This document shows, piece after piece, positions 1-64,000 of a DNA stretch of 64,000 nucleotides (positions are counted from its first letter, which is position 1; each line of letters opens with the position of its first letter). Under the pieces are notes generated by a model, which had not been told where the DNA came from, ran no database searches, and was given only the letters and a program-made list of their open reading frames with translations. The position numbers and the translations under genes are program-made. The stretch is taken from assembly GCA_048938385.1 (NCBI GenBank), contig JBHLMG010000001.1:269044-333043 (forward strand). Direction: 5' to 3'. Source of the stretch: Promethearchaeota archaeon. GTDB lineage: Archaea > Asgardarchaeota > Hermodarchaeia > Hermodarchaeales > Hermodarchaeaceae.

Positions 1-480
1 TATACGGTTGATTTCGAGCTCAGTTCCAAAAGATGTGGTTCCTACCCTGACTAAATCGTTAGCATCACAATTATGAACCTCAATTTGATGACTTTGACAG
101 GCGACATCACAGAGAAGTTGTTGCTGCTCTTCTAGAGTGGTTGCTCGGTGCGTCCCTGTTCCAAAAATTATGGTAATATCTTTCTCTTTTATCCCAGCCT
201 TACTTAATTGGTCGATGAGTGGATTTAGGAGAATGTGACAAGGCAATCCTCGGGTGTGGTCATCAACGACAATTGCTGCAGTCTGTCCCGCACTAGCAAT
301 GTCTGATAGAGGTGAAGATCCAATGGGATTCAAGATAGCCTCAAGGACAGTCTTATCCGGGTTGATTGTACCCTTAACAGGCTTAGCATCTAAAATCCCA
401 AGCAAATTTCGATCAGGAATTTCAAGTTTTACATGTTCTGATCCGTATAAGAAATTAACATTGGTCACTGGATTCACCAT
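1..480 (-). CDS. larA: Nickel-dependent lactate racemase (LarA) family protein, 3'-truncated by window edge
   Basis: Not in ORF track. Manual translation from ATG at 480 gives MVNPVTNVNFLYGSEHVKLEIP...AILNPIGSSPL...IVVDDHTR...FGTGTHR, with the LarA DxTR and GTHR motifs. Confidence 0.85.
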   Translation of the reverse strand, partial: MVNPVTNVNFLYGSEHVKLEIPDRNLLGILDAKPVKGTINPDKTVLEAILNPIGSSPLSDIASAGQTAAIVVDDHTRGLPCHILLNPLIDQLSKAGIKEKDITIIFGTGTHRATTLEEQQQLLCDVACQSHQIEVHNCDANDLVRVGTTSFGTELEINRI

Positions 481-539
481 AAGATGAATGCTATAGAAAT
501 GATTCGTTACGGTACAAAAGAATTCTGTAATTGCAGCAT

Positions 540-1871
540 CTATAATATGCCTTGTTGTTGAAGTTGTGCAATCTCGTCAAACTTCTTCGGAAGGTACTCT
601 TCTGTTACGAAGCTCAATCCATAGCGACTAAACGCCTGCTGTTCGGCTTTCCGACCATTTTTCAAGAAGAGGTTTAGTTCCTTTTGCCAAAACTTTGACT
701 GGTATCGCGGGTCCTTAAGGAGGTCTTGAGTACGTTTTTTATCAGTATCAGTGAAGGGATCGCTAGGAAGTTTGTATTTTAGGATATCTGACGCCCAGAC
801 TCCCATCCAGATGGCATCTGGGGTCGCAAGTCCTCGGAGGTGAGCTGCTGAGGCGCTTCCAGAGATAATCACCATAGCGATGTGTGCTCCCCAGGGATCG
901 GCATCTACAAAAAGATAGGTGGGTAGGTTAAGCTCGTAGCGTAGCCGTCGAATAACTCGTCGAACGCTTCGAGGGGCTTGCCCCGCAGTATGAATTAAGA
1001 TGGCGTTCTGGGTCTCATGGACACCATCCTCGACAAACCGTGTGAACATACCTCCGGACTCGATAGCAATTACCTTGTCAGCTTTACAATCAATTAACTT
1101 TGCTGAAGTCAGGTAGGGTCCAATCATAAGTCCATCGGGGTGGTCAGTAAGGTTGATTTGCTTTCCTGCATACTTCTGCGGTGCTGTGTACTCAATTGTC
1201 AAATCCCCGTATATTGCTGCGCGCTCCTCTGGAAAAACTCGGAATGATTCACGCGGTGCCTTGATTTTCGCCTCGACATCAGTAATAATCGTGTCACTTT
1301 CACTTTGTTGACCAAATGTTACGCCGTAACCAAATGATTGGTAATAGATATCTCGTAAAGTACTGGATTTTCTCTCAGCAAGTAGTTGCTTAAGAAATCG
1401 CATCACCCATACCATCTGGCTGAAGCTGCGAATTTGCCCCACATTCCGAGTCGATCGAGTTACAGTCTTGTCTGCAAGCACAAATTGGCCAAGTTCGTCA
1501 TCAAACTCAATGTTACTAGTACTTCGGCTCGGTAGGACAATTTCAGGAAATTCGCCCTTAGTAAGGGCTGTATACATCTCTCTACCGACGCCTTGCATCT
1601 CGCTGCTTATTTCTTCGCTAGTCTTTTGCTCTTCAATGAAAGTTTTGGGCTCTTTTTTGATTTGGATTATTCGTTTAGCTTCCGCCTTACCTAAACGCCA
1701 TTCAAGCTGTCCTCCCCTCTTACGGGTTTCCACTAATCCCTCTTTCTCAAGTTTTTTGAGATTACGACGAAGAATCGCCGAGTCCATCTTGAGCAGTTGC
1801 GTCAGTCGTTTTGTGGTCTTCCACCGGCGAGACAATAAATCCATAATTCGCTCAGGAGTTATTTCCGACAT
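540..1871 (-). CDS. top6A: DNA topoisomerase VI subunit A with extra N-terminal winged-helix
   Basis: STLRDIYY catalytic Tyr motif; TOPRIM motifs IESGG and DADPWG; KAEQQA; directly downstream of top6B. Confidence 0.96.
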   Translation of the reverse strand: MSEITPERIMDLLSRRWKTTKRLTQLLKMDSAILRRNLKKLEKEGLVETRKRGGQLEWRLGKAEAKRIIQIKKEPKTFIEEQKTSEEISSEMQGVGREMYTALTKGEFPEIVLPSRSTSNIEFDDELGQFVLADKTVTRSTRNVGQIRSFSQMVWVMRFLKQLLAERKSSTLRDIYYQSFGYGVTFGQQSESDTIITDVEAKIKAPRESFRVFPEERAAIYGDLTIEYTAPQKYAGKQINLTDHPDGLMIGPYLTSAKLIDCKADKVIAIESGGMFTRFVEDGVHETQNAILIHTAGQAPRSVRRVIRRLRYELNLPTYLFVDADPWGAHIAMVIISGSASAAHLRGLATPDAIWMGVWASDILKYKLPSDPFTDTDKKRTQDLLKDPRYQSKFWQKELNLFLKNGRKAEQQAFSRYGLSFVTEEYLPKKFDEIAQLQQQGIL

Positions 1872-1874
1872 CGT

Positions 1875-3497
1875 CTAGTCTTCCTCTTCTTCAAATGATT
1901 CGTCCGAGTCATCAATTTCAGGTTCATGCTCAGCAAGTATTCCCTCTTCCACTGGAAGAGGAACTTCCTCTTCCTCAGTTTCTTCTTCTGAAATCTCTAT
2001 TGTGAGTGCACTTTGGACTAGAGCCTTTATATCAGGAATCTTACGGCGTCCGGCTAAAGCTGCGACATCTCGGGCTATAATGGGGAGGTACTTCTCATAT
2101 ACGCTGGCTCGTACTCGCTCTCGCTGAACCTTCTCTTTTTGTCGCAAGTGACCTTTCAAACCGCGAGCGCACTCCATTAACCCCATTCGAATATCATATT
2201 CAAGTTCAGCGAGGTCTGCAATGAACTCCTTACCTGCGGTTTTGAAGGGAATTTTTGTACTTACGACTGCCACAAACGCGGCAATAGGCATGCCAGGACG
2301 GATACGGTATCGTGACCAGGGAATGCCCCGAACAATCTTGGCCGATACATCTTTGTATTCATCAAAAATTAAGGGAATGCGGTTAGCGAACCGATAGATG
2401 ATAATTGACTCCTTCATGGGAACGCCTCCGCCATAGGCGAGTCCACATTCGACAATGAAGGGGTGGCCACCGTAGCTATTAGGTGGACGCTGAGTGACAT
2501 GGACAAATTCGGGGTTTAAAGTTGTTCGGATACCAAGCTCTAAGAGTTTGGTTCCTAATGGAGATAAAACTCGCGCATCGGGCGGGAGCCATTTTTTAAA
2601 CTCCTGTAGACCTCGGGCGATTTTGACGAGGTCATTAGGTTTCAGGGCACGTGGATCTTGAGAGTACGGCATATTAATGGATTTCAGGAAAGCTTTACCT
2701 GTTTTCGGTCCAACTCGATGAAAATGATTTCGAAGAAAGGTAACCATGTCACGAGTTTTTGTGTCTTCTACAAGGCGAGAGAGTTGTTCGATATCCATTC
2801 CCTTAGGGTGTGGGTTCACCGGAGTAGGTGGTGGCGGAAGGACTTTGACTGATCGTTTGAACTCGTGGATGGTTCCATCAGGTTCAGTGAACTTAAGGTG
2901 GGCATAGGGGGTGATGAGGGCGGTCTGTTCGATATATTCGATGATGTACCGTCGGGCCAATCGGTAATTTCCTTCGAGAGTAAATTCTAGGGTACACCCA
3001 TGATTTCCATCACGGTTCTTGCTGCGTTCCCACTTGACAAGTTCAGGCTTGTTTTCTTCAATATCCTGTCGTAACACGACTTCGAAGATGTGCTCACCAT
3101 CAATTGGTGCTGAAGTAACATGTAGTGGTTGGCTTGTAGTGATTTGTCCGAAGAGGAAGGCCATTTTTCCACCCAGCCCGAACCGCCCCCGTGCTTGTTT
3201 GTGCTCGTATTTCGATCCGTACAGGATTTGACCGAAGGCTGGCATGATGTGGTCTCGGGGCACTCCTATTCCGTTATCTTCTACTCGAAGTGTGTACCAG
3301 TCATTCGCCACTTCGGTTAGCTTGACATTGATAGTCGGTAGGAATCCCCCATCTTCGCAGGCATCAAGCGAATTTTCAACGAGTTCACGAACTGCTGTGT
3401 AGATCGCGCGCATAGTGTTATCAAAGCCAGCAATGGAACGATTTCGGTAGAAGAAATCAGCCGGAGATATTGATTCAAAGCTAACTGCAGTTGTCAT
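1875..3497 (-). CDS. top6B: DNA topoisomerase VI subunit B
   Basis: GHKL motifs ELVENSLDA, EDNGIG, RGRFGLG; RFANRIPL; KIPFKTAGKE; acidic C-terminal tail. Confidence 0.97.
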   Translation of the reverse strand: MTTAVSFESISPADFFYRNRSIAGFDNTMRAIYTAVRELVENSLDACEDGGFLPTINVKLTEVANDWYTLRVEDNGIGVPRDHIMPAFGQILYGSKYEHKQARGRFGLGGKMAFLFGQITTSQPLHVTSAPIDGEHIFEVVLRQDIEENKPELVKWERSKNRDGNHGCTLEFTLEGNYRLARRYIIEYIEQTALITPYAHLKFTEPDGTIHEFKRSVKVLPPPPTPVNPHPKGMDIEQLSRLVEDTKTRDMVTFLRNHFHRVGPKTGKAFLKSINMPYSQDPRALKPNDLVKIARGLQEFKKWLPPDARVLSPLGTKLLELGIRTTLNPEFVHVTQRPPNSYGGHPFIVECGLAYGGGVPMKESIIIYRFANRIPLIFDEYKDVSAKIVRGIPWSRYRIRPGMPIAAFVAVVSTKIPFKTAGKEFIADLAELEYDIRMGLMECARGLKGHLRQKEKVQRERVRASVYEKYLPIIARDVAALAGRRKIPDIKALVQSALTIEISEEETEEEEVPLPVEEGILAEHEPEIDDSDESFEEEED

Positions 3498-3626
3498 ATA
3501 AACCGCCTATCTTTCTCGTTCTGTGAAATTCCCCACGCCATCCTTGATGGTGCTGGGCACATCATAGACATTTAGATGAAGGGTTAAAAAGTATCTGGCT
3601 TCCCCCTTCCTCTGGGGTCAAGTTGT

Positions 3627-4163
3627 TCAGGTTTCTTCATCCTCTCTGTGCGGAGCTAAATAGTCACAAAGCAAGGATGGTACTAAAAATCCGATGATGA
3701 GGAGGATGATTGATGTTATTCCAATAGGTGACATGAGGAGTAGAGTAATGAAGCCGAGGTAGCGAATACTCCCAATGACCTTTGCGCGGATATCTGATTC
3801 AGTTCTAAACTCATTATCGTTCACTGGGTTATTATCGCCTTTTGTAAAGAATCGTAGTTCTCCGGATACATTCTGAATTTCCACGATCCTGTGGACGATT
3901 GGTACTTCATTTGGGTCTGATGTTCTATTGTAGATGACGATGTCTCCAACTTGGAGCGTTGACGGGTCGACGCCTCGTACAACGACGAGATCTCCGCGGT
4001 AAAGTACGGGTTCCATAGATCCTGATTCTACTGCCAACATGGGAGTGGGAGTTTGAAGGTAGACTTGTAGGCCAATTCCTGCACTCCAGACAGCGAATAG
4101 CACTACAACGATTACGACGATGTCTTCAACTAGTTCGCGTTGCCAGGATTTGCTGTTGCTCAA
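3627..4163 (-). CDS. Signal peptidase I (archaeal/Sec11 type)
   Basis: VESGSMEP catalytic Ser, IVHRI, TKGDNN; N- and C-terminal TM helices. Confidence 0.93.
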   Translation of the reverse strand: MSNSKSWQRELVEDIVVIVVVLFAVWSAGIGLQVYLQTPTPMLAVESGSMEPVLYRGDLVVVRGVDPSTLQVGDIVIYNRTSDPNEVPIVHRIVEIQNVSGELRFFTKGDNNPVNDNEFRTESDIRAKVIGSIRYLGFITLLLMSPIGITSIILLIIGFLVPSLLCDYLAPHREDEET

Positions 4164-4293
4164 GTTGGATGCCTCTGCACTTTTCAGGATAGGGGAAAGT
4201 ATGAGTTCAACTAAAAAAGGGTATGCGTCAGTACATCCTGCAACGCAAGAGATTTAATTACGCTCCCAATAACCCTTAGCGTGGTGCTATAAA

Positions 4294-5046
4294 TTGCAGT
4301 TTCCAAGCCAAGTGCTTCAAGGGAAGTTAGATGAGGTTGTCCATCAAGCTTTTCTTCGCTATGGTAAAGGCGAATACAGTGGTCCTGCTGCTGAAATTAG
4401 CCTCACAAAGACAGGTAATGTTAAGGTTCGCTCGACTTATCTCTATCAAGAGCTAGTTGCATCTGTTTTTCTCCAAGAGGTTCCTTTAGAAACCCTAGCT
4501 GTCTCAGGTGTTGTACTCGGTAGCGATCAACTCGACGAAGAGCTCAATGCGTTGGACATCGAACCTGGACCGTTGAGAAAGGTTCGCCAGGCGAAGGGCT
4601 ATACCAGCAAAATCGCTGGGAACTATTCCAAGGATCAATTAATTTCTCTCTACGAGCAAATTGGATCAACTGGGTATGTTCTCTGCAATTTGACTGCAAG
4701 CAAAGATTGGAGTCACAAGGCGAAAACCAAAATTCCTGATCCCCGAAGTACAGCAACAATAGATGAACAGATGAAGTTTAGTACAACCCGAGTACCTGCA
4801 AAAACGAATTTCACTGAGATCTTATTAGAGGAACTCGTTCCTGATTTTCAATCTGAATTTCCTCAGAATTATGCAGTGGTAAAAATACAGAATGTGTTTA
4901 ACATCAAGGGGTTCATTTTTCCACCTGATAAAGACACTCTTTCTTCAAAGGAACTCCGATTAAAGACAAAGCGTGAACTAGAAATTCGTCGCTCCCTGTT
5001 CGTTGATAACGCTGAGTTTACCCGCGCCCACAATGTGATTGTATAA
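4294..5046 (+). CDS. Conserved archaeal hypothetical protein
   Basis: 250-aa ORF filling the gap; N-terminus (DEVVHQAFLRYGKGEY) resembles an uncharacterised archaeal family recalled from memory. Confidence 0.7.
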   Translation: MQFPSQVLQGKLDEVVHQAFLRYGKGEYSGPAAEISLTKTGNVKVRSTYLYQELVASVFLQEVPLETLAVSGVVLGSDQLDEELNALDIEPGPLRKVRQAKGYTSKIAGNYSKDQLISLYEQIGSTGYVLCNLTASKDWSHKAKTKIPDPRSTATIDEQMKFSTTRVPAKTNFTEILLEELVPDFQSEFPQNYAVVKIQNVFNIKGFIFPPDKDTLSSKELRLKTKRELEIRRSLFVDNAEFTRAHNVIV

Positions 5047-5135
5047 AATTCCTTCTGCGATGTAATTTCACTCCAACCAAAAATAATTAAAAAGGTAGAG
5101 CTGTTCACTCACCCCACAACTCAATTGGTGTTTGA

Positions 5136-5342
5136 TTGATGCAATTTGCTCCATTCCTCCCCTGGTATCCCATATTTGGTGGTCTTCTCATCGCTTTAGC
5201 CATTCTCCTGGGTTGCTGGCTAGTCTATATCGTTGAAAAGACGCGTCGACTTCCTTGGATGAAATTAATCCTGCTGATTTTCCTCATTGCCCTCTCAAGT
5301 AGCTTTGGCATCCACTTGCTTCTTTACGGATTCGCCTTGTAA
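5136..5342 (+). CDS. Small two-TM membrane protein
   Basis: 68 aa, two hydrophobic segments with a basic loop; no competing ORF. Confidence 0.6.
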   Translation: MMQFAPFLPWYPIFGGLLIALAILLGCWLVYIVEKTRRLPWMKLILLIFLIALSSSFGIHLLLYGFAL

Positions 5343-5382
5343 CTCTCGTTTGAACTAACCAGGTGTGAGCTGCCCTTCCATA

Positions 5383-6609
5383 CTAAAAGAGGCGTGCCTT
5401 TTTGTCTAGGATCAACTGTTGTATAGAGCATACATCCTCAAGTTCCGCATCTAAGATAGAGGTTACATTTGCTTGGACATCGTTCCAGGATGAGTTGGCG
5501 TTTGGAATTATTTCAGCAGAGGCAATTAAAGGCTCATCGATTGGATACCCGATGCGAGTCAGGATTTTAACATAAGCCTCTAACACTCTGGATTCTTCTT
5601 TGACAATACGGTCTGCTGCTCGTTGAGCAAGCACATTGTAGATTTTACCCACATGATTTTGTGGATTCTTTCCTGCTGCAGCTTCGAGGCTCATTGGGCG
5701 ACATGGAGTAATGAGGCCATTTACACGATTTCCACGACCTACCCCTGCATCATCGCCCATTTCAGCTGAGGTGCCCGTTATTGTTAGATAGTAAGATCCT
5801 CTCTGTGGATCATCTGCTGAGTTTACGACAACGCTTACTTCGCGTTCAGTTATTTTCTTGGCTTGATCGAGGACTGCACTAGATACCTCTTTGAGTACTC
5901 CGTTATAGTGGTCAGCATCCGGGATATAGGGGGCAATCATGGCTGCCGCTACTGTGAGTTTAATCTCATTGTCTGTACGCAAACCCATTACCTTAACATC
6001 CTCACCGACTTCTGGGTGTTTCCTCTTGAATGCGTCAGAATTCAGAAGCTGTTCAGTTTGAAAAACAAGTTCCTCAGTTTCAGATAAGGGAGCAAATCCT
6101 ACACCAAAACTCGTATCGTTTGCTCTCGGAACATCATCAATAACTCGATCAAAAACATGGGCTAGATCCGCTGATCCCGGCTTAATCCTATAATCCATCA
6201 TCATGTGTTCGGTGGGGTCCAAAAATCGAAGCGTCTTTTTAATGGTCTTTTTGATGGATTGTAGTGTTAGAGTGCCTATGGGTATGCGAACAAAATCACC
6301 GTTCTTAAACACTTCAGTGGTTGCACGCCCCACAACGCAAAGGTAGATTGGTTCTAAGAGGTCTCCCCCACCAAAATCAACTTGCGCTCTCCCACCTGCA
6401 ATGGACCCTTTATCGACGTTGTGATGAAGAATTCGTCCAAAATTATCAATATAATAGTTACAGAGAGTCACCCCGACATCTTCCACAACAGCATCTAAGA
6501 TAGTATCTGGATGGCCTTTTCCTTTCCGTTCCACTATTTCGAGATGCTGCTGTTCTATGGGTAACGCTTGAGTTCTTGCCACGGCAATATTTCGTGTCAT
6601 TGTAGTCAA
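5383..6609 (-). CDS. mat: S-adenosylmethionine synthetase, archaeal type
   Basis: [51 protein letters not shown] motifs. Confidence 0.96.
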
Positions 6610-6666
6610 CCCGTTTTGGTCGGCTTGGATACTTTGTTTTTAAAAATTTCCACTGTGTATCATGAA

Positions 6667-6685
6667 ATATTCGTCAGACGAATAT
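6667..6685. promoter_or_regulatory. Perfect inverted repeat ATATTCGTC-A-GACGAATAT, candidate operator
   Basis: 9-bp arms, 1-bp spacer, between divergent mat and 6799 ORF. Confidence 0.45.
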
Positions 6686-6798
6686 CCGCTTTGAGCCTAG
6701 CGCCATAACACTTAAGCCAGTCTACACCTACTTTGTATCTACCTCGTGGCTACTTTGCGGTTAGTGACATTTCCATTAGTGGCGAGGAGTGACAGGGT

Positions 6799-8016
6799 AT
6801 GAGCCATCTTATTGATGAAGATGAGATAAGACGGTTGAGTCGTCGTATTGCGGAAGAATTTGAGTCAACTTATGGCACTCTCGATGAGAAAGTCGCTCGG
6901 GTTTCCGATGACGCCGCGGCAGCAATAGCGGATGAATGTAGCGTACATCTAGAAGTTGCTCGGGTTGCGTATCGAGTCATGCTAGATGGTATTATTCCGG
7001 ATCCACAGCCTTCTTGTAAAATTTTAATGCGCGAATTTGACCGCCGCACCGATTTTGGAAGTCCGGTTCCTGAAATTGACACGTATATGCGGGAAGTAGC
7101 GATAACTGAAGGAAAATGGATTGAATACCTCTATGGGCAATTAGGGAAGATCCTTCTGGCTGATCTTCGAGATCTTGTTAATCTGGAACGAACCATCGCA
7201 GATGAAATCGAACCTGCAAATGAACAGGTAATCGCAGTCCTTGCTCAACGACGAAAAATCGTTGAAGCCTACTTTAATTCACTAATTCAACGTTGGTTAG
7301 ACGATCATCGCGGGGCTCATATTGGACAGGCGATTCACACTATTACAGGGGGATTAATCGGTTCCTTTGAGTCAGACCTCAGCGATGCAGTCAATGGCGC
7401 TCGAGCTTCTCTTTTAATTAAACTTCGAAGATATGAAGAATTTCTCAGCCGTGAGGATGAAGAAGAGGAGGAATCCCGATTAACCAGCAAAATTCTCAAA
7501 GAAATTCGGTTGCTCATTAAAGAAGTACAAGACCCTCTCAATGAAGTGTCTGTGAAAACTGCTGGTGAGATTCTAATTGAACTCTCACCACCACCACCCG
7601 AATCTATTGATGGGAAACCAAAATTTGGCTTTGTTACCGCACCCTTTCCTGCTAAACCACGAATTGGTCCCCCAATGCAAACGCCCCTTGATTATCTTGA
7701 GCTTGATGTTAGGTTGGCTTCGATGAAAGCCCCCAATGAAAGAGCACCATTTCTCAGAGAGAAAATTTCATCAGTAACCAATAATTTAATTGAACAAGGG
7801 ACCCCCTTGGATAAAATAGGAACAACAATTATCTTTGACTTAGATAGTCGCTTCCCTTGGACACGATCAAAGAAAACAGAGATCCGTAGAGAACTACGCG
7901 AAATCCGGGATTTTGCGGGTGAAGACTATCGTGAGCAAGTTGAAAATTATGTTCTTGAAAATATATTGTCAAAAATTCCTGAACTTCGTTCAAAACACAA
8001 TCCCACTGAAAAATAA
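6799..8016 (+). CDS. Hypothetical, predominantly helical protein
   Basis: 405-aa ORF with GAGGAG SD upstream; no recognised motif. Confidence 0.8.
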   Translation: MSHLIDEDEIRRLSRRIAEEFESTYGTLDEKVARVSDDAAAAIADECSVHLEVARVAYRVMLDGIIPDPQPSCKILMREFDRRTDFGSPVPEIDTYMREVAITEGKWIEYLYGQLGKILLADLRDLVNLERTIADEIEPANEQVIAVLAQRRKIVEAYFNSLIQRWLDDHRGAHIGQAIHTITGGLIGSFESDLSDAVNGARASLLIKLRRYEEFLSREDEEEEESRLTSKILKEIRLLIKEVQDPLNEVSVKTAGEILIELSPPPPESIDGKPKFGFVTAPFPAKPRIGPPMQTPLDYLELDVRLASMKAPNERAPFLREKISSVTNNLIEQGTPLDKIGTTIIFDLDSRFPWTRSKKTEIRRELREIRDFAGEDYREQVENYVLENILSKIPELRSKHNPTEK

Positions 8017-8037
8017 CTAAATTCGCGAGGTATTACG

Positions 8038-8808
8038 ATGATTGAGCAAAACCCACCCCTGCTTTGGGTTTTAGATTATGTAATTCAAGACTTTCGCATA
8101 CTCGGTGAAAAAATCACCTTAAGCGGTGAATTACTCATCGCCTCTCGGCAACTGTTTAGTTTTCTTCGAGAAGAAATCGTCCGCTCTGCACTAATCGGTC
8201 CTGGAGTAATCAAAGGGCAAGTTTCGATTAAAGGAAAACCAGTTGATGTGGAATACCTTGTTGGAGCAGTGATCTTTGATCCCACACAGATGCGCCCTCG
8301 TGAGCCGGTCCCAGTGCTGGACATACTTAACCCTGAAATCTTAGATCCCGTGGAGCAAGCAACAGAGGAGCAAGTTCAAGAAATTGTTCGAACCCTAGTC
8401 ATAAAGAAGGGTTCTGTAGCCAATTCCGGACAAATTCTTACCGTAGCACCAGAAGGAGATTTACCCCGAACACTACTCACAGAAGAACACTTGATCGCTA
8501 AGAACATCGCGTTCATCTCCGGCTTGAAAAAAGCGCGGTTTCTTCTTGGTGGACAGAAGAGTCGACTTTATGCTCCCTTTAAAGAGGGATTACAAAGGAA
8601 TCGGTTCAGCGACCCAAGCAGGATTTGGACATTTCGGATTGATGAGCAGAGGTTTGATGCCTTTGATCCTGCAAAGTTCAACGAATGGACTATCATTGAG
8701 ATGCAAACCGATCCCAGCAAGTCATCTAGCTCCCCTGAGGTGGTGGAATCAGAGTTTAATTCAATCCTCACCTATTTGCTGGGTAACCTAGAGTATTTTA
8801 TCTTCTAG
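8038..8808 (+). CDS. Hypothetical protein
   Basis: 256-aa ORF with GAGGT SD, 21 bp after the previous gene. Confidence 0.75.
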   Translation: MIEQNPPLLWVLDYVIQDFRILGEKITLSGELLIASRQLFSFLREEIVRSALIGPGVIKGQVSIKGKPVDVEYLVGAVIFDPTQMRPREPVPVLDILNPEILDPVEQATEEQVQEIVRTLVIKKGSVANSGQILTVAPEGDLPRTLLTEEHLIAKNIAFISGLKKARFLLGGQKSRLYAPFKEGLQRNRFSDPSRIWTFRIDEQRFDAFDPAKFNEWTIIEMQTDPSKSSSSPEVVESEFNSILTYLLGNLEYFIF

Positions 8809-11384
8809 CTGGATTCTCCCTGATGGGGATTCTCAATACCCTCAATAGCCTTTAGGGCACTTTCTGCTAGTTCGTACCGACCAATTACTTCAGCGACGCG
8901 TTGAATGCCTTGAAGTATATGTACCTGGTTATCGAGAAAACCAAAAATGTCGCCTGGGTAGATAAACAACTCATATTCTTTGAGAAAAGCAGAGTTTATC
9001 TGCGAGGGTACATGACCTCGATACCGCATATTTAAGATTGTTTTTGATACATTCCAAGTACCACAATCACAAAATGGGTTCTCCTCACATCGACAGTTAA
9101 AAAAGTCTACCGTCCACTTGCTGAATATCTTCAGGGCCCATGGCGGTAACCGTTTTAGTCGTCTACTCCGTTTGGCGCTCATTAAGTCTAAGACGGCTCC
9201 TGCGAAGAGTCTTGTGGCAAAGCGGGTTCGTAGAGAGCGTTCAATTTCGCTTTGGAGTCGAGGTGATAGGTACACATTTTGGATCGGTTCGAGTCGCACC
9301 GAAAGATCATCTGCATTTTCGTAGGGATATTCCTGAATAGCTGCAACATTTGATGCCGAGAAGAATGATAAGGCTGCAGCCCGTCCTAATTCTGTAGCTG
9401 TTATGTCTTCTCTACTTTGTGAGGCAAGGTGATGGTGCTTCAAGAAACCAAGCCCTTCTTTAAAGGTGATTGTTCGGGAAAGCAATTGATTATACGCTTT
9501 CTCAAGCTGCCCCCTTGTAATCGTGTCAAAACAGGAAAGGGTTGCTAAAAGTTGATTTACTGATTGTTCAAAGGTAGCCTCAGGTTGGACGGCTTCGATA
9601 GGGTTATTTAACAGATCTAAAGCCACTTCTTCCTCCGTTTTAGGCTCATCACCGAAATATCGACGACCAATTTCAGCTAACAACACGGCTTTACCGACAT
9701 CATGTTTTCCCAATCGTCCCGCTCGACCTAGCATTTGGGTGAATTCGCCAACACTGAGGGTTTTGGTTCCCATCATTAGTGTCTGAAAAATTACAGTACT
9801 CGCTGGAAAATCAACCCCCGCAGCTAATGCAGCAGTTGTAACGACCACAGCGATTTTTCCTTCTCCAAAAGCTTCCTCAATCTTGTGTCGTTGAGGATAT
9901 GTCATGCCAGCATGGTATGCACGGGCAGCAATCCCCTGGTTCTCAAGTTCCTTTGCAATTGTATGGGTATTCCGTCGTGAATTAGTAAAAACAATAGTTT
10001 GACCGCGGAAGCCATAGGAGCTTTTCTGTTGAAATTCTGCCTTACTGATATCTGCGATAATACGTAGCTTATCAACTTCGGTAAGTACCATGATTAAATG
10101 GCGTTGTAAAGGGACTGGTCTCCCACGGAGTATAACAGGAGTTAACACGAGATCTTGGGCAAGTTCCTCTGGGTTACCTACCGTGGCTGAAAGGGCAACT
10201 AATTGCGCTTTGGGAAAGAGTGTACGAAGGCGAGTGATTAATCCATCTAGCTCAGCTCCTCGATCCTCATCCGCCACCATCTGTACTTCGTCGATGACGA
10301 CAACACCTACATCTCCAAACTTCATTGCTTTACCTGAACGGAGGAGGTAATCGAAACCCTCGTAACTGGCTACAATGATGTTTGCATCAACTACATCATC
10401 ATCAACAATAACTAACGCTTCCTCTCCGACATCGATGGAGCTCATTCCAACGCGAATGGCAACTCGTAGTCCTAGGGGTTCGAATTTGTCCCGATACTCG
10501 TGGTACTTTTGGTTCGCTAAAGCTACAAGTGGTGAGAGGTAGATGTAAGTCTTGCCTTCCATGGCGGCTCTAAATCCTGTTAGTTCACCGATGAGTGATT
10601 TCCCACTGGTCGTATCCGATATAGCTAGGATAGATTCTCCTTCTAATAATCCGGCTTTCAAAGCCTTTGCCTGAATAGGGAGTAGGAATTCAATTCCGTG
10701 GGAATTCAGAACCTGTGTAATTTCTGAAGGAATAGGTAGTGTATTAATTGGTGTTTTCTCTTCAGGTTCTTTCACGGCATAAACTTGATCGTATAAGGTC
10801 ATGGCAGGGTTTTGACTAGGACGAAATTGGGAGGAGAGGAATGAAGCCACCTTTTCGACAGATCGTAATCGATGTAGCATCGTTTCTAAACTACGGTGAG
10901 TAGACTTTGATAGCTCAACATCCATTGACCGTAATCGATGGGTTAGCTCTCGGGATGCACATTGGTAACAGACGGGTTGTCCCTCTAGTTTGAAGACCTG
11001 TTGGCGACGTAACATGGTTAACCTCTCGTCTCCGATACATGAACTGCAAGCCCGAACAATAACAGGATCTTTTACACCAAAATCTCGGAGCATCCCCTTT
11101 AGGTCCGTAAGGAAAGGAAACCGCGGATTTCGTGGGATTACAATGTTTTCAGCATCTCGAACCCAATTTATGAATGTTCGTGGATCTATGGGGCGTACTC
11201 CTCCCTTTCTTAATAACAATAATTTGGAAGGCCGTAAGCGTCCTTGTTTCATCTGGAACTGAACCCGCGCGCGTATTATGGGTATTGTTGGTCGATTAGG
11301 ACGAAATACAATGCAATGGGCTTCTAACTCTTGCTTCTTTTCCGGAAAGAGTGCTAAACCAAATGGGGGTTTTATGGGTCGCAT
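8805..11384 (-). CDS. Archaeal SF2 DEAD/DEAH-box helicase with C-terminal Cys-rich (DUF5814-like) domain
   Basis: TTSGKS, DEVQ, SAT, QMLGRAGR; N-terminal CxxC..CxxC; C-terminal CRCEENPFCDC. Confidence 0.9.
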   Translation of the reverse strand: MRPIKPPFGLALFPEKKQELEAHCIVFRPNRPTIPIIRARVQFQMKQGRLRPSKLLLLRKGGVRPIDPRTFINWVRDAENIVIPRNPRFPFLTDLKGMLRDFGVKDPVIVRACSSCIGDERLTMLRRQQVFKLEGQPVCYQCASRELTHRLRSMDVELSKSTHRSLETMLHRLRSVEKVASFLSSQFRPSQNPAMTLYDQVYAVKEPEEKTPINTLPIPSEITQVLNSHGIEFLLPIQAKALKAGLLEGESILAISDTTSGKSLIGELTGFRAAMEGKTYIYLSPLVALANQKYHEYRDKFEPLGLRVAIRVGMSSIDVGEEALVIVDDDVVDANIIVASYEGFDYLLRSGKAMKFGDVGVVVIDEVQMVADEDRGAELDGLITRLRTLFPKAQLVALSATVGNPEELAQDLVLTPVILRGRPVPLQRHLIMVLTEVDKLRIIADISKAEFQQKSSYGFRGQTIVFTNSRRNTHTIAKELENQGIAARAYHAGMTYPQRHKIEEAFGEGKIAVVVTTAALAAGVDFPASTVIFQTLMMGTKTLSVGEFTQMLGRAGRLGKHDVGKAVLLAEIGRRYFGDEPKTEEEVALDLLNNPIEAVQPEATFEQSVNQLLATLSCFDTITRGQLEKAYNQLLSRTITFKEGLGFLKHHHLASQSREDITATELGRAAALSFFSASNVAAIQEYPYENADDLSVRLEPIQNVYLSPRLQSEIERSLRTRFATRLFAGAVLDLMSAKRSRRLKRLPPWALKIFSKWTVDFFNCRCEENPFCDCGTWNVSKTILNMRYRGHVPSQINSAFLKEYELFIYPGDIFGFLDNQVHILQGIQRVAEVIGRYELAESALKAIEGIENPHQGESS

Positions 11385-11457
11385 TTCTTTACACTATATG
11401 ATTCAGCTTTTGCAACGAGCATCTGGCAAGGCTTATTAGTCTTCTCTTATAGTAAGG

Positions 11458-12168
11458 GTGTCAGGGGTTCAGCGAGTGCGCCAAATTGAAATCTTCCCCG
11501 GCATATTATCCTTGATTTTAAGTAAGGCCGCTCGAGCAGGGCGGACTGAAATTGGCGGTTTCCTTATAGGTCGGATAGAACGCAGAAAATTAATTGTAAC
11601 TAGAGCAACATTTCCTCGGCAAGTTGGGACGCGCACTCATGTCTCCATTAACGATACAGATATGGCGATCCTCGCTGAGGAGCTCGCTGAACGAGGGGCA
11701 GGCGAAGTCATCATTGGGTGGCATCACACCCATCCAGGTCTTGGCGTGTTTATGTCAGGAACAGATGTCTCAACACAGCGCCGCTATCAAGCCTTCTTTC
11801 CCGAAGCTATTGCCATGGTAATGGACCCAATCAAATTCTCTGAAACCCTTAACCTCCAAGACCTAGATCTCCGAATTTACCGCGTAACAAATGGAAGCAC
11901 TGAAGAGCTCGATTATGTCTATGCTCACGATCCCTCTGAAATTATTCCTGATTTATACAGCATTATGCTTACTCTCGAAGAGCCAGCACACATGATTTTT
12001 GAGGATACTTGGTTTGAGAAGATGTTACGAGAAGTTTTTGGTGAAGAAGTGACCACACCCACCTTTACCTACCGGTTAGGTGACTTCTTAGAGGCTGCAG
12101 TGGCCTTTGGTACAATACTGTTTCTCGGAATTTTCATCGTTCTCGCTTTACTTGGGCTTATCGTCTAG
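11458..12168 (+). CDS. JAB1/MPN+ (JAMM) metalloprotease, Rpn11-like, with C-terminal TM anchor
   Basis: EIGGFLIG...WHHTHPGLGVFMSGTD, an intact JAMM motif; hydrophobic last ~24 aa. Confidence 0.9.
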   Translation: MSGVQRVRQIEIFPGILSLILSKAARAGRTEIGGFLIGRIERRKLIVTRATFPRQVGTRTHVSINDTDMAILAEELAERGAGEVIIGWHHTHPGLGVFMSGTDVSTQRRYQAFFPEAIAMVMDPIKFSETLNLQDLDLRIYRVTNGSTEELDYVYAHDPSEIIPDLYSIMLTLEEPAHMIFEDTWFEKMLREVFGEEVTTPTFTYRLGDFLEAAVAFGTILFLGIFIVLALLGLIV

Positions 12169-12260
12169 CTAGAAGCATTGACCACTACTTACAAACAACC
12201 TGAACGCCTCACGGATTAGATAGTCGCTAATTTAGAAGAATTAACTAAACCGAATTTACA

Positions 12261-12968
12261 CTATTCGGGTTCATCGAATCCTAAGGCCTTTAGAGCTGCG
12301 AGGATAGCCTCTTTATCATCCACAGAAACATCATCGTCTACTTCTGAACTTGCCTCAGAAATACTCACAGTCTCAAGGCCCGGTTCTTCAACGGGCGCGA
12401 TGGTCGGAGTGGCAACCGTGGGTTCTCCTTCCTCGACGACGGGTGTAATGGTCTCAGGAACCTCTTCGGGAGCTTCTGAAGCGCTCGAGCTTTCGGTCAC
12501 ATCTACTTCAGAAGTGGCTTCAATAGCAAGTGCCGGCTCTTCATGAACGGCTGGCATTTTACGGAAACCAAGCAGTTGTTCGGGTTCGAATGGGTGAGAT
12601 TCCATTATTTTTGTGACTTTTGTTGCATAAATCTTCATGAGTCCAATATAATATCCGAGACGAATTTGATCCCGACTAGCTCCGACTAGGAGGGTTTCCG
12701 GCGTTCCTCGCATAATAATGGTGAATCCCTTGTTTCCTCGGAGAATCACTTCAGAAAGGGTTCCTTGGCTCAGTTGCCTAAGGGTTTCCTCACCAACATT
12801 GACGAGGGTGGCAGTAGCTGCTGAGAAAATATCAGAATCAACATCGCCACTAACTGCACAGGCAAGACGAATCCCTTCTCGGGTCACAACGGCCAGAGCT
12901 TCAAGGCCTGTTGATTGTTCGATTCGTCTCATGAGATCTTGTAGTTCTTTAAAAGGAGTCTCTGCCAT
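12261..12968 (-). CDS. Roadblock/LC7 domain protein with long acidic tail
   Basis: ALAVVTREG...SAATATL...LSEVILRGNKG...LGYY Roadblock pattern; ~100-aa E/T/S/P-rich tail. Confidence 0.88.
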   Translation of the reverse strand: MAETPFKELQDLMRRIEQSTGLEALAVVTREGIRLACAVSGDVDSDIFSAATATLVNVGEETLRQLSQGTLSEVILRGNKGFTIIMRGTPETLLVGASRDQIRLGYYIGLMKIYATKVTKIMESHPFEPEQLLGFRKMPAVHEEPALAIEATSEVDVTESSSASEAPEEVPETITPVVEEGEPTVATPTIAPVEEPGLETVSISEASSEVDDDVSVDDKEAILAALKALGFDEPE

Positions 12969-13184
12969 CGTCTGCTACACTCTCTGTATGTGTCTATGTT
13001 GTTCTCTATTGTTTCCTATATCAAGGTTGCTGTAATGTCGGTGAGTTTTTTGGTAGTTTTGCGACCCTCGAAAACTCGTACTTGAAATTAAATACTTTCA
13101 GCTACCTCCTCTCGGTTCGCGTTCGCTGAAGCGTATTGGGGTTTTTATATGTTCTGTGAGAATCGCGAAGTGGGACAAGCTACC

Positions 13185-14282
13185 ATGGCGTCTACTTTTG
13201 ATGCACTCTTTAACGCAGACTATTTACCAACAAAACTGCTCCATCGAGATTTGGAACTTAACCTACTCTCAAAGCATTTTTCACCAGAGGAAAATTCCGA
13301 TCAGTCAATGAATGTCTTAGTTCATGGAAGTTTTGGTATTGGTCGGACAACGCTCCTCCGTTTTTTTGGACAACACGAAATGAAGACCTTTCACCAACCA
13401 CTCATTCGGTTTCAACAGAAACAACACAACGAAATCGTCGCAGATGCTCTTAACGCTCTAGCTCCAGCGTTACCTCAATCTACATCTCTCCCTGAACAAT
13501 GGACGCTTGTGAAGCGATTGCTTCGAAAAGCCGAGGTACCCTTACTCCTCACCTTTGACGATGTTGATCATCACACCAGCGAACTTTACGGTAAATTCTT
13601 ACAGATCTGTAAGGAAAATGGAGTCTCATCAATGGCCACGGCTCCCCGTTACTTCCCCAGACAACTTGAAGCAATCACATCCCAATTTCTTGATTTCTCT
13701 CTTGAATTGGCCCCTTTCTCTGATTATCAGTTTCTCGATATTGTTAAGCAACGAGTTGCTGAAGTTTATTCTAACCCTGTTCCCATACAAATTACTGAGT
13801 TTATGTCCGATCTCATTTGTCTTCTTGATTTTCAACGACCGGCTACTGTTGTGGACTTGCTTCAAAATCTCCACCCCCTACTATGTGGTCCCAACCTTAT
13901 TACAGCGGACACGATTCGACAAGCTTGCATAAACTCCAGTACGCTCCATTACGACTTTTGGAGCGAACATCTTTCAGGGCTAATGGAATTAGATGTCACC
14001 ACCGTTCTCCTCCTCCAAGCAATCGGGCAATACTTCGTGACCAATCCTGGCCAAATCTATGTCGCGAAATCTGCCTTACATTCCCAATTCCTGCAAGTCT
14101 CTGAATGCATTGGCTTAATTCCTTCTAGTTCTCAGTTCTCCCGTGCTCTTAACACCCTACTCTTTCAGGACTTATTGTTACATTCTCGATACTCATCAGA
14201 GAACTACTTCACTCTCCTTCCAGCTACAGGTTACCTAGATCTTGTTGAATTGCTCTTGGGTGAAAATCAAATCGAACAATAA
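13185..14282 (+). CDS. Divergent Orc1/Cdc6-family AAA+ protein
   Basis: N-terminal DYLPTKLLHRD, Walker A GSFGIGRT, Walker B LTFDDVD, LAPFS...DIVKQR, C-terminal wHTH-like region; alternative start 13149. Confidence 0.8.
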   Translation: MASTFDALFNADYLPTKLLHRDLELNLLSKHFSPEENSDQSMNVLVHGSFGIGRTTLLRFFGQHEMKTFHQPLIRFQQKQHNEIVADALNALAPALPQSTSLPEQWTLVKRLLRKAEVPLLLTFDDVDHHTSELYGKFLQICKENGVSSMATAPRYFPRQLEAITSQFLDFSLELAPFSDYQFLDIVKQRVAEVYSNPVPIQITEFMSDLICLLDFQRPATVVDLLQNLHPLLCGPNLITADTIRQACINSSTLHYDFWSEHLSGLMELDVTTVLLLQAIGQYFVTNPGQIYVAKSALHSQFLQVSECIGLIPSSSQFSRALNTLLFQDLLLHSRYSSENYFTLLPATGYLDLVELLLGENQIEQ

Positions 14283-14291
14283 TATTTCAGG

Positions 14292-14876
14292 TTAGCCTCT
14301 GGGTGGATTTTTCGCTAAAGCGCGTGCTAGTAACCGAGCAACACGAAGTGGTTCGGGGATGCTGCCAAACCTCGTAACTCGTCGTATCAACGCTTGAATC
14401 TCGTTCCACTTACAACCTTTAAACTGAACGAATACCGTCGAATGTGTATCTAGCAGTAGGGGTTGCAATTCCCCATTACGACGCGAAATTTTCCATCGGG
14501 CTTTCCAGTTCGATGGAAAAGTGTGAATCAAATGATCACGAAGGTTTTCATGGGGCTCACTGGTGACACTAATTACAGGAAGGTTAGTTACTTCGTGGAT
14601 CAAAGATAAATCAACAATATTGTATCCGGCGATCACTGTTCCTCGAATTAGTACACCGTTAAGATCGGTTCGTGATAAATCATGAACCATCTTGATGATT
14701 GTTTCCGATGCGTCTGTGCCTTGAATGGAAGCCTTGCCCCAAACTATTCCATCTATAATCAAATCGGCACGCATCACGATGCCACCTAATATCGTATGTG
14801 TAGAACCCGTGAGACCACTTTCAGCTATTCCTAACAAGCGGACCGATGGTTTCGAAAGCGATGATGCAGTCATCAA
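14292..14876 (-). CDS. DUF99 / endonuclease V-like protein
   Basis: LGIAES, GIVMRADLIIDG, GTDAS, IAGYNIVD, IPEPLRVA motifs. Confidence 0.88.
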   Translation of the reverse strand: MMTASSLSKPSVRLLGIAESGLTGSTHTILGGIVMRADLIIDGIVWGKASIQGTDASETIIKMVHDLSRTDLNGVLIRGTVIAGYNIVDLSLIHEVTNLPVISVTSEPHENLRDHLIHTFPSNWKARWKISRRNGELQPLLLDTHSTVFVQFKGCKWNEIQALIRRVTRFGSIPEPLRVARLLARALAKNPPRG

Positions 14877-14935
14877 ATGGTTACCCCTTTGTGATAGGGG
14901 TTAATCTAGGATAAAAGAAAGGATGAAGTGAACGG

Positions 14936-16453
14936 CTATGCAGGCGCGTTCAACTTCTTTCCTGGATGTGCGGTCTGCCACTTTTCCACAGGGATGGCAA
15001 ATTCTTGTTCGATTTTTGATCGATGGAGGCTATTCATTGCACAGAACGGTACGATTCGTCCATCAGGGATTGCGTAGTGGATGCCACAGCGTTCTAGACG
15101 TTCAAGGTCAAAGTTGTAGGGGTCTTGGAAGTGCATAGACCCAATCATGATGATACGTTCCATGAATTCAGCCAACGAATCGTAGTCCTTCTTTCTCAAG
15201 AATTGGTTCGCTAGCTTAAAGAGTAATCCTCGCTTCTTGAAGAAACGCATTGCTCCGATGATTCCACGAAGAGTGCCCCGTGTTTTGGCGCCCTTTTCGT
15301 AATCAATAGACATCTTTTCCAAGGTTCCCAAGAACGGTTCGACATCTACATACTTGGTGATAGGTTGGTATGAGCCATCTTCTTCAACGATGATAAAGGT
15401 GGCCATTCCACAGGCTGGATGGGTGGAAAATTCAACAGCCGGGGCCCCACCTCGTGCGCCGAGGGCGCGTGCAAGGGGGACGACGAACGGTACAGGATAC
15501 CAATCAGAGGTTTTGATAATTCCATCTGTCTGTTCTTCAGCAAGCTTCATCAGATCGGGGATTGTAATTCGCATTTCTTGCCGCTTCTCATAGTCGATTC
15601 GTCCTGTAATGGAGACTGGTTGGAAGTTAATGCACCTGATGATATCATGGTTTTCAACACCGAAGCGAATGATGTCGCCCACCTGTTCATGGTTGACTCC
15701 TCGAACTAGTGTGGGAACTAACACGATACTTCGAAGTCCTTCACTACGGCAATTCTCTAAGGCTTTCAGCTTCTGGGATAATAGGTTCACGCCACGAGCT
15801 GCAAGGTAGGGTTCTGGAGTTACGCCATCAAACTGCATGTAGACGGTGCTTAATCCTGCGTCGTAGAGCTTCTTTGGATAACCTTTCTGTGCCAATAATA
15901 GTCCATTTGAGGCAATTTCGACATGCGGGAAACCTGCCTCCTTAGCAGCTTTAATAATCTCAGGCAAATCTGCCCGCATTGTAGGTTCACCACCTGCAAA
16001 TTGGACTGCGGGTGCTGGGACAGGGCTGTTTGATCGGAGGTTAGCTAGCATTTCCTTGATTTCGTCAAGGCTGGGTTCATAGACATAACCTGCTTTGCCT
16101 GCATGAGCAAAACAAATGGGGCATTCAAGGTTGCACCGATTAGTAACATCAATTAAGGCGAGACAGGTGTGTGTTTTATGGTTTGGACAAAGGCCACAAT
16201 CATTAGGGCACAAGTTAACCGTTTCTGTTCGTGGATTGTCGAGACCGAGCCCTTCATAAGCAAAACCGAAGGCTCGGTGGAACTGCTCAGCACTTGACCA
16301 ATAGACATCTTTGAACTCCCCATGATCTTTACATTCTTTTCGAATCATAACCTTGCCATCTTCTTCATAGATTACCGCGTCAATAGTACGGAAACATTCT
16401 GGGCAAATTGATCGAGTAGTATACGGGAGCTCCTTGGGTTCCATTTTTTGCAT
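14936..16453 (-). CDS. tes: Tetraether lipid synthase (GDGT/macrocyclic archaeol synthase, radical SAM)
   Basis: N-terminal SICPEC..ECKDHG, CPNDCGLCPNH, CNLECPIC radical SAM motif, HPACG, C-terminal RCGIHY..VPFCAMN. Confidence 0.9.
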   Translation of the reverse strand: MQKMEPKELPYTTRSICPECFRTIDAVIYEEDGKVMIRKECKDHGEFKDVYWSSAEQFHRAFGFAYEGLGLDNPRTETVNLCPNDCGLCPNHKTHTCLALIDVTNRCNLECPICFAHAGKAGYVYEPSLDEIKEMLANLRSNSPVPAPAVQFAGGEPTMRADLPEIIKAAKEAGFPHVEIASNGLLLAQKGYPKKLYDAGLSTVYMQFDGVTPEPYLAARGVNLLSQKLKALENCRSEGLRSIVLVPTLVRGVNHEQVGDIIRFGVENHDIIRCINFQPVSITGRIDYEKRQEMRITIPDLMKLAEEQTDGIIKTSDWYPVPFVVPLARALGARGGAPAVEFSTHPACGMATFIIVEEDGSYQPITKYVDVEPFLGTLEKMSIDYEKGAKTRGTLRGIIGAMRFFKKRGLLFKLANQFLRKKDYDSLAEFMERIIMIGSMHFQDPYNFDLERLERCGIHYAIPDGRIVPFCAMNSLHRSKIEQEFAIPVEKWQTAHPGKKLNAPA

Positions 16454-16476
16454 TTTCTATGAACACTCCGTTATGG

Positions 16477-16496
16477 TTACCACTCTCGAGTGGTAA
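16477..16496. promoter_or_regulatory. Inverted repeat TTACCACTC-TC-GAGTGGTAA upstream of tes (operator or 5'UTR hairpin)
   Basis: Perfect 9-bp arms just over 20 bp upstream of the tes start, between tes and a divergent RHH gene. Confidence 0.5.
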
Positions 16497-16614
16497 GTTT
16501 GTATTGCTTGAGGACTGTGGTTCTTAAAAGACTTTTCCGAAAACTCCGAGTAGGAATCCGTTAGTTACGCGTTCAGAGAAAGCGTTATAATAATACTTGG
16601 GTATATATCAGCGT

Positions 16615-16812
16615 ATGTCCCGGGTAATACGCTTGCATTTGGTCTCTGTGAAGCTCCCTAAAGCCTATGTGAAAGGCTTAGACACACTGGTAGAACGCGG
16701 AACATACCCAACGCGAAGCGAGGCAATCCGAGTGGCTATCCGCGACCTCCTCAAACGCGAGCTATGGATTTCAGGCTCGCCTCTTACCATGCCAAAGACG
16801 CCATCGGACTAG
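16615..16812 (+). CDS. Ribbon-helix-helix (CopG/MetJ) transcriptional regulator
   Basis: VSVKLP...LDTLVERGTYPTRSEAIRVAIRDLL; start uncertain (16597 or 16615). Confidence 0.88.
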   Translation: MSRVIRLHLVSVKLPKAYVKGLDTLVERGTYPTRSEAIRVAIRDLLKRELWISGSPLTMPKTPSD

Positions 16813-16823
16813 TTCGTCAAACT

Positions 16824-17915
16824 TCAACGCTCACGAGTTCCCTCAATGAACTCTTCAACATACTTTTTTGCTATCGAATCTTCAATCTGTTCTGGAGGGT
16901 GTTTAAACGAATAGGCTGAGATGCTCAGAAGAGGCCCACTGACGCCTCGATCTAAGGCAATTTTCGTCGCCCGAATCACATCAGCCACAACTCCAGCGCT
17001 GTTCGGTGAATCCTCGACGGATAGCTTCAGGCTTATCTGTAGTGGCATATTACCCCATTTGCGCCCATGGGCGTGAATGTAACAAATCTTTGTGTCATTG
17101 AGGAAAGGGACATAATCGCTGGGACCAATTCGGGTAGGAACAGGGTAGTCCAAGATACTCGTCACAGCTTCAGTCTTGCTGATGCGCTTACTCTTGAGGC
17201 GGTGTTCTGCCAGCATGTTTTCAAAGTCAGTGTTGCCTCCGATATTGAGTTGGTAGGTTTCGTCGATCTCGATGCCACGGTCGGAGAGTAGTTGAGCGAT
17301 CACGCGGTGTAGAATCGTTGCACCCACTTGGCTTTTGATGTCGTCACCGGCCATTGGCAGTCCGGCATCGTGAAATTTGGCTTGCCACTTGGCGTCAGAG
17401 ACAATGAACTCAGGGATACAATTGATGAAAGCGCAGCCTGCATCGAGCGCGGCTTGAGCGTAATGGCGCGAAGCTTCGGCACTCCCGACGGGCAGAAAAT
17501 TGACTAATATTTCGGCACCCGCTTTTCGCAGCTCTTCTGCAACATCCACGGGTTCAATTTCCTTCGAATCATATACATCAAAGGAACTCTGCATGTGTTC
17601 GGCCACGCCGTCTAATATGGGTCCAGGCAAGACTTTCACATCTAGCTTGGGGGTATCAGCGAATTTGATGACGCAGTTGGGGCGTACAAAAATGGCTTCA
17701 CTCACATCTTTTCCAATTTTACCTGCGTTTATCTCGAATACTGCAACAAATTGGATATCGCGGGGTAAGTATCCGCCAAAAGAAGGGTGCATAAGTCCTG
17801 TAACTCGGTCCTCCTTCCCTGTAACATTCGCGTAATAATGGACGCCTTGAACCAAACTTGAAGCGCAATTTCCAAGGCCGGCAATAGCGACTTTGATCGG
17901 TCCCATAATCATCAC
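16824..17915 (-). CDS. ino1: myo-inositol-1-phosphate synthase
   Basis: GLGNCASSLVQG, GDDIKSQVGAT, QLNIGGNTDF, DSPNSAG. Confidence 0.96.
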   Translation of the reverse strand: MMIMGPIKVAIAGLGNCASSLVQGVHYYANVTGKEDRVTGLMHPSFGGYLPRDIQFVAVFEINAGKIGKDVSEAIFVRPNCVIKFADTPKLDVKVLPGPILDGVAEHMQSSFDVYDSKEIEPVDVAEELRKAGAEILVNFLPVGSAEASRHYAQAALDAGCAFINCIPEFIVSDAKWQAKFHDAGLPMAGDDIKSQVGATILHRVIAQLLSDRGIEIDETYQLNIGGNTDFENMLAEHRLKSKRISKTEAVTSILDYPVPTRIGPSDYVPFLNDTKICYIHAHGRKWGNMPLQISLKLSVEDSPNSAGVVADVIRATKIALDRGVSGPLLSISAYSFKHPPEQIEDSIAKKYVEEFIEGTRER

Positions 17916-18060
17916 CTAAATAGGATAGTTTATGATGATAAGGTATTCATGGCGTTTAAGCCGCAAACACAATTTAAGCATTTCTCCTTTCTTCCCGAAA
18001 AACCGATGTCGAGACAGCAAATTAAAATCGGTGTTTTCTCTTTAACACGAACGAGAAGCC

Positions 18061-19209
18061 ATGTCATCACTTAATGCTCGACTAAAACTCTCCAGTATTC
18101 TCCTTCCCGTACTGGTTGCAATCGGTATGATTGCATACTTCGTTGCGTTAAACCTCACCCTTACTCTTGTGAGCCTTCCGCTGCCCCAATCTTCAGCGGT
18201 TCGCTACTTCATCATACCCGTCGTTTTTGCCTTTCCTTGGATTCTGTTCGTCTATATTTTCCGTGAACGAACAATAAATGCTTCAGAGATAATGAACGCA
18301 AAGGGAAACCTGATCCCGCTCCGATGGCGCATGCTCTATGGCTTCAACACATTCATTATTTTGGGGCTATTCATTTTTCCCTTCATTTCACCGCCAATGG
18401 CTATTTTTGCTGCCTTAGTGTTGGCCTATCGTTTGGTTCACCGCTCAGAGGGTATTTGGAACAAATCTTCCGGTACGCGGACAGGTTATACCCTGATTCT
18501 CTTCCTTCTCCTCGCAGCAGTTCCTGTGTACCTGAGTGTAATATGGTTCCAGTATTTCTTGACCTCGGTAGTTGGAGTGATCTTCACTACATGGATTACC
18601 TACTTTGATTTAATGTACTTTACCTCGTTGTGCATCGCTAACGCGCTCTCTGTGGGCGCTCTCCTTGCCTTATCCTATGGCACCTTGGATGACCGAGGGA
18701 AACTTCGCTATGAAGATACTAAGAAAATGTGGATGATCTATTTCGGTCAGTTAGTCCTTATCGCCCTTCAATGGATCTTACTAAACCCTTGGATTAATTT
18801 TGGATTCACCTTTTCCAGCCCAGACCTCTTCGGGTTTGCAGGAACCTTCGGTAATATCACCTACATCAACTACATTTGTCTTGGTATCTTCGGAATCGTG
18901 TATCTAGTCAAGTTATTTGTCGGTCTTGGTAAAGGCATGAAGCTATCAATAATTGGCATTCTTTTTGCCGCTGCTTTTCTCCTAGTCGAGGTTCTAGCCA
19001 GTTTCATAGCCCTTCCAGGGACTCTCCTTAGACCCGTTCTTATCGTGGGTTCTAGCTTACTCTTCGTTCTCGCCTTCTCAATAAGCTTTTTCGCTGCTCC
19101 CGATGAACTCGTTGACTTTGAAACCCTCCAAGAAGAAGAAATTGATCCCTTAGAAAAACAAGCACGTGAGGAAGTAAAAGCGGCCGCGGTTGAAGACGAA
19201 GAGCCCTAA
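18061..19209 (+). CDS. Polytopic membrane protein (~9 TM) with acidic tail
   Basis: Multiple hydrophobic segments; no recognised family. Confidence 0.8.
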   Translation: MSSLNARLKLSSILLPVLVAIGMIAYFVALNLTLTLVSLPLPQSSAVRYFIIPVVFAFPWILFVYIFRERTINASEIMNAKGNLIPLRWRMLYGFNTFIILGLFIFPFISPPMAIFAALVLAYRLVHRSEGIWNKSSGTRTGYTLILFLLLAAVPVYLSVIWFQYFLTSVVGVIFTTWITYFDLMYFTSLCIANALSVGALLALSYGTLDDRGKLRYEDTKKMWMIYFGQLVLIALQWILLNPWINFGFTFSSPDLFGFAGTFGNITYINYICLGIFGIVYLVKLFVGLGKGMKLSIIGILFAAAFLLVEVLASFIALPGTLLRPVLIVGSSLLFVLAFSISFFAAPDELVDFETLQEEEIDPLEKQAREEVKAAAVEDEEP

Positions 19210-19223
19210 AACCTAGAATTTGG

Positions 19224-19655
19224 TCAAAGGTTGTTAAGGAACTCAGGGGCTTCTGCCAGTTCGATGAGCGGAATATAGACCCAGGCTCTCTCTAATGTTC
19301 CACGGGCATATTCCCAACATTCCTCTGGGTCCGCTTTATAGCGAATGAATGGACCCCGTGGGGCTTCATCTATTTCTGTATACAAGAATAGCGGTAATCC
19401 CTCTAGATTGTAGTACCCTGGAACACTCGTGATAGTTCCCATGATGTGCTTTTTCCCGTGTTTAAAATGTAATATTGATGCTGTTCGCTCTCGCATAGTC
19501 CAAAACTGTACAAGTCGAATTAGATTGTCCAAGTCCTTAATTTTCATAAGCACAGCGGGTCGAAGTTTAATATCATTCACAGGAATCAACTGTGCGCCAT
19601 ACTCTCGTACTGAAGAAAAAGGCTTTGCTTGACTTAAAAAACTTGATACCAGCAT
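19224..19655 (-). CDS. Hypothetical archaeal protein
   Basis: ORF between membrane gene and nitrilase; start uncertain because the track start 19715 overlaps the nitrilase. Confidence 0.65.
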   Translation of the reverse strand: MLVSSFLSQAKPFSSVREYGAQLIPVNDIKLRPAVLMKIKDLDNLIRLVQFWTMRERTASILHFKHGKKHIMGTITSVPGYYNLEGLPLFLYTEIDEAPRGPFIRYKADPEECWEYARGTLERAWVYIPLIELAEAPEFLNNL

Positions 19656-19688
19656 TTTTAGGGAACTTTGTGAAGGGGCTAATCTACT

Positions 19689-20468
19689 ATGAATTTTCGA
19701 GTTGCTTGCGCACAAATGGATATTGCTCTCGGTAATAAGGAGGCAAATTTGGAAACTGCAGTCAAGATGGTAAAAGAAGCGGCCTCGCGTCAGGTCGATC
19801 TCATTATCTTACCTGAACTTTTCCAAACGGGGTACTGCCTTGACAAGGCAGATTTGCTAGCTGAGCCTCCAAATGGTCACTCTGTAGAATTGCTTCGAGA
19901 TCTAGCAGGTCGATTCCGAATTTTCATCATCGCCGGGAGTATTTTGGAAAAAAGAAAACAGGGCATCTTCAACACAGCGCATGTGATTGGCAAAGATGGT
20001 AAGTTATTGGGGTTTTATGATAAGATTCATCTCTTTCCTCCCTTTGACGAAGACCAATACTTGATGGCTGGGCGCGACACGCCGCTTTTCAAAACCGCAT
20101 TGGGCCTATTTGGGGTCGTGATCTGTTTTGACATACGATTTCCCGAGCTAACGCGTAGGCTTGCCCTTAATGGTGCTCAAGTTATTTTTTGTCCTGCGGA
20201 ATTTCCGGCTGAGCGTATTACGGTGTGGGCGACTTTATTGCGAGCAAGGGCGATTGAGAATCAAGTATTTGTTGTAGGTTGCAATCGTGTGGGAAGTGAT
20301 GGGAAAAACCTATTTGGCGGGCGCAGTGCAATTATTCACCCAGATGGACAAGCTCTTGCTCAGGCTACTGATTCAACCCAATTAATCGATGCGATAATCG
20401 ATTTAGGCGAGGTTGAAAAGGTTCGAAAACCACTCCCATTGTTGAAGTACCGGCGAGAAGATTACTAA
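19689..20468 (+). CDS. Carbon-nitrogen hydrolase (nitrilase / omega-amidase family)
   Basis: Catalytic triad LPELF (E), YDKIHLF (K), ICFDIRFPE (C); RARAIEN. Confidence 0.93.
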   Translation: MNFRVACAQMDIALGNKEANLETAVKMVKEAASRQVDLIILPELFQTGYCLDKADLLAEPPNGHSVELLRDLAGRFRIFIIAGSILEKRKQGIFNTAHVIGKDGKLLGFYDKIHLFPPFDEDQYLMAGRDTPLFKTALGLFGVVICFDIRFPELTRRLALNGAQVIFCPAEFPAERITVWATLLRARAIENQVFVVGCNRVGSDGKNLFGGRSAIIHPDGQALAQATDSTQLIDAIIDLGEVEKVRKPLPLLKYRREDY

Positions 20469-20572
20469 GGAGTGTGATAAGTCAGCGTGTCAACGACTAA
20501 TAGATCAAAGGCTACGACTGACTATATCCTCTCTGTGGTGATAAAATACCGATCTTAACTGGTTGAGGGATT

Positions 20573-21361
20573 TTAGCCGAGTTCGGAGTATCGTTTCAAA
20601 TACTTCTCACGAAGGCGTTGGTAAGTGGCTTCGTCAACGCCTCCTCCTCGCTTTCGTTGTTCTAATCGAGCAAGTAACTCTTCAATAGCTTGGCGTTCAG
20701 ATGAGGCTTCTTCTCCCGAAAGGGGTGAATTCTTTAAGATCTCAGGGTCAGAGACCGTTAGATTCATCTCAGGAGGAGCTGAAACCTCAGCAGTAGCAGA
20801 AGGACTAGTTACACCATTTTGTTCAAGCTGTTCTTCTAATTTTGCCATCTCCATTTCGAGAGCGTCTAATTGCTCTTGGACATCCGAGTCTATTTCTTCG
20901 GATTGTTCGGATGGGGCTCGACTGGAACGAAGGAATCGTGCACTTGAAAGCTCCGTCTCGGAAGAACTTGTAGTTTGTGAGCTGGTTTCAGCTGTTCGTG
21001 CAGCTGTCCTCAATGCTTGGTTGGGTTCGACGACTATGGTTTCCAGTTGTGCTGCACGTTTGTCTCGTCGAATGCGTGGTTGAGCGCGAGTTCGTGTAAG
21101 TGGTTCTCCTGAACCAGAACGAGCTCCGTTGGGTATTCGGCGTCTTGGTTCTTGTGGAGTCGTAGTATCTCTTCGACGGTCTAAAAGACAGGTAGCTCCA
21201 ATAATGGGAAGAAAGGCAATAATGAGGACATTAAGAAGACCAATAGCTCCAGGAAATAGACTGTCTAAAAAGAGGCCTTGAAAGAGCGCAAAGTCAACTA
21301 TCATCGAAACTGCAAAAATTACCCAGATTCCAATGATAACCGATGACCGTTTGCTGGGCAT
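20573..21361 (-). CDS. Two-TM membrane protein with disordered linker, coiled coil and SHOCT-like C-terminal hairpin
   Basis: GGTGA SD; N-terminal TMs; C-terminal LEQRKRGGGVDEATYQRLREKY. Confidence 0.75.
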   Translation of the reverse strand: MPSKRSSVIIGIWVIFAVSMIVDFALFQGLFLDSLFPGAIGLLNVLIIAFLPIIGATCLLDRRRDTTTPQEPRRRIPNGARSGSGEPLTRTRAQPRIRRDKRAAQLETIVVEPNQALRTAARTAETSSQTTSSSETELSSARFLRSSRAPSEQSEEIDSDVQEQLDALEMEMAKLEEQLEQNGVTSPSATAEVSAPPEMNLTVSDPEILKNSPLSGEEASSERQAIEELLARLEQRKRGGGVDEATYQRLREKYLKRYSELG

Positions 21362-21670
21362 ACTGTGATAATCACCTATGTGAAACTCTTATGTTCCCCG
21401 CATGGATGGTGCTTTGCGTCTCCTTTTTGCTTTCTCCATCCTCGCTATATACTTGTCGCGCTAAACCTCAAATCGTAGTTTTAAAATTGCGCCTTTCGCA
21501 AGTGCAATTATTAAGGTAGGCAGGCGTACTGTTCGACACTCGCGTTTTTGGCCCATTCCAATGGCGAAACTTAAAAACTTGTGTATATTTTCCCTATTTT
21601 CTAAAGGCTCATACCAATAAACACACATTTAAAGACATTTTCTAGCAGGTTGCTCGCGTGGTGTCCAAGC

Positions 21671-22693
21671 ATGCCAAGTTTTCGTGCAGGAAAAATTCCT
21701 CAAAAAGTTCTGGAAGAAAAGGTCTTCCCCTTTCTTGGCGCTCAAGATCCTGATGTAATTCATGGTCCTGGGATTGGTCGAGATGCTGCAGTTATTCGTG
21801 TGGGTCGACAAGTAATTGCTGCAACCACAGATCCAATTACTGGGGCTTTTCAAAACATTGGCGCCTATGTTCTTCATATCTGTGCGAACGACATTGCCAC
21901 CTTTGGTATTTCTCCTCGGTGGTTCCTAGCGACCATTTTACTTCCCGAAAATGGCGACCTGAAACTCCTTGAAGAAATTATGACATCTATGCATCAAGCT
22001 GCTGAAAGCTTAAACATCGCTATCATAGGGGGCCACACCGAAGTTACAACTGGGTTGTCGCGCCCCATTATCGTCGGGTTTATGCTTGGAACAGCAAACG
22101 AAGGGGAATTTGTGACCTCCTGCAACGCTCACCCTGGTAATATTCTTATTCTTACTAAAGGAGTGGCAATCGAAGGAACTGCAATCCTAGCAACAGATCG
22201 TGCAGAGGAACTTGGTAGAGTGATCGATTGGCAAGTGATTCAGGATGGGCAACAACTCCTCCATCAACTGAGTGTTGTACCAGAGGCCTTAAAGGCAATC
22301 TCTACAGGAGGCGTGACGGCTATGCACGATCCCACAGAAGGCGGAATCGCAAATGGGCTTCATGAATTAGCTGATGCTTCAGGTCTTGGCTTTATTGTTA
22401 ACCGTAAGGCGTTAATTATTCCTCATGCCACACAAAAGATCTGCAAGCAGTTGGACATTAACCCACTTAACTTGATTGCTAGTGGCGCCATGCTCATTGC
22501 AACGAAAGCTAACAAAGCTAAAGAAGTTCTCGAGGTTTTAGAAAAGGCAGGTATCGTTGCATCAGTCATTGGGCGTTTAGTTGAAGATCCTCATACCAGA
22601 ATTATTGTTGAACTTGATGGGTCAGAAAAACCTCTTTCAAGACCTGCAGAGGATGCTCTATGGGATGCCCTCTCAAAGCCGGTTAAGAAATAA
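21671..22693 (+). CDS. AIR synthase-related (PurM/HypE-like) protein
   Basis: GPGIGRDAA, TTDPIT, NDIA, GGHTE, MHDPTEGG. Confidence 0.88.
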   Translation: MPSFRAGKIPQKVLEEKVFPFLGAQDPDVIHGPGIGRDAAVIRVGRQVIAATTDPITGAFQNIGAYVLHICANDIATFGISPRWFLATILLPENGDLKLLEEIMTSMHQAAESLNIAIIGGHTEVTTGLSRPIIVGFMLGTANEGEFVTSCNAHPGNILILTKGVAIEGTAILATDRAEELGRVIDWQVIQDGQQLLHQLSVVPEALKAISTGGVTAMHDPTEGGIANGLHELADASGLGFIVNRKALIIPHATQKICKQLDINPLNLIASGAMLIATKANKAKEVLEVLEKAGIVASVIGRLVEDPHTRIIVELDGSEKPLSRPAEDALWDALSKPVKK

Positions 22694-22697
22694 TGTA

Positions 22698-23963
22698 TTA
22701 GGCTTTTTCAAGGGACTCAAGAATCATATCTAACAATTGATGTGCGGCTTTGGTCTTGGTCGTCTTGGCAATTTTAACAACTTTTTTCGAAGGATGAACT
22801 ACGAACAACTCGTTTGTGTGTGTACCAAATCCGACACCTGGTCGACTGACATCATTGGCAACGATCAGATCGGCTTTTGCTGAAATAAGACGCTCGTGGG
22901 CTCTGCTTACTAGTTCGTTATCGGTTACCCCATGTTCGGCTTTGAATAGAACAAGGTAAACATCCTTTTGAATGGTTTTAACAGCATCAACTATCTTTGG
23001 TGTAGGACTAAACTCCACTGAAAGTGTTTTAGTCTTTGCTGTCGGAATTTTCTCCTTCTTTGGCGTTTTTGGTGTCCAATCAGCTACTGCTGCAGCAGCA
23101 ATGACAACATCAAAGGGCTTAGACTTTAATCCTGCTTTAACGGCATCAAGCATTTGTTGAGTGGTTTCAACCGGTACTACTTTAACACCCTCGGGTGGAA
23201 CAACCGATCCACGACCATACACCAGTGTTACTTTGGCTCCACGTTCAAAAGCTGCTCTTGCTAGCTCGACGCCCATTATTCCTGAACTCTTGCTCGTTAC
23301 TATTCGCACAGGATCAAGGTATTCAATTGTAGGACCGGCAGTAACAAGAATGCGCCTTTTAGCGTAATCGTGTTTTACACCCAACTTCTGTAGAACGGCA
23401 TTCAGCACTTCTGCTGGTGTGGCAATCTTGGCTTTTCCTTCCTCTATTCGCGGTCCAATGAAATTAACTCCTAGTTTTTCTAATTTGCGAATATTTTCCT
23501 CAAGGATTGGATGTTTAAACATGGAAGCATGCATAGCAGGAACAATCATAATTGGGATTCCTGAGCCGAATGCAGTGGTTACTGTCGATGTTACTGGGGT
23601 ATCATCAATACCCATAGCAATCTTGGATATTGTATTTGCTGTGGCAGGGGCTATTAGGATGAGATCGGCTTTGCCTTCATGTTCTCCTGCCAAAGCCACA
23701 TGTTCAATCTTCCCTGTTAAAGTGGTAATTACTTCGTTACCTGTCGCCCATTCCATTAGAAACGGGTGTATAATCATCTGTGCCCATTCAGAAAAGATTG
23801 TAACTACCTCGGCTCCATGGCGCATTAACAATCGAGCAATCTCTGGACTTTGAACAGCTGCTACGCTGCCCGTGACGCACAAAACGATGAATTTCCCTCG
23901 CAATTCTGTGCCCTGGGACTCAACAATATCCTTTGATGGGTGTTCTCTTAGACGCAATTTCAT
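22698..23963 (-). CDS. coaBC: Phosphopantothenoylcysteine decarboxylase/synthetase
   Basis: VTGSVAA, IEHV, APATANT, PAMHASM, TAGPT..LDPVR..SSGIMG, AAVAD, IVANDV. Confidence 0.96.
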   Translation of the reverse strand: MKLRLREHPSKDIVESQGTELRGKFIVLCVTGSVAAVQSPEIARLLMRHGAEVVTIFSEWAQMIIHPFLMEWATGNEVITTLTGKIEHVALAGEHEGKADLILIAPATANTISKIAMGIDDTPVTSTVTTAFGSGIPIMIVPAMHASMFKHPILEENIRKLEKLGVNFIGPRIEEGKAKIATPAEVLNAVLQKLGVKHDYAKRRILVTAGPTIEYLDPVRIVTSKSSGIMGVELARAAFERGAKVTLVYGRGSVVPPEGVKVVPVETTQQMLDAVKAGLKSKPFDVVIAAAAVADWTPKTPKKEKIPTAKTKTLSVEFSPTPKIVDAVKTIQKDVYLVLFKAEHGVTDNELVSRAHERLISAKADLIVANDVSRPGVGFGTHTNELFVVHPSKKVVKIAKTTKTKAAHQLLDMILESLEKA

Positions 23964-24003
23964 CCTCTCTCAGTGACCATCTTCCCTACTCTATGATCTA
24001 CTC

Positions 24004-24774
24004 TTAATGATAGGTGTGCTTCTTATCTGGATACTCTCCTTTTATCACTTCATCAATGTAGCCCTTAACCGCTTCTCTGATTATATCGGATAATTGCACA
24101 TATTGTTTAACGAACTTTGGCAAGTGTTCATTATTACTTAATCCTAAAAGTTCAGTAATGACAAGAACCTGTCCATCACAATACCTTCCTGCCCCAATTC
24201 CGATAGTAGGGGGTTTCACATCTTGGGAAATTTTACGGGCAAGCCATTCAGGAATACATTCCAATACTATAGCAAAAACTCCAAGTTGGTCCAATGCCAA
24301 CGCATCACGCCATATCTGATCGGCTTGTTGGGGCGTCTTTCCTTGAACACGATACTCTTCTGCAAATTGAGGCAACAGACCGACATGGCCCATGACAGGA
24401 ATCGCTTCCTCGCGTAACTTATTGATGATATCAGTTTGTTTTCCTTCTATTTTGACCGCATTTGCACCGGCGTCAAGAAATTGCCGTGCATTGGCTAATG
24501 CCTGTTCTGGTTTCTCATAGCTATGAATGGGCATGTCTGCCACGATAGGTGTCTTTTTGACTCCTTTGGCAACTACTCGAGTGTGATAGAGCATCGCTTC
24601 CATTGTTACATGTTTGGTATTCGAATGCCCCTGAAAGGCCATACCGAGGCTATCGCCCACTAAAATCAAATCGATTTGAGCCTCTTCTAAAATTCTAGCT
24701 ATTTGACAATCATAAGCCGTGAGCATGGTAATTTTTCGCTTACCCTTAAGATTTCGGATTTCTTCAACACTCAT
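24004..24774 (-). CDS. panB: 3-methyl-2-oxobutanoate hydroxymethyltransferase
   Basis: MLTAYD, LVGDSLG, ADMP, VKIEG, GHVGLLPQ, IGIGAG. Confidence 0.96.
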   Translation of the reverse strand: MSVEEIRNLKGKRKITMLTAYDCQIARILEEAQIDLILVGDSLGMAFQGHSNTKHVTMEAMLYHTRVVAKGVKKTPIVADMPIHSYEKPEQALANARQFLDAGANAVKIEGKQTDIINKLREEAIPVMGHVGLLPQFAEEYRVQGKTPQQADQIWRDALALDQLGVFAIVLECIPEWLARKISQDVKPPTIGIGAGRYCDGQVLVITELLGLSNNEHLPKFVKQYVQLSDIIREAVKGYIDEVIKGEYPDKKHTYH

Positions 24775-25664
24775 GAACGACGACTCTCCATGAAACGCAC
24801 TATATGGGTTAGGCTTGCGTTAACAGGTGTAGGAATATCGTGAGCTTCACCTAGTTCCATAATCTTTCCATTCAAGGAATTAATTTCAGTTTTTCGACCC
24901 TGTTGAATATCTTGTAGCATGGATGTTAGGTTTTTATAACGAGGTAGTTGTTGTTCCATCAACTGTAGTATGCCTTTATCTAAATCCACTCCTTCTGCCG
25001 CTCCTACCTGAATGCATTCTTCTGCGATGGCGTGCCAGAGTGGTATCAAATGAGGTGAGATAAGTTCACAAGTTGGTACTCGAAGTATCGCAGAGAGTGG
25101 GTTAGTTATACAATTAATCATCATTTTTCTCCATAAATCGTTCTGAAACTCTTCGGATACTAGCACATCTAAATTACTTGTTCTGAAAATTTGTGCCACT
25201 TGCTGAGAAATTGAATCATTATCAAGGATAGTTACATTCCAGCTAACCTGAACTTGTCCTGGTTTCTGTACCTCTGCGCCAATCCCGACAATTCCTCGAA
25301 GGACCTTGCCTTTACCCTGGGTAGCGTGTTTCGCTATCTCTTCTATTCCCAATCCATTTTGAAGTAATAAAATCACAGTGTCTTTGCGTATGAGCGAACT
25401 AATAGTCGCTAGCGATTCATGTAAATCGAAGGTTTTCACGCAGACGATGAGGAGTGTATTGGGAGAGATTTCTGTAATCTTGGTTGATGTGAGAGGTGAA
25501 TATGAACCAGTACGATCTCCTACTAGTTTCAATCCATGGTCGCGTATGGCGCTCATATGCGAGGCGCGACCGATGAGGGTGACTTGGTTCTGCCTTGAGA
25601 GCAATGCGCCATATACTGATCCAATAGATCCTGCTCCGAGGATATAGATGGAGTTGAAACTCAT
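24771..25664 (-). CDS. panE: 2-dehydropantoate 2-reductase
   Basis: GAGSIG, VK, LQNGLG, WRK..IN...N, SMLQD...TEI..LNG; in operon with panB. Confidence 0.93.
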   Translation of the reverse strand: MSFNSIYILGAGSIGSVYGALLSRQNQVTLIGRASHMSAIRDHGLKLVGDRTGSYSPLTSTKITEISPNTLLIVCVKTFDLHESLATISSLIRKDTVILLLQNGLGIEEIAKHATQGKGKVLRGIVGIGAEVQKPGQVQVSWNVTILDNDSISQQVAQIFRTSNLDVLVSEEFQNDLWRKMMINCITNPLSAILRVPTCELISPHLIPLWHAIAEECIQVGAAEGVDLDKGILQLMEQQLPRYKNLTSMLQDIQQGRKTEINSLNGKIMELGEAHDIPTPVNASLTHIVRFMESRRS

Positions 25665-26461
25665 CTGTCGGTACCACCTTCGTTAGAAAGTCCCTGTGTA
25701 GCGGCTAGCATGTTAAGGCGTTCATTAATTATTCGAATGGCTTCAGATAGGTTGTGGTGGTTATCAAATTCGTTCTGAATTTGTTCCAACTCGGTGTGTG
25801 TTTTGGACTGCAATTGGTCAAGTGTTAATACTAGCAAGGGTAATGCACGTACAATGTTGTCGATAATACTAATCGTAGCCATTTGAGCGGTACGAGAAAG
25901 TGGGTTCAAATCAATGGTGATGACTTTTTTCCCCTGTTTTACTAATCCTTCTGTTCGATCGCCATCTTCTAATGGGACGAATGCTAAATCGGCAGTGAAT
26001 AATCCTCGTTGGTCCACTATGCGTCGATCACTGTGAATTTCGGGAATTGTTCTGTGAAACTTGGAATCGAGCCCGTAGATTTCAGAAGCCCCAGCGTCTC
26101 GAAGAACCTGGGCAATTGCGGTCTCCCGCTCCTTTGATCGATGATACAAATTGACTTCTAACTTGGCTCCGGTTACCTCTGCGAGTCTAACGAGGTCATG
26201 AGGAACTAGGGCGGCGACATTTCCATTTACAGAGATTACTGGATGTCGTGATAAAAGGAAACTTGCTGCAGCAACACGAATAGCGTTCTGGGCGTTCGTG
26301 GTAGTTACTTCACCAATAAGATAATCGAAGGCTTCGCCTCGTCCATGCGCAAAGAGACCAAAAGTCGATGTTATGCCCTTCAGAAATCCTTGAACCAGTT
26401 TCGATCGTATCTTCAAGGATGTTGCTCTAGGGTGTTCGGGTGAGATTTCATGTTCATCCAT
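25661..26461 (-). CDS. 4-phosphopantoate--beta-alanine ligase (phosphopantothenate synthetase)
   Basis: HPR..SL, AHGRGEAFDYLIGE, SVNGN, PLEDGDR, IDLNPLSRT. Confidence 0.95.
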   Translation of the reverse strand: MDEHEISPEHPRATSLKIRSKLVQGFLKGITSTFGLFAHGRGEAFDYLIGEVTTTNAQNAIRVAAASFLLSRHPVISVNGNVAALVPHDLVRLAEVTGAKLEVNLYHRSKERETAIAQVLRDAGASEIYGLDSKFHRTIPEIHSDRRIVDQRGLFTADLAFVPLEDGDRTEGLVKQGKKVITIDLNPLSRTAQMATISIIDNIVRALPLLVLTLDQLQSKTHTELEQIQNEFDNHHNLSEAIRIINERLNMLAATQGLSNEGGTDR

Positions 26462-27386
26462 CGAGTAGTTGCGCTCCTTGATAATCCACATCCATCACAA
26501 GGACTTCATGTTTAGTTGTTTTATGCCTATCAAAGATTCGTTTTAATTCCTGGACTTCGTCAGAGGTTACCAATGAAAAGACATTTTCGCCAAAAATAGC
26601 AGAACTACAAATGAACCCTGCCTCATCGCATTCATGCAACACAGCGTTGACGCGTTTTGTTAGGATCTGAATGTGTTCGGCAAACCGCCTGGAATACTGT
26701 AATAATCTCTTCACTGTCGGATGAAGTTGTAACGCGTCAATCAGCGATCCCCCCAGTTCATTAATTCGCTGTCGAGCCCTTTCATCATTTAGGTATTCAG
26801 GTGTGGGAATTGGTCCAAAGGGAAGACACACAACTTTACAATCGTTGTCGGAGGGTATGGTCTTTATTACTCCAACTCCCGGTCCACCGGCCGTAATTCG
26901 CATTTCGATACCTCCCAGTGTTTCCGCAATGACTGTACCTAATCCTGTCCGTTGTCGTACTTCTACAATATGAGCAATCTGTGCTGCTTCGATTCGGGTT
27001 AACCCGAGCTTTAAAGCGTGGTTTAACACTAAGGATAGACTTAGGGCTCCAGCACCACTGGTCCCGAAACCATAGCCTATTGGCATCGCAACCTCATGGT
27101 TTACAAGGATTTTGAAGTCTTGATCGGGTAGGTATGTAAGGAGAGAGGAAATTACCTCTTTTGATACAGGTGCAGGGTCTGGGCTACCATTTATTTTGAT
27201 GTAGATTTGCGGCGTTTGTGCGGGCTCAACCTCTACGGAGGTAGTAACTCCACGACTAATTGTGACACCTGCACCACGCGATCCCCTCTTGAGGGGGTCC
27301 TCTGCCTGGTCGCAAATCTGAAAGAATCCAGTGATGTGTCCAGGAGCAAACGCACGGGCCTTCATAAAAAACGACTGCCTCACCAT
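26454..27386 (-). CDS. Pantoate kinase (GHMP family)
   Basis: AFAPGHITGFF, GSRGAG, PIGYGFGTSGAG, HIVE...TGLG; first gene of the CoA operon. Confidence 0.9.
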   Translation of the reverse strand: MVRQSFFMKARAFAPGHITGFFQICDQAEDPLKRGSRGAGVTISRGVTTSVEVEPAQTPQIYIKINGSPDPAPVSKEVISSLLTYLPDQDFKILVNHEVAMPIGYGFGTSGAGALSLSLVLNHALKLGLTRIEAAQIAHIVEVRQRTGLGTVIAETLGGIEMRITAGGPGVGVIKTIPSDNDCKVVCLPFGPIPTPEYLNDERARQRINELGGSLIDALQLHPTVKRLLQYSRRFAEHIQILTKRVNAVLHECDEAGFICSSAIFGENVFSLVTSDEVQELKRIFDRHKTTKHEVLVMDVDYQGAQLLDG

Positions 27387-27469
27387 TTCTTATCAAAGCT
27401 GGTGGCGTAAAAGGCGTGAAGTGAGATAAGAACATAAATATTTTGCACCCCTACCTATGTACTCCCGAA

Positions 27470-28396
27470 ATGAAACGAGTTTCTGCATTCTGTCCAGCTG
27501 GCATATCTAGCTTTTTCCTCGCAGTAACACCTACAAGACCACCCTTCACAATGAATGAAGCCTGCAAAGTTGGGGCAAAGGGCGGTGGATTTGTAATTAC
27601 AAAGGGGGTACACACAGAGCTTGTATTGACGACAGCGAAAACAACCAACATCGAAGTTTCTATTAATGGGCGCTCTGCCCCGAACGCCAAAGTGACTCGA
27701 GAAGTATGTAAACTTCTCCTAGAAAAAGTCAAACACTCTTACAATATCGCCATCCAACATGATGTTGAAGTACCTATTGGTGCAGGATACGGTGCAAGTG
27801 CTGCCGGAGCTGTTAGCACTGCAATGGCACTGAGCAAAGCCTTGGGGTTCAACTTAACCCTCAATCAAATAGCACAGTTCGCTCATCTTGCCGAACTTCG
27901 TTGTGCTACTGGGTTAGGGAGCGTAAGCGGTGTTGTTCGTGGCGGGGCCATTCTTATTTTGGAAGCTGGGGCCCCTGGATATGATCGGGTCGACTGGCTT
28001 CCTCTCGAACCTTCACATCGGATAGTCTCAGCGAGTTTTGCCCCCATTCCAAAGGAAACCATTATTTTCTCCCCCCAAGCTCAGCAAACTGTGAATAAAG
28101 AAGCTCATACCGTAATGGCGAAAATCCTAGCTAATCCCAATCCAGAATTCTTCATGGAATTGTGTAACAGGTTTGCCCAAAAAGTAGGATTTCTCACTCA
28201 ACGCCTCAGTAGAGTTCTCACTAAAGTGAAGGAAGCTGGGGCGCTTGGGGCAACCCAAAACATGATTGGTGAAGCCTTTCATGCCCTCGTCGACCAAGAA
28301 AAAGTGAACAATGTAATAAACGCAATTTTACAAGATTTTCCTGCCAATAAAATTCTTGTTTCAGAAATATATTATGGCGGACCAAGATACAAATGA
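27470..28396 (+). CDS. Second pantoate kinase-like GHMP kinase
   Basis: AFCPAGISSFF, GAKGGG, PIGAGYGASAAG, HLAE...TGLG, QNMIGE. Confidence 0.85.
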   Translation: MKRVSAFCPAGISSFFLAVTPTRPPFTMNEACKVGAKGGGFVITKGVHTELVLTTAKTTNIEVSINGRSAPNAKVTREVCKLLLEKVKHSYNIAIQHDVEVPIGAGYGASAAGAVSTAMALSKALGFNLTLNQIAQFAHLAELRCATGLGSVSGVVRGGAILILEAGAPGYDRVDWLPLEPSHRIVSASFAPIPKETIIFSPQAQQTVNKEAHTVMAKILANPNPEFFMELCNRFAQKVGFLTQRLSRVLTKVKEAGALGATQNMIGEAFHALVDQEKVNNVINAILQDFPANKILVSEIYYGGPRYK

Positions 28397-28460
28397 AGTA
28401 CTAATGGCTTTTATCAAACATGTGCGGCTTATAATGAAGGGGCTTACTGTGTTTCCTCGA

Positions 28461-29195
28461 ATGCACAAATCCCTGTTGATTTCTCTAACTGCGTTGATGG
28501 CATCTCTTGTTGCCGTCTTAACAATTCTCATCCAAATTTCAGTACCCGCCACACAGGGATACTTCAACTTCGGAGAGGTCGGTGTCTATATTACAGCAAT
28601 TCTATTTGGGCCAATTATTGGTGCCGTTGCCGGGGGAATAGGATCGATGATCGCCGATCTTGCCACCGGTTATGTACTATACGCTCCTGGGACCCTCGTC
28701 ATCAAAGGACTTGAGGGTTTCATTGTAGGTTATCTGAGCTTCGCGTTTCGAGACCGATTTGAATCTAAGCATCTCAAGTATCTCGGTGCTGCTCTTGGAT
28801 TAGGATTAGTAACATGCATGGTAATTATCGGCATATACCGCTTTAGTGGCGAATTGCAGCTGATTGGTGGTCCTGAAATCCCCTGGTGGGAAATCCCACT
28901 CTTTCTCCCCTCTTGGGCTTGGTTCATATTAGCGATATTTTTTGGGTCATTGACCTTATTCGTCACTCTGCGATATGAGCCCAAAGCTGCTTGGAACGCG
29001 TTTTCAATGCTTTTGGGTGGCATAGGTATGATAACTGGGTACTTTCTTTACGAATTTTTTATCTTCCAATATGCGGCAATTGCTGAACTGCCGTTTAATT
29101 TCATGCAGGTAATCGTCGGAATCATGGTGGCGCTTCCAATTATTGTGCGATTGTTAGGGACTATGCAGAACTTAGGAGTAATAGGTGAAATCTAA
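28461..29195 (+). CDS. ECF transporter S component
   Basis: PATQGYFNFGE, FGP..GA.AGGIGS..AD, YAPGTLVIKGLEG; start uncertain. Confidence 0.88.
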   Translation: MHKSLLISLTALMASLVAVLTILIQISVPATQGYFNFGEVGVYITAILFGPIIGAVAGGIGSMIADLATGYVLYAPGTLVIKGLEGFIVGYLSFAFRDRFESKHLKYLGAALGLGLVTCMVIIGIYRFSGELQLIGGPEIPWWEIPLFLPSWAWFILAIFFGSLTLFVTLRYEPKAAWNAFSMLLGGIGMITGYFLYEFFIFQYAAIAELPFNFMQVIVGIMVALPIIVRLLGTMQNLGVIGEI

Positions 29196-29257
29196 CGACC
29201 AGCGCAAGTTTTTAGCGGAGTGAATCAAGTTTTAATGCCGATATCACACTGTATTTC

Positions 29258-29662
29258 GTGTTGCATATGACAGAGCCTTCCCTTCCTGAGGATCCAATGG
29301 AAGCTATCATGCAAATCCTTCGTGATGCAGAGCAACATGTAGATGGCATCCAAGGTGTAGCTGTAGCCTCCACAGACGGTCTTCCCATGGCAAGTGCTGT
29401 TGACGCGAAAATTGGAGAAGCTGAACTTGCAGCCTTAGCCTCTTCTATGCTTTCCATCGGTTCCACGGCAATAACCAACCTCAAGAAGGGAGAACTCGAT
29501 AGCATTTATGTCAAATGTGAAAATGGGTACATTCTTCTCAGGTATAGCGGACCCCTTGCTGTGGTTCTCTTCATTACTGAAGCTACTGCGCGCCTTGGCC
29601 CCCTTCTACTTGAGTTAAAACGAACTGCTTCACGCCTTGAAAAGATGCTGGGATTCGGGTAA
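29258..29662 (+). CDS. Roadblock/LC7 domain protein
   Basis: GVAVASTDGLPMAS...LAALASSML...LDSIYVKCENG...ARLG. Confidence 0.92.
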   Translation: MLHMTEPSLPEDPMEAIMQILRDAEQHVDGIQGVAVASTDGLPMASAVDAKIGEAELAALASSMLSIGSTAITNLKKGELDSIYVKCENGYILLRYSGPLAVVLFITEATARLGPLLLELKRTASRLEKMLGFG

Positions 29663-29678
29663 CCGCATACACTAATGG

Positions 29679-30437
29679 CTAGAAACCTAGGTGTTGAATA
29701 ACCTCATTGACACCCTGATCATTGCGAATGCTCGTTCGCAACACAACTAGATCAGGATTAATTTTCTTTGCGTCTTCTTCTAATAGATCCACATTAACTT
29801 CCATGATTTGAGCTAGATCTATTTTATTGATGACGAGTACATCAGCTTCGTGAAACATTACAGGGTGTTTTTGAATCATCCAGGGACCTTCTGTCACACT
29901 AACAACTACCAGACGCAAATGACTCCCTAAAGGAAAGTCAGCGGGACAAATGAGGTTTCCTACATTCTCAATGATAATGATTTTAGTTGATTCCAAGTCA
30001 ACTGCCTCGAGGGCTTTTCGAATTAACTTCGCATCCAAGTGACATTCAACACCCGTATTCACTTGAATTGTACGAACCCCATGTTGAGCGACACGATCCG
30101 CATCAATGGTAGTTGTAACATCTCCAGCGATAACCACAATCTGATCTCGGCGATTTGCTAATTTTTGAATAATTGCCTCAACTAGTGAGGTTTTACCTGA
30201 ACCAACGCTTCCAAGGATATTGATAGTCCGAATACCGTGTTTTTCGAATAAGGATAAATTATCTTCAGCAAGTCTTCGGTTTCTAGCCATGAAATTCTCT
30301 TCTAAAGGGATTTGAACAGATTCGGTATTAGGAGGAAGATGGGCTGCATGGTGATGTCCGTGGCTATGATCGTGATGGTGTTCCCCTTCATCAGGGGTAA
30401 TGATGACTTGTTTTTTCTTATCTCTTACTGGCGACAC
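29679..30437 (-). CDS. hypB: Hydrogenase nickel incorporation GTPase
   Basis: His-rich N-terminus, GSVGSGKT, ECHLDA, ENVGNLICPA, NKID. Confidence 0.95.
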   Translation of the reverse strand: MSPVRDKKKQVIITPDEGEHHHDHSHGHHHAAHLPPNTESVQIPLEENFMARNRRLAEDNLSLFEKHGIRTINILGSVGSGKTSLVEAIIQKLANRRDQIVVIAGDVTTTIDADRVAQHGVRTIQVNTGVECHLDAKLIRKALEAVDLESTKIIIIENVGNLICPADFPLGSHLRLVVVSVTEGPWMIQKHPVMFHEADVLVINKIDLAQIMEVNVDLLEEDAKKINPDLVVLRTSIRNDQGVNEVIQHLGF

Positions 30438-30572
30438 TGAATAACCTCCACTTTCCTGCTGTATCCCTTGATTTCGCGTTTTTCAATCATTCCATCGTTC
30501 TAGATGTAGTATACATCAAGATGGTCACTCAGAACTATAGGGAAATATATAGAACTTGTGCCATAGTACAGG

Positions 30573-31382
30573 TTGGTTGGAGGAATTTTGGTGCAGGCAC
30601 TTCATATTACTGAAACCCGAGCGATTGTACCAGTTACTCGAAAGCTAACGGAAATACGGTTTTCTCTTGAGGATTTAATTGGGTCAGCTGCCTCAGTTGA
30701 AGACGAGCCATCGGGAAGTTCGCGAAGACGACTGAGCAATCGTCGGATTGGACAGTTGTTGCCTAACGCGGTCTTACAATGCCAAAAAGCGTCGTCTGAA
30801 TTCATTGAATTGAATCTCACCTACGATCGCACAATTAAAATCCCTGTAGGCAGGCCTCGCGAATTCCGGTATCAGGTCCAAACTTATACAGTGACTTCAG
30901 AAATTTTGTGGCGCCCTGAGACAGGCTTCTGTTTCATCATGGATCTACCACGAAGTGCTGTCAAAGCTACGACTTGGATGTTATCTTCTGCAGTGCTAGG
31001 GTATCCTGGTCGGTTGTCGAGTCTTGACATCGGTCGAACTCAGATGCGAAAAGTAATCAGTTTTATCACCGCCAAGACCAAAGGCGGACCTGGGGAGCTC
31101 CTTCGTGCGATATTTCGGAATGTTGAACTCGATGGTAACTACTTAGATGAAGTAAGTCTTCGAGCTCGTGACCTTAACAAAGCTGATTTGTACAAAGATG
31201 TTCAGCAAAATGCTGGAAGTATTCATGCGGTGAGTTTCGCCACACCAATAATACCTGGCATCGATCGTCCCCTTGCCTGTCGGATGGATTCATCGGGCTC
31301 TGTGTTGGTGTATTCTCAGCGGCTGCAAAGTGATGCACTTCGAGCCTTTCTGTTATGGCTGGAAGAAATGCTTGCGAAGTAA
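30573..31382 (+). CDS. Hypothetical alpha/beta protein
   Basis: 269-aa ORF; GGAGG SD suggests start at GTG 30591. Confidence 0.75.
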   Translation: MVGGILVQALHITETRAIVPVTRKLTEIRFSLEDLIGSAASVEDEPSGSSRRRLSNRRIGQLLPNAVLQCQKASSEFIELNLTYDRTIKIPVGRPREFRYQVQTYTVTSEILWRPETGFCFIMDLPRSAVKATTWMLSSAVLGYPGRLSSLDIGRTQMRKVISFITAKTKGGPGELLRAIFRNVELDGNYLDEVSLRARDLNKADLYKDVQQNAGSIHAVSFATPIIPGIDRPLACRMDSSGSVLVYSQRLQSDALRAFLLWLEEMLAK

Positions 31383-31474
31383 TCCAAACCTACTAGTATG
31401 ATTATCTAGTTTCCACTAAGCTTATTTGTGCTTGTTCAGAGGTAAGGGGAATCAGTACCCGAGGGACCAAGTTC

Positions 31475-32362
31475 ATGGTTATCGTCACAAGTGGAAGCCC
31501 GTCTAAGACGCTAGCTTGGAGAGTGGCTGAAAAACTTTCAGCAGCTTATCTTGATACAGATGTTAAACATTTTCCAGATGGTGAAATCTATGTTCGTTTT
31601 CTTGGAGAAGTAAAAGACGAAGAAGTCATTGTTGTCCAATCGTTAAGTCACCAACCAAACCATTATCTCATAGAACTCTTCTTTATGCTTGATGCACTAA
31701 AGGACTTGAAAGCTAAACGCGTTGTTGCGGTCTTACCCTACTTTGCCTACGCTCGTCAAGATGAACGATTCAAACCAGGAGAGGCTATTAGTTTAAAGAC
31801 GGTGAGCCGTTTAATTGAGGAAGCCGGTGCAGACCATATCTTTACAATAGATTCTCATCGTCACCGAGTTTTGGATCAAGATGAGCTTACGACAGTACCT
31901 CTTCAAGATTTGACTGCTATGGCTGAACTAGCTAACTATGTGGCAACCAAATACAAAATGGACAATCCTGCAGTAATTGGGCCTGACGCTGAAGCAGGTG
32001 CTTGGGCAAAAATAGCTGCAGACACTCTCTCCGTAGAGTATGATGCTCTCGAGAAAAAGCGATACGATGCTGAAACTGTTGAAATCAAACCCCGTCATCT
32101 CGATCTAAAGGATCGTGATGTACTCATCGTAGATGATATAATTAGTACAGGGAACACCATAATCAAAGCCATTGAAGTCTTGAAAAGGAACGGTGCAAAG
32201 AATATCTATGTTGCCTGCACTCATCCACTTCTCGTTCTTAATGCTCTTGTAAGAATATACCAGGCAGGTGCCCTTGATGTTATCGGTACAGATACAGTTC
32301 AATCCGCTATCAGTTATGTTTCCGTTGCACCTGTGATAGCTGAAGCCATAAAGAAAATCTAA
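31475..32362 (+). CDS. prs: Ribose-phosphate pyrophosphokinase
   Basis: FPDGE, PYFAYARQD, IVDDIISTGNT, CTH. Confidence 0.96.
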   Translation: MVIVTSGSPSKTLAWRVAEKLSAAYLDTDVKHFPDGEIYVRFLGEVKDEEVIVVQSLSHQPNHYLIELFFMLDALKDLKAKRVVAVLPYFAYARQDERFKPGEAISLKTVSRLIEEAGADHIFTIDSHRHRVLDQDELTTVPLQDLTAMAELANYVATKYKMDNPAVIGPDAEAGAWAKIAADTLSVEYDALEKKRYDAETVEIKPRHLDLKDRDVLIVDDIISTGNTIIKAIEVLKRNGAKNIYVACTHPLLVLNALVRIYQAGALDVIGTDTVQSAISYVSVAPVIAEAIKKI

Positions 32363-32380
32363 TTTCAGGAGAAATCAAAT

Positions 32381-32629
32381 ATGCCTTTAGAGCCTCGCAA
32401 ACATTGGAAAGCCCTTAAGTGTCCTATCTGCGGTGAAAAAGCGGTCTTCTTCGTTACAATGGATGCGGTTAAAGATGCTAACCAATATCCGGTACCCTTT
32501 GAAGTCATTCATAACGACCACAAATTCATGATCTATCTCGATTCAGGGCTACTCATTAGCCGAATCGAAGAACCTCCACAACCTCTTCCAACTAAGAAGA
32601 GCAAGTCTAAAAGCAAAAAGGCTAAATAA
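32381..32629 (+). CDS. Small putative Zn-binding protein with Lys-rich tail
   Basis: CPIC...HNDH motif; AGGAG SD. Confidence 0.65.
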   Translation: MPLEPRKHWKALKCPICGEKAVFFVTMDAVKDANQYPVPFEVIHNDHKFMIYLDSGLLISRIEEPPQPLPTKKSKSKSKKAK

Positions 32630-32653
32630 GTTGCTTAAACCATTCAGGGCGGA

Positions 32654-32777
32654 AGCCCGGTAGTGTAGGTTCCTACAAAAGGGGGCACAGTGGTCAATCA
32701 TCCGAGGCTCTGGATTCGCGCTGGTGACGCGAAGGAGATACCTTGGGACCGCGGTTCGAATCCGCGCCGGGCTACCA
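32654..32777 (+). tRNA. tRNA-Gln(CTG) with two introns: 32669-32690 (15/16) and 32714-32739 (37/38); encoded CCA
   Basis: Acceptor AGCCCGG/CCGGGCT+A+CCA; T-arm CGCGG-TTCGAAT-CCGCG; anticodon stem CGAGG/CCTTG with CTG at 32710-32712; both inserts form bulge-helix splice motifs. Confidence 0.93.
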
Positions 32778-32801
32778 CGCTTATTTCCTTTTCACTGAAG
32801 G

Positions 32802-33350
32802 TTATCGATCGAAGAATGGACTCTTTCCAATGGCGGCTAGGGGAATACCTATTATGATCGTGCAGTCAGGCATTAATTTAAGGCGATACGCTCCAACACC
32901 AGCACGAAAGAAAACCCGATTATCAACATTGTGAATCTGTGCGGTCTTCACTGCGCTGCCGATTGCTATACCCAAATCAATGGCTTTGATGGTACAATTG
33001 GGACCTGCAAAAAACCGCCCCTCCCTACGGCCAGAGCTGAGCATTTCATTGCAGTTTTTATAACCGCAAGCACCACATTGGGTGCCAAGGGCTTTGGGTC
33101 CTTTCAAGCCAATCAGAACTAATGCTGTTGCTTGTTCGATATTTATCGCATCACGAGTCCAATGTTCACCGGCTTCTTTTGCAAGAATGTGCATTTCCTT
33201 TGCGACAGTATCCTTCTCTTTACCGGTTAATATCAGGGCTTCAATGTCATCGATACCTTTGCCTTTTGGTGCAGTTCGAATCGCAAGTAGCATGAGCCGG
33301 GCTACCTCAAGAACAGCCTTGGCTTCTTCTTCTGGGCCACTAATTCGCAT
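32802..33350 (-). CDS. DUF2148 ferredoxin-like domain protein
   Basis: AIRTAPKGKG, CGACGY..C, DLGIAIGSA, DNR, GKSPFFDR. Confidence 0.88.
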   Translation of the reverse strand: MRISGPEEEAKAVLEVARLMLLAIRTAPKGKGIDDIEALILTGKEKDTVAKEMHILAKEAGEHWTRDAINIEQATALVLIGLKGPKALGTQCGACGYKNCNEMLSSGRREGRFFAGPNCTIKAIDLGIAIGSAVKTAQIHNVDNRVFFRAGVGAYRLKLMPDCTIIIGIPLAAIGKSPFFDR

Positions 33351-33541
33351 AGAACCACCAATCACTCCATATCTATCTGGAATTTTAGTTTTTACTATGA
33401 ACTGCATTCTTTTGCCTTTGACCCGGTTATTCGTGATTCAAGGAGTTCACTTTTTAGAAACCCAAAAGGCTAATTTTATTGGAGATATAGGCTAATCAAC
33501 AAGACATCCTGTAATTTCCTGGTTTTAAACTGAGGTAAGCC

Positions 33542-34540
33542 ATGTTGGCGTCTATTCGTGTTTCGGTCGGTACTGCGGCGGTACTGAAACTTCTACATTG
33601 TAAACAAGATGCTTTACCCACAACTGCCTACACAATGATATATTCACCCAAACGCTGTACTGCTAATTGCGCCTTTTGCGCACAGGCCCGTCAGAGCACT
33701 GCCAAAGCTAATCGCCTCTCTCGAATCGCTTGGCCTGACTTTCCAGTATCAAAATTTATTGATGGATACAAGGCGAATCAACATGAACTACCTTTTCAAC
33801 GCATCTGCATCCAAACAATTTACTATACACAGTTAATCGAAGACCTCGGAAATCTAGTTCAGACCTTTCGAAGCTTCCTTCCTCAGCTCCCTCTTTCCCT
33901 GGCTCTCCCTCCCTTGACTAGACACCAGTTTCAATACTTATACGATTTGGGAGTGGAGCGTGTTGCGGTGGCGTTGGATGCTGCCACTCACGAACTATTT
34001 CATAACATTAAGGGCCCAGGAGTAAACGGTCCGTTCTCGTGGGATAAACATAACCACGCCCTTGAAACCGCTCTTTCAATTTTTGGAAGATACCGAACTA
34101 CTACCCATCTAATCATAGGACTTGGAGAAACTGAGTTTCAAACAATTAACCTACTTCAAGATTTGACTGATAAAGGCATAAATGTGGGCCTTTTTCCTTT
34201 TACACCAATTACAGGAACAGTTCTTGAGCATAGACCCCGCCCGTCTCTAACCCAGTATCGGCGCATACAAATTGCGTACTATCTCATCCGAAATCGGATC
34301 TCTAGTGGTAGCCAAATGGAATTTAATCGATCAAGACGCCAACTCACTGGATTCGGAATTTCAAACGAGCTTCTCGATGAAATTATTTCACGAGAGACGG
34401 TGTTTCAGACAACGGGATGTCCATCTTGTAACCGCCCGTTCTTCACAGAGGAACCGAGAGGTCCCCTTTATAACTATCCACAAGCCCCCTCTGCCTCAGC
34501 GCTAAATGAAATTCGAAACCAGCTAGGAGGAATTCATTAG
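33542..34540 (+). CDS. lipS2: Archaeal lipoyl synthase subunit LipS2 (radical SAM)
   Basis: CTANCAFC and TTGCPSCNRP (TxGCPxCNRP LipS2 motif); adjacent to lipoate ligase. Confidence 0.85.
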   Translation: MLASIRVSVGTAAVLKLLHCKQDALPTTAYTMIYSPKRCTANCAFCAQARQSTAKANRLSRIAWPDFPVSKFIDGYKANQHELPFQRICIQTIYYTQLIEDLGNLVQTFRSFLPQLPLSLALPPLTRHQFQYLYDLGVERVAVALDAATHELFHNIKGPGVNGPFSWDKHNHALETALSIFGRYRTTTHLIIGLGETEFQTINLLQDLTDKGINVGLFPFTPITGTVLEHRPRPSLTQYRRIQIAYYLIRNRISSGSQMEFNRSRRQLTGFGISNELLDEIISRETVFQTTGCPSCNRPFFTEEPRGPLYNYPQAPSASALNEIRNQLGGIH

Positions 34541-34543
34541 GCT

Positions 34544-35341
34544 ATGACACAACTTTGGCGACTTATTCGGACTGGAATATTCAATGCCTATGAAAACATG
34601 GCTATTGATCATGTTCTGCTCGATGGTCTGCACAAAGATACAGCTGCGAATACTGTACGATTTTATCGATGGAACCCCTCAGCCGTCTCTATCGGAAGAT
34701 TCCAACATCTTGAAGACGAAGTCAATGTAGAGGCTTGTCGCAAGTTGAACATTGATATTGTTCGACGCATCTCAAGCGGTGGTGCAGTATATCATGACTT
34801 TGAGGGTGAACTAACCTACAGCATAATCTGCCGTACTGATGAAACCAATTTACCCACGGATGTGATTGAGACATACCAACACATTTGCGCCGGCCTTCTT
34901 AAAGCGCTTAATCGATTGGGAGTCCACGGAAAATTTTCTCATGGCTCAGAAAGACTTTGTCCTAATATTTTCGTAAAGAAACGGAAGATTTCAGGTAATG
35001 CTCAATCTCGCCGAGGGAACACTCTTTTGCAACACGGTACTATTCTTCGCTCACTGGACTTGAGCAAAATGTTCACAGTCTTGAAAGTCAACAAGGGCCA
35101 AGCCGATGAGGCGTTCATCCAACAAGCAGCACAGAAATTGACATCACTACATCACGAGCTAGAAAAGACACCAGCTTTTGGACAAATCGAGGAAGCCTTA
35201 GTAGACGGTTTAGGTGCAGCACTCCCTGCCCGATTCTATGAAGAGGGATTGACCGATGCTGAATTACAATCTGCTAGGCATTTAGCCACCTCATGGTATG
35301 CTTCCCCTGAATGGTCCTATCAACGAGGCTTCAAACATTGA
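34544..35341 (+). CDS. lplA: Lipoate/octanoate-protein ligase A family
   Basis: NMAID, VRRISSGGAVYHD, KISGNAQ, QHGT. Confidence 0.92.
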   Translation: MTQLWRLIRTGIFNAYENMAIDHVLLDGLHKDTAANTVRFYRWNPSAVSIGRFQHLEDEVNVEACRKLNIDIVRRISSGGAVYHDFEGELTYSIICRTDETNLPTDVIETYQHICAGLLKALNRLGVHGKFSHGSERLCPNIFVKKRKISGNAQSRRGNTLLQHGTILRSLDLSKMFTVLKVNKGQADEAFIQQAAQKLTSLHHELEKTPAFGQIEEALVDGLGAALPARFYEEGLTDAELQSARHLATSWYASPEWSYQRGFKH

Positions 35342-36297
35342 CCCTTTCATCCATCACTTCATCAGTCTTGGGGGCTTGGTTTAAAGCACCTGCTTCTAAA
35401 CTGGATGAACTGTTCTTAGAGGCTCAACGAATCACTGACCATACATTCAAGCGACAAATTACCCTCTACAAACCAGGAAGCGCGTTCCCTTCCATCTCGA
35501 TAACCGGAAAACAGTGCCAACTCCGCTGTCAACACTGTAGTGGTCATTTCCTCGAGCACATGCACGCAATAACTCGTCCCCAGGATCTTTTGCATTTTTG
35601 TCAACAGCTTGCTGAAGAAGGAGGCATCGGTTGCCTTATCAGTGGAGGATGTGGCTCCGATGGGACCCTTCCACTCGACCCCTTTCTTCCTGTGCTGTCT
35701 GAAATTAAACAAACAACAAACCTGATTCTCAATGTACATACAGGATTTCTCAACCGAACCCAAGCCAGCCAGTTAGCCCAAACAGGCATTGATTGCGCTT
35801 CGGTTGATGTCGTAGGAAACGATACAACTATTCACACAATTTACGGTCTAACGAATCGATCAACCCTAGAGTACGCTATCACACTTGAAGCTCTCAAAAC
35901 TATGAAAATACCAGTAGCCCCGCACATTTGTGTGGGTTTGCACCATGGCCGCCTTCTCGGGGAACTGAACGCGCTTCAAATGATTCACTCAATAGTGAAG
36001 CCTAAGTTACTTGTAATAATTGCATTTATGCCTACGCAAGGTACACCTATGGTGAATGATCCGCCAGCTCGCCCTACGGATGTAGCGAAGGTATGTGCAC
36101 TTGCCCGCCTACTCTTTCCGAAATCCGAGATCGCCCTAGGTTGTATGCGCCCAAGAGGGGCGATTCGAGAAAAAATGGAAGAACTAGCCATTCGCGCGGG
36201 AGCTACACGATTAGTTCAACCCACTAAGGCTTCACTGCATTACTTACAGCAGCATGGCTACTCACTAAAGACAGAAACAGCCTGTTGCATTGTGTAA
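35311..36297 (+). CDS. lipS1: Archaeal lipoyl synthase subunit LipS1 (radical SAM)
   Basis: CQLRCQHC, LISGG, GCMRP and C-terminal CC motifs; start uncertain. Confidence 0.85.
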   Translation: MVLSTRLQTLTLSSITSSVLGAWFKAPASKLDELFLEAQRITDHTFKRQITLYKPGSAFPSISITGKQCQLRCQHCSGHFLEHMHAITRPQDLLHFCQQLAEEGGIGCLISGGCGSDGTLPLDPFLPVLSEIKQTTNLILNVHTGFLNRTQASQLAQTGIDCASVDVVGNDTTIHTIYGLTNRSTLEYAITLEALKTMKIPVAPHICVGLHHGRLLGELNALQMIHSIVKPKLLVIIAFMPTQGTPMVNDPPARPTDVAKVCALARLLFPKSEIALGCMRPRGAIREKMEELAIRAGATRLVQPTKASLHYLQQHGYSLKTETACCIV

Positions 36298-36320
36298 TCC
36301 TGTGAATGAAAACGGAGCAA

Positions 36321-36941
36321 CTATTCCATCTGTTCTTTTGAGATTTTAACGCCCTTAGAGTCAATGACTGCAAGCTGAATTGTTCCGCCTGAAGCGATAT
36401 CACGTCTACGAGCCGCGTTTACAGCGCGTGTCACCAATTGTATTCCTTCTTCAATGGACATGTTATCGCGATACTCATCTTCAAGGACGCCATAAGCTAC
36501 AACGGATCCGCTACCCGTTGCAGTGAATTCATCTTCTTCAAGCATGCTTCCCAACGGATCGAGCATATAGACATGGCTTCCTTCGGCGTCTACTCCTCCG
36601 ACTATAAGCATTGCAATCAAAGGAAACATTCGGTTACGGAAAAGAATCGACGATGTAAGGCGAGAAATCGCCTTCACTGATAAATCACGTCCTTTCTCAA
36701 GAGCTTCTAACTTAGCGATTGCGCGAATGTTGTTAATCAATTGTTGGGCGTCTGCTACGGAGCCTGAGATAGTCATTGCTACATTATCTGTAATCTGTAA
36801 AATTTTCGGTGCTGTGTCACTGGCAACAAGGTAGCCCATAGTTGCTTGACTTTCTGTTCCAAGGATAACGCCTCCATTCACTTTCACTGCTACAGTAGTT
36901 GTATGTGACATTAACCGTTGATTATCTTTAGGTTCCATCAT
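36321..36941 (-). CDS. psmB: Proteasome subunit beta
   Basis: TTTVAV Ntn start, K33 in APKI, GSVADAQ, TGSGS, RDIASGG. Confidence 0.95.
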   Translation of the reverse strand: MMEPKDNQRLMSHTTTVAVKVNGGVILGTESQATMGYLVASDTAPKILQITDNVAMTISGSVADAQQLINNIRAIAKLEALEKGRDLSVKAISRLTSSILFRNRMFPLIAMLIVGGVDAEGSHVYMLDPLGSMLEEDEFTATGSGSVVAYGVLEDEYRDNMSIEEGIQLVTRAVNAARRRDIASGGTIQLAVIDSKGVKISKEQME

Positions 36942-37112
36942 TTCATCTTACCCGCAAATACAGCGTCTGTGCCCACGATTATTACTAACAATTTAAGTGT
37001 TCTTCTCTTTTCGATACCCGCTTTACATGCTGACTTCCTTGTAGTGAATACATTGGGTCAAAACATTTTTAGCCAAGACTCCTTTCGTCTCCTTTACTCG
37101 TTAAAAGGTGTT

Positions 37113-37817
37113 ATGACTTTGGCATTCCGACCTGAGATTCAAACCCCACAGACTGGTGAAATTCGTAGCGGACGAGGATTCAGTCTAAAAGAGCTTAAGG
37201 ATGCAGGTATAAGTCTAGCTGATGCACGCTGGATGGCTATCCCTATTGATAGTCGGAGAAAAACCAAGCACGAAAATAATGTGAATGCTCTCAAAGATTA
37301 TATTAAACGACTTAAAACTCTCAGGAAAGGAGCAAAGAAGCCTGTACCCAAACCCAAAGCTGAGAAGCCTGCTCCTGTTCCAACAAAACCCATAGAAACT
37401 GATCTCACCGATCTTTCTGGGGTTACTAAGAAACAAGCTGAAACTTTAGCTGCAGCGGGCATAACTAGCATTCGCACACTTTCCACAACGGCTCCACGCC
37501 GTTTAGTTCGACTAACCGATATCAAGCGAGATCGAGCAACGAAACTAATTGAGAGTGCAAAACGATATCAGCGTGAAAAGACTAAGGCCGTGCGTGAGAA
37601 AAAGGTAGAAGAACCTCAAATCACCGAGCTAAAACATCTCCCAGAAATTACACGCGGTGATATTAAACAGCTCAGGGAACTTGGAATTGAAACTCTAGAG
37701 GAACTCAAAACTGAGAACCCTCGAGACCTTTCACTCATCACCGCCATGCCAGAAACCCGTATCAAAGAATGGCAAAAGATCATTCGCGCAATTGAAAGGG
37801 AAACCAAAACTGATTAG
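37113..37817 (+). CDS. rpl13e: Ribosomal protein eL13 fused to two C-terminal helix-hairpin-helix modules
   Basis: RSGRGFSLKELKDAG...IDSRRKT.H..NV..L is the L13e motif; LTDLSGV...LAAAGI and LKHLPEI...LRELGI are HhH repeats; AAGGTG SD before ATG 37113. Confidence 0.85.
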   Translation: MTLAFRPEIQTPQTGEIRSGRGFSLKELKDAGISLADARWMAIPIDSRRKTKHENNVNALKDYIKRLKTLRKGAKKPVPKPKAEKPAPVPTKPIETDLTDLSGVTKKQAETLAAAGITSIRTLSTTAPRRLVRLTDIKRDRATKLIESAKRYQREKTKAVREKKVEEPQITELKHLPEITRGDIKQLRELGIETLEELKTENPRDLSLITAMPETRIKEWQKIIRAIERETKTD

Positions 37818-37838
37818 CCCAACGAAATACCTTCCATT

Positions 37839-38819
37839 CTATTTTAAGAAGGGCGTCCAAGGCCAAGACTGTTCTGTTGAGAACCATCCGAAGGCTTGAT
37901 AGAGAACAGCAATTGCTCCCTGGGGTGGAATCACCCCTTGTTCAGTAATAATGGCGTCAATGTATTCAGCGGGTGTTACATCAAAGGCAGGATTACGGAC
38001 GCTGACATGCTTCCATCGTGCAAGGATATCGGGCTCTGCAACTTCCTCGGTATCCCTTTCTTCGATTTCTACAAGTTCTCCTGCCATAGTTGCGGGGCTG
38101 AATTTGTAACTCTCTGCTGCTACATAGAAATCGACACGAGCCTCATCCGCTGCTAAAGCGACAGCACTGGTACCAATCTTGTTAACCACTGCTCCATTCG
38201 CTGTAACCGCATCGGCACCAACAAAAACCTTGTCTGCTTGATCCATAAGGTATCGCACTGAGTTATCCGTAATCAGAATGGATGGAATCCCCGCCTCATC
38301 GAGCCAAGTGGCTGTAATGTGACCTTGATATTTGGGGCGCGTTTCAGGTACATACACGGTAAATTCCTTTCCAAGGGAGTACGCCGTCTTAAGAACACCA
38401 AAGGCTGTAGCGCTATTGCAATAGGTAAAGATGATATCGCCGTTTACAATGAGCCGCGCACCTATTTCACCAATAGTTTTTACGGCATTATTTGACATTT
38501 CGAGGAATTCATTCCCTATCTTTAGCCCGGCGTCTTTCAATGCCTTTACAGTTCTAACTTGGTTCGATTTAGCTAAAAACCGCGAATAAAAGTAGCGTAA
38601 CCCATTTGGCAAAGATACAGCTGTAGGTCTTGTCTCATACAACAGTTGAGCCGCTTGTGCCACATCCTGAAGCAAGTGCTTTATCTGTTTGGCTTTTGAT
38701 TCCTGGGAAGCAATCATTAGTGCTTTAACAGCGGCTCGAGCTATTCGCCCTGCTCCTCGTGTTCGCATTGATCGTATGTTATTAGCAATTTTCATTGTTT
38801 CTTGAGGAAGAGTCGCCAT
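37839..38819 (-). CDS. Ribose-1,5-bisphosphate isomerase (eIF2B alpha/beta/delta family)
   Basis: RGAGRIA, TRPTAVSLPN, TYCNS (Cys), ETRP, GADAV (Asp), NKIGT, NPAFD. Confidence 0.9.
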   Translation of the reverse strand: MATLPQETMKIANNIRSMRTRGAGRIARAAVKALMIASQESKAKQIKHLLQDVAQAAQLLYETRPTAVSLPNGLRYFYSRFLAKSNQVRTVKALKDAGLKIGNEFLEMSNNAVKTIGEIGARLIVNGDIIFTYCNSATAFGVLKTAYSLGKEFTVYVPETRPKYQGHITATWLDEAGIPSILITDNSVRYLMDQADKVFVGADAVTANGAVVNKIGTSAVALAADEARVDFYVAAESYKFSPATMAGELVEIEERDTEEVAEPDILARWKHVSVRNPAFDVTPAEYIDAIITEQGVIPPQGAIAVLYQAFGWFSTEQSWPWTPFLK

Positions 38820-38881
38820 CGTCGTCGCCGAGGCATTTAATACTATAACAGGGTATTAATGCTCTCATAGAGGGGCTATCA

Positions 38882-39817
38882 ATGGATGTCGAAGAACTGA
38901 TTACGAAACTCAAAACCTATGAAATTGCTAGCGCTGATGGAACAGCCATTGCAGCTGCAAACGCAATAAAAGAACTCGCTCTACGCTCTAAAGCAAAATC
39001 AACAAGACATCTTTTTGAACAGGTCAAAGTTGCGGCCCTTGGGCTTCGCCAAGCGCGTCAAAGCTCAGCAGCACTTCACAACTGCCTCGATTTTATTGAA
39101 GACGCGACTCAGCTCGCCTCTAGCCAAAAAGTTCCGTTGCCAGAGGTTCGTGATTTAATTGGAAAAACCTGTGATACATTTGTAGCTCGAATTGACGAAG
39201 CAAAGAAGCGTATTGCAGAAATTGGTGCCAAACGCATCCGAACTGGAGATCGAATCCTAACGCTGTGTCGGAGCACCACCGTGCTTGGGATTCTAAGAAA
39301 GGTCGTCGAACAAGGAAAACAGGTTCATGTGTTTGTCGCAGAAAGTCGTCCCGACCTTGAAGGGCGATTATTGGCAACTGAAGTAGCAGCATTAGGAATC
39401 CCTGTGACTTTATTCACAGATTTCGCTGCCCGTATTTTTCTTCCCGACATGAACATCATGCTTGCAGGCGGCGAAGCAATCGCTGCAAGCGGTGCAATTG
39501 TGTCAAAGGTTGGTACTGCAACACTAGCCGAATTATGCCATGGTGCCCGTGTCCGGGTGTTAATAGCATTAGGAAGCTACAAGTTCTCCCACGAGACTAT
39601 TTTAGGGCGGTTAATCACCATTGAAGAAGGAGCTCCTGCGCAAGTCGTTGCGCAAGAGGAAATCAATCCCCAAGTTAAAGTCAGGAACCCCCTTTTCGAT
39701 GTTACTGGTCCTGAACATATTGATGCGTTCATCACTGAGCATGGCATTATTCCTCCTCAGGGAGCATACCTCCTTTTTACGGTAAATCAACGAAAAGGAA
39801 ATGATGAGAAAGGCTGA
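38882..39817 (+). CDS. eIF2B alpha/beta/delta-family paralogue, degenerate
   Basis: TLCRS, ESRP, GGEAI, SKVGT, NPLFD; lacks the RGA motif. Confidence 0.85.
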   Translation: MDVEELITKLKTYEIASADGTAIAAANAIKELALRSKAKSTRHLFEQVKVAALGLRQARQSSAALHNCLDFIEDATQLASSQKVPLPEVRDLIGKTCDTFVARIDEAKKRIAEIGAKRIRTGDRILTLCRSTTVLGILRKVVEQGKQVHVFVAESRPDLEGRLLATEVAALGIPVTLFTDFAARIFLPDMNIMLAGGEAIAASGAIVSKVGTATLAELCHGARVRVLIALGSYKFSHETILGRLITIEEGAPAQVVAQEEINPQVKVRNPLFDVTGPEHIDAFITEHGIIPPQGAYLLFTVNQRKGNDEKG

Positions 39818-39868
39818 AAAGTCTGGAGTATCCGTGTTTTTGAACAGTAACGAACAGGATGTTGAATT

Positions 39869-40090
39869 ATGTCTCCTGCTGCCAGCTCTGCTAAGAAAAA
39901 AGGAGTAAAGAAGCTTGCGGAAGTCGATGGCGAGCTCTGCGGAATTTGTCAAGCCTGTGCAACCGTTTGCCCAGTGAATGCAATTGAGGTGACAGAGAAT
40001 TTCGTCACGGTGTTAGCGGAAAAGTGTACAGGCTGTGGAGTATGTGTGGGGGTCTGTCCAGTAGGAGCGATTACCCTGATTGAGCGTTAA
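39869..40090 (+). CDS. 2x[4Fe-4S] ferredoxin
   Basis: CGICQACATVCP and CTGCGVCVGVCP; upstream of GGR. Confidence 0.9.
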   Translation: MSPAASSAKKKGVKKLAEVDGELCGICQACATVCPVNAIEVTENFVTVLAEKCTGCGVCVGVCPVGAITLIER

Positions 40091-40120
40091 CTTTGAATTG
40101 CTTACCTTGGAGGAAATTAA

Positions 40121-41338
40121 ATGCCAAAACATGATCAAGTGATTGTGGTTGGGGCTGGACCAGCGGGGTCTTCGGCTGCCGTTGGCGCCCTACGAGCTGG
40201 TGCGACGGTTACGATTCTTGATAGAAAAACCAATGTCGGTGTTCCAGTTCAATGTGGAGAAGCTATTGGTAAAACCGGTCCAGGCGTTGCAGAAATTGAT
40301 ATCCCTGAAGTGGCAATAAAGACTCCAATTCGGGGCTTTCGCATATATAGTCCTGGTCAACTTACCGTGGATTTTGCAGAAGATGAACCTAGTGGATTTA
40401 TCGTAGATCGTCGGGTCTTCGATAAAGAACTATTCGCCCGGGCCACTGAAGCAGGTGCTGATAGCCTTCTTGGCGCGCGCGTGCTAGATCTCACTCGTTC
40501 TAATGGGGGAGTCAATGGAGTGGTTGTAAGGCATGACGGTAATCGAAAGACACTGAAGGCTCGTGTTGTAATTGGAGCCGATGGAGTCAACAGCCAAGTA
40601 GCACGCTTAACTGGGCTCCGAAAATCCTACAAACCAGCAGATATCGACTCGTGTTTCGCCTATGAAATGACTAACTGTGAACTCGATGTAAATGACCTCA
40701 TGCAGTTTCTCTTAGGAAGTGAAGTTTCTCCCCGAGGTTATATCTGGATTTTTCCAAAAGGAAATGGGCGTGCGAATGTAGGAATTGGTATAGGGGGAAC
40801 AGTGGATGCCAAAACTGCCAAAGAATATCTTGATCAATTCCTCAAACATCACGATGTTGCCAAAAAGCAACTCAGTCATGCAAAGGTGATCGAAACCCGA
40901 GTAGGGGCACTCCCGGTGTGTGGTCCGAATAAGATTAATGTGGTTGATGGGGCGCTCTTGGTAGGAGATGCAGCTGGCCATGTACATCCCATCACGGGCG
41001 GTGGAATGGGTTATGCTATGGTCTGTGGAAGCATTGCTGGGCGCGTCGCTGCTGAATGCATCGCTAATAACCAGGTAAAAAGCTCCAACCTCCAAGTGTA
41101 CGAGAAGGAATGGCGAAAACTCTATGGCATGGAATTTGACCAATCATTAAAACTCCGAGACCTCCTTCTCAAGACTGACGATGAAACTTTAGATCGATTG
41201 GCAAAAATCGTAACTGGTGAGTCTATCGTGAAAATGACCACAGGGAAGAAGGTGAAAATCTTCATGAAGGCTATGGCAACGGGCGATGCAAAACTCATCG
41301 CCCTTATGAACGAATTACGGAAACTTCGTATGGTCTAG
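40121..41338 (+). CDS. Digeranylgeranylglycerophospholipid (geranylgeranyl) reductase
   Basis: GAGPAG, VQCGEA, GADG, PRGYIWIFP, GDAAG.V.PITGGG. Confidence 0.92.
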   Translation: MPKHDQVIVVGAGPAGSSAAVGALRAGATVTILDRKTNVGVPVQCGEAIGKTGPGVAEIDIPEVAIKTPIRGFRIYSPGQLTVDFAEDEPSGFIVDRRVFDKELFARATEAGADSLLGARVLDLTRSNGGVNGVVVRHDGNRKTLKARVVIGADGVNSQVARLTGLRKSYKPADIDSCFAYEMTNCELDVNDLMQFLLGSEVSPRGYIWIFPKGNGRANVGIGIGGTVDAKTAKEYLDQFLKHHDVAKKQLSHAKVIETRVGALPVCGPNKINVVDGALLVGDAAGHVHPITGGGMGYAMVCGSIAGRVAAECIANNQVKSSNLQVYEKEWRKLYGMEFDQSLKLRDLLLKTDDETLDRLAKIVTGESIVKMTTGKKVKIFMKAMATGDAKLIALMNELRKLRMV

Positions 41339-41413
41339 CTGATGACTCCTTCAGGTAAACAACTTTAAATCATTATTCTTCTTTGGTAATCAAGAATAAC
41401 CGAGGTAAGTACT

Positions 41414-41893
41414 ATGGGATCAACATCTGGCACAATCGTAGCAATACTCATCGGATTTATCGCCACCCTTGGAATTGCCTTTGGGCTCTTATATGCAGCA
41501 TCAATGGGCTTTCCGTTAACAGGACCAGGGCTTATACCGGGATCGGTTGCAGCTTCCTTTCTTACTGCTGATATTCTCACTCAGCTTCAGATGGTGTATA
41601 CGAATTTCTTGCTCAACATCCTTGAGGTGTATATTCTTGCGCCTATTGTCTGGCTCTTGGGTGGGTTAATTGGCGGGTTCATTGCCCGAGATCTAACTCG
41701 AGGAGCCGCAGCGGGGTTGATTGCGGCAATCATCGCGCCCTTCTTTACTCTTGTAATCAGTTGGGTGATGACATCTAGTCTAGACTACAACCTGCTCCTC
41801 TGGTGGGTGATTAACGGCATTCTCGGCGGTATCATTGCTGCTGTTGGTGGCATAATCGGTGGAACGCTCACCTCTCAAATTGAGACGCGCTAG
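41414..41893 (+). CDS. Gly-rich multi-TM membrane protein
   Basis: Four hydrophobic segments with GxxxG motifs; GAGGT SD. Confidence 0.75.
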   Translation: MGSTSGTIVAILIGFIATLGIAFGLLYAASMGFPLTGPGLIPGSVAASFLTADILTQLQMVYTNFLLNILEVYILAPIVWLLGGLIGGFIARDLTRGAAAGLIAAIIAPFFTLVISWVMTSSLDYNLLLWWVINGILGGIIAAVGGIIGGTLTSQIETR

Positions 41894-41931
41894 AACCACA
41901 TTAATAGGCATATAACCTAAGGCTCCTTAGT

Positions 41932-42531
41932 ATGCCCCAACTTAGGAGTTTTACAACCACATCCATTGGGCTCCTCGCTGGGATCACAGCGTCCGTGCTG
42001 GTGTACCTTACTCACTTTAAAATCCTTTACTCGATGGTATACTCGACATATTTCGGTTTAATCAATTCACTACAGTTCTATGAAGTAGCATGGATCCTCG
42101 CTACCTTTGATTTTCTTCTCAATCTCATGAACCCTTTTTCCTTCTTTTTGTGGGTCTTAATGGCCTTCCTTTTTGCTCTGATTCTTCGAAATATGAATGC
42201 GACATTGACAGTTCTTGCTATCGCTGTGCTTCTACCAGCAGGAACATGGCTCCTCTTCGCGGTGAAATACGCGGTTTTTCTCGGATTCACGCCCCCGCTT
42301 CTCTTTGCGCTCTTTCTCTGTCGGCTTCTCTTCCCCTTGGCTCTCGTTACGACTCTGGCTTCATTAACTACGCTGCCCTTCTGGATGATTCAACGACGAC
42401 AGGGCGCCTCGGTAGAAACATCGAGGGTTGTGCAGTTTGCCTGTTCTAGTTGTGGCGCTAAGTACCGCTCTAAGCCATTGATATGTGTTGAGTGTGGGCG
42501 GGAAGGAGTGATCTATGCGGACCAGGAGTAA
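41932..42531 (+). CDS. Membrane protein with C-terminal Zn ribbon
   Basis: 4-5 TMs then CSSCG...CVECG. Confidence 0.75.
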   Translation: MPQLRSFTTTSIGLLAGITASVLVYLTHFKILYSMVYSTYFGLINSLQFYEVAWILATFDFLLNLMNPFSFFLWVLMAFLFALILRNMNATLTVLAIAVLLPAGTWLLFAVKYAVFLGFTPPLLFALFLCRLLFPLALVTTLASLTTLPFWMIQRRQGASVETSRVVQFACSSCGAKYRSKPLICVECGREGVIYADQE

Positions 42532-42605
42532 ATCCTGCTGAAACCTAAACGATGATTACTAGAATCGCAAAAAAATAGCCGTTTCATTGAGAAAAACATA
42601 AAGAC

Positions 42606-42611
42606 TTATAA
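42606..42611 (+). promoter_or_regulatory. TATA box (TTATAA) of putative small RNA
   Basis: Centred ~26 nt upstream of the 5' stem strand at 42635; A-rich BRE-like sequence upstream. Confidence 0.55.
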
Positions 42612-42634
42612 TTTACATTCATGATTATACAATA

Positions 42635-42779
42635 GCCGGTTTGGGGCAGTGGCACAATTTTAAAAAGACGCTCGATGCTCCTCATAGGCAGAATCCTCCC
42701 AAAAAAACCTCAGGCCTAAGTCGTCCTCGCCCTCCAAAATCCCTCCTCCCTCAACTGCCCTTCCGGCATTATTTTTTTT
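42635..42779 (+). ncRNA. Putative small RNA: terminal stem, CCUC-repeat loop, U8 tail
   Basis: GCCGG/CCGGC and GGGCAGT/ACTGCCC complementarity between the ends; 8 CCTC copies in 42680-42752; T8 at 42772-42779; no credible ORF. Confidence 0.6.
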
Positions 42780-42832
42780 GATCTCATGCAGAATGAATTG
42801 ACAAGATAGCACTAGATTGGATTATCTCGATT

Positions 42833-43738
42833 TCATGCCGGTGCGGCTAGGATGGCGTTTGAAATCGCGAATTCCAATACCTCTACAATCGCGTATTCAG
42901 GAAGCCCCAGGAGGAAAGCGATAGTTTTTACATCTCGTTTTCCATCTACCAGAAAAAGAACATCGCGTGCGTAAGGACCGAATTTATCAAAGAGGGCACT
43001 TCCTACTGGAGATCCCTTATCGAGAGCGGCAAGAAGGTTATTACTTCCTTCAGGGACGAAAGAGAGGTTAATTTGGCCTTCGGGCGTGGCTGGTGGGGGT
43101 AGAGGTGGAGCTGTAGCTTCAAGAGTTTCTAAGGGTGGGGGTTCCAGGGGTGGAGGTTCTAACGGTGGAGGGAGTTGGTCTTCAGGTATAGCAGTAACTG
43201 GTTCTGGAGGCGGGGTTGGTATGATATCGGGCTGGGTAGCGGGAGGGGGTGTTGGTCTAGGTGTTGGAGTTGGCTCAGTTGTAGGTTGTGGTATTGGAAT
43301 AGGCTGTGGGGGAGGTGTTGCTGGAGGAGCTGGCTCTTGAGGTTGTGGGCTTGGAGTGGGTGTAGCCGGAGGGGTTGGAGTTGGTCGGGCAGGTGCAGCA
43401 GGCATAGTCTTTAAGATATTAAGGTCAAGTTCACGAAGAGCCAAAAGGGTGGCTTTGGTTTTCACTACGGCAATTCCCAGTGAGAGGTTGGGAGGAAAAA
43501 GTACTGCGAGTAGCCAGTTGTTGGCAATTTTGGAAATCACAACTAATCCCTGTTCGGTATTCACAGTAAGTTGGCTGATTTGTCCTTGGTAAAGACTCAC
43601 CGTTTGTTTTACCATGGCCTCAGTTGTCGGGTCTAGGGTACTTTGATAGACGATATTGTCAGGTGACAAAATACAGAAAGCTTTGACCATGCGATCAAAA
43701 CGAAGGTTATCAAGAGCCCGCTGGACATCCTCTACCAT
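42833..43738 (-). CDS. Roadblock/profilin-like domain + Pro-rich linker + C-terminal wHTH-like domain
   Basis: N-terminal beta/alpha pattern ending LLAVLF..NLSLG; ~110-aa P/T-rich linker; VLFLVDGKRDVKTIA..LGL..AIVEVL. Confidence 0.75.
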   Translation of the reverse strand: MVEDVQRALDNLRFDRMVKAFCILSPDNIVYQSTLDPTTEAMVKQTVSLYQGQISQLTVNTEQGLVVISKIANNWLLAVLFPPNLSLGIAVVKTKATLLALRELDLNILKTMPAAPARPTPTPPATPTPSPQPQEPAPPATPPPQPIPIPQPTTEPTPTPRPTPPPATQPDIIPTPPPEPVTAIPEDQLPPPLEPPPLEPPPLETLEATAPPLPPPATPEGQINLSFVPEGSNNLLAALDKGSPVGSALFDKFGPYARDVLFLVDGKRDVKTIAFLLGLPEYAIVEVLEFAISNAILAAPA

Positions 43739-43817
43739 CGTTCGACAGGTACCCCCGTTGGCACTTATAGGCTATAGGGTACTGGGAATTTGCTCTCTAA
43801 AATGTTTGTGCAATATC

Positions 43818-45548
43818 TTATTCGGTCATGTTAATGTTAACTTTCTCAGTATTTTTCACAACAACACCGAATCCCTTTCGCTCGAGTTGGATAATAGAAC
43901 CTAATTGGGCATCCTTTATCGAGGACTCTGCCTTTCCGTCAACTACCTGCAGACTTTCAGGGTTTGGTTCTCCCTTTTGAAAAAGGACCTTTGGGATCCG
44001 AAGTTCCACAGGAACGGTGTCTTCACTCACCCATTGAATTTTCAGCGCTGTTTGGCTAAGTTCCTCTCCTGCGAAGCGACATTCCATGAACTTGGCAGTT
44101 ATTTTCTCAACCTGTAGGTTATACAGGTGTTTGAGTCGGAAGACATCTCCCTTCTTCAGCCTAACCGCATCTGAACCATCAATGAGTACTTGATCTGTGA
44201 CAGAAATCGATCGAGTCCCCCGATCTTTAAAGTCTGGATGGAAAGGGATTACGGCTGTTCGCGGGGCGATATCTCGTATTTTTACGAGAAATGGGTCGGT
44301 CACACAAAAATATCGGTTCGCCAGGGGATCTACTAGCCGCCGGTTAATTCCAAGCAGCACCGACCAATCTAGCACCGGTTGTGCCACACTCAACCCAACT
44401 TCGCGCGTCATTTCCCTAACCGCTTCGGGAATGATTCCGCGGTTGCGGAGGGCAGGAAGGGTAGTGAGCCTGATGTCGTCCCAGCCGCTTATGAATCCTG
44501 ATTCAATTAAGGGTCGAATTTTGCGTTTGCTGACTGGACTTCCTTCGATAGTAAAACGCGACCATTCTTGGATGTATGGTTGTGGAAATCCAAAGAGTTC
44601 TCGAATATACGCGTGGAGTTCTCCACGAGTGGCAAATTCATTGCTCCTCAATACATGCGTGATTTCGTTGCGGTGGTCTTCCAAAGAGTTAGCAAAGTCA
44701 TAGGTTGGCCAAAGTCGGTATCGGTTACCTTGAATTGGGTGTGGATAATCAATTATCCGAAATATATTAGGATCCCGCATAACAGCGTTGGGGTGTTTCA
44801 AGTCTATGCGAAGCCGACACACGATTTCTCCTTCGGCATAGCCCCCGTTAAGAATATCATTCCAGATAGTTTGATTTTCTTCTTTGCCACTTTGGCGATG
44901 GGGGCATGGGTTTCCCGCCCGGCGGTTTTCCTTGATGGTTTCAGCTGCACAACTGCAAAAGTAAGCATCTTCTCTAGCAAGAAGTTCTTCAGCCTTCTCG
45001 TAAAAATACGGAAGATCATCAGAAACATTGAGCTCTTCATCCCAATCAATTTCCATCCATTGGTAACCTTCCTTGAAGGCTTCATAGTACTCTGGATGGA
45101 CATTTCGCGGATTCGTGTCTTCGAACCGTAGGATGAGTTTTCCCCCATATTTGCGCGCATAATACCAGTTGATGTATCCTGCGTAAGCATGACCGATATG
45201 TGGGTAGCCACTAGGCTCAGGAGGTAATCGGGTGACTACCTTTCCCTTTTCTGCACCAATCAGTTCTGGAAGGTCTTTCACTCGATGTTCTTTTACTGAT
45301 TCTAATAGTTGGGGGGCAATTTGTCGAAGTTCCATCAGTTGGTCGTCTTGCGACATTTGGTTGACTTCTTCGACAATTTCGTTTACAAGTTCGATGATCT
45401 GCTGCGCCTTAGTTCGTAACTCAACCCGTTCCGCAAGCAACTTTCCTATTACGGCACGAGAATTAGCTTTACCTTCGAACTTCACGGCGTTTGCTAAGCT
45501 GTATTTACGGATTAGCTGCTTGACTGCGTCTTCTTTGCCGTGCTTCAT
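43818..45548 (-). CDS. gltX: Glutamyl-tRNA synthetase
   Basis: PPEPSGYPHIGH, RFEDTNP, PTYDF, THVLR, SKR, QLERKGF. Confidence 0.96.
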   Translation of the reverse strand: MKHGKEDAVKQLIRKYSLANAVKFEGKANSRAVIGKLLAERVELRTKAQQIIELVNEIVEEVNQMSQDDQLMELRQIAPQLLESVKEHRVKDLPELIGAEKGKVVTRLPPEPSGYPHIGHAYAGYINWYYARKYGGKLILRFEDTNPRNVHPEYYEAFKEGYQWMEIDWDEELNVSDDLPYFYEKAEELLAREDAYFCSCAAETIKENRRAGNPCPHRQSGKEENQTIWNDILNGGYAEGEIVCRLRIDLKHPNAVMRDPNIFRIIDYPHPIQGNRYRLWPTYDFANSLEDHRNEITHVLRSNEFATRGELHAYIRELFGFPQPYIQEWSRFTIEGSPVSKRKIRPLIESGFISGWDDIRLTTLPALRNRGIIPEAVREMTREVGLSVAQPVLDWSVLLGINRRLVDPLANRYFCVTDPFLVKIRDIAPRTAVIPFHPDFKDRGTRSISVTDQVLIDGSDAVRLKKGDVFRLKHLYNLQVEKITAKFMECRFAGEELSQTALKIQWVSEDTVPVELRIPKVLFQKGEPNPESLQVVDGKAESSIKDAQLGSIIQLERKGFGVVVKNTEKVNINMTE

Positions 45549-45597
45549 GCAGAATCATCTCATTGTTCCGTTATGTGTTCAAGTTACTGAGTAACAC

Positions 45598-46206
45598 TTA
45601 TGCTTTTTGCGGTTTGGATGGAAGCGTTTTTTCTTCCATTATTTGATGAACTAAATTCGGATCCAAGCTTCGTAGCCACGAGATTTCTCCGACGGAATAT
45701 TGTCGACCAGTTCCCGCTAGTATCTTATGGATTACTTCTACTACTTCACTAGGCTTCAGGGTGGTTGTATCAATTTCAAAAATTTGGTGTTGGCTATGGC
45801 GTGCAAGTGCTTGTGCCGTGCATTCTCCTAGGATTTCTGCCTGTATATTTTCTAAGATTTTGTCCGTAGACCAACCTCGCGTTTTTAGTCTCTGAGTCAA
45901 GGTTAGGGGATTACAGCGGAGGACTACCAGCACCTCAAGAAGGTTATCAGGTACTTCATCCGCGAAATGTCCAACTACGATATAGCGTTTTTTGGAGCTA
46001 TCCAACTGTTTTGATAGGTAGTTTTGCAGTTTTTGAACATCAGCAATTAATGTTCTGCGCTTAGGATCTTCTCCTTTGTGGAACTGATGTTGGATAATTA
46101 TTTGGTTTAATTCGATTAATTCAGCGTTAAGATCGGATGCTAGTAATTGACCAATAACGGTTTTTCCTGTTCCCGGTGTACCGGAAAGTGCAATTACTGA
46201 GCCCAC
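45598..46206 (-). CDS. Adenylate kinase, AK6/Fap7 type
   Basis: GTPGTGKT, VGH, VLRCNP..L..RL..RGW...KI.EN..AE. Confidence 0.9.
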   Translation of the reverse strand: MGSVIALSGTPGTGKTVIGQLLASDLNAELIELNQIIIQHQFHKGEDPKRRTLIADVQKLQNYLSKQLDSSKKRYIVVGHFADEVPDNLLEVLVVLRCNPLTLTQRLKTRGWSTDKILENIQAEILGECTAQALARHSQHQIFEIDTTTLKPSEVVEVIHKILAGTGRQYSVGEISWLRSLDPNLVHQIMEEKTLPSKPQKA

Positions 46207-46328
46207 TATAACTCACCAGCCAACATCAACACATTTTCTAAGAGATGAGAGCTTCTTTTGAAACAAATGTGGAATCTCAGATAAGGGTTCTGTCTTAAAT
46301 GAAAAACCACTTACATCTAAAGTTGTTC

Positions 46329-46544
46329 TTATGCGAGAGTGGCTTGTTCAATATGGGCTCGTCGCTTTTCTCGCTCATATTCCTCTAAGGCGGCGAGTTC
46401 ACGCTGTAAGCGAATCCGGTGGGATCCACTGGATACAGCGATTGCTTGACGAAGTAACCTTTTCTCACGCTGAATGTCTTGATGAGGTGCCTCTTCAAGT
46501 AATTTTAGACGCTGTGATAAAGGTTCAACGCATCCAGTACTCAC
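46329..46544 (-). CDS. Small helical hypothetical protein
   Basis: 71-aa charged helical ORF downstream of the Vps22-like gene on the same strand. Confidence 0.45.
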   Translation of the reverse strand: MSTGCVEPLSQRLKLLEEAPHQDIQREKRLLRQAIAVSSGSHRIRLQRELAALEEYEREKRRAHIEQATLA

Positions 46545-46627
46545 TTATCACGCACCGTCTAGACTCACTATGGTGGTTATTTAAAGCAGGAGAGGGTGGC
46601 GGATAACTAAACCTTACAGGTGGGGAG

Positions 46628-47308
46628 TCATGTGGATGCTTGATATCGCGTTCCATTGACGATGCTCTTCTTCGCCGTCACCATATTTTTTGCAATTAAC
46701 GATTCAAGCGCTAACCGAACGCGTGTTTGAGGCCACTGGGTCGATAGCATAATCTCTTCAAGAGAGGCACGACCTCTCTTGCGAGCAGCGATCCCGAGGA
46801 TTACGGATTCATCTTCACTTAAGAACTCGCTTTTTAGTTGCACTACGAGCGTTCCCTTTACCTCTAGAAGCTGTAACACTTCGTCTTTTTCTAACTGCTT
46901 TAGCAATTTATAGAAGGCCTTACTTGATAATTTTCGATACTGTTCGGTTTGATGAATCTGTGTATAAACATCTGCTGCAGGGATTGGCTGTTTTACCACT
47001 CCACTGAGTTCCGGCGTCGCAAGTAGATGCACGATTAGATCCCTGGGAGTCTGAGGGGTTTGCAACTCGAAATGAAATTCTTCTTTTAGTTGTGTAAGAC
47101 GGGACTCAGCAGCCGCAAAGAGATCTGACTTCAATGGGGCTTGGTCGTTAATTTTTTCTAAACGAGATTGGAGCTCGATGTCTTTGGTTGGGTCTTGTTC
47201 TTTGGCTTTTGCTCTTAGCCGCTTCCCAAATTGCTCGAAGGCCTTATCAAGGTTGTTTTCCGAATTATCGTTTACTGGCATCACTTTGTCTCCCTGGTGC
47301 GCATTCAT
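46628..47308 (-). CDS. ESCRT-II Vps22/Vps36 (EAP30)-like tandem winged-helix protein
   Basis: C-terminal LSEDESVILGIA...ASLEEIMLSTQWPQTRVRLALESLIAKNM matches the Vps22 second WH pattern (L..D...L..A...W...R....L..L...G). Confidence 0.7.
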   Translation of the reverse strand: MNAHQGDKVMPVNDNSENNLDKAFEQFGKRLRAKAKEQDPTKDIELQSRLEKINDQAPLKSDLFAAAESRLTQLKEEFHFELQTPQTPRDLIVHLLATPELSGVVKQPIPAADVYTQIHQTEQYRKLSSKAFYKLLKQLEKDEVLQLLEVKGTLVVQLKSEFLSEDESVILGIAARKRGRASLEEIMLSTQWPQTRVRLALESLIAKNMVTAKKSIVNGTRYQAST

Positions 47309-47367
47309 TTACTCTTAGAAGTGTCGTACTTTTAAAGGCTCGGAGCCGCTGATACTCTTATGGGCAG

Positions 47368-47802
47368 GTGATGGCTTTGATTGAGAATTGCCCAATGTTG
47401 CTTTCCATCAATGTGGGGGCGAAATATCTTCGTCAAGCTAATAAGTACCTTCTTGTTGGTTCTTGCGTTCCTCAAGAATATCCAGAGCTCTTCCAGCAAC
47501 TTGCACAGGATCGGGTCTGTCTTCATGTGTGCCTTGAAACCTTCCATATGAACATGGCTGAAACCAAACTAGCCTGTATTACGAAAATCCATCAACCCGA
47601 GGAATTACTTGTCCTAACAGTAGATGGGTCACCTCATTGTTTTCAGTTGCATGTGCTCGCTGAAGACATGAAACGGTATTTTAACTTGGATTCGAAAATC
47701 CAACACCTAGTGATTGAGCATGGAAGGCTTCAACAGGTTTCCTCCTCTGCTGTAAAAACTGCTAGACACCTAAACAAGGTGCAACATCTACTCGAGAAGT
47801 AA
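47368..47802 (+). CDS. Conserved Cys-containing protein, possibly Fe-S associated
   Basis: LLVGSCV, CLE, VDGSPHC motifs. Confidence 0.7.
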   Translation: MMALIENCPMLLSINVGAKYLRQANKYLLVGSCVPQEYPELFQQLAQDRVCLHVCLETFHMNMAETKLACITKIHQPEELLVLTVDGSPHCFQLHVLAEDMKRYFNLDSKIQHLVIEHGRLQQVSSSAVKTARHLNKVQHLLEK

Positions 47803-49191
47803 CCATCGACGATGAACATCCTGTCGAACAAGGAGTTGGATTTGCAGCCTAAGAGAATTAGCCGTGACTCCACTGAGCGGGTGTTTATGGCTTGGCGTCA
47901 AACTCGGCTCGGTCTTGATGTTGACTAACCGTGGTTGATTGAATACGATGCTGGTTGGCATCCGATAGAAAATTACGGAATGCCCGGGGCTAGGCGGTGT
48001 CTCTGAAGCGTTCACCCAGACTTGTGGGAACCGGAAATATAGGTCGGTCACATTGCGTTTAGTATTTTCAGATGAGCGCTTTGGTGTGAGTACATCAATT
48101 TCTGCCTTGGGAAAACGCATTGGTTGCTCGTCGATATACGGGGTCCTTCCTGATTGTAGGAAGAATTCGTTGTAAGGCAGTGTCAAGTCTAGAAGGCAAA
48201 ATGACGAATTCGTAAACGCGGTCACATTAAGATCGAATTCAAACCCCCATGTCTGGTTTTCACTCATGGCGACACCGAAGGTTTCGTTATACACGATGTG
48301 GGTTGCGTTATTGATGTTCGGTCCCAGGGTTGTACTTGAACCTCGACGATATGTATCGTGAAGAGTGATATTGGCAAGAAGCGTTGTACCATTAAAGATT
48401 TGTTTGGGGATGACGATGCGCGCTTCACCAAAATTGTATATGTTCGTATCCCGCATCAGTGTGTTGAATGTGATGTTACAGCGAACAATATTCGGGATAT
48501 TATAGGCCAGGGTATCATTTTCGGCGGCGACGATGAAATCGAAGGAAAACATTTGCTCAAGAGAATCTTGGGCTAAATGCGAATCCAAGCTACTGTTTAT
48601 GAGATAGTCAAAAAACAGCGACCAGTACCCCCTCATTTGCGCTCCACCATCAATTGAAATTTCTTTGTCATTGGTGAGGAAGGCTGGATAGACTTGTTCG
48701 ATGCGATATTCGAAGCTATTAGCCTCTACGCTAGGGATGATGTTGTAGGCATTGCCATAATAATCATAGAAAACACCAACATTGGGAAAGGTGAAATTTC
48801 GCTGCGCCTCTTCAAATATCCGTTGTATCGTAACATTCAGTGGCTGGTCTCCCTCGTAAGTTCCTAACCCGTATCGACCCTGCAAATAATCGATGTTGAC
48901 ATGTCCTGTTTCGTTAATGAAGCAATAGAACATGTCCTGCTGCAGTATGTGTACATCGCCTGGCTCTGGCTCCGGAATAATTGGATTTTCTTTGGGTATG
49001 ATAAACCATGCTCCAACGATGATGACGACTAAAACGGCAACGACAAGTCCGTACCTGATCCAATTAGGCATTCGTCGCGCACGATAGCGTTCACGGCGTT
49101 CTCGTTTCCGCTGGAGTTTTTCTGGAAGGCGTTCCAGCCGTTTCTCCTTTTCTCGTTGTTTTCTTCGTTGGCGGCGTGACACTGTGAACAT
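47788..49191 (-). CDS. Type II membrane-anchored surface glycoprotein
   Basis: Very basic N-terminus, single TM, ~15 N-x-S/T sequons in the ectodomain. Confidence 0.8.
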   Translation of the reverse strand: MFTVSRRQRRKQREKEKRLERLPEKLQRKRERRERYRARRMPNWIRYGLVVAVLVVIIVGAWFIIPKENPIIPEPEPGDVHILQQDMFYCFINETGHVNIDYLQGRYGLGTYEGDQPLNVTIQRIFEEAQRNFTFPNVGVFYDYYGNAYNIIPSVEANSFEYRIEQVYPAFLTNDKEISIDGGAQMRGYWSLFFDYLINSSLDSHLAQDSLEQMFSFDFIVAAENDTLAYNIPNIVRCNITFNTLMRDTNIYNFGEARIVIPKQIFNGTTLLANITLHDTYRRGSSTTLGPNINNATHIVYNETFGVAMSENQTWGFEFDLNVTAFTNSSFCLLDLTLPYNEFFLQSGRTPYIDEQPMRFPKAEIDVLTPKRSSENTKRNVTDLYFRFPQVWVNASETPPSPGHSVIFYRMPTSIVFNQPRLVNIKTEPSLTPSHKHPLSGVTANSLRLQIQLLVRQDVHRRWLLLE

Positions 49192-49359
49192 CCTGCCATT
49201 CCAGGCGAGAACGTCGATTATGCTTCCCGTATTTCAACCTTACGGCTTCGGATGGTCCTGTTTAATAAAGCTCATCAATAAATTTAAATGAGCCTTAGTG
49301 AACTGAGGTCGCGCCTTCATAACGCAAGGAACCCCCTTTTTTCGAGGGTAGCGAACACA

Positions 49360-49725
49360 ATGTCAAAGAAAGAAAAAGTCCCTGAAGAAACCTCCCAGGA
49401 ACCGGAGCCTGAAGAGCCTACGGAAATGGAGCCTGTACCGGGGGATTTGGAGGAAGAAGCTGACGAAGCCGAAAAAGCCTCAGTTAAAGAGAAGAAGTCA
49501 AAACGAAAAAGGGCTCCGAAAAAACGAACGAAACTCTCAGTACTTCAAGCGGCTGTACTTGAGACAATTCGTGAACGCCCGCAACGCCCTCGTGCCATTC
49601 AAACGATAATATTCAGTGCAGGTGGCGTGGATATCCCTCGCAATGAAGTTATCCGATCATTGAACGAACTGCGAGAAAAGGGGCTCGTTGAAAAGGTCAC
49701 AGCAAAGGCGTGGCAGGCAACCTAA
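49360..49725 (+). CDS. Acidic/basic low-complexity protein with C-terminal winged helix
   Basis: VLETIRE...EVIRSLNELREKGLVEK...W; track start 49288. Confidence 0.7.
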   Translation: MSKKEKVPEETSQEPEPEEPTEMEPVPGDLEEEADEAEKASVKEKKSKRKRAPKKRTKLSVLQAAVLETIRERPQRPRAIQTIIFSAGGVDIPRNEVIRSLNELREKGLVEKVTAKAWQAT

Positions 49726-49749
49726 TTTTCTACAAACTACCATCGATCG

Positions 49750-51282
49750 CTAGCTTCGTCCTTTCAGTTCGGCAAGCGCTCGTTCAGCAATGCTCATTGC
49801 CTTCCGGTACTTCTTTTCCATTTTTTCTAGTTCCTGTTTCATTTCCTGTATTCGAACTGCTAACTTGTTGTTTTCTTCTTGAAGTGTTTGGAGTTTCTGC
49901 TCTGCTGCCTGTAATTCGGCTCGGAGAGCATGGGTATGTTGAGGCATTTGACCGCTGTTTGCGGCATCTCTAAGCTGCTGGAACCGTTGAACAGCAGCTT
50001 TAATTCGTCCAGCAAAATCTGTTCGTAAACGGATGCGTCGTTTTTCTAATTCATCTTTTGTTTGAGGCTCCGCAAAATCTAATGGATTGAATCCTGTGGC
50101 ACCGTGAGTTGTTTCTCGGGAACGAACATCGAGGATTAGGGGTACCTCTACTGCATCGCCCGCAATGACTGCTTGACCCGTATCGAGGCGTTGAATGTCT
50201 TCCGTCCATTCTTTTGAAATCCCCTCAGTGCTGGTAATTGTAATATCAACATCTCGAACATCAGTAAGTTGGTGAATAATCCAGGTGCCGACTTGACTCC
50301 TGACGATTGTATCCAATAACTGGGGTTTCTGAGTAATGACAACCAGATTTGCTGCGAATTTTCGACCTTCTTGCGCAATTAATCTCATTATTCCTGTGGT
50401 CGCGGCTTTTCCGCGGTTTGGGGCCAGTAAATGCGCTTCATCAACAAAACAATAGAACGGTGGAATCTCTCGATTAACGGCTGCTTGATAAAGACCATTT
50501 AGAATCTCTTGTGAGAGGGTTTCTTGGATGCTTAAGTCTAACCCACGGAAATTCACAATAGTTCCTTGGCCGGAGACAACTAAGTCCTTGGGGTGTGTAC
50601 CTAAGAGGGCTTCGATGGGAAGATCAGCACCTGGGTTCGCGTGCAAATCTGCAAATTCAATTACACTCATCTCGTAACTGTGTGGTTCAACCCCAAAACG
50701 GTCATCACCTTTCTCTGCTGGTATCTTTAGGCTAGAGTATTCTCCATGCCGGTCGAGTATCACAATCGGAATGCCTTTTTTGATGAATTCTTCCATGATG
50801 ACCGCAGTTGTGTAGCTTTTCCCACTTCCTGTCTTACCAACAATGAACAAACGCCCCAACCGTCTCACTGGCAAGCGAACTGGAATCGTTCGATTGGTTA
50901 GGTGGCCTGTGTAAGCCGATTCCTCCTCGGGAATGTTGATACCTAATGCAGTGCTGACGAGTCGAGGGGTCGCTTTGAAGACTGGCATTTCGGGGTTAAA
51001 AGGGGTTCGAGGCATTGGACCAACAACGCTACAATGCCCAATGGTTTTGCTTTTCTCTCGCCAAAGTTCTTTACACACGAGGAGATATTCTTCGCCCTGA
51101 TGGGTGATCGAAAGAAATTCATTTCTACCCACTTCTCCTTGCTTAGTAACACGAATTTGGATTGTGTGCGTTGTGGTCTTCCCAACGATTTCAGCTACCG
51201 GTGCCACAGGTTTCGGTTCCTCAGCTGGTTTTCCAGCGTTATCAGGTTCTAACGGTGGATCGTTCGGTGGGTTAGACGACAT
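49750..51282 (-). CDS. HerA/FtsK-family ATPase (HAS barrel) with C-terminal coiled coil
   Basis: GKTGSGKS, DRHGEY, VDEAH, EGRK, ITQKP; likely start MSSNPP at 51282. Confidence 0.88.
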   Translation of the reverse strand: MSSNPPNDPPLEPDNAGKPAEEPKPVAPVAEIVGKTTTHTIQIRVTKQGEVGRNEFLSITHQGEEYLLVCKELWREKSKTIGHCSVVGPMPRTPFNPEMPVFKATPRLVSTALGINIPEEESAYTGHLTNRTIPVRLPVRRLGRLFIVGKTGSGKSYTTAVIMEEFIKKGIPIVILDRHGEYSSLKIPAEKGDDRFGVEPHSYEMSVIEFADLHANPGADLPIEALLGTHPKDLVVSGQGTIVNFRGLDLSIQETLSQEILNGLYQAAVNREIPPFYCFVDEAHLLAPNRGKAATTGIMRLIAQEGRKFAANLVVITQKPQLLDTIVRSQVGTWIIHQLTDVRDVDITITSTEGISKEWTEDIQRLDTGQAVIAGDAVEVPLILDVRSRETTHGATGFNPLDFAEPQTKDELEKRRIRLRTDFAGRIKAAVQRFQQLRDAANSGQMPQHTHALRAELQAAEQKLQTLQEENNKLAVRIQEMKQELEKMEKKYRKAMSIAERALAELKGRS

Positions 51283-51487
51283 TCTGAATACCTCGTGTGT
51301 GTAAAGCCTTTGAAAGCACGCCCTTATAGACTCTGCGCGCTGCGCCGCCTTTTCGGTTCGCCGACAATTTTTTCTCACCGAGCCCAGTCCTTGCTGTCTT
51401 AGCTGAATGAAGACGCCTGGTCGCCAAACCAAGGCATCAGAACACTTTTTTCCTCATCTTCCACAATCTGTAAGAGGGTTTTTTACC

Positions 51488-52123
51488 TTGTCAACAGAGA
51501 TTCCAATCGGGGAACTATCTCCCAGTCTAGCTTTCGGAGCCGCATATTTCTGTATTTCTTCCATTGGCACCCGGCTACTAAACATTGCGGAGACCTATAC
51601 GGAAGAAGGGTTCTTTGGCACTGCCACAGTTTCCTTTCGCATGCCGAATGCGAAAGGTCGCTTAGAACTCACACTCCTCGTCGACTCACAAACACCCATC
51701 ATCTCACTTGAACTAAGTGGCGGTGAGCCAGACAAACTTCCCGATTATGTCACAGAAATTACTAAACGAATCAAAGAGACCATGGCACGGTTCAGCGCCG
51801 TTCCAGGCGTCAAACTGTCGCATGCCTCCAAAGCGGTCGTTGTTGAACGCAAACTCGATGAAGCGCTGAACCAACTTCTCACTGACCCTGATTATCGGAA
51901 GGTCTATGTTCAAGTTGCCGATGCCCGGGAACGCCTCATCCGTATTGGTGGAGACTTTCAACCTGCTACCTTAGAAATGAGCGCTGTCCTCACACCACTT
52001 GCCAATAAAACAGGACCAATCCCTAAGGAGGAACATGAGGAACTCGCCCTGAGCCTACTCCGTTGGAAGAAGGAGATCAAAAAAATCGTCAACCAGTTAA
52101 CTGCTGAAACTGACGAAGACTAA
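51488..52123 (+). CDS. Hypothetical protein
   Basis: Long ORF divergent from HerA; start uncertain (track 51407). Confidence 0.7.
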   Translation: MSTEIPIGELSPSLAFGAAYFCISSIGTRLLNIAETYTEEGFFGTATVSFRMPNAKGRLELTLLVDSQTPIISLELSGGEPDKLPDYVTEITKRIKETMARFSAVPGVKLSHASKAVVVERKLDEALNQLLTDPDYRKVYVQVADARERLIRIGGDFQPATLEMSAVLTPLANKTGPIPKEEHEELALSLLRWKKEIKKIVNQLTAETDED

Positions 52124-52350
52124 CGCTCTCCCCCAAAGCGCCACTTGTCTACTTTTTTATCCTGTTTTGTCTGCTTTTTGTACACTTTATAGTGTTTCTG
52201 GCACAAGTACACTCGACGAGCGCGCTCGTCCTTGAATGTTGCGCCTACGGCTTGTAACGCTTCTCGTCCCTTGTTGGCTGAAAACGAACGAATCGCCTTT
52301 TCACTACATCCTTCAACGCTACATTCAATGCCCAGCTTCACTTTACCCAT
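52120..52350 (-). CDS. Small conserved archaeal Zn-finger protein
   Basis: CSVEGC...YLCQKHYK; GAGGTG SD. Confidence 0.8.
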   Translation of the reverse strand: MGKVKLGIECSVEGCSEKAIRSFSANKGREALQAVGATFKDERARRVYLCQKHYKVYKKQTKQDKKVDKWRFGGER

Positions 52351-52374
52351 TCAATCACACCTCTAACCCATATC

Positions 52375-53454
52375 TTAACCATATTCAACCTTAACAGCAT
52401 CATGTGAGCATTTACTAACACAGTCGAGACACATGATACAATCAGGGCTGTAAATTCTTCCGTAGGGGTGTTCAATGACATCGATGCCAACGGGGCAGGC
52501 TTTTTTGCAAGTTTGACTATCACAGCGAGGGCCAGCACAGTCTGTGGCGGTACGGGAGACTGTGAGGAAGCTGAATTGACTGACAAGGCCAAGAGCTGCC
52601 CCAACAGGGCAGAACCAGCGACAGTAGGGACGCCGGATGAAGAGGGCGATGAAGATAATGATGCCCAGGAAGATGAGGCGGATCCACATCATGGATGACC
52701 AAGTGAGTGGAGGGGGGAGGCCACCTCGGTTTATCCATAAGTAGGGGATGATCACGAAGAATGTGCCGGAAGGGCTTAAGACGGACCAGAAGGCGACTGA
52801 ATAGGAGCCAAGGGCGTCTACGAGAGGTTGTTGGATCCCAAGAAAGGTCCATAGTCCCACCCAAGTGGCAACGAAAACTGTTACGATGAGGATGATGTAC
52901 TTGATGTTCTTGAGTTGTTTGTCAGTACCCTTCGATGGATAGCGTGTTCGAATGGGGGTGATGGAGCAGAGATCTTGTACGAAACCAAAGGGGCAAATCC
53001 ATCCACAGAAGCTTCGTCCAACGAGAATGGGGACAACAAGTAAGACGCCGAGGGCGATGTATGGGAACATTCCGGCTTGGCCGATGAGCTGGATGATGTC
53101 AAAAAACCCCGTGCCTGTTCCTTGAGCCGCACCATGGGGCATATCGAAGGGTAGGGGGATGAAACCAAAGAGGGGGATGAGGTATCCAATCCCTGCTAAA
53201 ATCGAGTTCGCGAGGGGATCGTACCCAAGGACAAAGGTGATGCCTGCATAGAAAAGGAGTAAAAACGCGATTAACTGGACGATAAATCGAAGGACGCGAG
53301 CGGCTAGAAGTTCATCGAAGGCTTTTTTCACCCAGTAATGCAAGGTCTTGTGAGGGCGCGTTCGTTCCAATAATGAGTGCTTCCACCGGGAAAATGGGAG
53401 CCGATCCCGAACTCGTCGCTTCTCTTCAGATGGCTGGGTTTCGTTGTTACTCAT
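52375..53454 (-). CDS. Membrane 4Fe-4S binding protein (NapH/MauN/RdxA-like)
   Basis: GRSFCGWICPFG, YCRWFCPVG, CKKACP, CIMCLDCVSKC; GGGGAGGA SD before ATG 53454. Confidence 0.88.
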   Translation of the reverse strand: MSNNETQPSEEKRRVRDRLPFSRWKHSLLERTRPHKTLHYWVKKAFDELLAARVLRFIVQLIAFLLLFYAGITFVLGYDPLANSILAGIGYLIPLFGFIPLPFDMPHGAAQGTGTGFFDIIQLIGQAGMFPYIALGVLLVVPILVGRSFCGWICPFGFVQDLCSITPIRTRYPSKGTDKQLKNIKYIILIVTVFVATWVGLWTFLGIQQPLVDALGSYSVAFWSVLSPSGTFFVIIPYLWINRGGLPPPLTWSSMMWIRLIFLGIIIFIALFIRRPYCRWFCPVGAALGLVSQFSFLTVSRTATDCAGPRCDSQTCKKACPVGIDVIEHPYGRIYSPDCIMCLDCVSKCSHDAVKVEYG

Positions 53455-53468
53455 GGTAAGTCCTCCCC

Positions 53469-53621
53469 TTAGGGTAGTGGCCATGGGAAGTAGGGCGCGT
53501 AAGCGTCAGAGAAGACTTGGACCCAGGAGCGGACCAGGTCGTGTTGGCCAATAGCTAGACCAAAAGCGAGAGCTGAAATACCCACGCATAAGAGTGCGAT
53601 AGCAATGACTCGTCGGTTCAT
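53469..53621 (-). CDS. 50-aa single-TM protein upstream of the 4Fe-4S membrane protein
   Basis: Manual translation MNRRVIAIALLCVGISALAFGLAIGQHDLVRSWVQVFSDAYAPYFPWPLP; GGAGGA upstream; stop abuts next SD; below the ORF-track cutoff. Confidence 0.65.
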   Translation of the reverse strand: MNRRVIAIALLCVGISALAFGLAIGQHDLVRSWVQVFSDAYAPYFPWPLP

Positions 53622-53718
53622 GTGCACGGTTCCTCCGGTGAGAGGTTCAGAACTACCCTAGCGTTTAAAATGTTTTGTGTTAGAACGACCTTTCCCTTTG
53701 CGTGTGATGTTAACGGTT

Positions 53719-54474
53719 TTAGAAGTCACGCAGGACCTTTTCGAAAATTTCGACTTGGTGGCCAAGAGTTTTAGCGCGTTTTTCTGTTTTTGTTTTGCTG
53801 GACTTGTAATCAATCTCTTTGACTTCGCCAACAGAAAGACGCGCATCTAACATTGATAATTCATCGCGTGCCGCTTTGTATTGCGCCTTTAATAGCGCCA
53901 ACCATTCACGGGCAATCACTACATGTTCCTGATACTGGGCATCGGCTTCTGCTTGATTCCGTGAATATTCTTCATGAAGACGTAGATAGATACTTTCCCG
54001 AACCTCTCCACTTCCTTTTAATTCTTCTAGCTTCTCTAATTTATCTTTCCACTGGTGTCGTTCCTTTCCGAGTTTTTCAAACTCAAATTCCTTTACCTTC
54101 GCCTTTAACTTCTTCTCTCGGCTTTTCAATTCCTTAATACGCTTTTTTAGAGGTGCCATTTCTTTCTCAATTTCTGCAATTGATCGGTCCCCTTTTTCCA
54201 GTTCCTCCTCAAGTTTTTCAATATCTTTCTGGAGTTCGTCCTCTTCTTCCTCAAGGCCCATTAGTTCAGATCGAGCTTCTAATTGGGCTAACATGTCTGC
54301 GGGAACCTCAGTTACTGGTTTCCGATCAGGTACAACCGTTGGCGCAACTCTGCTTGAGGTAACCGGGCGTGACACCGGGACGGATACTGGTGCACCGAGT
54401 TTTGAACCACAAAACTTGCAGAACTTTGCACTATCCTTCACCGTCTGCCCGCAGTTCGGACACATTCGTGGCAT
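53719..54474 (-). CDS. Zn-ribbon + CdvA-like coiled-coil protein
   Basis: CPNCG..CKFCG; two hairpin motifs LEELKGSGEVRESIY and LDARLSVGEVKEIDY; GGTGA SD before ATG 54474. Confidence 0.75.
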   Translation of the reverse strand: MPRMCPNCGQTVKDSAKFCKFCGSKLGAPVSVPVSRPVTSSRVAPTVVPDRKPVTEVPADMLAQLEARSELMGLEEEEDELQKDIEKLEEELEKGDRSIAEIEKEMAPLKKRIKELKSREKKLKAKVKEFEFEKLGKERHQWKDKLEKLEELKGSGEVRESIYLRLHEEYSRNQAEADAQYQEHVVIAREWLALLKAQYKAARDELSMLDARLSVGEVKEIDYKSSKTKTEKRAKTLGHQVEIFEKVLRDF

Positions 54475-54629
54475 ATGTTCACCTGCTCCACATCTTGTAA
54501 TTTCACGCCTAAAATCCTTCGGGGTCATCGCTAAGATGCGTTGTCCAACCTAACTAATTCGGCAAATCTCCGTAAAGTATATTCCCCTGAAATTATCACC
54601 ATTACATGAACATGTGAGGGACAGGTTCC

Positions 54630-55523
54630 ATGCAAGTCTTCGACCTCTTCAGTTTCTTCGTCACCTATTGGTGGATATTCGTTATTCTCATTCTTATTGT
54701 CATTCTGCTTCTCATTGTTCCTTTTATCCGCGTTCTAAAAGAGTACGAGCGTGCCATTATCTTCCGCCTGGGACACGCACTCCCTGGCACTAAAGGTCCC
54801 GGTGTCATTTTCCTCATACCCCTCCTGGATAAAATGGTGAAAATTGACCTCCGCGAACAATTCTTCGAAATCGAACACCAACGCTGTATCACTACCGACA
54901 ACGCCCCGGTCGACATCGACCTTCTCATCTACCATCGCGTCGTCAACGCACGAGACAGCGTCTTGCGCATCCGAGATTTCAGTGGCGCTGCTCTCGGTAT
55001 CAGTCAAACCACTCTCCGGGCTGTTGTGGGAGACATCACTCTAGATGATGTCCTCGCCAAACGCGAGTACATCAACAGCGTTCTCCGAGAGAAACTCGAC
55101 GAGAACACCGAGCCCTGGGGTGTCAAGGTAACTAAGGTTGAGATTCGTGAAATTCTTCCCCCGGCGAAGGTAAATGAGGCGATGATCATGCAGATGGAAG
55201 CTGAACGGCGCCGTCGTGCTATGGTCACAGAGGCTGCAGGTAAGCGTGAAGCGACGATTACTGTGGCGGAAGGTGACAAGCAATCGGCGATTCTTCGGGC
55301 GGAGGGTGAACGCGAGTCCTCCATTCTTCGGGCGGAAGGTGAAGCCTTAGCATTACAGAAGGTCTTCGCCGTGGCTAAAGGCGTTGATGAAAAGACCATG
55401 ACGCTTCAGTACCTTGAAACCCTTCGCTCCATTGGTGCGAGTGAAAGTACGAAGTATGTTATTCCTTTGGAATTCACGCAGCTAATGACTCCGATTCAGA
55501 AATTCTTGAAAGGTGTCAAATAG
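54630..55523 (+). CDS. SPFH/Band 7 (stomatin/QmcA-like) protein
   Basis: YERAIIFRLG, GPG..FLIP, QTTLR.VVG, WGVKVTKVEI, AEG repeats. Confidence 0.95.
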   Translation: MQVFDLFSFFVTYWWIFVILILIVILLLIVPFIRVLKEYERAIIFRLGHALPGTKGPGVIFLIPLLDKMVKIDLREQFFEIEHQRCITTDNAPVDIDLLIYHRVVNARDSVLRIRDFSGAALGISQTTLRAVVGDITLDDVLAKREYINSVLREKLDENTEPWGVKVTKVEIREILPPAKVNEAMIMQMEAERRRRAMVTEAAGKREATITVAEGDKQSAILRAEGERESSILRAEGEALALQKVFAVAKGVDEKTMTLQYLETLRSIGASESTKYVIPLEFTQLMTPIQKFLKGVK

Positions 55524-55547
55524 TTCAATTGACTAGTTATTGCTTAA

Positions 55548-55583
55548 CCGGGTAGGTTCGCTTACCCGGCCCCCTTCTTTTTT
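55548..55583 (+). terminator. Hairpin (CCGGGTAGG-TTCG-CTTACCCGG) plus T-tract terminator
   Basis: 9-bp stem with UUCG loop followed by a pyrimidine/T tract, between convergent genes. Confidence 0.7.
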
Positions 55584-55591
55584 CATCTTGG

Positions 55592-55903
55592 CTATTTAGC
55601 TGCAGCTTGGACTTTTTCTTTCACTTTTTCGCGACTGTCGTTATCAAGGACAGTGGTATAGGCGTCATAGCCTGGGAGACCGGTAGTGATTTCTTCAATA
55701 AGTAGCATGAGCGCTTTTTCGGAGTCGAGGTCTCGGACTTCTAAGCTAGCATCATCAAATATGAAGCTGGCTTCCTTCCATTTCCCTTCTCCAACCTGAT
55801 ACATCAAATACAGGTAATCATCCGTCAAGAGGATGGCCGACTTAACTTTCCAGGCCTCTTCAAGTAATTCTAAAGTTTTGGTAGCATTCTCCTCTTTGCT
55901 CAT
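55592..55903 (-). CDS. Hypothetical protein
   Basis: 103-aa acidic ORF with no competing frame. Confidence 0.7.
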   Translation of the reverse strand: MSKEENATKTLELLEEAWKVKSAILLTDDYLYLMYQVGEGKWKEASFIFDDASLEVRDLDSEKALMLLIEEITTGLPGYDAYTTVLDNDSREKVKEKVQAAAK

Positions 55904-55978
55904 GGGGGTTCACTTCAGTGTAAGTGTTCTTTACATTGTCTCATAAAAACCCGGTGGTCAAAAAATGGTGTATTTATC

Positions 55979-56539
55979 TTAAGGCTTTATCCATGAAAAG
56001 ATGAAGTAGCGAACCTTGCCAGTTTCGCTAGCAGTTGCTAGGACAAAGCGTTTTCGTACAGAAGTAGCTAAGCGTCCTGCGCGTACAACTTCAATAGCTG
56101 ATACTTCGTCGGATTTAGCTATGACTTCGACAATGAACAGGGAGTGATCAATGCCCGGACCTTGTCGGTATACGGCAAAATCAGCGCCAAACTTCAAGCC
56201 CGGACGGACAACAAATCCGCGACGCCGTAAATCTTCATAGACATGGTATTTTCGACTGAACTCTTTGTGCTGTTGTTCTGCGATGGTGACGAGTTTTTGT
56301 TCAGTTAGGGGGGTACTCGCATCAGTAGTGTAGACGGCAATGATACCCTTTCGCAGGAGGTGTAATGCCTCAAAAAATGAGAGCTGGGAGGGGCGATCGA
56401 ACTCGGCGGTTTTAGGTTTACGAATTCCTAACGGTTTTCCATAAAATCCCTTGCCGTAAAGCTTCGAACCGTCAGCTGGGTTCCAAACTACGACTTTGTT
56501 CTCTACAATTTGTGTGGGTATGGGTTGAGAGGTAGGCAT
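55979..56539 (-). CDS. endA: tRNA splicing endonuclease, catalytic subunit
   Basis: VYEDLRRRG..V.PGLKFGADFAVY..GP...HS, RLATSVRK (Y/H/K triad). Confidence 0.95.
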   Translation of the reverse strand: MPTSQPIPTQIVENKVVVWNPADGSKLYGKGFYGKPLGIRKPKTAEFDRPSQLSFFEALHLLRKGIIAVYTTDASTPLTEQKLVTIAEQQHKEFSRKYHVYEDLRRRGFVVRPGLKFGADFAVYRQGPGIDHSLFIVEVIAKSDEVSAIEVVRAGRLATSVRKRFVLATASETGKVRYFIFSWIKP

Positions 56540-56600
56540 GACAGCTCACAGGAATTCTGGGTATGGGTATTCTGCAGTTGGGGGTTTAAAAAAAATCCTA

Positions 56601-57251
56601 TCAGACGCGGGCGATGGCGATGATCCGTACGGCGTCCGCTGCATCCTCTGCCGCATCGGCGATCTCTTCGAGGTGTTGCCCCAGGTCCTTTAACCGGAGT
56701 AAGACGCTGATATCAAGATTGGATTTGTAGAGAAACTGGGTAAACTTGCGGTGAGCCGCATCGGCGTCGCGTTCGGCGGAATCTACTTCCATAGCGAGTT
56801 CAACGGCTTTGTCTGAGTTCTGTTCGAGAAATAGTATTGCTTGTCGCATTTTGTAGACGGCGTCGTAAAGGGCTGAAAGCATATTGTTAAAGTGTTCCCG
56901 GGTCTTGGCGTCGGGTTGGTATTCTTCTAAGCCCGATAAATCCCAAGCTGAAGCTTCACAGAGATCAGCAATGTCATCGGTACGCATTATTAATCGGAAA
57001 TAATCGCTTCGACGGAGCATAGTTTCGGTTACGGAGAGTTCATCTAAAATTGTGCGTTTGATGTTGTCAGCTTGTCGTTCAAGATGAGCGAGTTTATTAA
57101 AATGGTCTCGGTGGCGATTTTTTCTTCCTTCCATCCAGTCTACGATCATAACTTGGAGGGCCTTCGCTGCTTGCAAGACAATACCCGCATGGTCTTGGGC
57201 GATGGCTATTGCCTTGTTCTCTGCCCGGTTTCCTGTAATGTCTAATGTCAC
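56601..57251 (-). CDS. DUF47/PhoU-like phosphate transport regulator
   Basis: LERQADNIKR, DDIAD, ERDAD, EEIAD..ED..D. Confidence 0.9.
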   Translation of the reverse strand: MTLDITGNRAENKAIAIAQDHAGIVLQAAKALQVMIVDWMEGRKNRHRDHFNKLAHLERQADNIKRTILDELSVTETMLRRSDYFRLIMRTDDIADLCEASAWDLSGLEEYQPDAKTREHFNNMLSALYDAVYKMRQAILFLEQNSDKAVELAMEVDSAERDADAAHRKFTQFLYKSNLDISVLLRLKDLGQHLEEIADAAEDAADAVRIIAIARV

Positions 57252-57317
57252 TTTAATTCAGCCTCTCGGCGGTGGTGGGTCAGCTACACATCTATTAAAG
57301 CCTATCGTATCTGCTTC

Positions 57318-58184
57318 TCATGGCATACCACCAGTGAGAAGGGAGAGAAGCGCTGGAACTGAAAGAAGTACTGCTATGAAGCCAAGGGCAAGGCAAAATA
57401 TCCACCAAGGGATATTCAAGGCTGAATATCGTAACGCGACCAAAGCTCCTAGCCCCGCAAGAAAGGCGAGGATAACGATGAGGGCGAGAATTAAAGGCAC
57501 AGTCCAAAATATCGTGCCATAGATTAAGTCCAGACACACAACTCCGAAGGTTGCAGGTACTCCGAGAAGGAAACTTAGACGTAGAGCTTCTTCACGATGT
57601 ACCCCTCGAATTAACAGCCATGTCAGCGTCATTCCAGATCGACTAATACCTGGCAACACTGCCAATCCTTGAACGAGTCCTAAAACCAAGGCTTCTTTCC
57701 ATTTTATATCCTCTAACTCTAATTCTCCCTTTGCAGCCTTTTGAGAATACAGGACAACACCCGTAACGATGAGGAGTATCCCCACAACTGTTGAGACAAT
57801 TTCGCCGACTAGGTGTGGCACGAGATTGGCAAGGAAGATGTAGAGGGGGAGCGCTGTGATGGCTGTCCCTACGGTACCAACTAAGACGAATAGAAAAAGT
57901 GGGCCAAATAGAGGTGTTGGCGCCCTCTCAGTAAAAGCGGAGTCCGAAGCGGGTTTACGGAATTTAGAGTAGATCGTGCTAAAGATATCCTTACGATAAA
58001 AAACGATCACAGCGAAGGCGGTACCCAGGTGTAACCAAAAAATCAGGGAAAGGGCTGTAGCAGCGTCAATGTTGTAAACTAGGACTGATATAAGCAAGAT
58101 TTGTCCTTCACTGCTCACCGGTAGAAACTCAAGCAATCCCTGAAGGATTGCGAGCACAAGAAGTGGGATGATCATGCCCTTCAC
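57318..58184 (-). CDS. uppP: Polyprenyl (undecaprenyl)-diphosphate phosphatase, BacA family
   Basis: QGLLEFLPVSS.G, HLGT, QGLAVLPGISRSG.T, LSFLL. Confidence 0.92.
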   Translation of the reverse strand: MKGMIIPLLVLAILQGLLEFLPVSSEGQILLISVLVYNIDAATALSLIFWLHLGTAFAVIVFYRKDIFSTIYSKFRKPASDSAFTERAPTPLFGPLFLFVLVGTVGTAITALPLYIFLANLVPHLVGEIVSTVVGILLIVTGVVLYSQKAAKGELELEDIKWKEALVLGLVQGLAVLPGISRSGMTLTWLLIRGVHREEALRLSFLLGVPATFGVVCLDLIYGTIFWTVPLILALIVILAFLAGLGALVALRYSALNIPWWIFCLALGFIAVLLSVPALLSLLTGGMP

Positions 58185-58373
58185 CGATGTGGTCCCGTTG
58201 ATACAATAGATGCCTATAAGCCTTCCTTGTTCAATTGGCGCACTCGTCGTCCTAACGAAATGAGAACTTGCTTACATCTACAGGTGCCGCTATGGAGTTT
58301 TTCACAGTTGGCGAATCGCTTAAAACCTACCGTTGAGGTTTAAACAACCAAGAAGCCTATTGAGGCCTAATCA

Positions 58374-58718
58374 GTGCAACCTGATCAAAACCAACCATCG
58401 ACAGTGAGTAAGCGACTGGCATTGCTTCGTGACATTATTAAAAACAATATCACAAAGCAGGAGCTGTTGCGCTGTTTAAGTGATGGTTTATGGCATAGCA
58501 CATCCGAACTTGCTCGGTTTGCCCGGAAAACCAACCCTGTGATGGGCTTAGTAACAGTGGGCACCATTCTCAATCGAATGCAAAACCAGTTGGGGGAGCA
58601 GTTTCTTGAAAATATGGTGCAACATCCCGAACCGGGTGTAGCTTCGTGGCGTATCGGAGTTGAATGGCTCGATGTCGTCACTGAGGTACTCAAAGAGACT
58701 GAGGGCTCCACAAGCTAG
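58374..58718 (+). CDS. Small winged-helix-like protein
   Basis: LLRCLSDG.WHSTSELA...VGTILNRM...WRI. Confidence 0.65.
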   Translation: MQPDQNQPSTVSKRLALLRDIIKNNITKQELLRCLSDGLWHSTSELARFARKTNPVMGLVTVGTILNRMQNQLGEQFLENMVQHPEPGVASWRIGVEWLDVVTEVLKETEGSTS

Positions 58719-58884
58719 CGAAGCGCAGAGGACACATTCTGGGGCAACTAGACAGGTTAGCACTGTTCTTTTCGGAGAAAAACACGAGTAACATGGACAT
58801 TCTCCTCGAATTGCTTTTTAATCGGTGCAAAACTTAAGTAGGGGCAATAAACACGGTTATTTGTAAGAATAACTGGTGTTACTA

Positions 58885-59124
58885 ATGCCCAGAGAAAAAA
58901 CAACCCGGATTGTTCCTCTCGCCCCTATTGACCGCCTTATTCGTAAGGCTGGGGCTGAGCGGGTCAGTGAACATGCAGCTACCGAACTCGGCGAAGTTCT
59001 TGAGGAACTAGGTAACGAGATTGCCACCATCGCGAAAGAACTCTCTGAATTCGCAGGACGAAAAACCGTCACGCGAAGAGACATCAAACTCGCTTACAAA
59101 CAATGGAAGAAAACACGCCGATAA
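58885..59124 (+). CDS. Archaeal histone
   Basis: PLAPIDRLIRKAGAERVS...AGRKTV..RDIKLA; short basic extensions. Confidence 0.95.
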   Translation: MPREKTTRIVPLAPIDRLIRKAGAERVSEHAATELGEVLEELGNEIATIAKELSEFAGRKTVTRRDIKLAYKQWKKTRR

Positions 59125-59198
59125 CCCATACCGCTTCACAGAACAATCTCAAGGTTTAAAATGGAGTCATTGGCACACGACTACTTAGTGTCCTTTTA

Positions 59199-60428
59199 TT
59201 GGTGACTGCTATGAAGACTCGTCCATTTCGAACCAATTTAGTCACCGCGCGAACAAAAACCATCCAGTACGCCATTCGCGATGTCGTGGTTGCTGCAAAA
59301 AAACTTGAAGCGGCAGGAAAACAAGTCACTTTCTTAAACATAGGCGATCCCATCGTCTACGATTTCGAAACGCCCTCCTTCCTAGTCGAGGCCTTTTGTC
59401 AAGCGGCCAAACAGGGATTAAATGGGTACTCCGCGTCAGCCGGTCTTACCGAATTTCGTGAAGCTGTCGTAGATAAAGAATACCGCGTCAACCAAGTAGT
59501 CATTAACCCCGAAGATGTAATTGCCACAGCTGGAATCTCAGAAGGGATACAGATGATGATGGCTGCACTCGTCCACCCTGGATCTGAAGTGCTTGTCCCT
59601 GGACCCACCTATCCCCCATATCTTGCCTTTGTACGGTTCTTCGATGGTGTGGCTCGGACCTACCGCTGCATTGAAGCGGAAGGTTGGCAACCCGATCTGG
59701 ACGACATTCGTAACAAGATTAGTGACCAGACGGCCGCCATGGTCCTCATCAACCCAAACAATCCGACTGGCGCAGTGTATTCGGAAAAAACCATCAAGGC
59801 TATCATTGACATTGCGGGTGAATATGGGCTTCCCCTAATCTCGGATGAAGTCTATGACCGACTCATCTACGATGCCCCTCGTAAAAGCACCGCTGCTCTC
59901 GCTCAGGATGTTCCCGTCATCGGCTTCAATGGGCTTTCCAAAGTCTATCTGGTTCCTGGTTGGCGAATTGGCTACATGTACTTTCATCATCCTAATCAGG
60001 ACCTCGCTGAACTGAAAGAACATATCCTCAAACAAGCCCGCATACGCATCTGTGCCAATGCTCCAGCACAATCTGCCGCCGCCGTGGCGCTCAGGAAATC
60101 TGATACCTACCTGCAAGAGGTCTTAGCGCGCCTCCGTCAGCGACGCGATCTAGTCTGGCAGCGACTCAACGAAATCGACGGGGTCTCTGCTGCGAAACCT
60201 GAAGGGGCTTTCTATATTTTTCCCAGCATTGAGTTGAAGGATCGCTGGCCTACCGATGAAGCCTTTGTTATGGATCTCCTGAAGACTACAGGCGTGCTCG
60301 TCGTCCATGGTTCGGGCTTCGATCCAATCTATGGAGCGAATCACTTCCGATTAGTCTTTCTAGCTCCACCAACGACGCTCAATACCGCCTTAGATGCGAT
60401 TCAATCCTTTGTGGAAAAAACTGGTTAA
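59199..60428 (+). CDS. Class I/II PLP aminotransferase (alanine aminotransferase-like)
   Basis: LNIGDP, INPNNPTG, SDEVYD, GLSK...PGWRIG. Confidence 0.92.
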   Translation: MVTAMKTRPFRTNLVTARTKTIQYAIRDVVVAAKKLEAAGKQVTFLNIGDPIVYDFETPSFLVEAFCQAAKQGLNGYSASAGLTEFREAVVDKEYRVNQVVINPEDVIATAGISEGIQMMMAALVHPGSEVLVPGPTYPPYLAFVRFFDGVARTYRCIEAEGWQPDLDDIRNKISDQTAAMVLINPNNPTGAVYSEKTIKAIIDIAGEYGLPLISDEVYDRLIYDAPRKSTAALAQDVPVIGFNGLSKVYLVPGWRIGYMYFHHPNQDLAELKEHILKQARIRICANAPAQSAAAVALRKSDTYLQEVLARLRQRRDLVWQRLNEIDGVSAAKPEGAFYIFPSIELKDRWPTDEAFVMDLLKTTGVLVVHGSGFDPIYGANHFRLVFLAPPTTLNTALDAIQSFVEKTG

Positions 60429-60429
60429 C

Positions 60430-60726
60430 TTAAGGATTTGGTTGGGTGCCCGTCTCCCCGGAGGTGCTCGTTCGCGCCTCTTGTACCATACGACCAATCG
60501 TGCCAAACATTCGTTCTGGCGAAAACATCGGCATGCTAACATTGTTTTGAATGGCGTTGAAAATCTCGTTATGGTTAAGATCAGTGGTCAAGGGGGTCGT
60601 TCCGACTTCCGTTTTTCCACGAAATATTCGGATTGCCCACCGATCACCGATTCGACCAAGCTCAACAAGATAACTGGTCATTGGAAGAAGGTACATTTGG
60701 GTGATGGGTCGGTATTCCTGGGACAT
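60430..60726 (-). CDS. Hypothetical protein
   Basis: 98-aa ORF downstream of the coiled-coil gene on the same strand. Confidence 0.6.
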   Translation of the reverse strand: MSQEYRPITQMYLLPMTSYLVELGRIGDRWAIRIFRGKTEVGTTPLTTDLNHNEIFNAIQNNVSMPMFSPERMFGTIGRMVQEARTSTSGETGTQPNP

Positions 60727-60789
60727 GCTCTTTCGCCTCTAAATATCGTATCACCCAATGTAAGCTAAAAAGGCTTTGTGCCACCGGTT

Positions 60790-62058
60790 CTAAGATTCTT
60801 CGCTTGCCTCTTTAGTAAGAACGGCTTGCACCTCGTCAGAAAATTCGACGACGATTTCATCACGAACCAAACGCGATAGGGACTCTTCAAGTCGCGTTTG
60901 GAGTTTTCGTAGCTGGGTGGAAATTCGCGTAATTTGCTCTTTGCAATGCGCAATCTCGGCGGTCACATCACGGTGTTCCCATTTCGCCCGATCAAGTGAT
61001 TTCTCTAACTCACGCCGGTCATCAAGTGACACTGCTGCCTCTAAGTCGGTTTTTCGCGATTCAAGTTCACCAAAATGCTGACGGTATTCATCCAATTCGC
61101 CCTTCTCACTCACGGTCGCTTGGCGCTCTAACACCTTCCGGTTCACGCTCTGCTTAAACGAGAGTTTATCTCCCGTAATGGCGTCCGTTAACGCTGTTAG
61201 TCCTGCTTTTAATCCCGTGAGGTTCACCTCATCCTTCTTGAAAGCTTCCCACGGGTCTATCGAATACGCGTCCGCGCCTTCTCCTGCCGTTGATGACACC
61301 ATCAGGGTGCTCCCTATCGCCTGACTTAATTTCTTAAACGGCTTTTTGAGAAAATTCAACTGGTTGGTGACAATCATCCGAATACTATCAATCTCTTTCT
61401 GAATCGCTTCAATTTCATCTAGCCCTGATTCAGCATGAAACTGATCAATATCTCCACGGTGTTCCTCAACACGACCGGCTGTTTCTTCCCGCTGCTGTTC
61501 CAGCTCCTTTAGCTGCTTAACCAAGGTCATAACCTGTCGCGACCGCTGAGCAATATCCTCCACATCGCGTTCAACCTTATCCAACTCCTTGGGGAGTTTG
61601 CTCTTCTCCCAAATCTTACGGACTTTCCGATAGCCCTGGTCGACGGCCCGAATCTGATAATCGAGCTCTTTAATGATCTTTTTGTGAACCGGTGGTAATC
61701 GGGGAATATACCGCCTCCCCGTCATCATCGTGTCTCTCAAATACCCCTCTAAATCCCCCATCAACTCTTCTACCGTCGAATATGTCAACTGGTCTGGAAA
61801 CGTGATCTCCTCCACGCTCTGCTTCAATTGACTCGCTAGCTTCTGCGCTGCTCCTGGAACGGTCATCTCTCCATCCAACAACACTTCCTCCAATAACAAA
61901 TCCGACGCCTCCCCCGTCTTCACAAACGCTTCATCAATCCGATCTAATTGGCGCCGCAGTTCCGCCCGATAACTGCTCAATAAGTCCTCAGACTGCTTTG
62001 CAAACCATGCAGGTAACTCGTCCACACCGATAACCGTCATAGCGCCGACCTCGCTCAC
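60790..62058 (-). CDS. Long coiled-coil protein
   Basis: 422 aa, heptad-rich, LKKPFKKL motif; start GTG 62058 or ATG 62040. Confidence 0.8.
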   Translation of the reverse strand: MSEVGAMTVIGVDELPAWFAKQSEDLLSSYRAELRRQLDRIDEAFVKTGEASDLLLEEVLLDGEMTVPGAAQKLASQLKQSVEEITFPDQLTYSTVEELMGDLEGYLRDTMMTGRRYIPRLPPVHKKIIKELDYQIRAVDQGYRKVRKIWEKSKLPKELDKVERDVEDIAQRSRQVMTLVKQLKELEQQREETAGRVEEHRGDIDQFHAESGLDEIEAIQKEIDSIRMIVTNQLNFLKKPFKKLSQAIGSTLMVSSTAGEGADAYSIDPWEAFKKDEVNLTGLKAGLTALTDAITGDKLSFKQSVNRKVLERQATVSEKGELDEYRQHFGELESRKTDLEAAVSLDDRRELEKSLDRAKWEHRDVTAEIAHCKEQITRISTQLRKLQTRLEESLSRLVRDEIVVEFSDEVQAVLTKEASEES

Positions 62059-62203
62059 CTCATCACAACTGCACCATTAAAAACATTACCACACAGGGAA
62101 CCTTACCTCCAACACCCCTCTAAAGAACACGCCAAAAAGCTTATCAGCGCCCTCCCATAAGCAACCATAAAAAGACCCAACATCCCCGGATGGTGAGCGG
62201 GCT

Positions 62204-63094
62204 ATTATCCACAACGCAATCCTCCTCAGCATCAGCCCCCGCAAAGACGAAGTCGGTCTCCAAGCCAGCGTCTTATTCCGCAAACAGTACTGGCGCGTCG
62301 TCCTCACCGACGACATGGTCCGTGAATTTCTCCGCGCCTATAAAGAATTCATGAGCCACGTCCAGTCCAGCGACATCCCCGCCCTCCCCATCCACATTCA
62401 AGGCGCGAAATTCATCTTCACCAACGTCGACGACCTCCTCCTCGTCTTCATCAGCCACATGCAAGACGAAGACAACCGCGTCGCCGAAAAAGTCAAAACC
62501 GCGCTCCGGATGCTCGTCGGCAAATACGGCACCGACCAAATCAAAGACATCGGCAACAGCGACAACCCCCAGCCCATCGAAGACCTCATCGACAACTACA
62601 TCATGAGCAAGCTCAAAGTCAGCCTCGTCGGCGAAGGCGGCGTCGGCAAAACCACCCTCCTCCGCCTCCTCAAAGGCGGCGCCCCCCCCACCGAGTACGT
62701 CCCCACCATCGCCCTCAGCATCGAACAGATCGAAGCCACCCGCTACGGCACCTACAGCATCATCCTCTGGGACTTCGCCGGCCAAGAACGCTTCCGCCGC
62801 CTCTGGACCATCTACTTCCGCGGCAGCGACATCGTCTTCATCATCACCGACTCCACCCTCAACAACGTCATCGCCACCAAAGAAATCCTCGACGTCATCC
62901 GCAAAGACGCCCCCGGCGTCCCCGTCTGGGCCATCGCCAACAAACAAGACCTCGAAGGCGCCCTCACCCCCGAACTCGTCGAACGCATCCTCGGCATCCC
63001 CGCCTTCGGCATGGTCGCCATCGACCAAAAACGCAAAGAAGAAATGATGACCATCCTTCTGGATGCTGTGGAAAGATACATAGGCACGGGTTAA
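62204..63094 (+). CDS. Longin-like domain-small GTPase (Rab/Arf-like) fusion; probable ATT start
   Basis: GEGGVGKT, YVPT, WDFAGQERF, ANKQD; the frame is open upstream of ATG 62315 to IIHNAILLS, preceded by GGTGA. Confidence 0.9.
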   Translation: MIHNAILLSISPRKDEVGLQASVLFRKQYWRVVLTDDMVREFLRAYKEFMSHVQSSDIPALPIHIQGAKFIFTNVDDLLLVFISHMQDEDNRVAEKVKTALRMLVGKYGTDQIKDIGNSDNPQPIEDLIDNYIMSKLKVSLVGEGGVGKTTLLRLLKGGAPPTEYVPTIALSIEQIEATRYGTYSIILWDFAGQERFRRLWTIYFRGSDIVFIITDSTLNNVIATKEILDVIRKDAPGVPVWAIANKQDLEGALTPELVERILGIPAFGMVAIDQKRKEEMMTILLDAVERYIGTG

Positions 63095-63140
63095 ATTAAT
63101 TAAATAATCTGTGAATATATATAGCATCAAATTAATATAA
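63091..63140. other. AT-rich element at the strand-skew inversion (candidate unwinding element and/or terminator)
   Basis: 44 of 50 bases A/T; lies between a C/A-rich left arm and a G/T-rich right arm. Confidence 0.4.
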
Positions 63141-64000
63141 CTCTTGATTTATGCTCTTCATGATTTTTCGAATTCGTCCTGGATAGTAGCAGATACCGAG
63201 TTTATCAAAAATGAATTCGGTGATTTCTCCAGGACTTCTTTTCTGTTTAGCAAGTTTTTCGATATAATATTCTGCTTTCCAATGCATTGGTGCCCATGCA
63301 TTTTGCATTCTTGCTGCAATCATTTTAGCGAGCTTAGCTGCCTGATCTTGTCGACCTGTAGCATGTAGAAAAAAGGGGAGCTTTGCTGCATGGATGACGC
63401 TTGCTTGTTGTTCAATGATAACACGGTTTTTGAGAAATCTGCTGTTAACCCCCAGTGTACTAAGTAATTCAATCAAAAAAGGGCTGTTGACCTCACTTGC
63501 GTTGCCGAGCTTTTGGTATTTGGTGTTGGCGTAGCCATCGCCGTCATTGAGGCCTTGGAGGAATTTGGTGCGGATGTGGCGGGGGGCGGTGTGGAGCCAG
63601 GGGGCGGTGATGGGGGTGTAGGTGGTGAGTTGGGTGGGGGTGAGGCCGAGGCAGGTGTGTTTGATCCAGGTGAGGAGGGGGGTGGCTTGGCTGCGCCAGC
63701 GGTGTTTTGGGGGGTAGGGTTTGGGTTCGGCGAAGATGCCGAGGTGGCCGAGGTAGTAGCAGGTGGCGTCGCCGACGTGTTGGCTCCAGGGGTAGCGTTT
63801 GGTGAGGCTCATGTCGAGGCGGGTGCTGGTGTAGTGGGGGGTGATTTTGCCGGCGTCGCTGACGAGGATGCCGAGGAGGTAGGCGAAGGCGGCGTCCTGG
63901 GAAATGGGGCCGAAGCGGTGGTGCCAGTGCGTCATGTTTGGGTTCGTAAGGGGTTGGAGTTGGTGGAGGACGGGGGGGAGTTGGGTCCAGGTGGTGATGG
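63132..64000 (-). CDS. Double-motif LAGLIDADG endonuclease-like protein with C-terminal HTH, 5'-truncated by window
   Basis: AYLLGILVSDAG and FLQGLNDGDG motifs; frame stays open upstream of ATG 63935 to the window end. Confidence 0.8.
   Translation of the reverse strand, partial: ITTWTQLPPVLHQLQPLTNPNMTHWHHRFGPISQDAAFAYLLGILVSDAGKITPHYTSTRLDMSLTKRYPWSQHVGDATCYYLGHLGIFAEPKPYPPKHRWRSQATPLLTWIKHTCLGLTPTQLTTYTPITAPWLHTAPRHIRTKFLQGLNDGDGYANTKYQKLGNASEVNSPFLIELLSTLGVNSRFLKNRVIIEQQASVIHAAKLPFFLHATGRQDQAAKLAKMIAARMQNAWAPMHWKAEYYIEKLAKQKRSPGEITEFIFDKLGICYYPGRIRKIMKSINQELY

Follow-up and report, generated by a model that had tools for sequence, protein, structure and literature searches.

Between two convergent genes, for a zinc-ribbon membrane protein (41932-42531) and for a Roadblock-like protein, lies an intergenic stretch that raises the question of whether it specifies an RNA of its own and, if so, what such an RNA would do. 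The stretch forms part of a window of 64 kb (64,000 nt, the whole stretch of DNA analysed), and the original prediction took it for an independently transcribed small RNA with paired ends, exposed CCUC motifs and a U tail, akin either to Y RNAs or to a sponge for ribosome-binding sites. The positions on which that prediction was built (TTATAA at 42606-42611, T8 at 42772-42779 and eight CCTC motifs) are all correct, and comparison with related genomes establishes that an Asgard archaeon here possesses a genuine, independent gene for a small non-coding RNA, previously uncatalogued and specific to the Asgard class Hermodarchaeia, throughout which the promoter, a covarying closing stem, exposed CCUC/CCUCC motifs and the U tail are kept. 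The features of the locus are as follows.

42556-42570, + strand: imperfect palindrome, here a degenerate copy, TTACTAGAATCGCAA (alignment of 13 loci)
42587-42597, + strand: promoter-proximal element TTGAGAAAAAC, conserved, BRE-like and A-rich
42605-42612, + strand: TATA box CTTATAAT, 22 nt upstream of A42634/G42635 and including TTATAA (42606-42611)
42635-42779, + strand: RNA gene, predicted to start at about 42634/42635 and to end inside the T8 tract (~140-145 nt)
42635-42639, + strand: 5′ arm of P1, GCCGG, pairing with 42763-42767 (invariant G-C/C-G pairs and one G-U)
42644-42652, + strand: 5′ arm of P2 and P3, GGGCAGU followed by GG, with compensatory changes at four pairs
42656-42666, + strand: single-stranded U-rich element AAUUUUAAAAA, a candidate site for an Sm-like archaeal protein (SmAP)
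42667-42679, + strand: variable A/C-rich linker, with length differences among homologs that are not divisible by three
42684-42716, + strand: central conserved domain AUAGGCAGAAUCCUCC...CAGGCC
42718-42735, + strand: near-invariant single-stranded block AAGUCGUCCUCGCCCUCC, with two CCUC motifs
42739-42752, + strand: near-invariant tract AUCCCUCCUCCCUC, with three overlapping CCUC motifs
42751-42767, + strand: 3′ arms of P3, P2 and P1 (UC-A-ACUGCCC-UU-CCGGC)
42772-42779, + strand: T8 tract, an oligo-T terminator of the archaeal type and the source of the 3′ U tail of the RNA

The TATA box is kept as TTATAAT or TTTATAT in all homologs and is preceded by the BRE-like element, in place of which genus g2 carries TTGCGAAAAC; a pattern search finds the full BRE-like element plus TATA box once in the genome. 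The genome's genes for SRP RNA and RNase P RNA have an equal spacing between TATA box and start and likewise end in oligo-T, and T5-T9 is present at the position matching the T8 tract in all homologs. From the conserved promoter and the T-tract we infer that the gene is transcribed. In same-genus relatives the palindrome reads TTGTGATAATCGCAA and is located ~70-85 nt upstream of the RNA start (13-locus alignment), a position at which it may serve as the binding site of a regulator. Its pattern has no further intergenic match in the genome and revealed no regulon, and a regulon search with the palindrome and the promoter element together gave no informative additional sites.

Conserved sequence between convergent genes, which are found on both sides of the RNA in every genome, could also represent a cis element, either a structured 3′ UTR belonging to the membrane-protein gene upstream or a terminator that the two genes share, and the lack of any oligo-T from the stop at 42531 up to the element would allow read-through. 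This interpretation is nevertheless improbable in view of the complete, conserved BRE-like/TATA promoter, which is suitably spaced from the first paired base. Archaeal termination needs a T tract alone, a requirement that 140 conserved nucleotides exceed, and the RNA (~80% identity at the DNA level) is far better conserved than the upstream protein up199 (36-51% at the protein level). The narrower alternative raised with the original prediction, that nothing but a bidirectional terminator is present, is refuted by the conservation of 145 nt together with that of the promoter.

A covariance model of the RNA (R1) matches 42634-42777 at 142.6 bits and detects exactly one copy per genome, in a syntenic position, in 18 of the 19 Hermodarchaeia genomes examined (each 72-91% complete); in the 19th the copy is interrupted by the end of a contig. 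Homologs range in length from 135 to 163 nt. A 241-nt region is 72-81% identical across all 14 genomes of the same genus, its 3′ part being found also in the sister genus, and pairwise identity averages 0.80 over the RNA body versus 0.24 over the 50 nt directly downstream. The whole block, including the flanking genes, is syntenic. In 132 other Asgard genomes R1 detected nothing at E<0.3, marginal matches in two of them (G031 and G115, E about 0.3) being treated as noise, and in a synteny-guided search of other Asgard classes families f6 and f26 proved to have orthologs of the protein encoded downstream, where a co-directional gene follows directly and no RNA is found. Searches by pattern in 185,579 species genomes and in JGI metagenomes recovered only Hermodarchaeota-type contigs and two matches due to chance within other sequence (one in an 'Anaerolineae' bin, one in a Ga0247610 contig). 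Matches to a phylum-wide pattern, CCTCCTCCC...TTTTTT, were rejected as mostly promoter/SD regions of the opposite strand; the same pattern also caught one unrelated conserved element in family f14. The literature searched holds no description of the RNA. Because it is present class-wide as a single copy, is strongly conserved and forms a clear promoter-to-terminator unit, the RNA is very likely functional. That the conserved product is instead a small protein is extremely unlikely: open frames of 46 aa (42641-42781, + strand) and 50 aa (42660-42812, − strand) do exist in this genome, as would be expected in G-poor, C-rich sequence, but they lack a Pfam match and are interrupted or shifted in homologs, where insertions and deletions are not multiples of three.

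The RNA is closed by pairing of its ends, where GCCGGTTTGGGGCAGTGG (GCCGG) begins at 42635 and CAACTGCCCTTCCGGC (CCGGC) ends at 42767. The predicted arrangement of GCCGG/CCGGC, a U-rich internal loop and GGGCAGT/ACTGCCC was borne out and two further pairs were added, such that P2 (42644-42650 with 42754-42760) is extended by P3 (42651-42652 with 42751-42752), leaving A42753 bulged; the internal loop above P1 opposes UUU to UU. The result is an interrupted end-to-end stem of 14-16 bp, a plain helix without G-A/A-G pairs, which encloses a G-poor, C/U-rich loop of ~100 nt. In the alignment 91% of stem cells are paired, versus 31-54% when the partners are slid, and double changes are found at six pairs; the compensatory changes in P2/P3 include CG:9/UA:6, GC:11/AU:3 and AU:12/GC:3/GU:4. 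The covariation score was reached in 0/500 shuffles. Single-sequence folding energy is ordinary (z -0.95) and not significant on either strand; the structural support is that of conservation and covariation.

Paired 5′ and 3′ ends, a pyrimidine-rich loop and an oligo-U tail are features of Y RNAs (PMC4726728) and are all present here. The likeness extends to Y RNAs of several kinds (vertebrate hY1/hY3, nematode sbRNAs and bacterial YrlA), in which the ends pair as a two-part stem with a pyrimidine-rich internal loop and an oligo-U tail follows (PMC4726728). A Y-RNA-like identity nevertheless did not survive closer comparison. The TROVE domain of Ro60 (PF05731) was found in 0/19 Hermodarchaeia genomes, whereas the same search was positive in Deinococcus and Bacteroides controls as well as in two Asgard genomes outside the class. 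The Ro60 site of Y RNAs is a helix of 7 bp in which one C is bulged, with a bulge of 3 nt on the other side (PMC4726728), whereas P1 has 5 bp followed by the U-rich internal loop and the bulged-C lower stem is absent. Conservation is also inverted: in Y RNAs it is the stems that are conserved and the loop that is conserved least (PMC4726728), whereas here the loop is the best conserved. The GCAGUGG/ACUGC upper stem that had been likened to that of hY3 is limited to this genome, most homologs reading GCAGCGAC, and the Hermodarchaeia RNA further differs in having neither the GUG/CAC upper-stem motif nor a tRNA-like module and in being longer (135-163 nt). A search for La domains was negative, as it also was in the control set. 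There is almost no likelihood that the RNA is a true Y RNA homolog binding a Ro60 ortholog.

Other known families fare no better. Rfam yielded no match in the whole window at gathering scores, and cmscan of a 551-nt region at E<=10 returned only irrelevant weak matches outside the RNA, so that neither Y_RNA nor any other family, snoRNAs included, matches the RNA itself. Genes for SRP RNA and RNase P RNA are located elsewhere in the genome (C23:172545-172884, 117.7 bits, and C18:5252-5631, 164 bits, respectively) and ARAGORN detected no tRNA in the window. By inspection, the RUGAUGA and CUGA sequences of box C/D sRNAs are lacking and neither internal loop has the tandem sheared G-A pairs of a K-turn sRNA; the 3′ flank past the stem varies (AUUA, AUCA, GUUA, AACA, UCUA), hence there is no ACA box as in H/ACA sRNAs.

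CCTC is found at 42680, 42695, 42708, 42725, 42731, 42742, 42745 and 42749, and in four of the eight cases it extends to CCTCC. Nowhere else in the 64-kb window do 110 nt hold more than these eight CCTC, a density above chance; in the 2.48-Mb genome only seven places, on either strand, reach at least eight, the other six of which appear by eye to be long open, repeat-rich or C-skewed and apparently coding. Every homolog has 4-9 CCUC/CCUCC, even where their spacing shifts, for example through an insertion/deletion between the two genera. Identity is 0.90 in loop motif columns, 0.80 in other loop columns and 0.89 in paired columns, and long blocks of the loop are invariant across two genera. Predicted folds assign the C-rich motifs an unpaired probability of 0.66-0.95, with the 3′ C-rich tract ~0.9 unpaired in the predicted ensembles of all homologs, and the U-rich element, the U4 core of which is invariant or near-invariant in both genera, is likewise predicted to be mostly unpaired. 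The central domain contains a helix of its own (GGC 42687-42689 with GCC 42714-42716), which in relatives encloses the hairpin CCUCC-CAA-GGAGG, one pair of which varies as UA:17/CG:4. In the present copy AAAAA (42703-42707) takes the place of the GGAGG arm and the internal hairpin of most homologs is lost, leaving the CCUCC at 42695-42699 free.

The genome itself uses GGAGG/GGTGA-type Shine-Dalgarno (SD) sites, GGAG, GAGG or GGTG being present at -18 to -5 in 37% of crude gene starts versus 10% at a control position, with SD motifs enriched at -16 to -10. The 16S rRNA of relatives ends in GGAUCACCUCCU, and together with the SD usage of the genome this makes the CCUC/CCUCC motifs anti-SD-like, as had been proposed from the complementarity of CCUCC to SD sites in use. 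Furthermore, AUCCCUCCU, within the 42739-42752 tract, nearly copies the 16S rRNA 3′ tail AUCACCUCCU (tails read in relatives). On such grounds the RNA probably regulates translation. The reading that we tentatively place first, while holding it to be somewhat short of an even chance, is of a trans-acting RNA that displays anti-SD motifs and pairs with ribosome-binding sites, possibly with Sm-like proteins bound. Transcription would begin ~22 nt past the BRE-like/TATA promoter, at A42634/G42635, and end in the T8 tract; the paired 5′ and 3′ ends would hold open a C-rich loop with mostly single-stranded CCUC/CCUCC; and the exposed motifs would pair in trans with GGAGG-type ribosome-binding sites of mRNAs, thereby lowering or tuning translation initiation. 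The conserved AAUUUUAAA element and the 3′ U tail may be sites at which Sm-like proteins attach as chaperones. A search for Sm proteins in the genome, one of the lines of enquiry opened by the original prediction, located three LSM genes, with SmAP1/2 at C5:26275-26466 and C23:115319-115513, and SmAPs are known to bind U-rich RNA (PMC12817955).

No extended complementary target of the RNA was found in its own genome, where the longest perfect complement is 13 nt and occurs at four sites, about as expected by chance. When duplexes with 2,170 crude translation-initiation regions were computed, the RNA gave no better energies than its reversed or shuffled versions, in output with implausibly large loops. 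With energies no different from those of the controls, any affinity for SD regions would be an effect of composition, without a specific target signal. Pairing with SD sites leaves the conserved blocks AUAGGCAGAAU and GCCCGAGUCGU, which are not anti-SD-like, unexplained; the near-invariant long single-stranded stretches would fit a protein-contact surface at least as well.

Alternatively, the RNA may be a decoy or scaffold on which C-rich motifs titrate or organise a protein with a specificity for C-rich RNA or for the 16S tail, in the mode of CsrB/RsmZ or of Y RNA loop-binding proteins. Candidate partners are a KH-domain small-subunit maturation factor such as aDim2/Pno1, or Nob1; archaeal aDim2p reportedly recognises the 16S 3′-end sequence, including CCUCC. 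The retention of 4-9 copies of one short motif in spite of spacing changes, a loop conservation exceeding that of the stem, the equal conservation of blocks without anti-SD likeness, the mimicry of the 16S tail by the AUCCCUCCU tract and the want of a specific mRNA target signal all favour such a role. No candidate protein is tied to the RNA by synteny, however, the flanks encoding the zinc-ribbon membrane protein and the Roadblock-like protein in a block that is syntenic anyway, and the LSM proteins, although present, bind U-rich rather than C-rich RNA. A protein decoy or scaffold is a doubtful proposition taken by itself and yet nearly as likely as anti-SD pairing.

The likeness to the 16S tail also permits a third reading, purely speculative and with little probability, in which the RNA is associated with rRNA or the ribosome, pairing with G-rich pre-rRNA or docking on the small subunit in biogenesis or hibernation. 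The single-copy, class-wide gene with the layout of a stable RNA would be in keeping with this, as would the unusual insertions that 16S genes of genus g1 carry beside that tail; on the other side, signatures of box C/D, H/ACA and K-turn RNAs were absent by inspection. The assembly to which the present copy belongs lacks 16S. The RNA might also be a multivalent mimic of the 16S tail: an anti-SD decoy RNP, assembled on Sm-like proteins via the Sm-site-like AAUUUUAAA and the U tail, that in Hermodarchaeia would gate translation initiation globally or gate those 30S maturation factors by which the 16S tail is read. Such an RNP would be part of a wider and as yet undescribed habit, among Asgard and other archaea, of forming clasped CCUCC-loop RNAs and would in architecture be a Ro60-independent analogue of eukaryotic small RNPs of the Y/sn type, which is a long shot.

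The nearest parallels come from regulatory RNAs of other organisms. RsaE/RoxS and other sRNAs of Firmicutes with C-rich motifs share with the Hermodarchaeia RNA several unpaired C-rich motifs able to pair with G-rich SD sequences, a strongly conserved seed and a terminator U tail. They differ in being bacterial, in presenting the motifs in hairpin loops rather than in one large loop closed by a terminal stem, and in belonging to an Rfam family that does not match the Hermodarchaeia RNA. The protein-titrating sRNAs CsrB/RsmZ and CrcZ, with GGA and CA motifs, respectively, resemble it as dedicated small RNAs with many single-stranded copies of one short motif, although the motif is another one and its positions are fixed in the Hermodarchaeia RNA rather than fluid. 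In archaea, Methanosarcina mazei sRNA41 masks ribosome-binding sites and thereby represses translation (Buddeweg et al., 2018, summarised in PMC5867862). It is likewise an archaeal intergenic sRNA with its own promoter and exposed sequence complementary to ribosome-binding sites, which it is proposed to mask; its targets (ACDS operons) have experimental support, and it is without sequence or structural homology to the Hermodarchaeia RNA. The latter has many more copies of its motif, all in one closed loop.

Asgard archaea are the closest prokaryotic relatives of eukaryotes and, to our knowledge, very little is known of their regulatory RNAs. The RNA described here is present as a single copy in every sampled Hermodarchaeia genome and is better conserved than the neighbouring protein genes, and whichever of its possible roles applies, a covariance model and a defined locus are now ready for metatranscriptomic and biochemical tests. 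If it acts through its anti-SD motifs, it would represent a global translational regulator of undescribed design, in which many copies of the mRNA-docking sequence of the ribosome are gathered in one closed loop; if instead it has an Sm-type site and serves as a scaffold for proteins, it would bear on the origin of small RNPs.

A predicted small RNA gene of the Asgard class Hermodarchaeia (hereafter the RNA; 42635-42779, + strand) lies in a gap flanked by convergent genes, and the TTATAA motif, both arms, the T8 tract and the eight CCTC motifs are all found where the original prediction had read them. The locus, including parts P1 and P2 of the stem that joins the RNA ends, comprises the following features:

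41932-42531, + strand, 199-aa polytopic membrane protein with a C-terminal zinc ribbon (CxxC...CxxC), upstream of the RNA
42606-42611, TTATAA, read from the window sequence
start 42635, RNA 5′ arm, GCCGGTTTGGGGCAGTGG
42635-42639 with 42763-42767, P1, GCCGG/CCGGC, invariant
between P1 and P2, small U-rich internal loop
42644-42650 with 42754-42760, P2, GGGCAGU/ACUGCCC
inward of P2, bulged A, then two more pairs
42680, 42695, 42708, 42725, 42731, 42742, 42745 and 42749, CCTC, four of the eight being CCTCC
end 42767, RNA 3′ arm, CAACTGCCCTTCCGGC
42772-42779, T8, oligo-T tract at the RNA 3′ end
42833-43738, - strand, 301-aa protein, downstream of the RNA and followed by glutamyl-tRNA synthetase (GluRS)

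Eight CCTC per 110 nt is the highest density anywhere in the 64-kb window and is reached at just seven places on both strands of the 2.48-Mb genome, the RNA included; the other six are long open, repeat-rich or C-skewed and, judged by eye, apparently coding.

In a DNA search of relatives, each of the other 14 genomes of the genus (g1) matched over a 241-nt region (72-81% identity), and the sister genus (g2) over its 3′ part. A covariance model of the RNA (145 positions, 22 pairs) detects one copy each in 18 of the 19 genomes sampled from the class, itself made up of a single order and family with two genera; in the 19th, the 3′ part of the RNA lies at the extreme start of a contig. Across 132 further genomes of the phylum the model gave no match with E < 0.3, and a degenerate pattern from two conserved blocks, scanned against 185,579 species genomes and JGI metagenome contigs, matched only contigs bearing the RNA, besides two further matches judged to be chance. 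Gene order is constant at 18/18 loci (geranylgeranyl reductase, 159-aa ORF, 199-aa ORF, RNA, 301-aa ORF, GluRS). Mean pairwise identity within the genus is 0.80 for the RNA vs. 0.24 for the next 50 nt downstream, and the adjacent GluRS is merely 52-65% identical at the protein level. The Asgard origin originally proposed is borne out, the lineage being Candidatus Hermodarchaeota. Judged by these sequence comparisons the stretch is a conserved gene rather than a chance occurrence, and we hold the RNA gene to be very probably real.

The neighboring genes have features of their own. The 199-aa membrane protein is syntenic with the RNA at 18/18 loci, and no oligo-T tract is found between its stop codon and the RNA promoter. 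The 301-aa protein shows unusual conservation: its N-terminal 112 aa are 87-94% identical in the genus (vs. 52-65% for GluRS). It further comprises a Pro-rich linker (∼100 aa), which varies, and a C-terminal domain (∼80 aa), which is conserved. This protein has no Pfam match and just weak matches to Roadblock/LC7 structures (9jue_D, E = 0.048); orthologs with 35-39% identity occur in 17/17 sampled genomes of the Asgard family f6, and also in family f26.

An A-rich element immediately 5′ of the TATA box is kept in both genera (g1, TTGAGAAAAAC...CTTATAAT; g2, TTGCGAAAAC...TTTATAT), and in both a 22 nt AT-rich stretch separates the TATA box from the first paired base of the RNA. This layout recurs in the window genome at the genes for SRP RNA and RNase P RNA, where TATA precedes the mature 5′ terminus by ∼22-24 nt and T5 runs mark the 3′ end, and T5-T9 terminates all RNA homologs. 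From the conserved promoter layout and oligo-T end we infer transcription, and a primary transcript of ∼140-145 nt, from A42634/G42635 to the T8 tract, is predicted. A role in cis, as a 3′-UTR or terminator, is accorded a lesser probability than either of the two leading readings weighed below. An imperfect palindrome, TTGTGATAATCGCAA, which in relatives of the same genus (L002-L014) precedes the RNA start by ∼70-85 nt, is degenerate in the window (42556-42570), has no second intergenic copy in the window genome and may be a regulator site.

Pairing was evaluated using 21 distinct sequences, with 3′ partners slid by 1-3 columns and 500 column shuffles as controls. Standard pairs form in 91% of cells of the proposed structure vs. 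31-54% after sliding, the observed covariation score was matched by 0/500 shuffles, and four P2/P3 pairs show compensatory changes (CG:9/UA:6, GC:11/AU:3, AU:12/GC:3/GU:4, and GC:18/AU:2), upholding the terminal stem of the original prediction. A central helix, GGC/GCC, surrounds a hairpin (CCUCC-CAA-GGAGG in g1, UCCCU-CCU-AGGGA in g2), one pair of which covaries (UA:17/CG:4). The window copy reads AAAAA at 42703-42707 where nearly all homologs read GGAGG, so that the internal hairpin is lost and CCUCC is left free; the change (within 42701-42707) also places T7 on the minus strand, where it could halt transcripts reading through from the convergent gene. Elsewhere the interior contains little G (17-21% G, 29-39% C) and is predicted by partition-function folds to be largely unpaired in all homologs, with an unpaired probability of ∼0.9 for the AUCCCUCCUCCC tract adjoining the 3′ arm. 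The conserved loop elements are:

directly after the 5′ arm, U-rich element, AAUUUUAAA in g1 and UAUUUUAAAC in g2
loop blocks, CUCCUC, AUAGGCAGAAUCC, GCCCGAGUCGUCCUC, GCCCUCC and UCCCUCCUCCCUC

Every homolog carries 4-9 CCUC motifs, and motif columns show an identity of 0.90 vs. 0.80 for other unpaired loop columns (Mann-Whitney p = 0.025, the sequences not being independent).

Linker indels among homologs are not multiples of three, no open frame is common to the homologs on either strand, and the two small ORFs in the gap have no Pfam match; on this sequence evidence the gene is non-coding, and coding is allotted a small share of the probability. No Rfam family matches the RNA. SRP RNA and RNase P RNA, both located elsewhere in the genome, and tRNA were excluded, and inspection revealed no C/D, H/ACA or kink-turn signature. 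The original prediction had suggested a Y-RNA-like identity, and the likeness is architectural only: both have ends that pair, a loop rich in pyrimidines and a U tail. A search for TROVE/Ro60 genes detected none in the 19 genomes of the class, although it was positive in two other Asgard genomes and control bacteria. In Y RNAs the Ro60 site is a lower-stem helix of 7 bp with one bulged C facing a 3-nt bulge, and the loop is the least conserved part (PMC4726728); the lower stem of the RNA lacks such a site, and the loop of the RNA is its most conserved part. The claimed hY3 GCAGUGG/ACUGC upper-stem likeness is a peculiarity of the window genome, most homologs having GCAGCGAC. With its defining features missing, the Y-RNA interpretation is rejected, homology being left a slight share of the probability. 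Three genomes of another Asgard genus (f14) have in common an unannotated element with CCUCCUCCCCCUCGCCACUGAUAU...GUGGCG and a T-run end (L102:1440-1560, +; L101:1490-1620, -; G054:C8:8388-8440; flanks GGCUCCGUCAA / UUGACGGAGCC), which has no Rfam match and may be another C-rich small RNA.

The window genome uses Shine-Dalgarno (SD) sites: one of GGAG/GAGG/GGTG lies between -18 and -5 in 37% of crude gene starts vs. 10% at a control position, peaking at -16 to -10. In relatives the 16S rRNA terminates in GGAUCACCUCCU, and the CCUCC motifs are therefore anti-SD-like, in agreement with the complementarity first noted; AUCCCUCCU (42739-42747) almost copies the 16S tail AUCACCUCCU. A ribosome-biogenesis role is given a minor share of the probability. 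The g1 16S rRNA genes contain ∼30-90 nt insertions between GUAGCCGUA and CCUGCGGCUGGAUCACCUCCU, interpreted here as the helix 45 region (L129:1310-1440; L130 and L131, - strand); these adjoin the anti-SD tail on its 5′ side, g2 (L132) having the canonical short sequence there, and could be introns or expansion segments. Two sites on contigs of the window genome (C16:18562, +; C12:23847, -) share AGTTGAGGGA(GGA)TTTCAT(C/T)GCGAAG, resembling a strong SD followed by ATC/ATT in place of a canonical start codon, and could represent paralogs that use non-canonical starts.

The simplest reading is that the RNA would act in trans, its motifs pairing with SD regions of mRNAs. SD-region pairing has likewise been proposed for C-rich sRNAs of Firmicutes. 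A similar proposal exists for M. mazei sRNA41 (PMC5867862). Sm-like archaeal proteins bind U-rich RNA (PMC12817955), and the internal U-tract and 3′ U tail would suit such proteins, three LSM genes being present in the window genome. No specific target was found: perfect complements in the genome reach at most 13 nt, at chance level, and duplex energies over 2,170 crude initiation regions were no different when the RNA was reversed or shuffled. Blocks without anti-SD likeness are equally conserved, and these, like the near-invariance of long unpaired stretches, suit a protein-contact surface just as well, as in a protein decoy or scaffold. On these grounds SD pairing in trans is favored only tentatively and a decoy or scaffold is considered nearly as likely; the anti-SD interpretation is plausible, and unproven.

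Small RNAs showing C-rich anti-SD motifs are of a general kind already known. Neither Rfam nor the literature searched contains this family, and its design, in which a 5′/3′ stem closes one loop holding many motifs, is new; it is single-copy and retained across the entire Asgard class.

Follow-up and report, generated by a model that had tools for sequence, protein, structure and literature searches.

A mirror-image inversion of strand composition beside a LAGLIDADG endonuclease gene in a Hermodarchaeaceae archaeon

The DNA examined here, referred to as the window, is a 64,000-nt stretch of a Promethearchaeota genome (G000) whose plus strand changes composition twice near the right end. Between about 61000 and 63055 this strand is rich in C and A. 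From 63056 to about 63505 it is AT-rich and shows no skew, and beyond that point it is rich in G and T as far as the end of the window. We propose that the locus is, with somewhat better than even probability, a strand-polar mutational footprint of recurrent recombinational repair at a mobile-element slot. A replication origin is very unlikely. The initial annotation had offered both an origin and a strand-specific mutational footprint, and the latter is rated here as the better reading. Our literature searches found no published description of such a mirror-image skew pattern.

Size, boundaries and strand basis of the skew

All four hand counts in the initial annotation were exact on recount: 26 C and 5 G at 61861-61920, 30 C and 12 G at 62641-62700, 37 G and 4 C at 63601-63660, and an AT content of 88% at 63091-63140. 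The GC skew calculated in 200-nt windows ranged from -0.3 to -0.43 at 61700-63000, stayed near 0 at 63000-63400 and reached +0.46 to +0.58 at 63500-64000. The centre spans about 450 nt, each arm extends over some 1.2-2 kb, and the GC content of the arms rises to 55-65% compared with 46% for the genome. The skew had been described as stopping and restarting abruptly, and both boundaries are indeed sharp to the codon. The left one falls between the second and third codons of ACC ATC CTT CTG at 63055/63056, and the right one between the second and third codons of GGC AAC GCA AGT at about 63503. Over the whole genome, the standard deviation of (C+A-G-T)/N in 400-nt windows is 0.091; at no other site within a contig are both arms above 0.25 in the C/A-to-G/T polarity. 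Such a pattern greatly exceeds what chance would give.

Across the genome, sharp flips separated by at most 600 nt amounted to one origin-type and two opposite-type sites, numbers too few to prove a uniform polarity in a fragmented genome. The two opposite-type flips resemble neighbouring arms of separate centres. At longer range, (C+A-G-T)/N was -0.004 to -0.03 at 3-100 kb to the left of the centre and -0.03 at 18-45 kb to its right. The skew is back to about 0 within 3 kb leftward and both sides are equal beyond 20 kb, while a mild G/T bias on the plus strand is kept for about 16 kb into the array of genes on the right. The G-runs of the right arm had been considered capable of forming G4 structures, but the canonical quadruplex motif (G3+N1-7)x4 is absent from 63510-64000.

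The skew tracks the DNA strand and not gene direction, as had been claimed from the sequence. The distal left arm is occupied by a minus-strand gene for a coiled-coil protein (60790-62058; 422 aa, without a Pfam family). G/T endings prevail among the codons of this gene (161 G, 95 T, 99 A and 67 C at position 3), so that the plus strand is C/A-rich here as well. In genus g1, the G+T share at position 3 of this gene falls from 0.73 to 0.49 moving away from the centre, and it is about 0.48 in genus g2. The coding-strand GC skew of the gene is +0.25, with +0.08 explained by amino-acid composition. In the right arms of two related genomes, G011 and G006, genes on the plus strand have codons ending in G/T and one gene on the minus strand has codons ending in C/A. 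Across the 17.7-kb array of G000, the mean coding C+A share at position 3 is 0.42 for plus-strand genes and 0.66 for minus-strand genes (p = 8e-5). The co-directional genes GT2 and NEXT, located at a second site, have shares of 0.84 and then 0.26 in G008. A skew following the coding strand was rejected on the opposite codon endings of the coiled-coil gene, of the right-arm genes in G011 and G006 and of the GT2/NEXT pair.

Genes of the arms and of the centre

The left arm is anchored by GTPase1 (62171-63094, plus strand), in which a roadblock-like N-terminal part is fused to a small GTPase of the Arf/Roc/Ras type. The reading frame is open from 62171 and its first in-frame ATG is at 62315. It matches the Pfam families Arf (2.9e-18; 66.4 bits against a cut-off of 22.3), Roc (2e-17) and Ras (7.5e-15) as well as NCBIfam small_GTP, and its translation contains the P-loop, DxxG and NKxD motifs as GEGGVGKT, DFAGQ and NKQD. 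Orthologues are 91-95% identical within g1 and 71-75% identical with those of g2. With a third-position C+A share of 0.87, GTPase1 is the most extreme of 1629 ORFs of at least 200 aa (mean 0.524, SD 0.059). The GC skew of the GTPase arm lies entirely at codon position 3 (-0.82), and amino-acid composition, the explanation that the initial annotation had named as a threat to its reading, predicts +0.01 where -0.34 is observed. In the proximal left arm (62207-63055, plus strand), the 283 third positions comprise 216 C, 41 A, 21 G and 5 T, amounting to about one codon per amino acid. This near one-to-one coding might suggest synthetic DNA or a back-translation made in silico, an idea ruled out because the coding has exceptions, the amino-acid composition is shifted, the bias forms a gradient, relatives share the pattern and the sign is mirrored.

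The recoding of GTPase1 is nearly complete, with C at 95% of four-fold sites. All substitution directions on the plus strand of the left arm lead to C. When compared to the unskewed g2 orthologues, four-fold sites changed from T to C in 20/21 cases, from A to C in 16/19 and from G to C in 5/5; at other sites the fractions were 28/30 for T>C and 8/20 for G>A. Simple deamination of single strands, a mechanism suggested earlier, does not fit and was rejected as a sufficient cause, since the A>C and G>C transversions are as close to completion as the transitions. Recent changes in the GTPase arm within g1 run the other way (C>T 44, C>A 17 and C>G 17, versus T>C 1). As these are mostly decay, the arm must be old and not renewed in most lineages.

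The right arm (63506-64000, plus strand) lies in a free-standing endonuclease gene on the minus strand. Its plus strand is G/T-rich because the codons of this gene end in C/A (coding-strand position 3: 129 C, 18 A, 12 G and 4 T). The window holds the 3' part of the gene (63132-64000, 288 codons of about 530), and its end coincides with the end of contig C23; the 5' part continues in frame on contig C11 from position 1 to about 740. The arm extends about 1.1 kb onto C11 and, once the contigs are joined, reaches about +2000 relative to the GTPase1 stop. The residues H, P, T, L and Q abound in the skewed parts of the endonuclease, and codon positions 1 and 2 are skewed too, which points to a mutational origin rather than selection.

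The endonuclease is of the double-motif type, with two LAGLIDADG helices (LLGILVSDAG and LQGLNDGDG), and all 14 family members compared share the acidic residues D48, D152 and D154. The copy truncated by the contig end scores 19.1-21 bits against Pfam LAGLIDADG_3, below the cut-off of 22.5, and the intact G008 orthologue scores 26.2 bits, above it. An AlphaFold model (pLDDT 92.3, pTM 0.89) has the pseudo-dimeric alpha-beta-beta-alpha-beta-beta-alpha fold. Foldseek matched this model to PI-SceI, I-DmoI, I-Tsp061I, PI-PfuI and E-DreI (probability 1.00). It also matched WhiA, a relative that does not cut DNA but likewise combines LAGLIDADG and HTH parts in this layout. A PDB sequence search with the protein returned nothing significant. 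Motifs, profile and modelled fold together place the protein in the LAGLIDADG homing-endonuclease family, and DNA cleavage and homing are its predicted activities. Indirect evidence for homing comes from the patchy, multi-copy occurrence of the family in related genomes and from copies interrupted by in-frame stop codons. A scan of viral contigs found no members there. The initial annotation had asked whether other LAGLIDADG copies sit at similar inversions. The expectation held in part: at 5/14 paralogous loci the C-terminal third is unskewed and the rest skewed, whereas the other 9/14 have no skew.

Selection on the skew is an improbable alternative. The arms would then be functional signals, such as structure-free C/A-rich 3' tails or G-rich strands that steer recombination at exchange borders, or the result of codon optimisation for expression. 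The preferred codons GTC, ACC, CTC, GCC, GAA and AAA are the commoner ones of the genome itself, and tails retained after 5' resection from the centre would presumably be C/A-rich and non-self-pairing. However, genes on the opposite strand of the same arm use non-preferred codons ending in G/T, the bias is common to a selfish endonuclease gene and a host gene, and proteins under weak constraint have been altered in amino-acid composition as well. The arms are also decaying in most lineages, and the hundreds of silent sites would demand very strong selection.

The unskewed centre (63056-63505) is almost entirely coding. It contains the last 12 codons and the stop of GTPase1, a spacer between the convergent genes (63095-63131; 37 nt, the sole non-coding DNA here) and the last 125 or so codons of the endonuclease gene. 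Beyond its first 48 nt, nothing in it matches 18 other genomes of the family at the nucleotide level. The C-terminal part of the endonuclease is 38-50% identical between orthologues, which is the level of paralogues, and the N-terminal part is 64-68% identical. The GTPase1 tail of G000 contains DAVERY and resembles the DAVEKY of g2, with DAVDRY in the other g1 species. Judged from these alignments, the centre is a mosaic. We read it as a swapped-in module, probably consisting of a fresh GTPase tail and the C-terminal DNA-binding part of the endonuclease. No displaced copy of the GTPase tail was detected in the array by a peptide search allowing up to 5 mismatches or by self-BLASTN with 9-nt words; the sole repeat was GTPase1 against GTPase2.

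The slot in related genomes

The inversion is present in five species of g1 (G000, G003, G008, G011 and G006) and absent from the sister genus g2, so it is conserved among relatives, contrary to one outcome that the initial annotation had held against itself. In g2, GTPase1 is followed directly by a gene for a 328-aa protein, with neither insert nor skew. In g1 species, 3.3 to about 22 kb of differing cargo stands behind GTPase1. The slot directly after its stop codon holds a LAGLIDADG endonuclease gene in G000, G003, G008 and G012, followed in G000 by 17.7 kb of cargo, and other cargo in G011 and G006; slot alleles among the species are thus both occupied and empty. At the second site, between GT2 and NEXT, the same inversion occurs in some relatives and not in others with the 186-nt spacer unchanged, and the skew of GT2 is intermediate across species (0.50 to 0.85). 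G001 and G012 were left out of the GT2 substitution spectrum. The genes for MCM, actin, RadA and hydrogenase in the genome are affected by skew as well.

The probability is negligible that the pattern is an assembly artefact, whether through a chimera formed at about 63055 or about 63505 or through a faulty contig end. The locus does lie at a contig end and many related MAGs break their contigs inside it. The three-part layout was nonetheless assembled independently in G003, G008, G011 and G006, in mid-contig in the last two, which answers the concern over misassembly raised with the initial annotation. In addition, both ORFs run through the boundaries, the C23-C11 join is in frame and agrees with orthologues at residue 244, and C11 and C29 overlap by 77 nt. 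In this and many related MAGs the contig breaks coincide with the extreme arms, so that such loci are systematically fragmented in assemblies.

The arms could also be foreign DNA beside native sequence, that is, co-conversion tracts or transferred copies from a donor with extreme strand composition. The codon-sharp boundaries, the mosaic centre, the mobile endonuclease family and the GC content of the arms relative to the genome are in line with this possibility. We nevertheless consider it no likelier than selection. GTPase1 has kept its synteny and the similarity expected of it in both genera, the skew fades gradually through the coiled-coil gene on the opposite strand, and GT2 shows intermediate values across species. 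Moreover, two arms of opposite sign are impossible from a single donor composition, and a donor of such composition is not known.

If the centre were a bidirectional replication origin, belonging to the chromosome or to an integrated element, the arms would be an ordinary leading/lagging skew amplified locally. The polarity on the plus strand is indeed the one expected at such an origin, as had been pointed out; the centre includes an AT-rich tract and the array on the right keeps its mild G/T bias. Regardless, an origin appears even less probable than foreign arms. The only non-coding DNA in the centre is the 37-nt spacer, and the rest of the unskewed DNA is coding. The centre lacks ORB-like repeats, as the search for these or other repeats returned low-complexity composition effects only. 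A Pfam Cdc6_C search of the whole genome located orc1/cdc6 at C23:20296, 30889 and 152436, the nearest about 180 kb off. There is no replichore-scale switch, with the skew near 0 within 3 kb on the left and the two sides equal beyond 20 kb. The sister genus g2 has the same genes without skew, the inversion at the second site comes and goes between close species despite an identical 186-nt spacer, and the sequence of the centre is unconserved in 18 relatives, unlike that of an origin.

Proposed recurrent repair at the slot and comparison with known systems

We return to recurrent recombinational repair as the preferred reading. In g1, the spot directly behind the GTPase1 stop is a slot for the insertion and exchange of foreign DNA. 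In the mechanism we propose, breaks would recur there, with the endonuclease as the putative breaker, and each break-and-repair event would have DNA resynthesised outward from the centre. A repair step would impose the bias, such that the strand running 5' to 3' away from the centre gains G (and T) and its partner gains C (and A). After many events, silent sites would saturate and the amino-acid composition of weakly constrained proteins would shift too. The unskewed AT-rich centre would be the piece exchanged last. In G000, it may have brought in the new GTPase tail and the C-terminal DNA-binding part of the endonuclease, with the two sharp junctions marking where these meet older DNA.

Several observations run against a repair footprint. 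Its sign is opposite to that of the footprint flanking double-strand breaks in humans, 9/14 paralogous endonuclease loci are unskewed, the GTPase arm has recently been decaying in most lineages, and the array is without displaced copies of the GTPase tail. The A>C transversions require an unusual dG-biased polymerase or a two-step path. Strong inversions also occur at the empty 186-nt spacer, indicating that an endonuclease gene is neither sufficient nor locally necessary.

More broadly, at slightly less than even odds, the family has an undescribed repair-linked hypermutation. It would act within about 2 kb of recurrently broken slots and turn the outward strand to G, with a sign opposite to the eukaryotic resection footprint. 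It would recode host genes to about one codon per amino acid and leave a record of where and for roughly how long homing endonucleases and cassettes were exchanged. In a bolder variant, the centres would be start sites of break-triggered, recombination-dependent replication. Should the footprint arise from break repair, sequence alone would suffice to map recombination hot spots and mobile-element slots in uncultured archaea. It would also bear on break repair in the closest prokaryotic relatives of eukaryotes, since its sign is not that found in humans. The locus shows that a mutational process acting locally can leave a conserved host gene almost wholly recoded and alter the amino-acid make-up of proteins under weaker constraint, which matters for the inference of expression or horizontal transfer from codon usage and for phylogenies built from affected genes.

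Replication-associated strand skew at bacterial and archaeal origins has been reviewed (PMC3269012). The present locus resembles such origins in its change from C/A to G/T on the plus strand across the centre, where the continuously synthesised outward strand is G/T-rich. It differs in that the arms extend 1-2 kb and not over a whole replichore, and in being lineage-specific and without ORB, adjacent orc1/cdc6 or a conserved core.

Human meiotic double-strand break hot spots are flanked by strand-asymmetric mutation footprints (Hinch et al. 2023, PMC7615360). At these sites, the 3' tail that is retained (the forward strand to the left of the break) loses C and A, and a weaker long-range asymmetry is attributed to break-induced replication (PMC7615360). 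The likeness lies in a narrow symmetric centre, mirror-image strand-specific arms of 1-2 kb and a weaker long-range asymmetry, also seen here. However, the human rule for resected tails would make the left plus strand G/T-rich, and the opposite is observed, with T>C, A>C, G>C and G>A changes enriching this strand in C and A. In addition, the amplitude here is saturating, to about one codon per amino acid, transversions to C/G have gone as far towards completion as transitions, and the setting is an archaeal mobile-element slot and not PRDM9/SPO11.

In gene arrangement, the locus resembles free-standing homing-endonuclease genes, in that an endonuclease gene adjoins a conserved host gene whose last codons are replaced by a differently coded tail, and in that the distribution among relatives is patchy and multi-copy. 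In phage T4, the seg and mob genes undergo 'intronless homing' with co-conversion of their flanks, and mobile ORFs of fungal mitochondria carry a replacement C-terminus for the host gene. We know of no report of a saturated mirror-image skew in the flanks of either. The locus in G000 departs from these systems in that the displaced old tail was not found and in that the C-terminal DNA-binding module of the endonuclease is apparently the only part of that gene to have been exchanged.

Extent and strand basis of the skew

The four base counts given by hand in the initial annotation were all exact on recount. The window is the final 64 kb of contig C23 in this 51-contig Asgard MAG, so that position 64000 is the contig end. 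In 200-nt windows, the GC skew of the plus strand was −0.3 to −0.43 over 61700–63000, about 0 over 63000–63400 and +0.46 to +0.58 over 63500–64000. These values define a C/A-rich left arm up to 63055, an unskewed centre (63056–63505) and a G/T-rich right arm to 64000. The GC content was 0.55–0.65 in the arms versus 0.33–0.42 in the centre, and the inner boundaries of the skew are sharp to the codon, at 63055/63056 on the left and at about 63503 on the right. The right arm had been described as carrying G4-capable G-runs, yet a canonical quadruplex motif is absent from it. The third-position C+A share of GTPase1, a roadblock-GTPase gene (62171–63094, plus strand), is 0.87, the highest among 1629 long ORFs (mean 0.524, SD 0.059). 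This locus is also the only in-contig place in the genome where opposed 400-nt windows exceeding 0.25 stand face to face in this polarity. The skew anomaly is far beyond the range of the genome.

Within the GTPase1 arm (62207–63055), the skew is −0.82 at codon position 3 and about 0 at positions 1 and 2. Third positions are C in 216 and A in 41 of 283 codons, leaving roughly one codon per amino acid (Leu CTC 27/28, Val GTC 22/22, Ile ATC 29/30). Amino-acid composition, which the initial annotation had raised as a check, does not account for the skew of this arm, since it predicts +0.01 against the −0.34 observed. In the arm within the endonuclease gene (63132–64000, minus strand, running on into contig C11), positions 1 and 2 are skewed too, with T, P, H and L abundant in the protein, which is a mark of mutation pressure rather than of design or selection.

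The start of GTPase1 is irregular. Its roadblock-like N-terminal part (62171–62315) has no in-frame ATG, GTG or TTG upstream of 62315, and an ATG at 62190 lies one base out of frame, adjoining a short G run. One added base near 62190 would give M-V-S-G-A-I-I-H-N..., resembling the paralogue start M-I-H-N-V.... A frameshift, a sequencing error or a non-canonical start could be responsible.

Since two extreme genes converge here, a coding-strand bias was the first reading; it was dropped on four observations of codon endings. The coiled-coil gene, on the minus strand in the left arm, has codons ending in G/T, with a third-position G+T share that declines from 0.73 beside the centre to 0.49 about 1.2 kb away; its orthologues in the sister genus g2 have about 0.48. 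In the right arms of G011 and G006, two species of the same genus (g1), plus-strand genes end in G/T and a minus-strand gene in C/A. Across the 17.7-kb array right of the centre in the genome under study (G000), the mean coding C+A share at position 3 is 0.42 for plus-strand genes versus 0.66 for minus-strand genes (p = 8e-5). Finally, GT2, a second roadblock-GTPase gene, and NEXT, the gene after it, form a co-directional pair at a second site with C+A shares of 0.84 then 0.26 in G008 and 0.85 then 0.19 in G011. Because these observations contradict a coding-strand bias, the skew follows the DNA strand and not gene direction, as originally annotated.

Other skewed places occur in G000. At C37:61400–63200 the plus strand runs from G/T to C/A and back to G/T within one 987-aa minus-strand ORF, possibly another centre inside a gene. 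Extreme patches of C/A-ending codons lie in the core genes RadA, actin, two hydrogenase loci and MCM (C2:6–446, C15:6–221, C31:105070–105864, C46:6–1534 and C23:153391–154386), most of them exactly at contig ends.

Assembly continuity and the origin question

C23, C11 and C29 are consecutive contigs of G000, with overlaps of 5 nt (C23/C11) and 77 nt (C11/C29). The C23/C11 break sits in the most G-rich stretch, and the join runs in frame inside the endonuclease gene, exactly where orthologous endonucleases continue (residue 244). A conserved inversion in relatives, another check named at the outset, was found: the three-part layout was assembled also in G003, G008, G011 and G006, and lies mid-contig in the latter two. 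An assembly artefact or chimeric join is ruled out by the in-frame join and by the same layout in four relatives. Many related MAGs break within the GTPase1 locus, which fits either its extreme composition or population heterogeneity at the centre. Contigs end in or right at GTPase1 in at least eight related MAGs (e.g. G012:C90 end, G005:C250 end, G013:C241, G009:C144 and G014:C7), and the locus is a systematic assembly breakpoint across g1.

Of the two readings offered in the initial annotation, a replication origin or a site of single-stranded DNA deamination, the origin did not hold. The non-coding DNA of the centre amounts to only 37 nt, no ORB-like repeats were found in the centre, and the three orc1/cdc6 genes of G000 are distant (C23:20296, C23:30889 and C23:152436). 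On the joined contigs, (C+A−G−T)/N is −0.004 to −0.03 at 3–100 kb left of the centre and −0.03 at 18–45 kb right of it, with no replichore-scale switch. Moreover, g2 carries the same genes without any skew. Apart from its first 48 nt, the centre DNA is unmatched in the 18 other family genomes compared.

The insertion slot and its endonuclease

The neighbourhood of the locus is kept in both genera (window 59199–63094; L016–L018 in relatives) in the order aminotransferase, small protein, coiled-coil protein, roadblock-GTPase 1, 328-aa protein, roadblock-GTPase 2 and 437–535-aa protein; together these genes may form a GTPase regulatory module. Similar N-termini (…GL.V..WD.K.GL…) are shared by the 328-aa and 437–535-aa proteins, and no Pfam family was found for the 328-aa and coiled-coil proteins.

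In g2, GTPase1 is followed 56–160 nt on by the 328-aa gene and GT2. In g1, the DNA filling this slot behind the GTPase1 stop differs between species, with 3.3 kb in G011, about 22 kb in G006 and 17.7 kb in G000; the slots of G003, G008 and G012 also hold an insert. In G000, G003, G008 and G012, the first gene of the insert encodes an endonuclease, is convergent with GTPase1 and spans about 530 codons; no such gene was found in the slots of G011 and G006 within the stretch examined. The G000 cargo consists of ordinary accessory genes (alpha/beta hydrolase, helicase, GNAT acetyltransferase and a PALP-PadR fusion).

Sequence and structural model both predict the slot endonuclease to be a LAGLIDADG enzyme. 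Both motifs are present with invariant acidic residues, and an intact orthologue passes the Pfam cut-off. The confident model (pLDDT 92.3) matches the fold of PI-SceI, I-DmoI, I-Tsp061I and PI-PfuI; it also matches WhiA, with which it has an added C-terminal helix-turn-helix in common. The family is multi-copy and patchy in g1 and g2; many of its copies sit at contig ends, and some are interrupted by in-frame stop codons. Of 14 paralogous endonuclease loci, only 5 are skewed.

The N-terminal 400 residues are 64–68% identical among three orthologues versus 40–50% to paralogues, and the last ~120 residues 38–50% versus 37–44%. As the C-terminal part is no closer among orthologues than to paralogues, it is not intrinsically fast-evolving; its ancestry is deeper than that of the N-terminal part. 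These identities indicate that it was replaced and that the centre is probably a swapped module. The junction between the two parts varies with the species, falling at about column 525, 500 or 450 of the alignment. On the opposite side of the centre, the last 12 codons of GTPase1 in G000 are unskewed and read DAVERY, resembling DAVEKY in g2; in other g1 species the tail reads DAVDRY and the skew extends nearer to the stop codon. Mapped onto the model, the replaced segment comprises the C-terminal helical domain and the final strands of the second LAGLIDADG domain, regions that, judging from the fold matches, would contact DNA in solved relatives. It is a reasonable idea that the GTPase1 tail, which would be the likely site of targeting or immunity, may be transferred together with the specificity module that matches it.

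A related arrangement is seen at L017 (G018:C85) in g2, where the GTPase1 stop is directly followed by 16 nt that repeat the older tail (tgttggaacagcataa, as in G017). This copy implies that a differently coded duplicate has taken the place of the last five codons, a tail replacement in miniature at this slot in an unskewed genome.

Direction of substitution and candidate mechanisms

With g2 as the ancestor proxy, every other base on the plus strand of the left arm has moved toward C. Four-fold sites of the GTPase1 arm show T>C 20/21, A>C 16/19 and G>C 5/5, and its other sites T>C 28/30 and G>A 8/20. The younger, lineage-specific GT2 arm follows the same trend (T>C 23–26/35, A>C 7–8/10, G>C 3–4/4). 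Among singleton changes of GTPase1 within g1, decay predominates (C>T 44, C>A 17, C>G 17, A>G 13). Since they match g2 in 16 of 44 cases versus 35% expected by chance, they are not retained ancestral states; the arm had thus reached saturation by the time of the genus ancestor, and most lineages now show it relaxing.

The second, mirror-image inversion, at GT2/NEXT, occurs in L011 (G011:C26, about 11849–14800), L027 (G008) and L029 (G001). The skew there is extreme in G008, G001 and G011 and absent in G007. In G008 and G001 the spacer is unchanged at 186 nt despite the skew, and in G011 it holds a 590-bp insert, a 185-aa minus-strand ORF. The variable skew and unchanged spacer indicate that the process is episodic and lineage-specific and can act at presently empty sites.

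The constraint from the data is one of geometry: G (and T) accumulates on whichever strand runs outward from the centre in the 5′ to 3′ direction. The same geometry applies to leading strands at an origin, to fill-in of resected strands and, where a break primes SDSA- or BIR-type synthesis, to the nascent strand. Two routes are possible. By one, the transiently single-stranded nascent strand would suffer damage (A>G, C>G, C>T) while background mutation fed a G sink; by the other, repair synthesis would have a strong dG misinsertion bias. Template uracil and hypoxanthine stall archaeal polymerases of the B and D families, and we speculate that such stalling could suppress in archaea the sign seen in humans.

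For Asgard genomes, or for the sites of inteins or homing endonucleases, a literature search found no account of footprints of this kind. Mutagenesis that is local and strand-asymmetric is known from break hot spots; this sign, amplitude and setting are not known for it. The sign at the slot is opposite to the rule near human hot spots, where the retained 3′ tail loses C and A (PMC7615360). In the human long-range asymmetry ascribed to break-induced replication, the changes are C>G and A>G (PMC7615360), both of which yield G.
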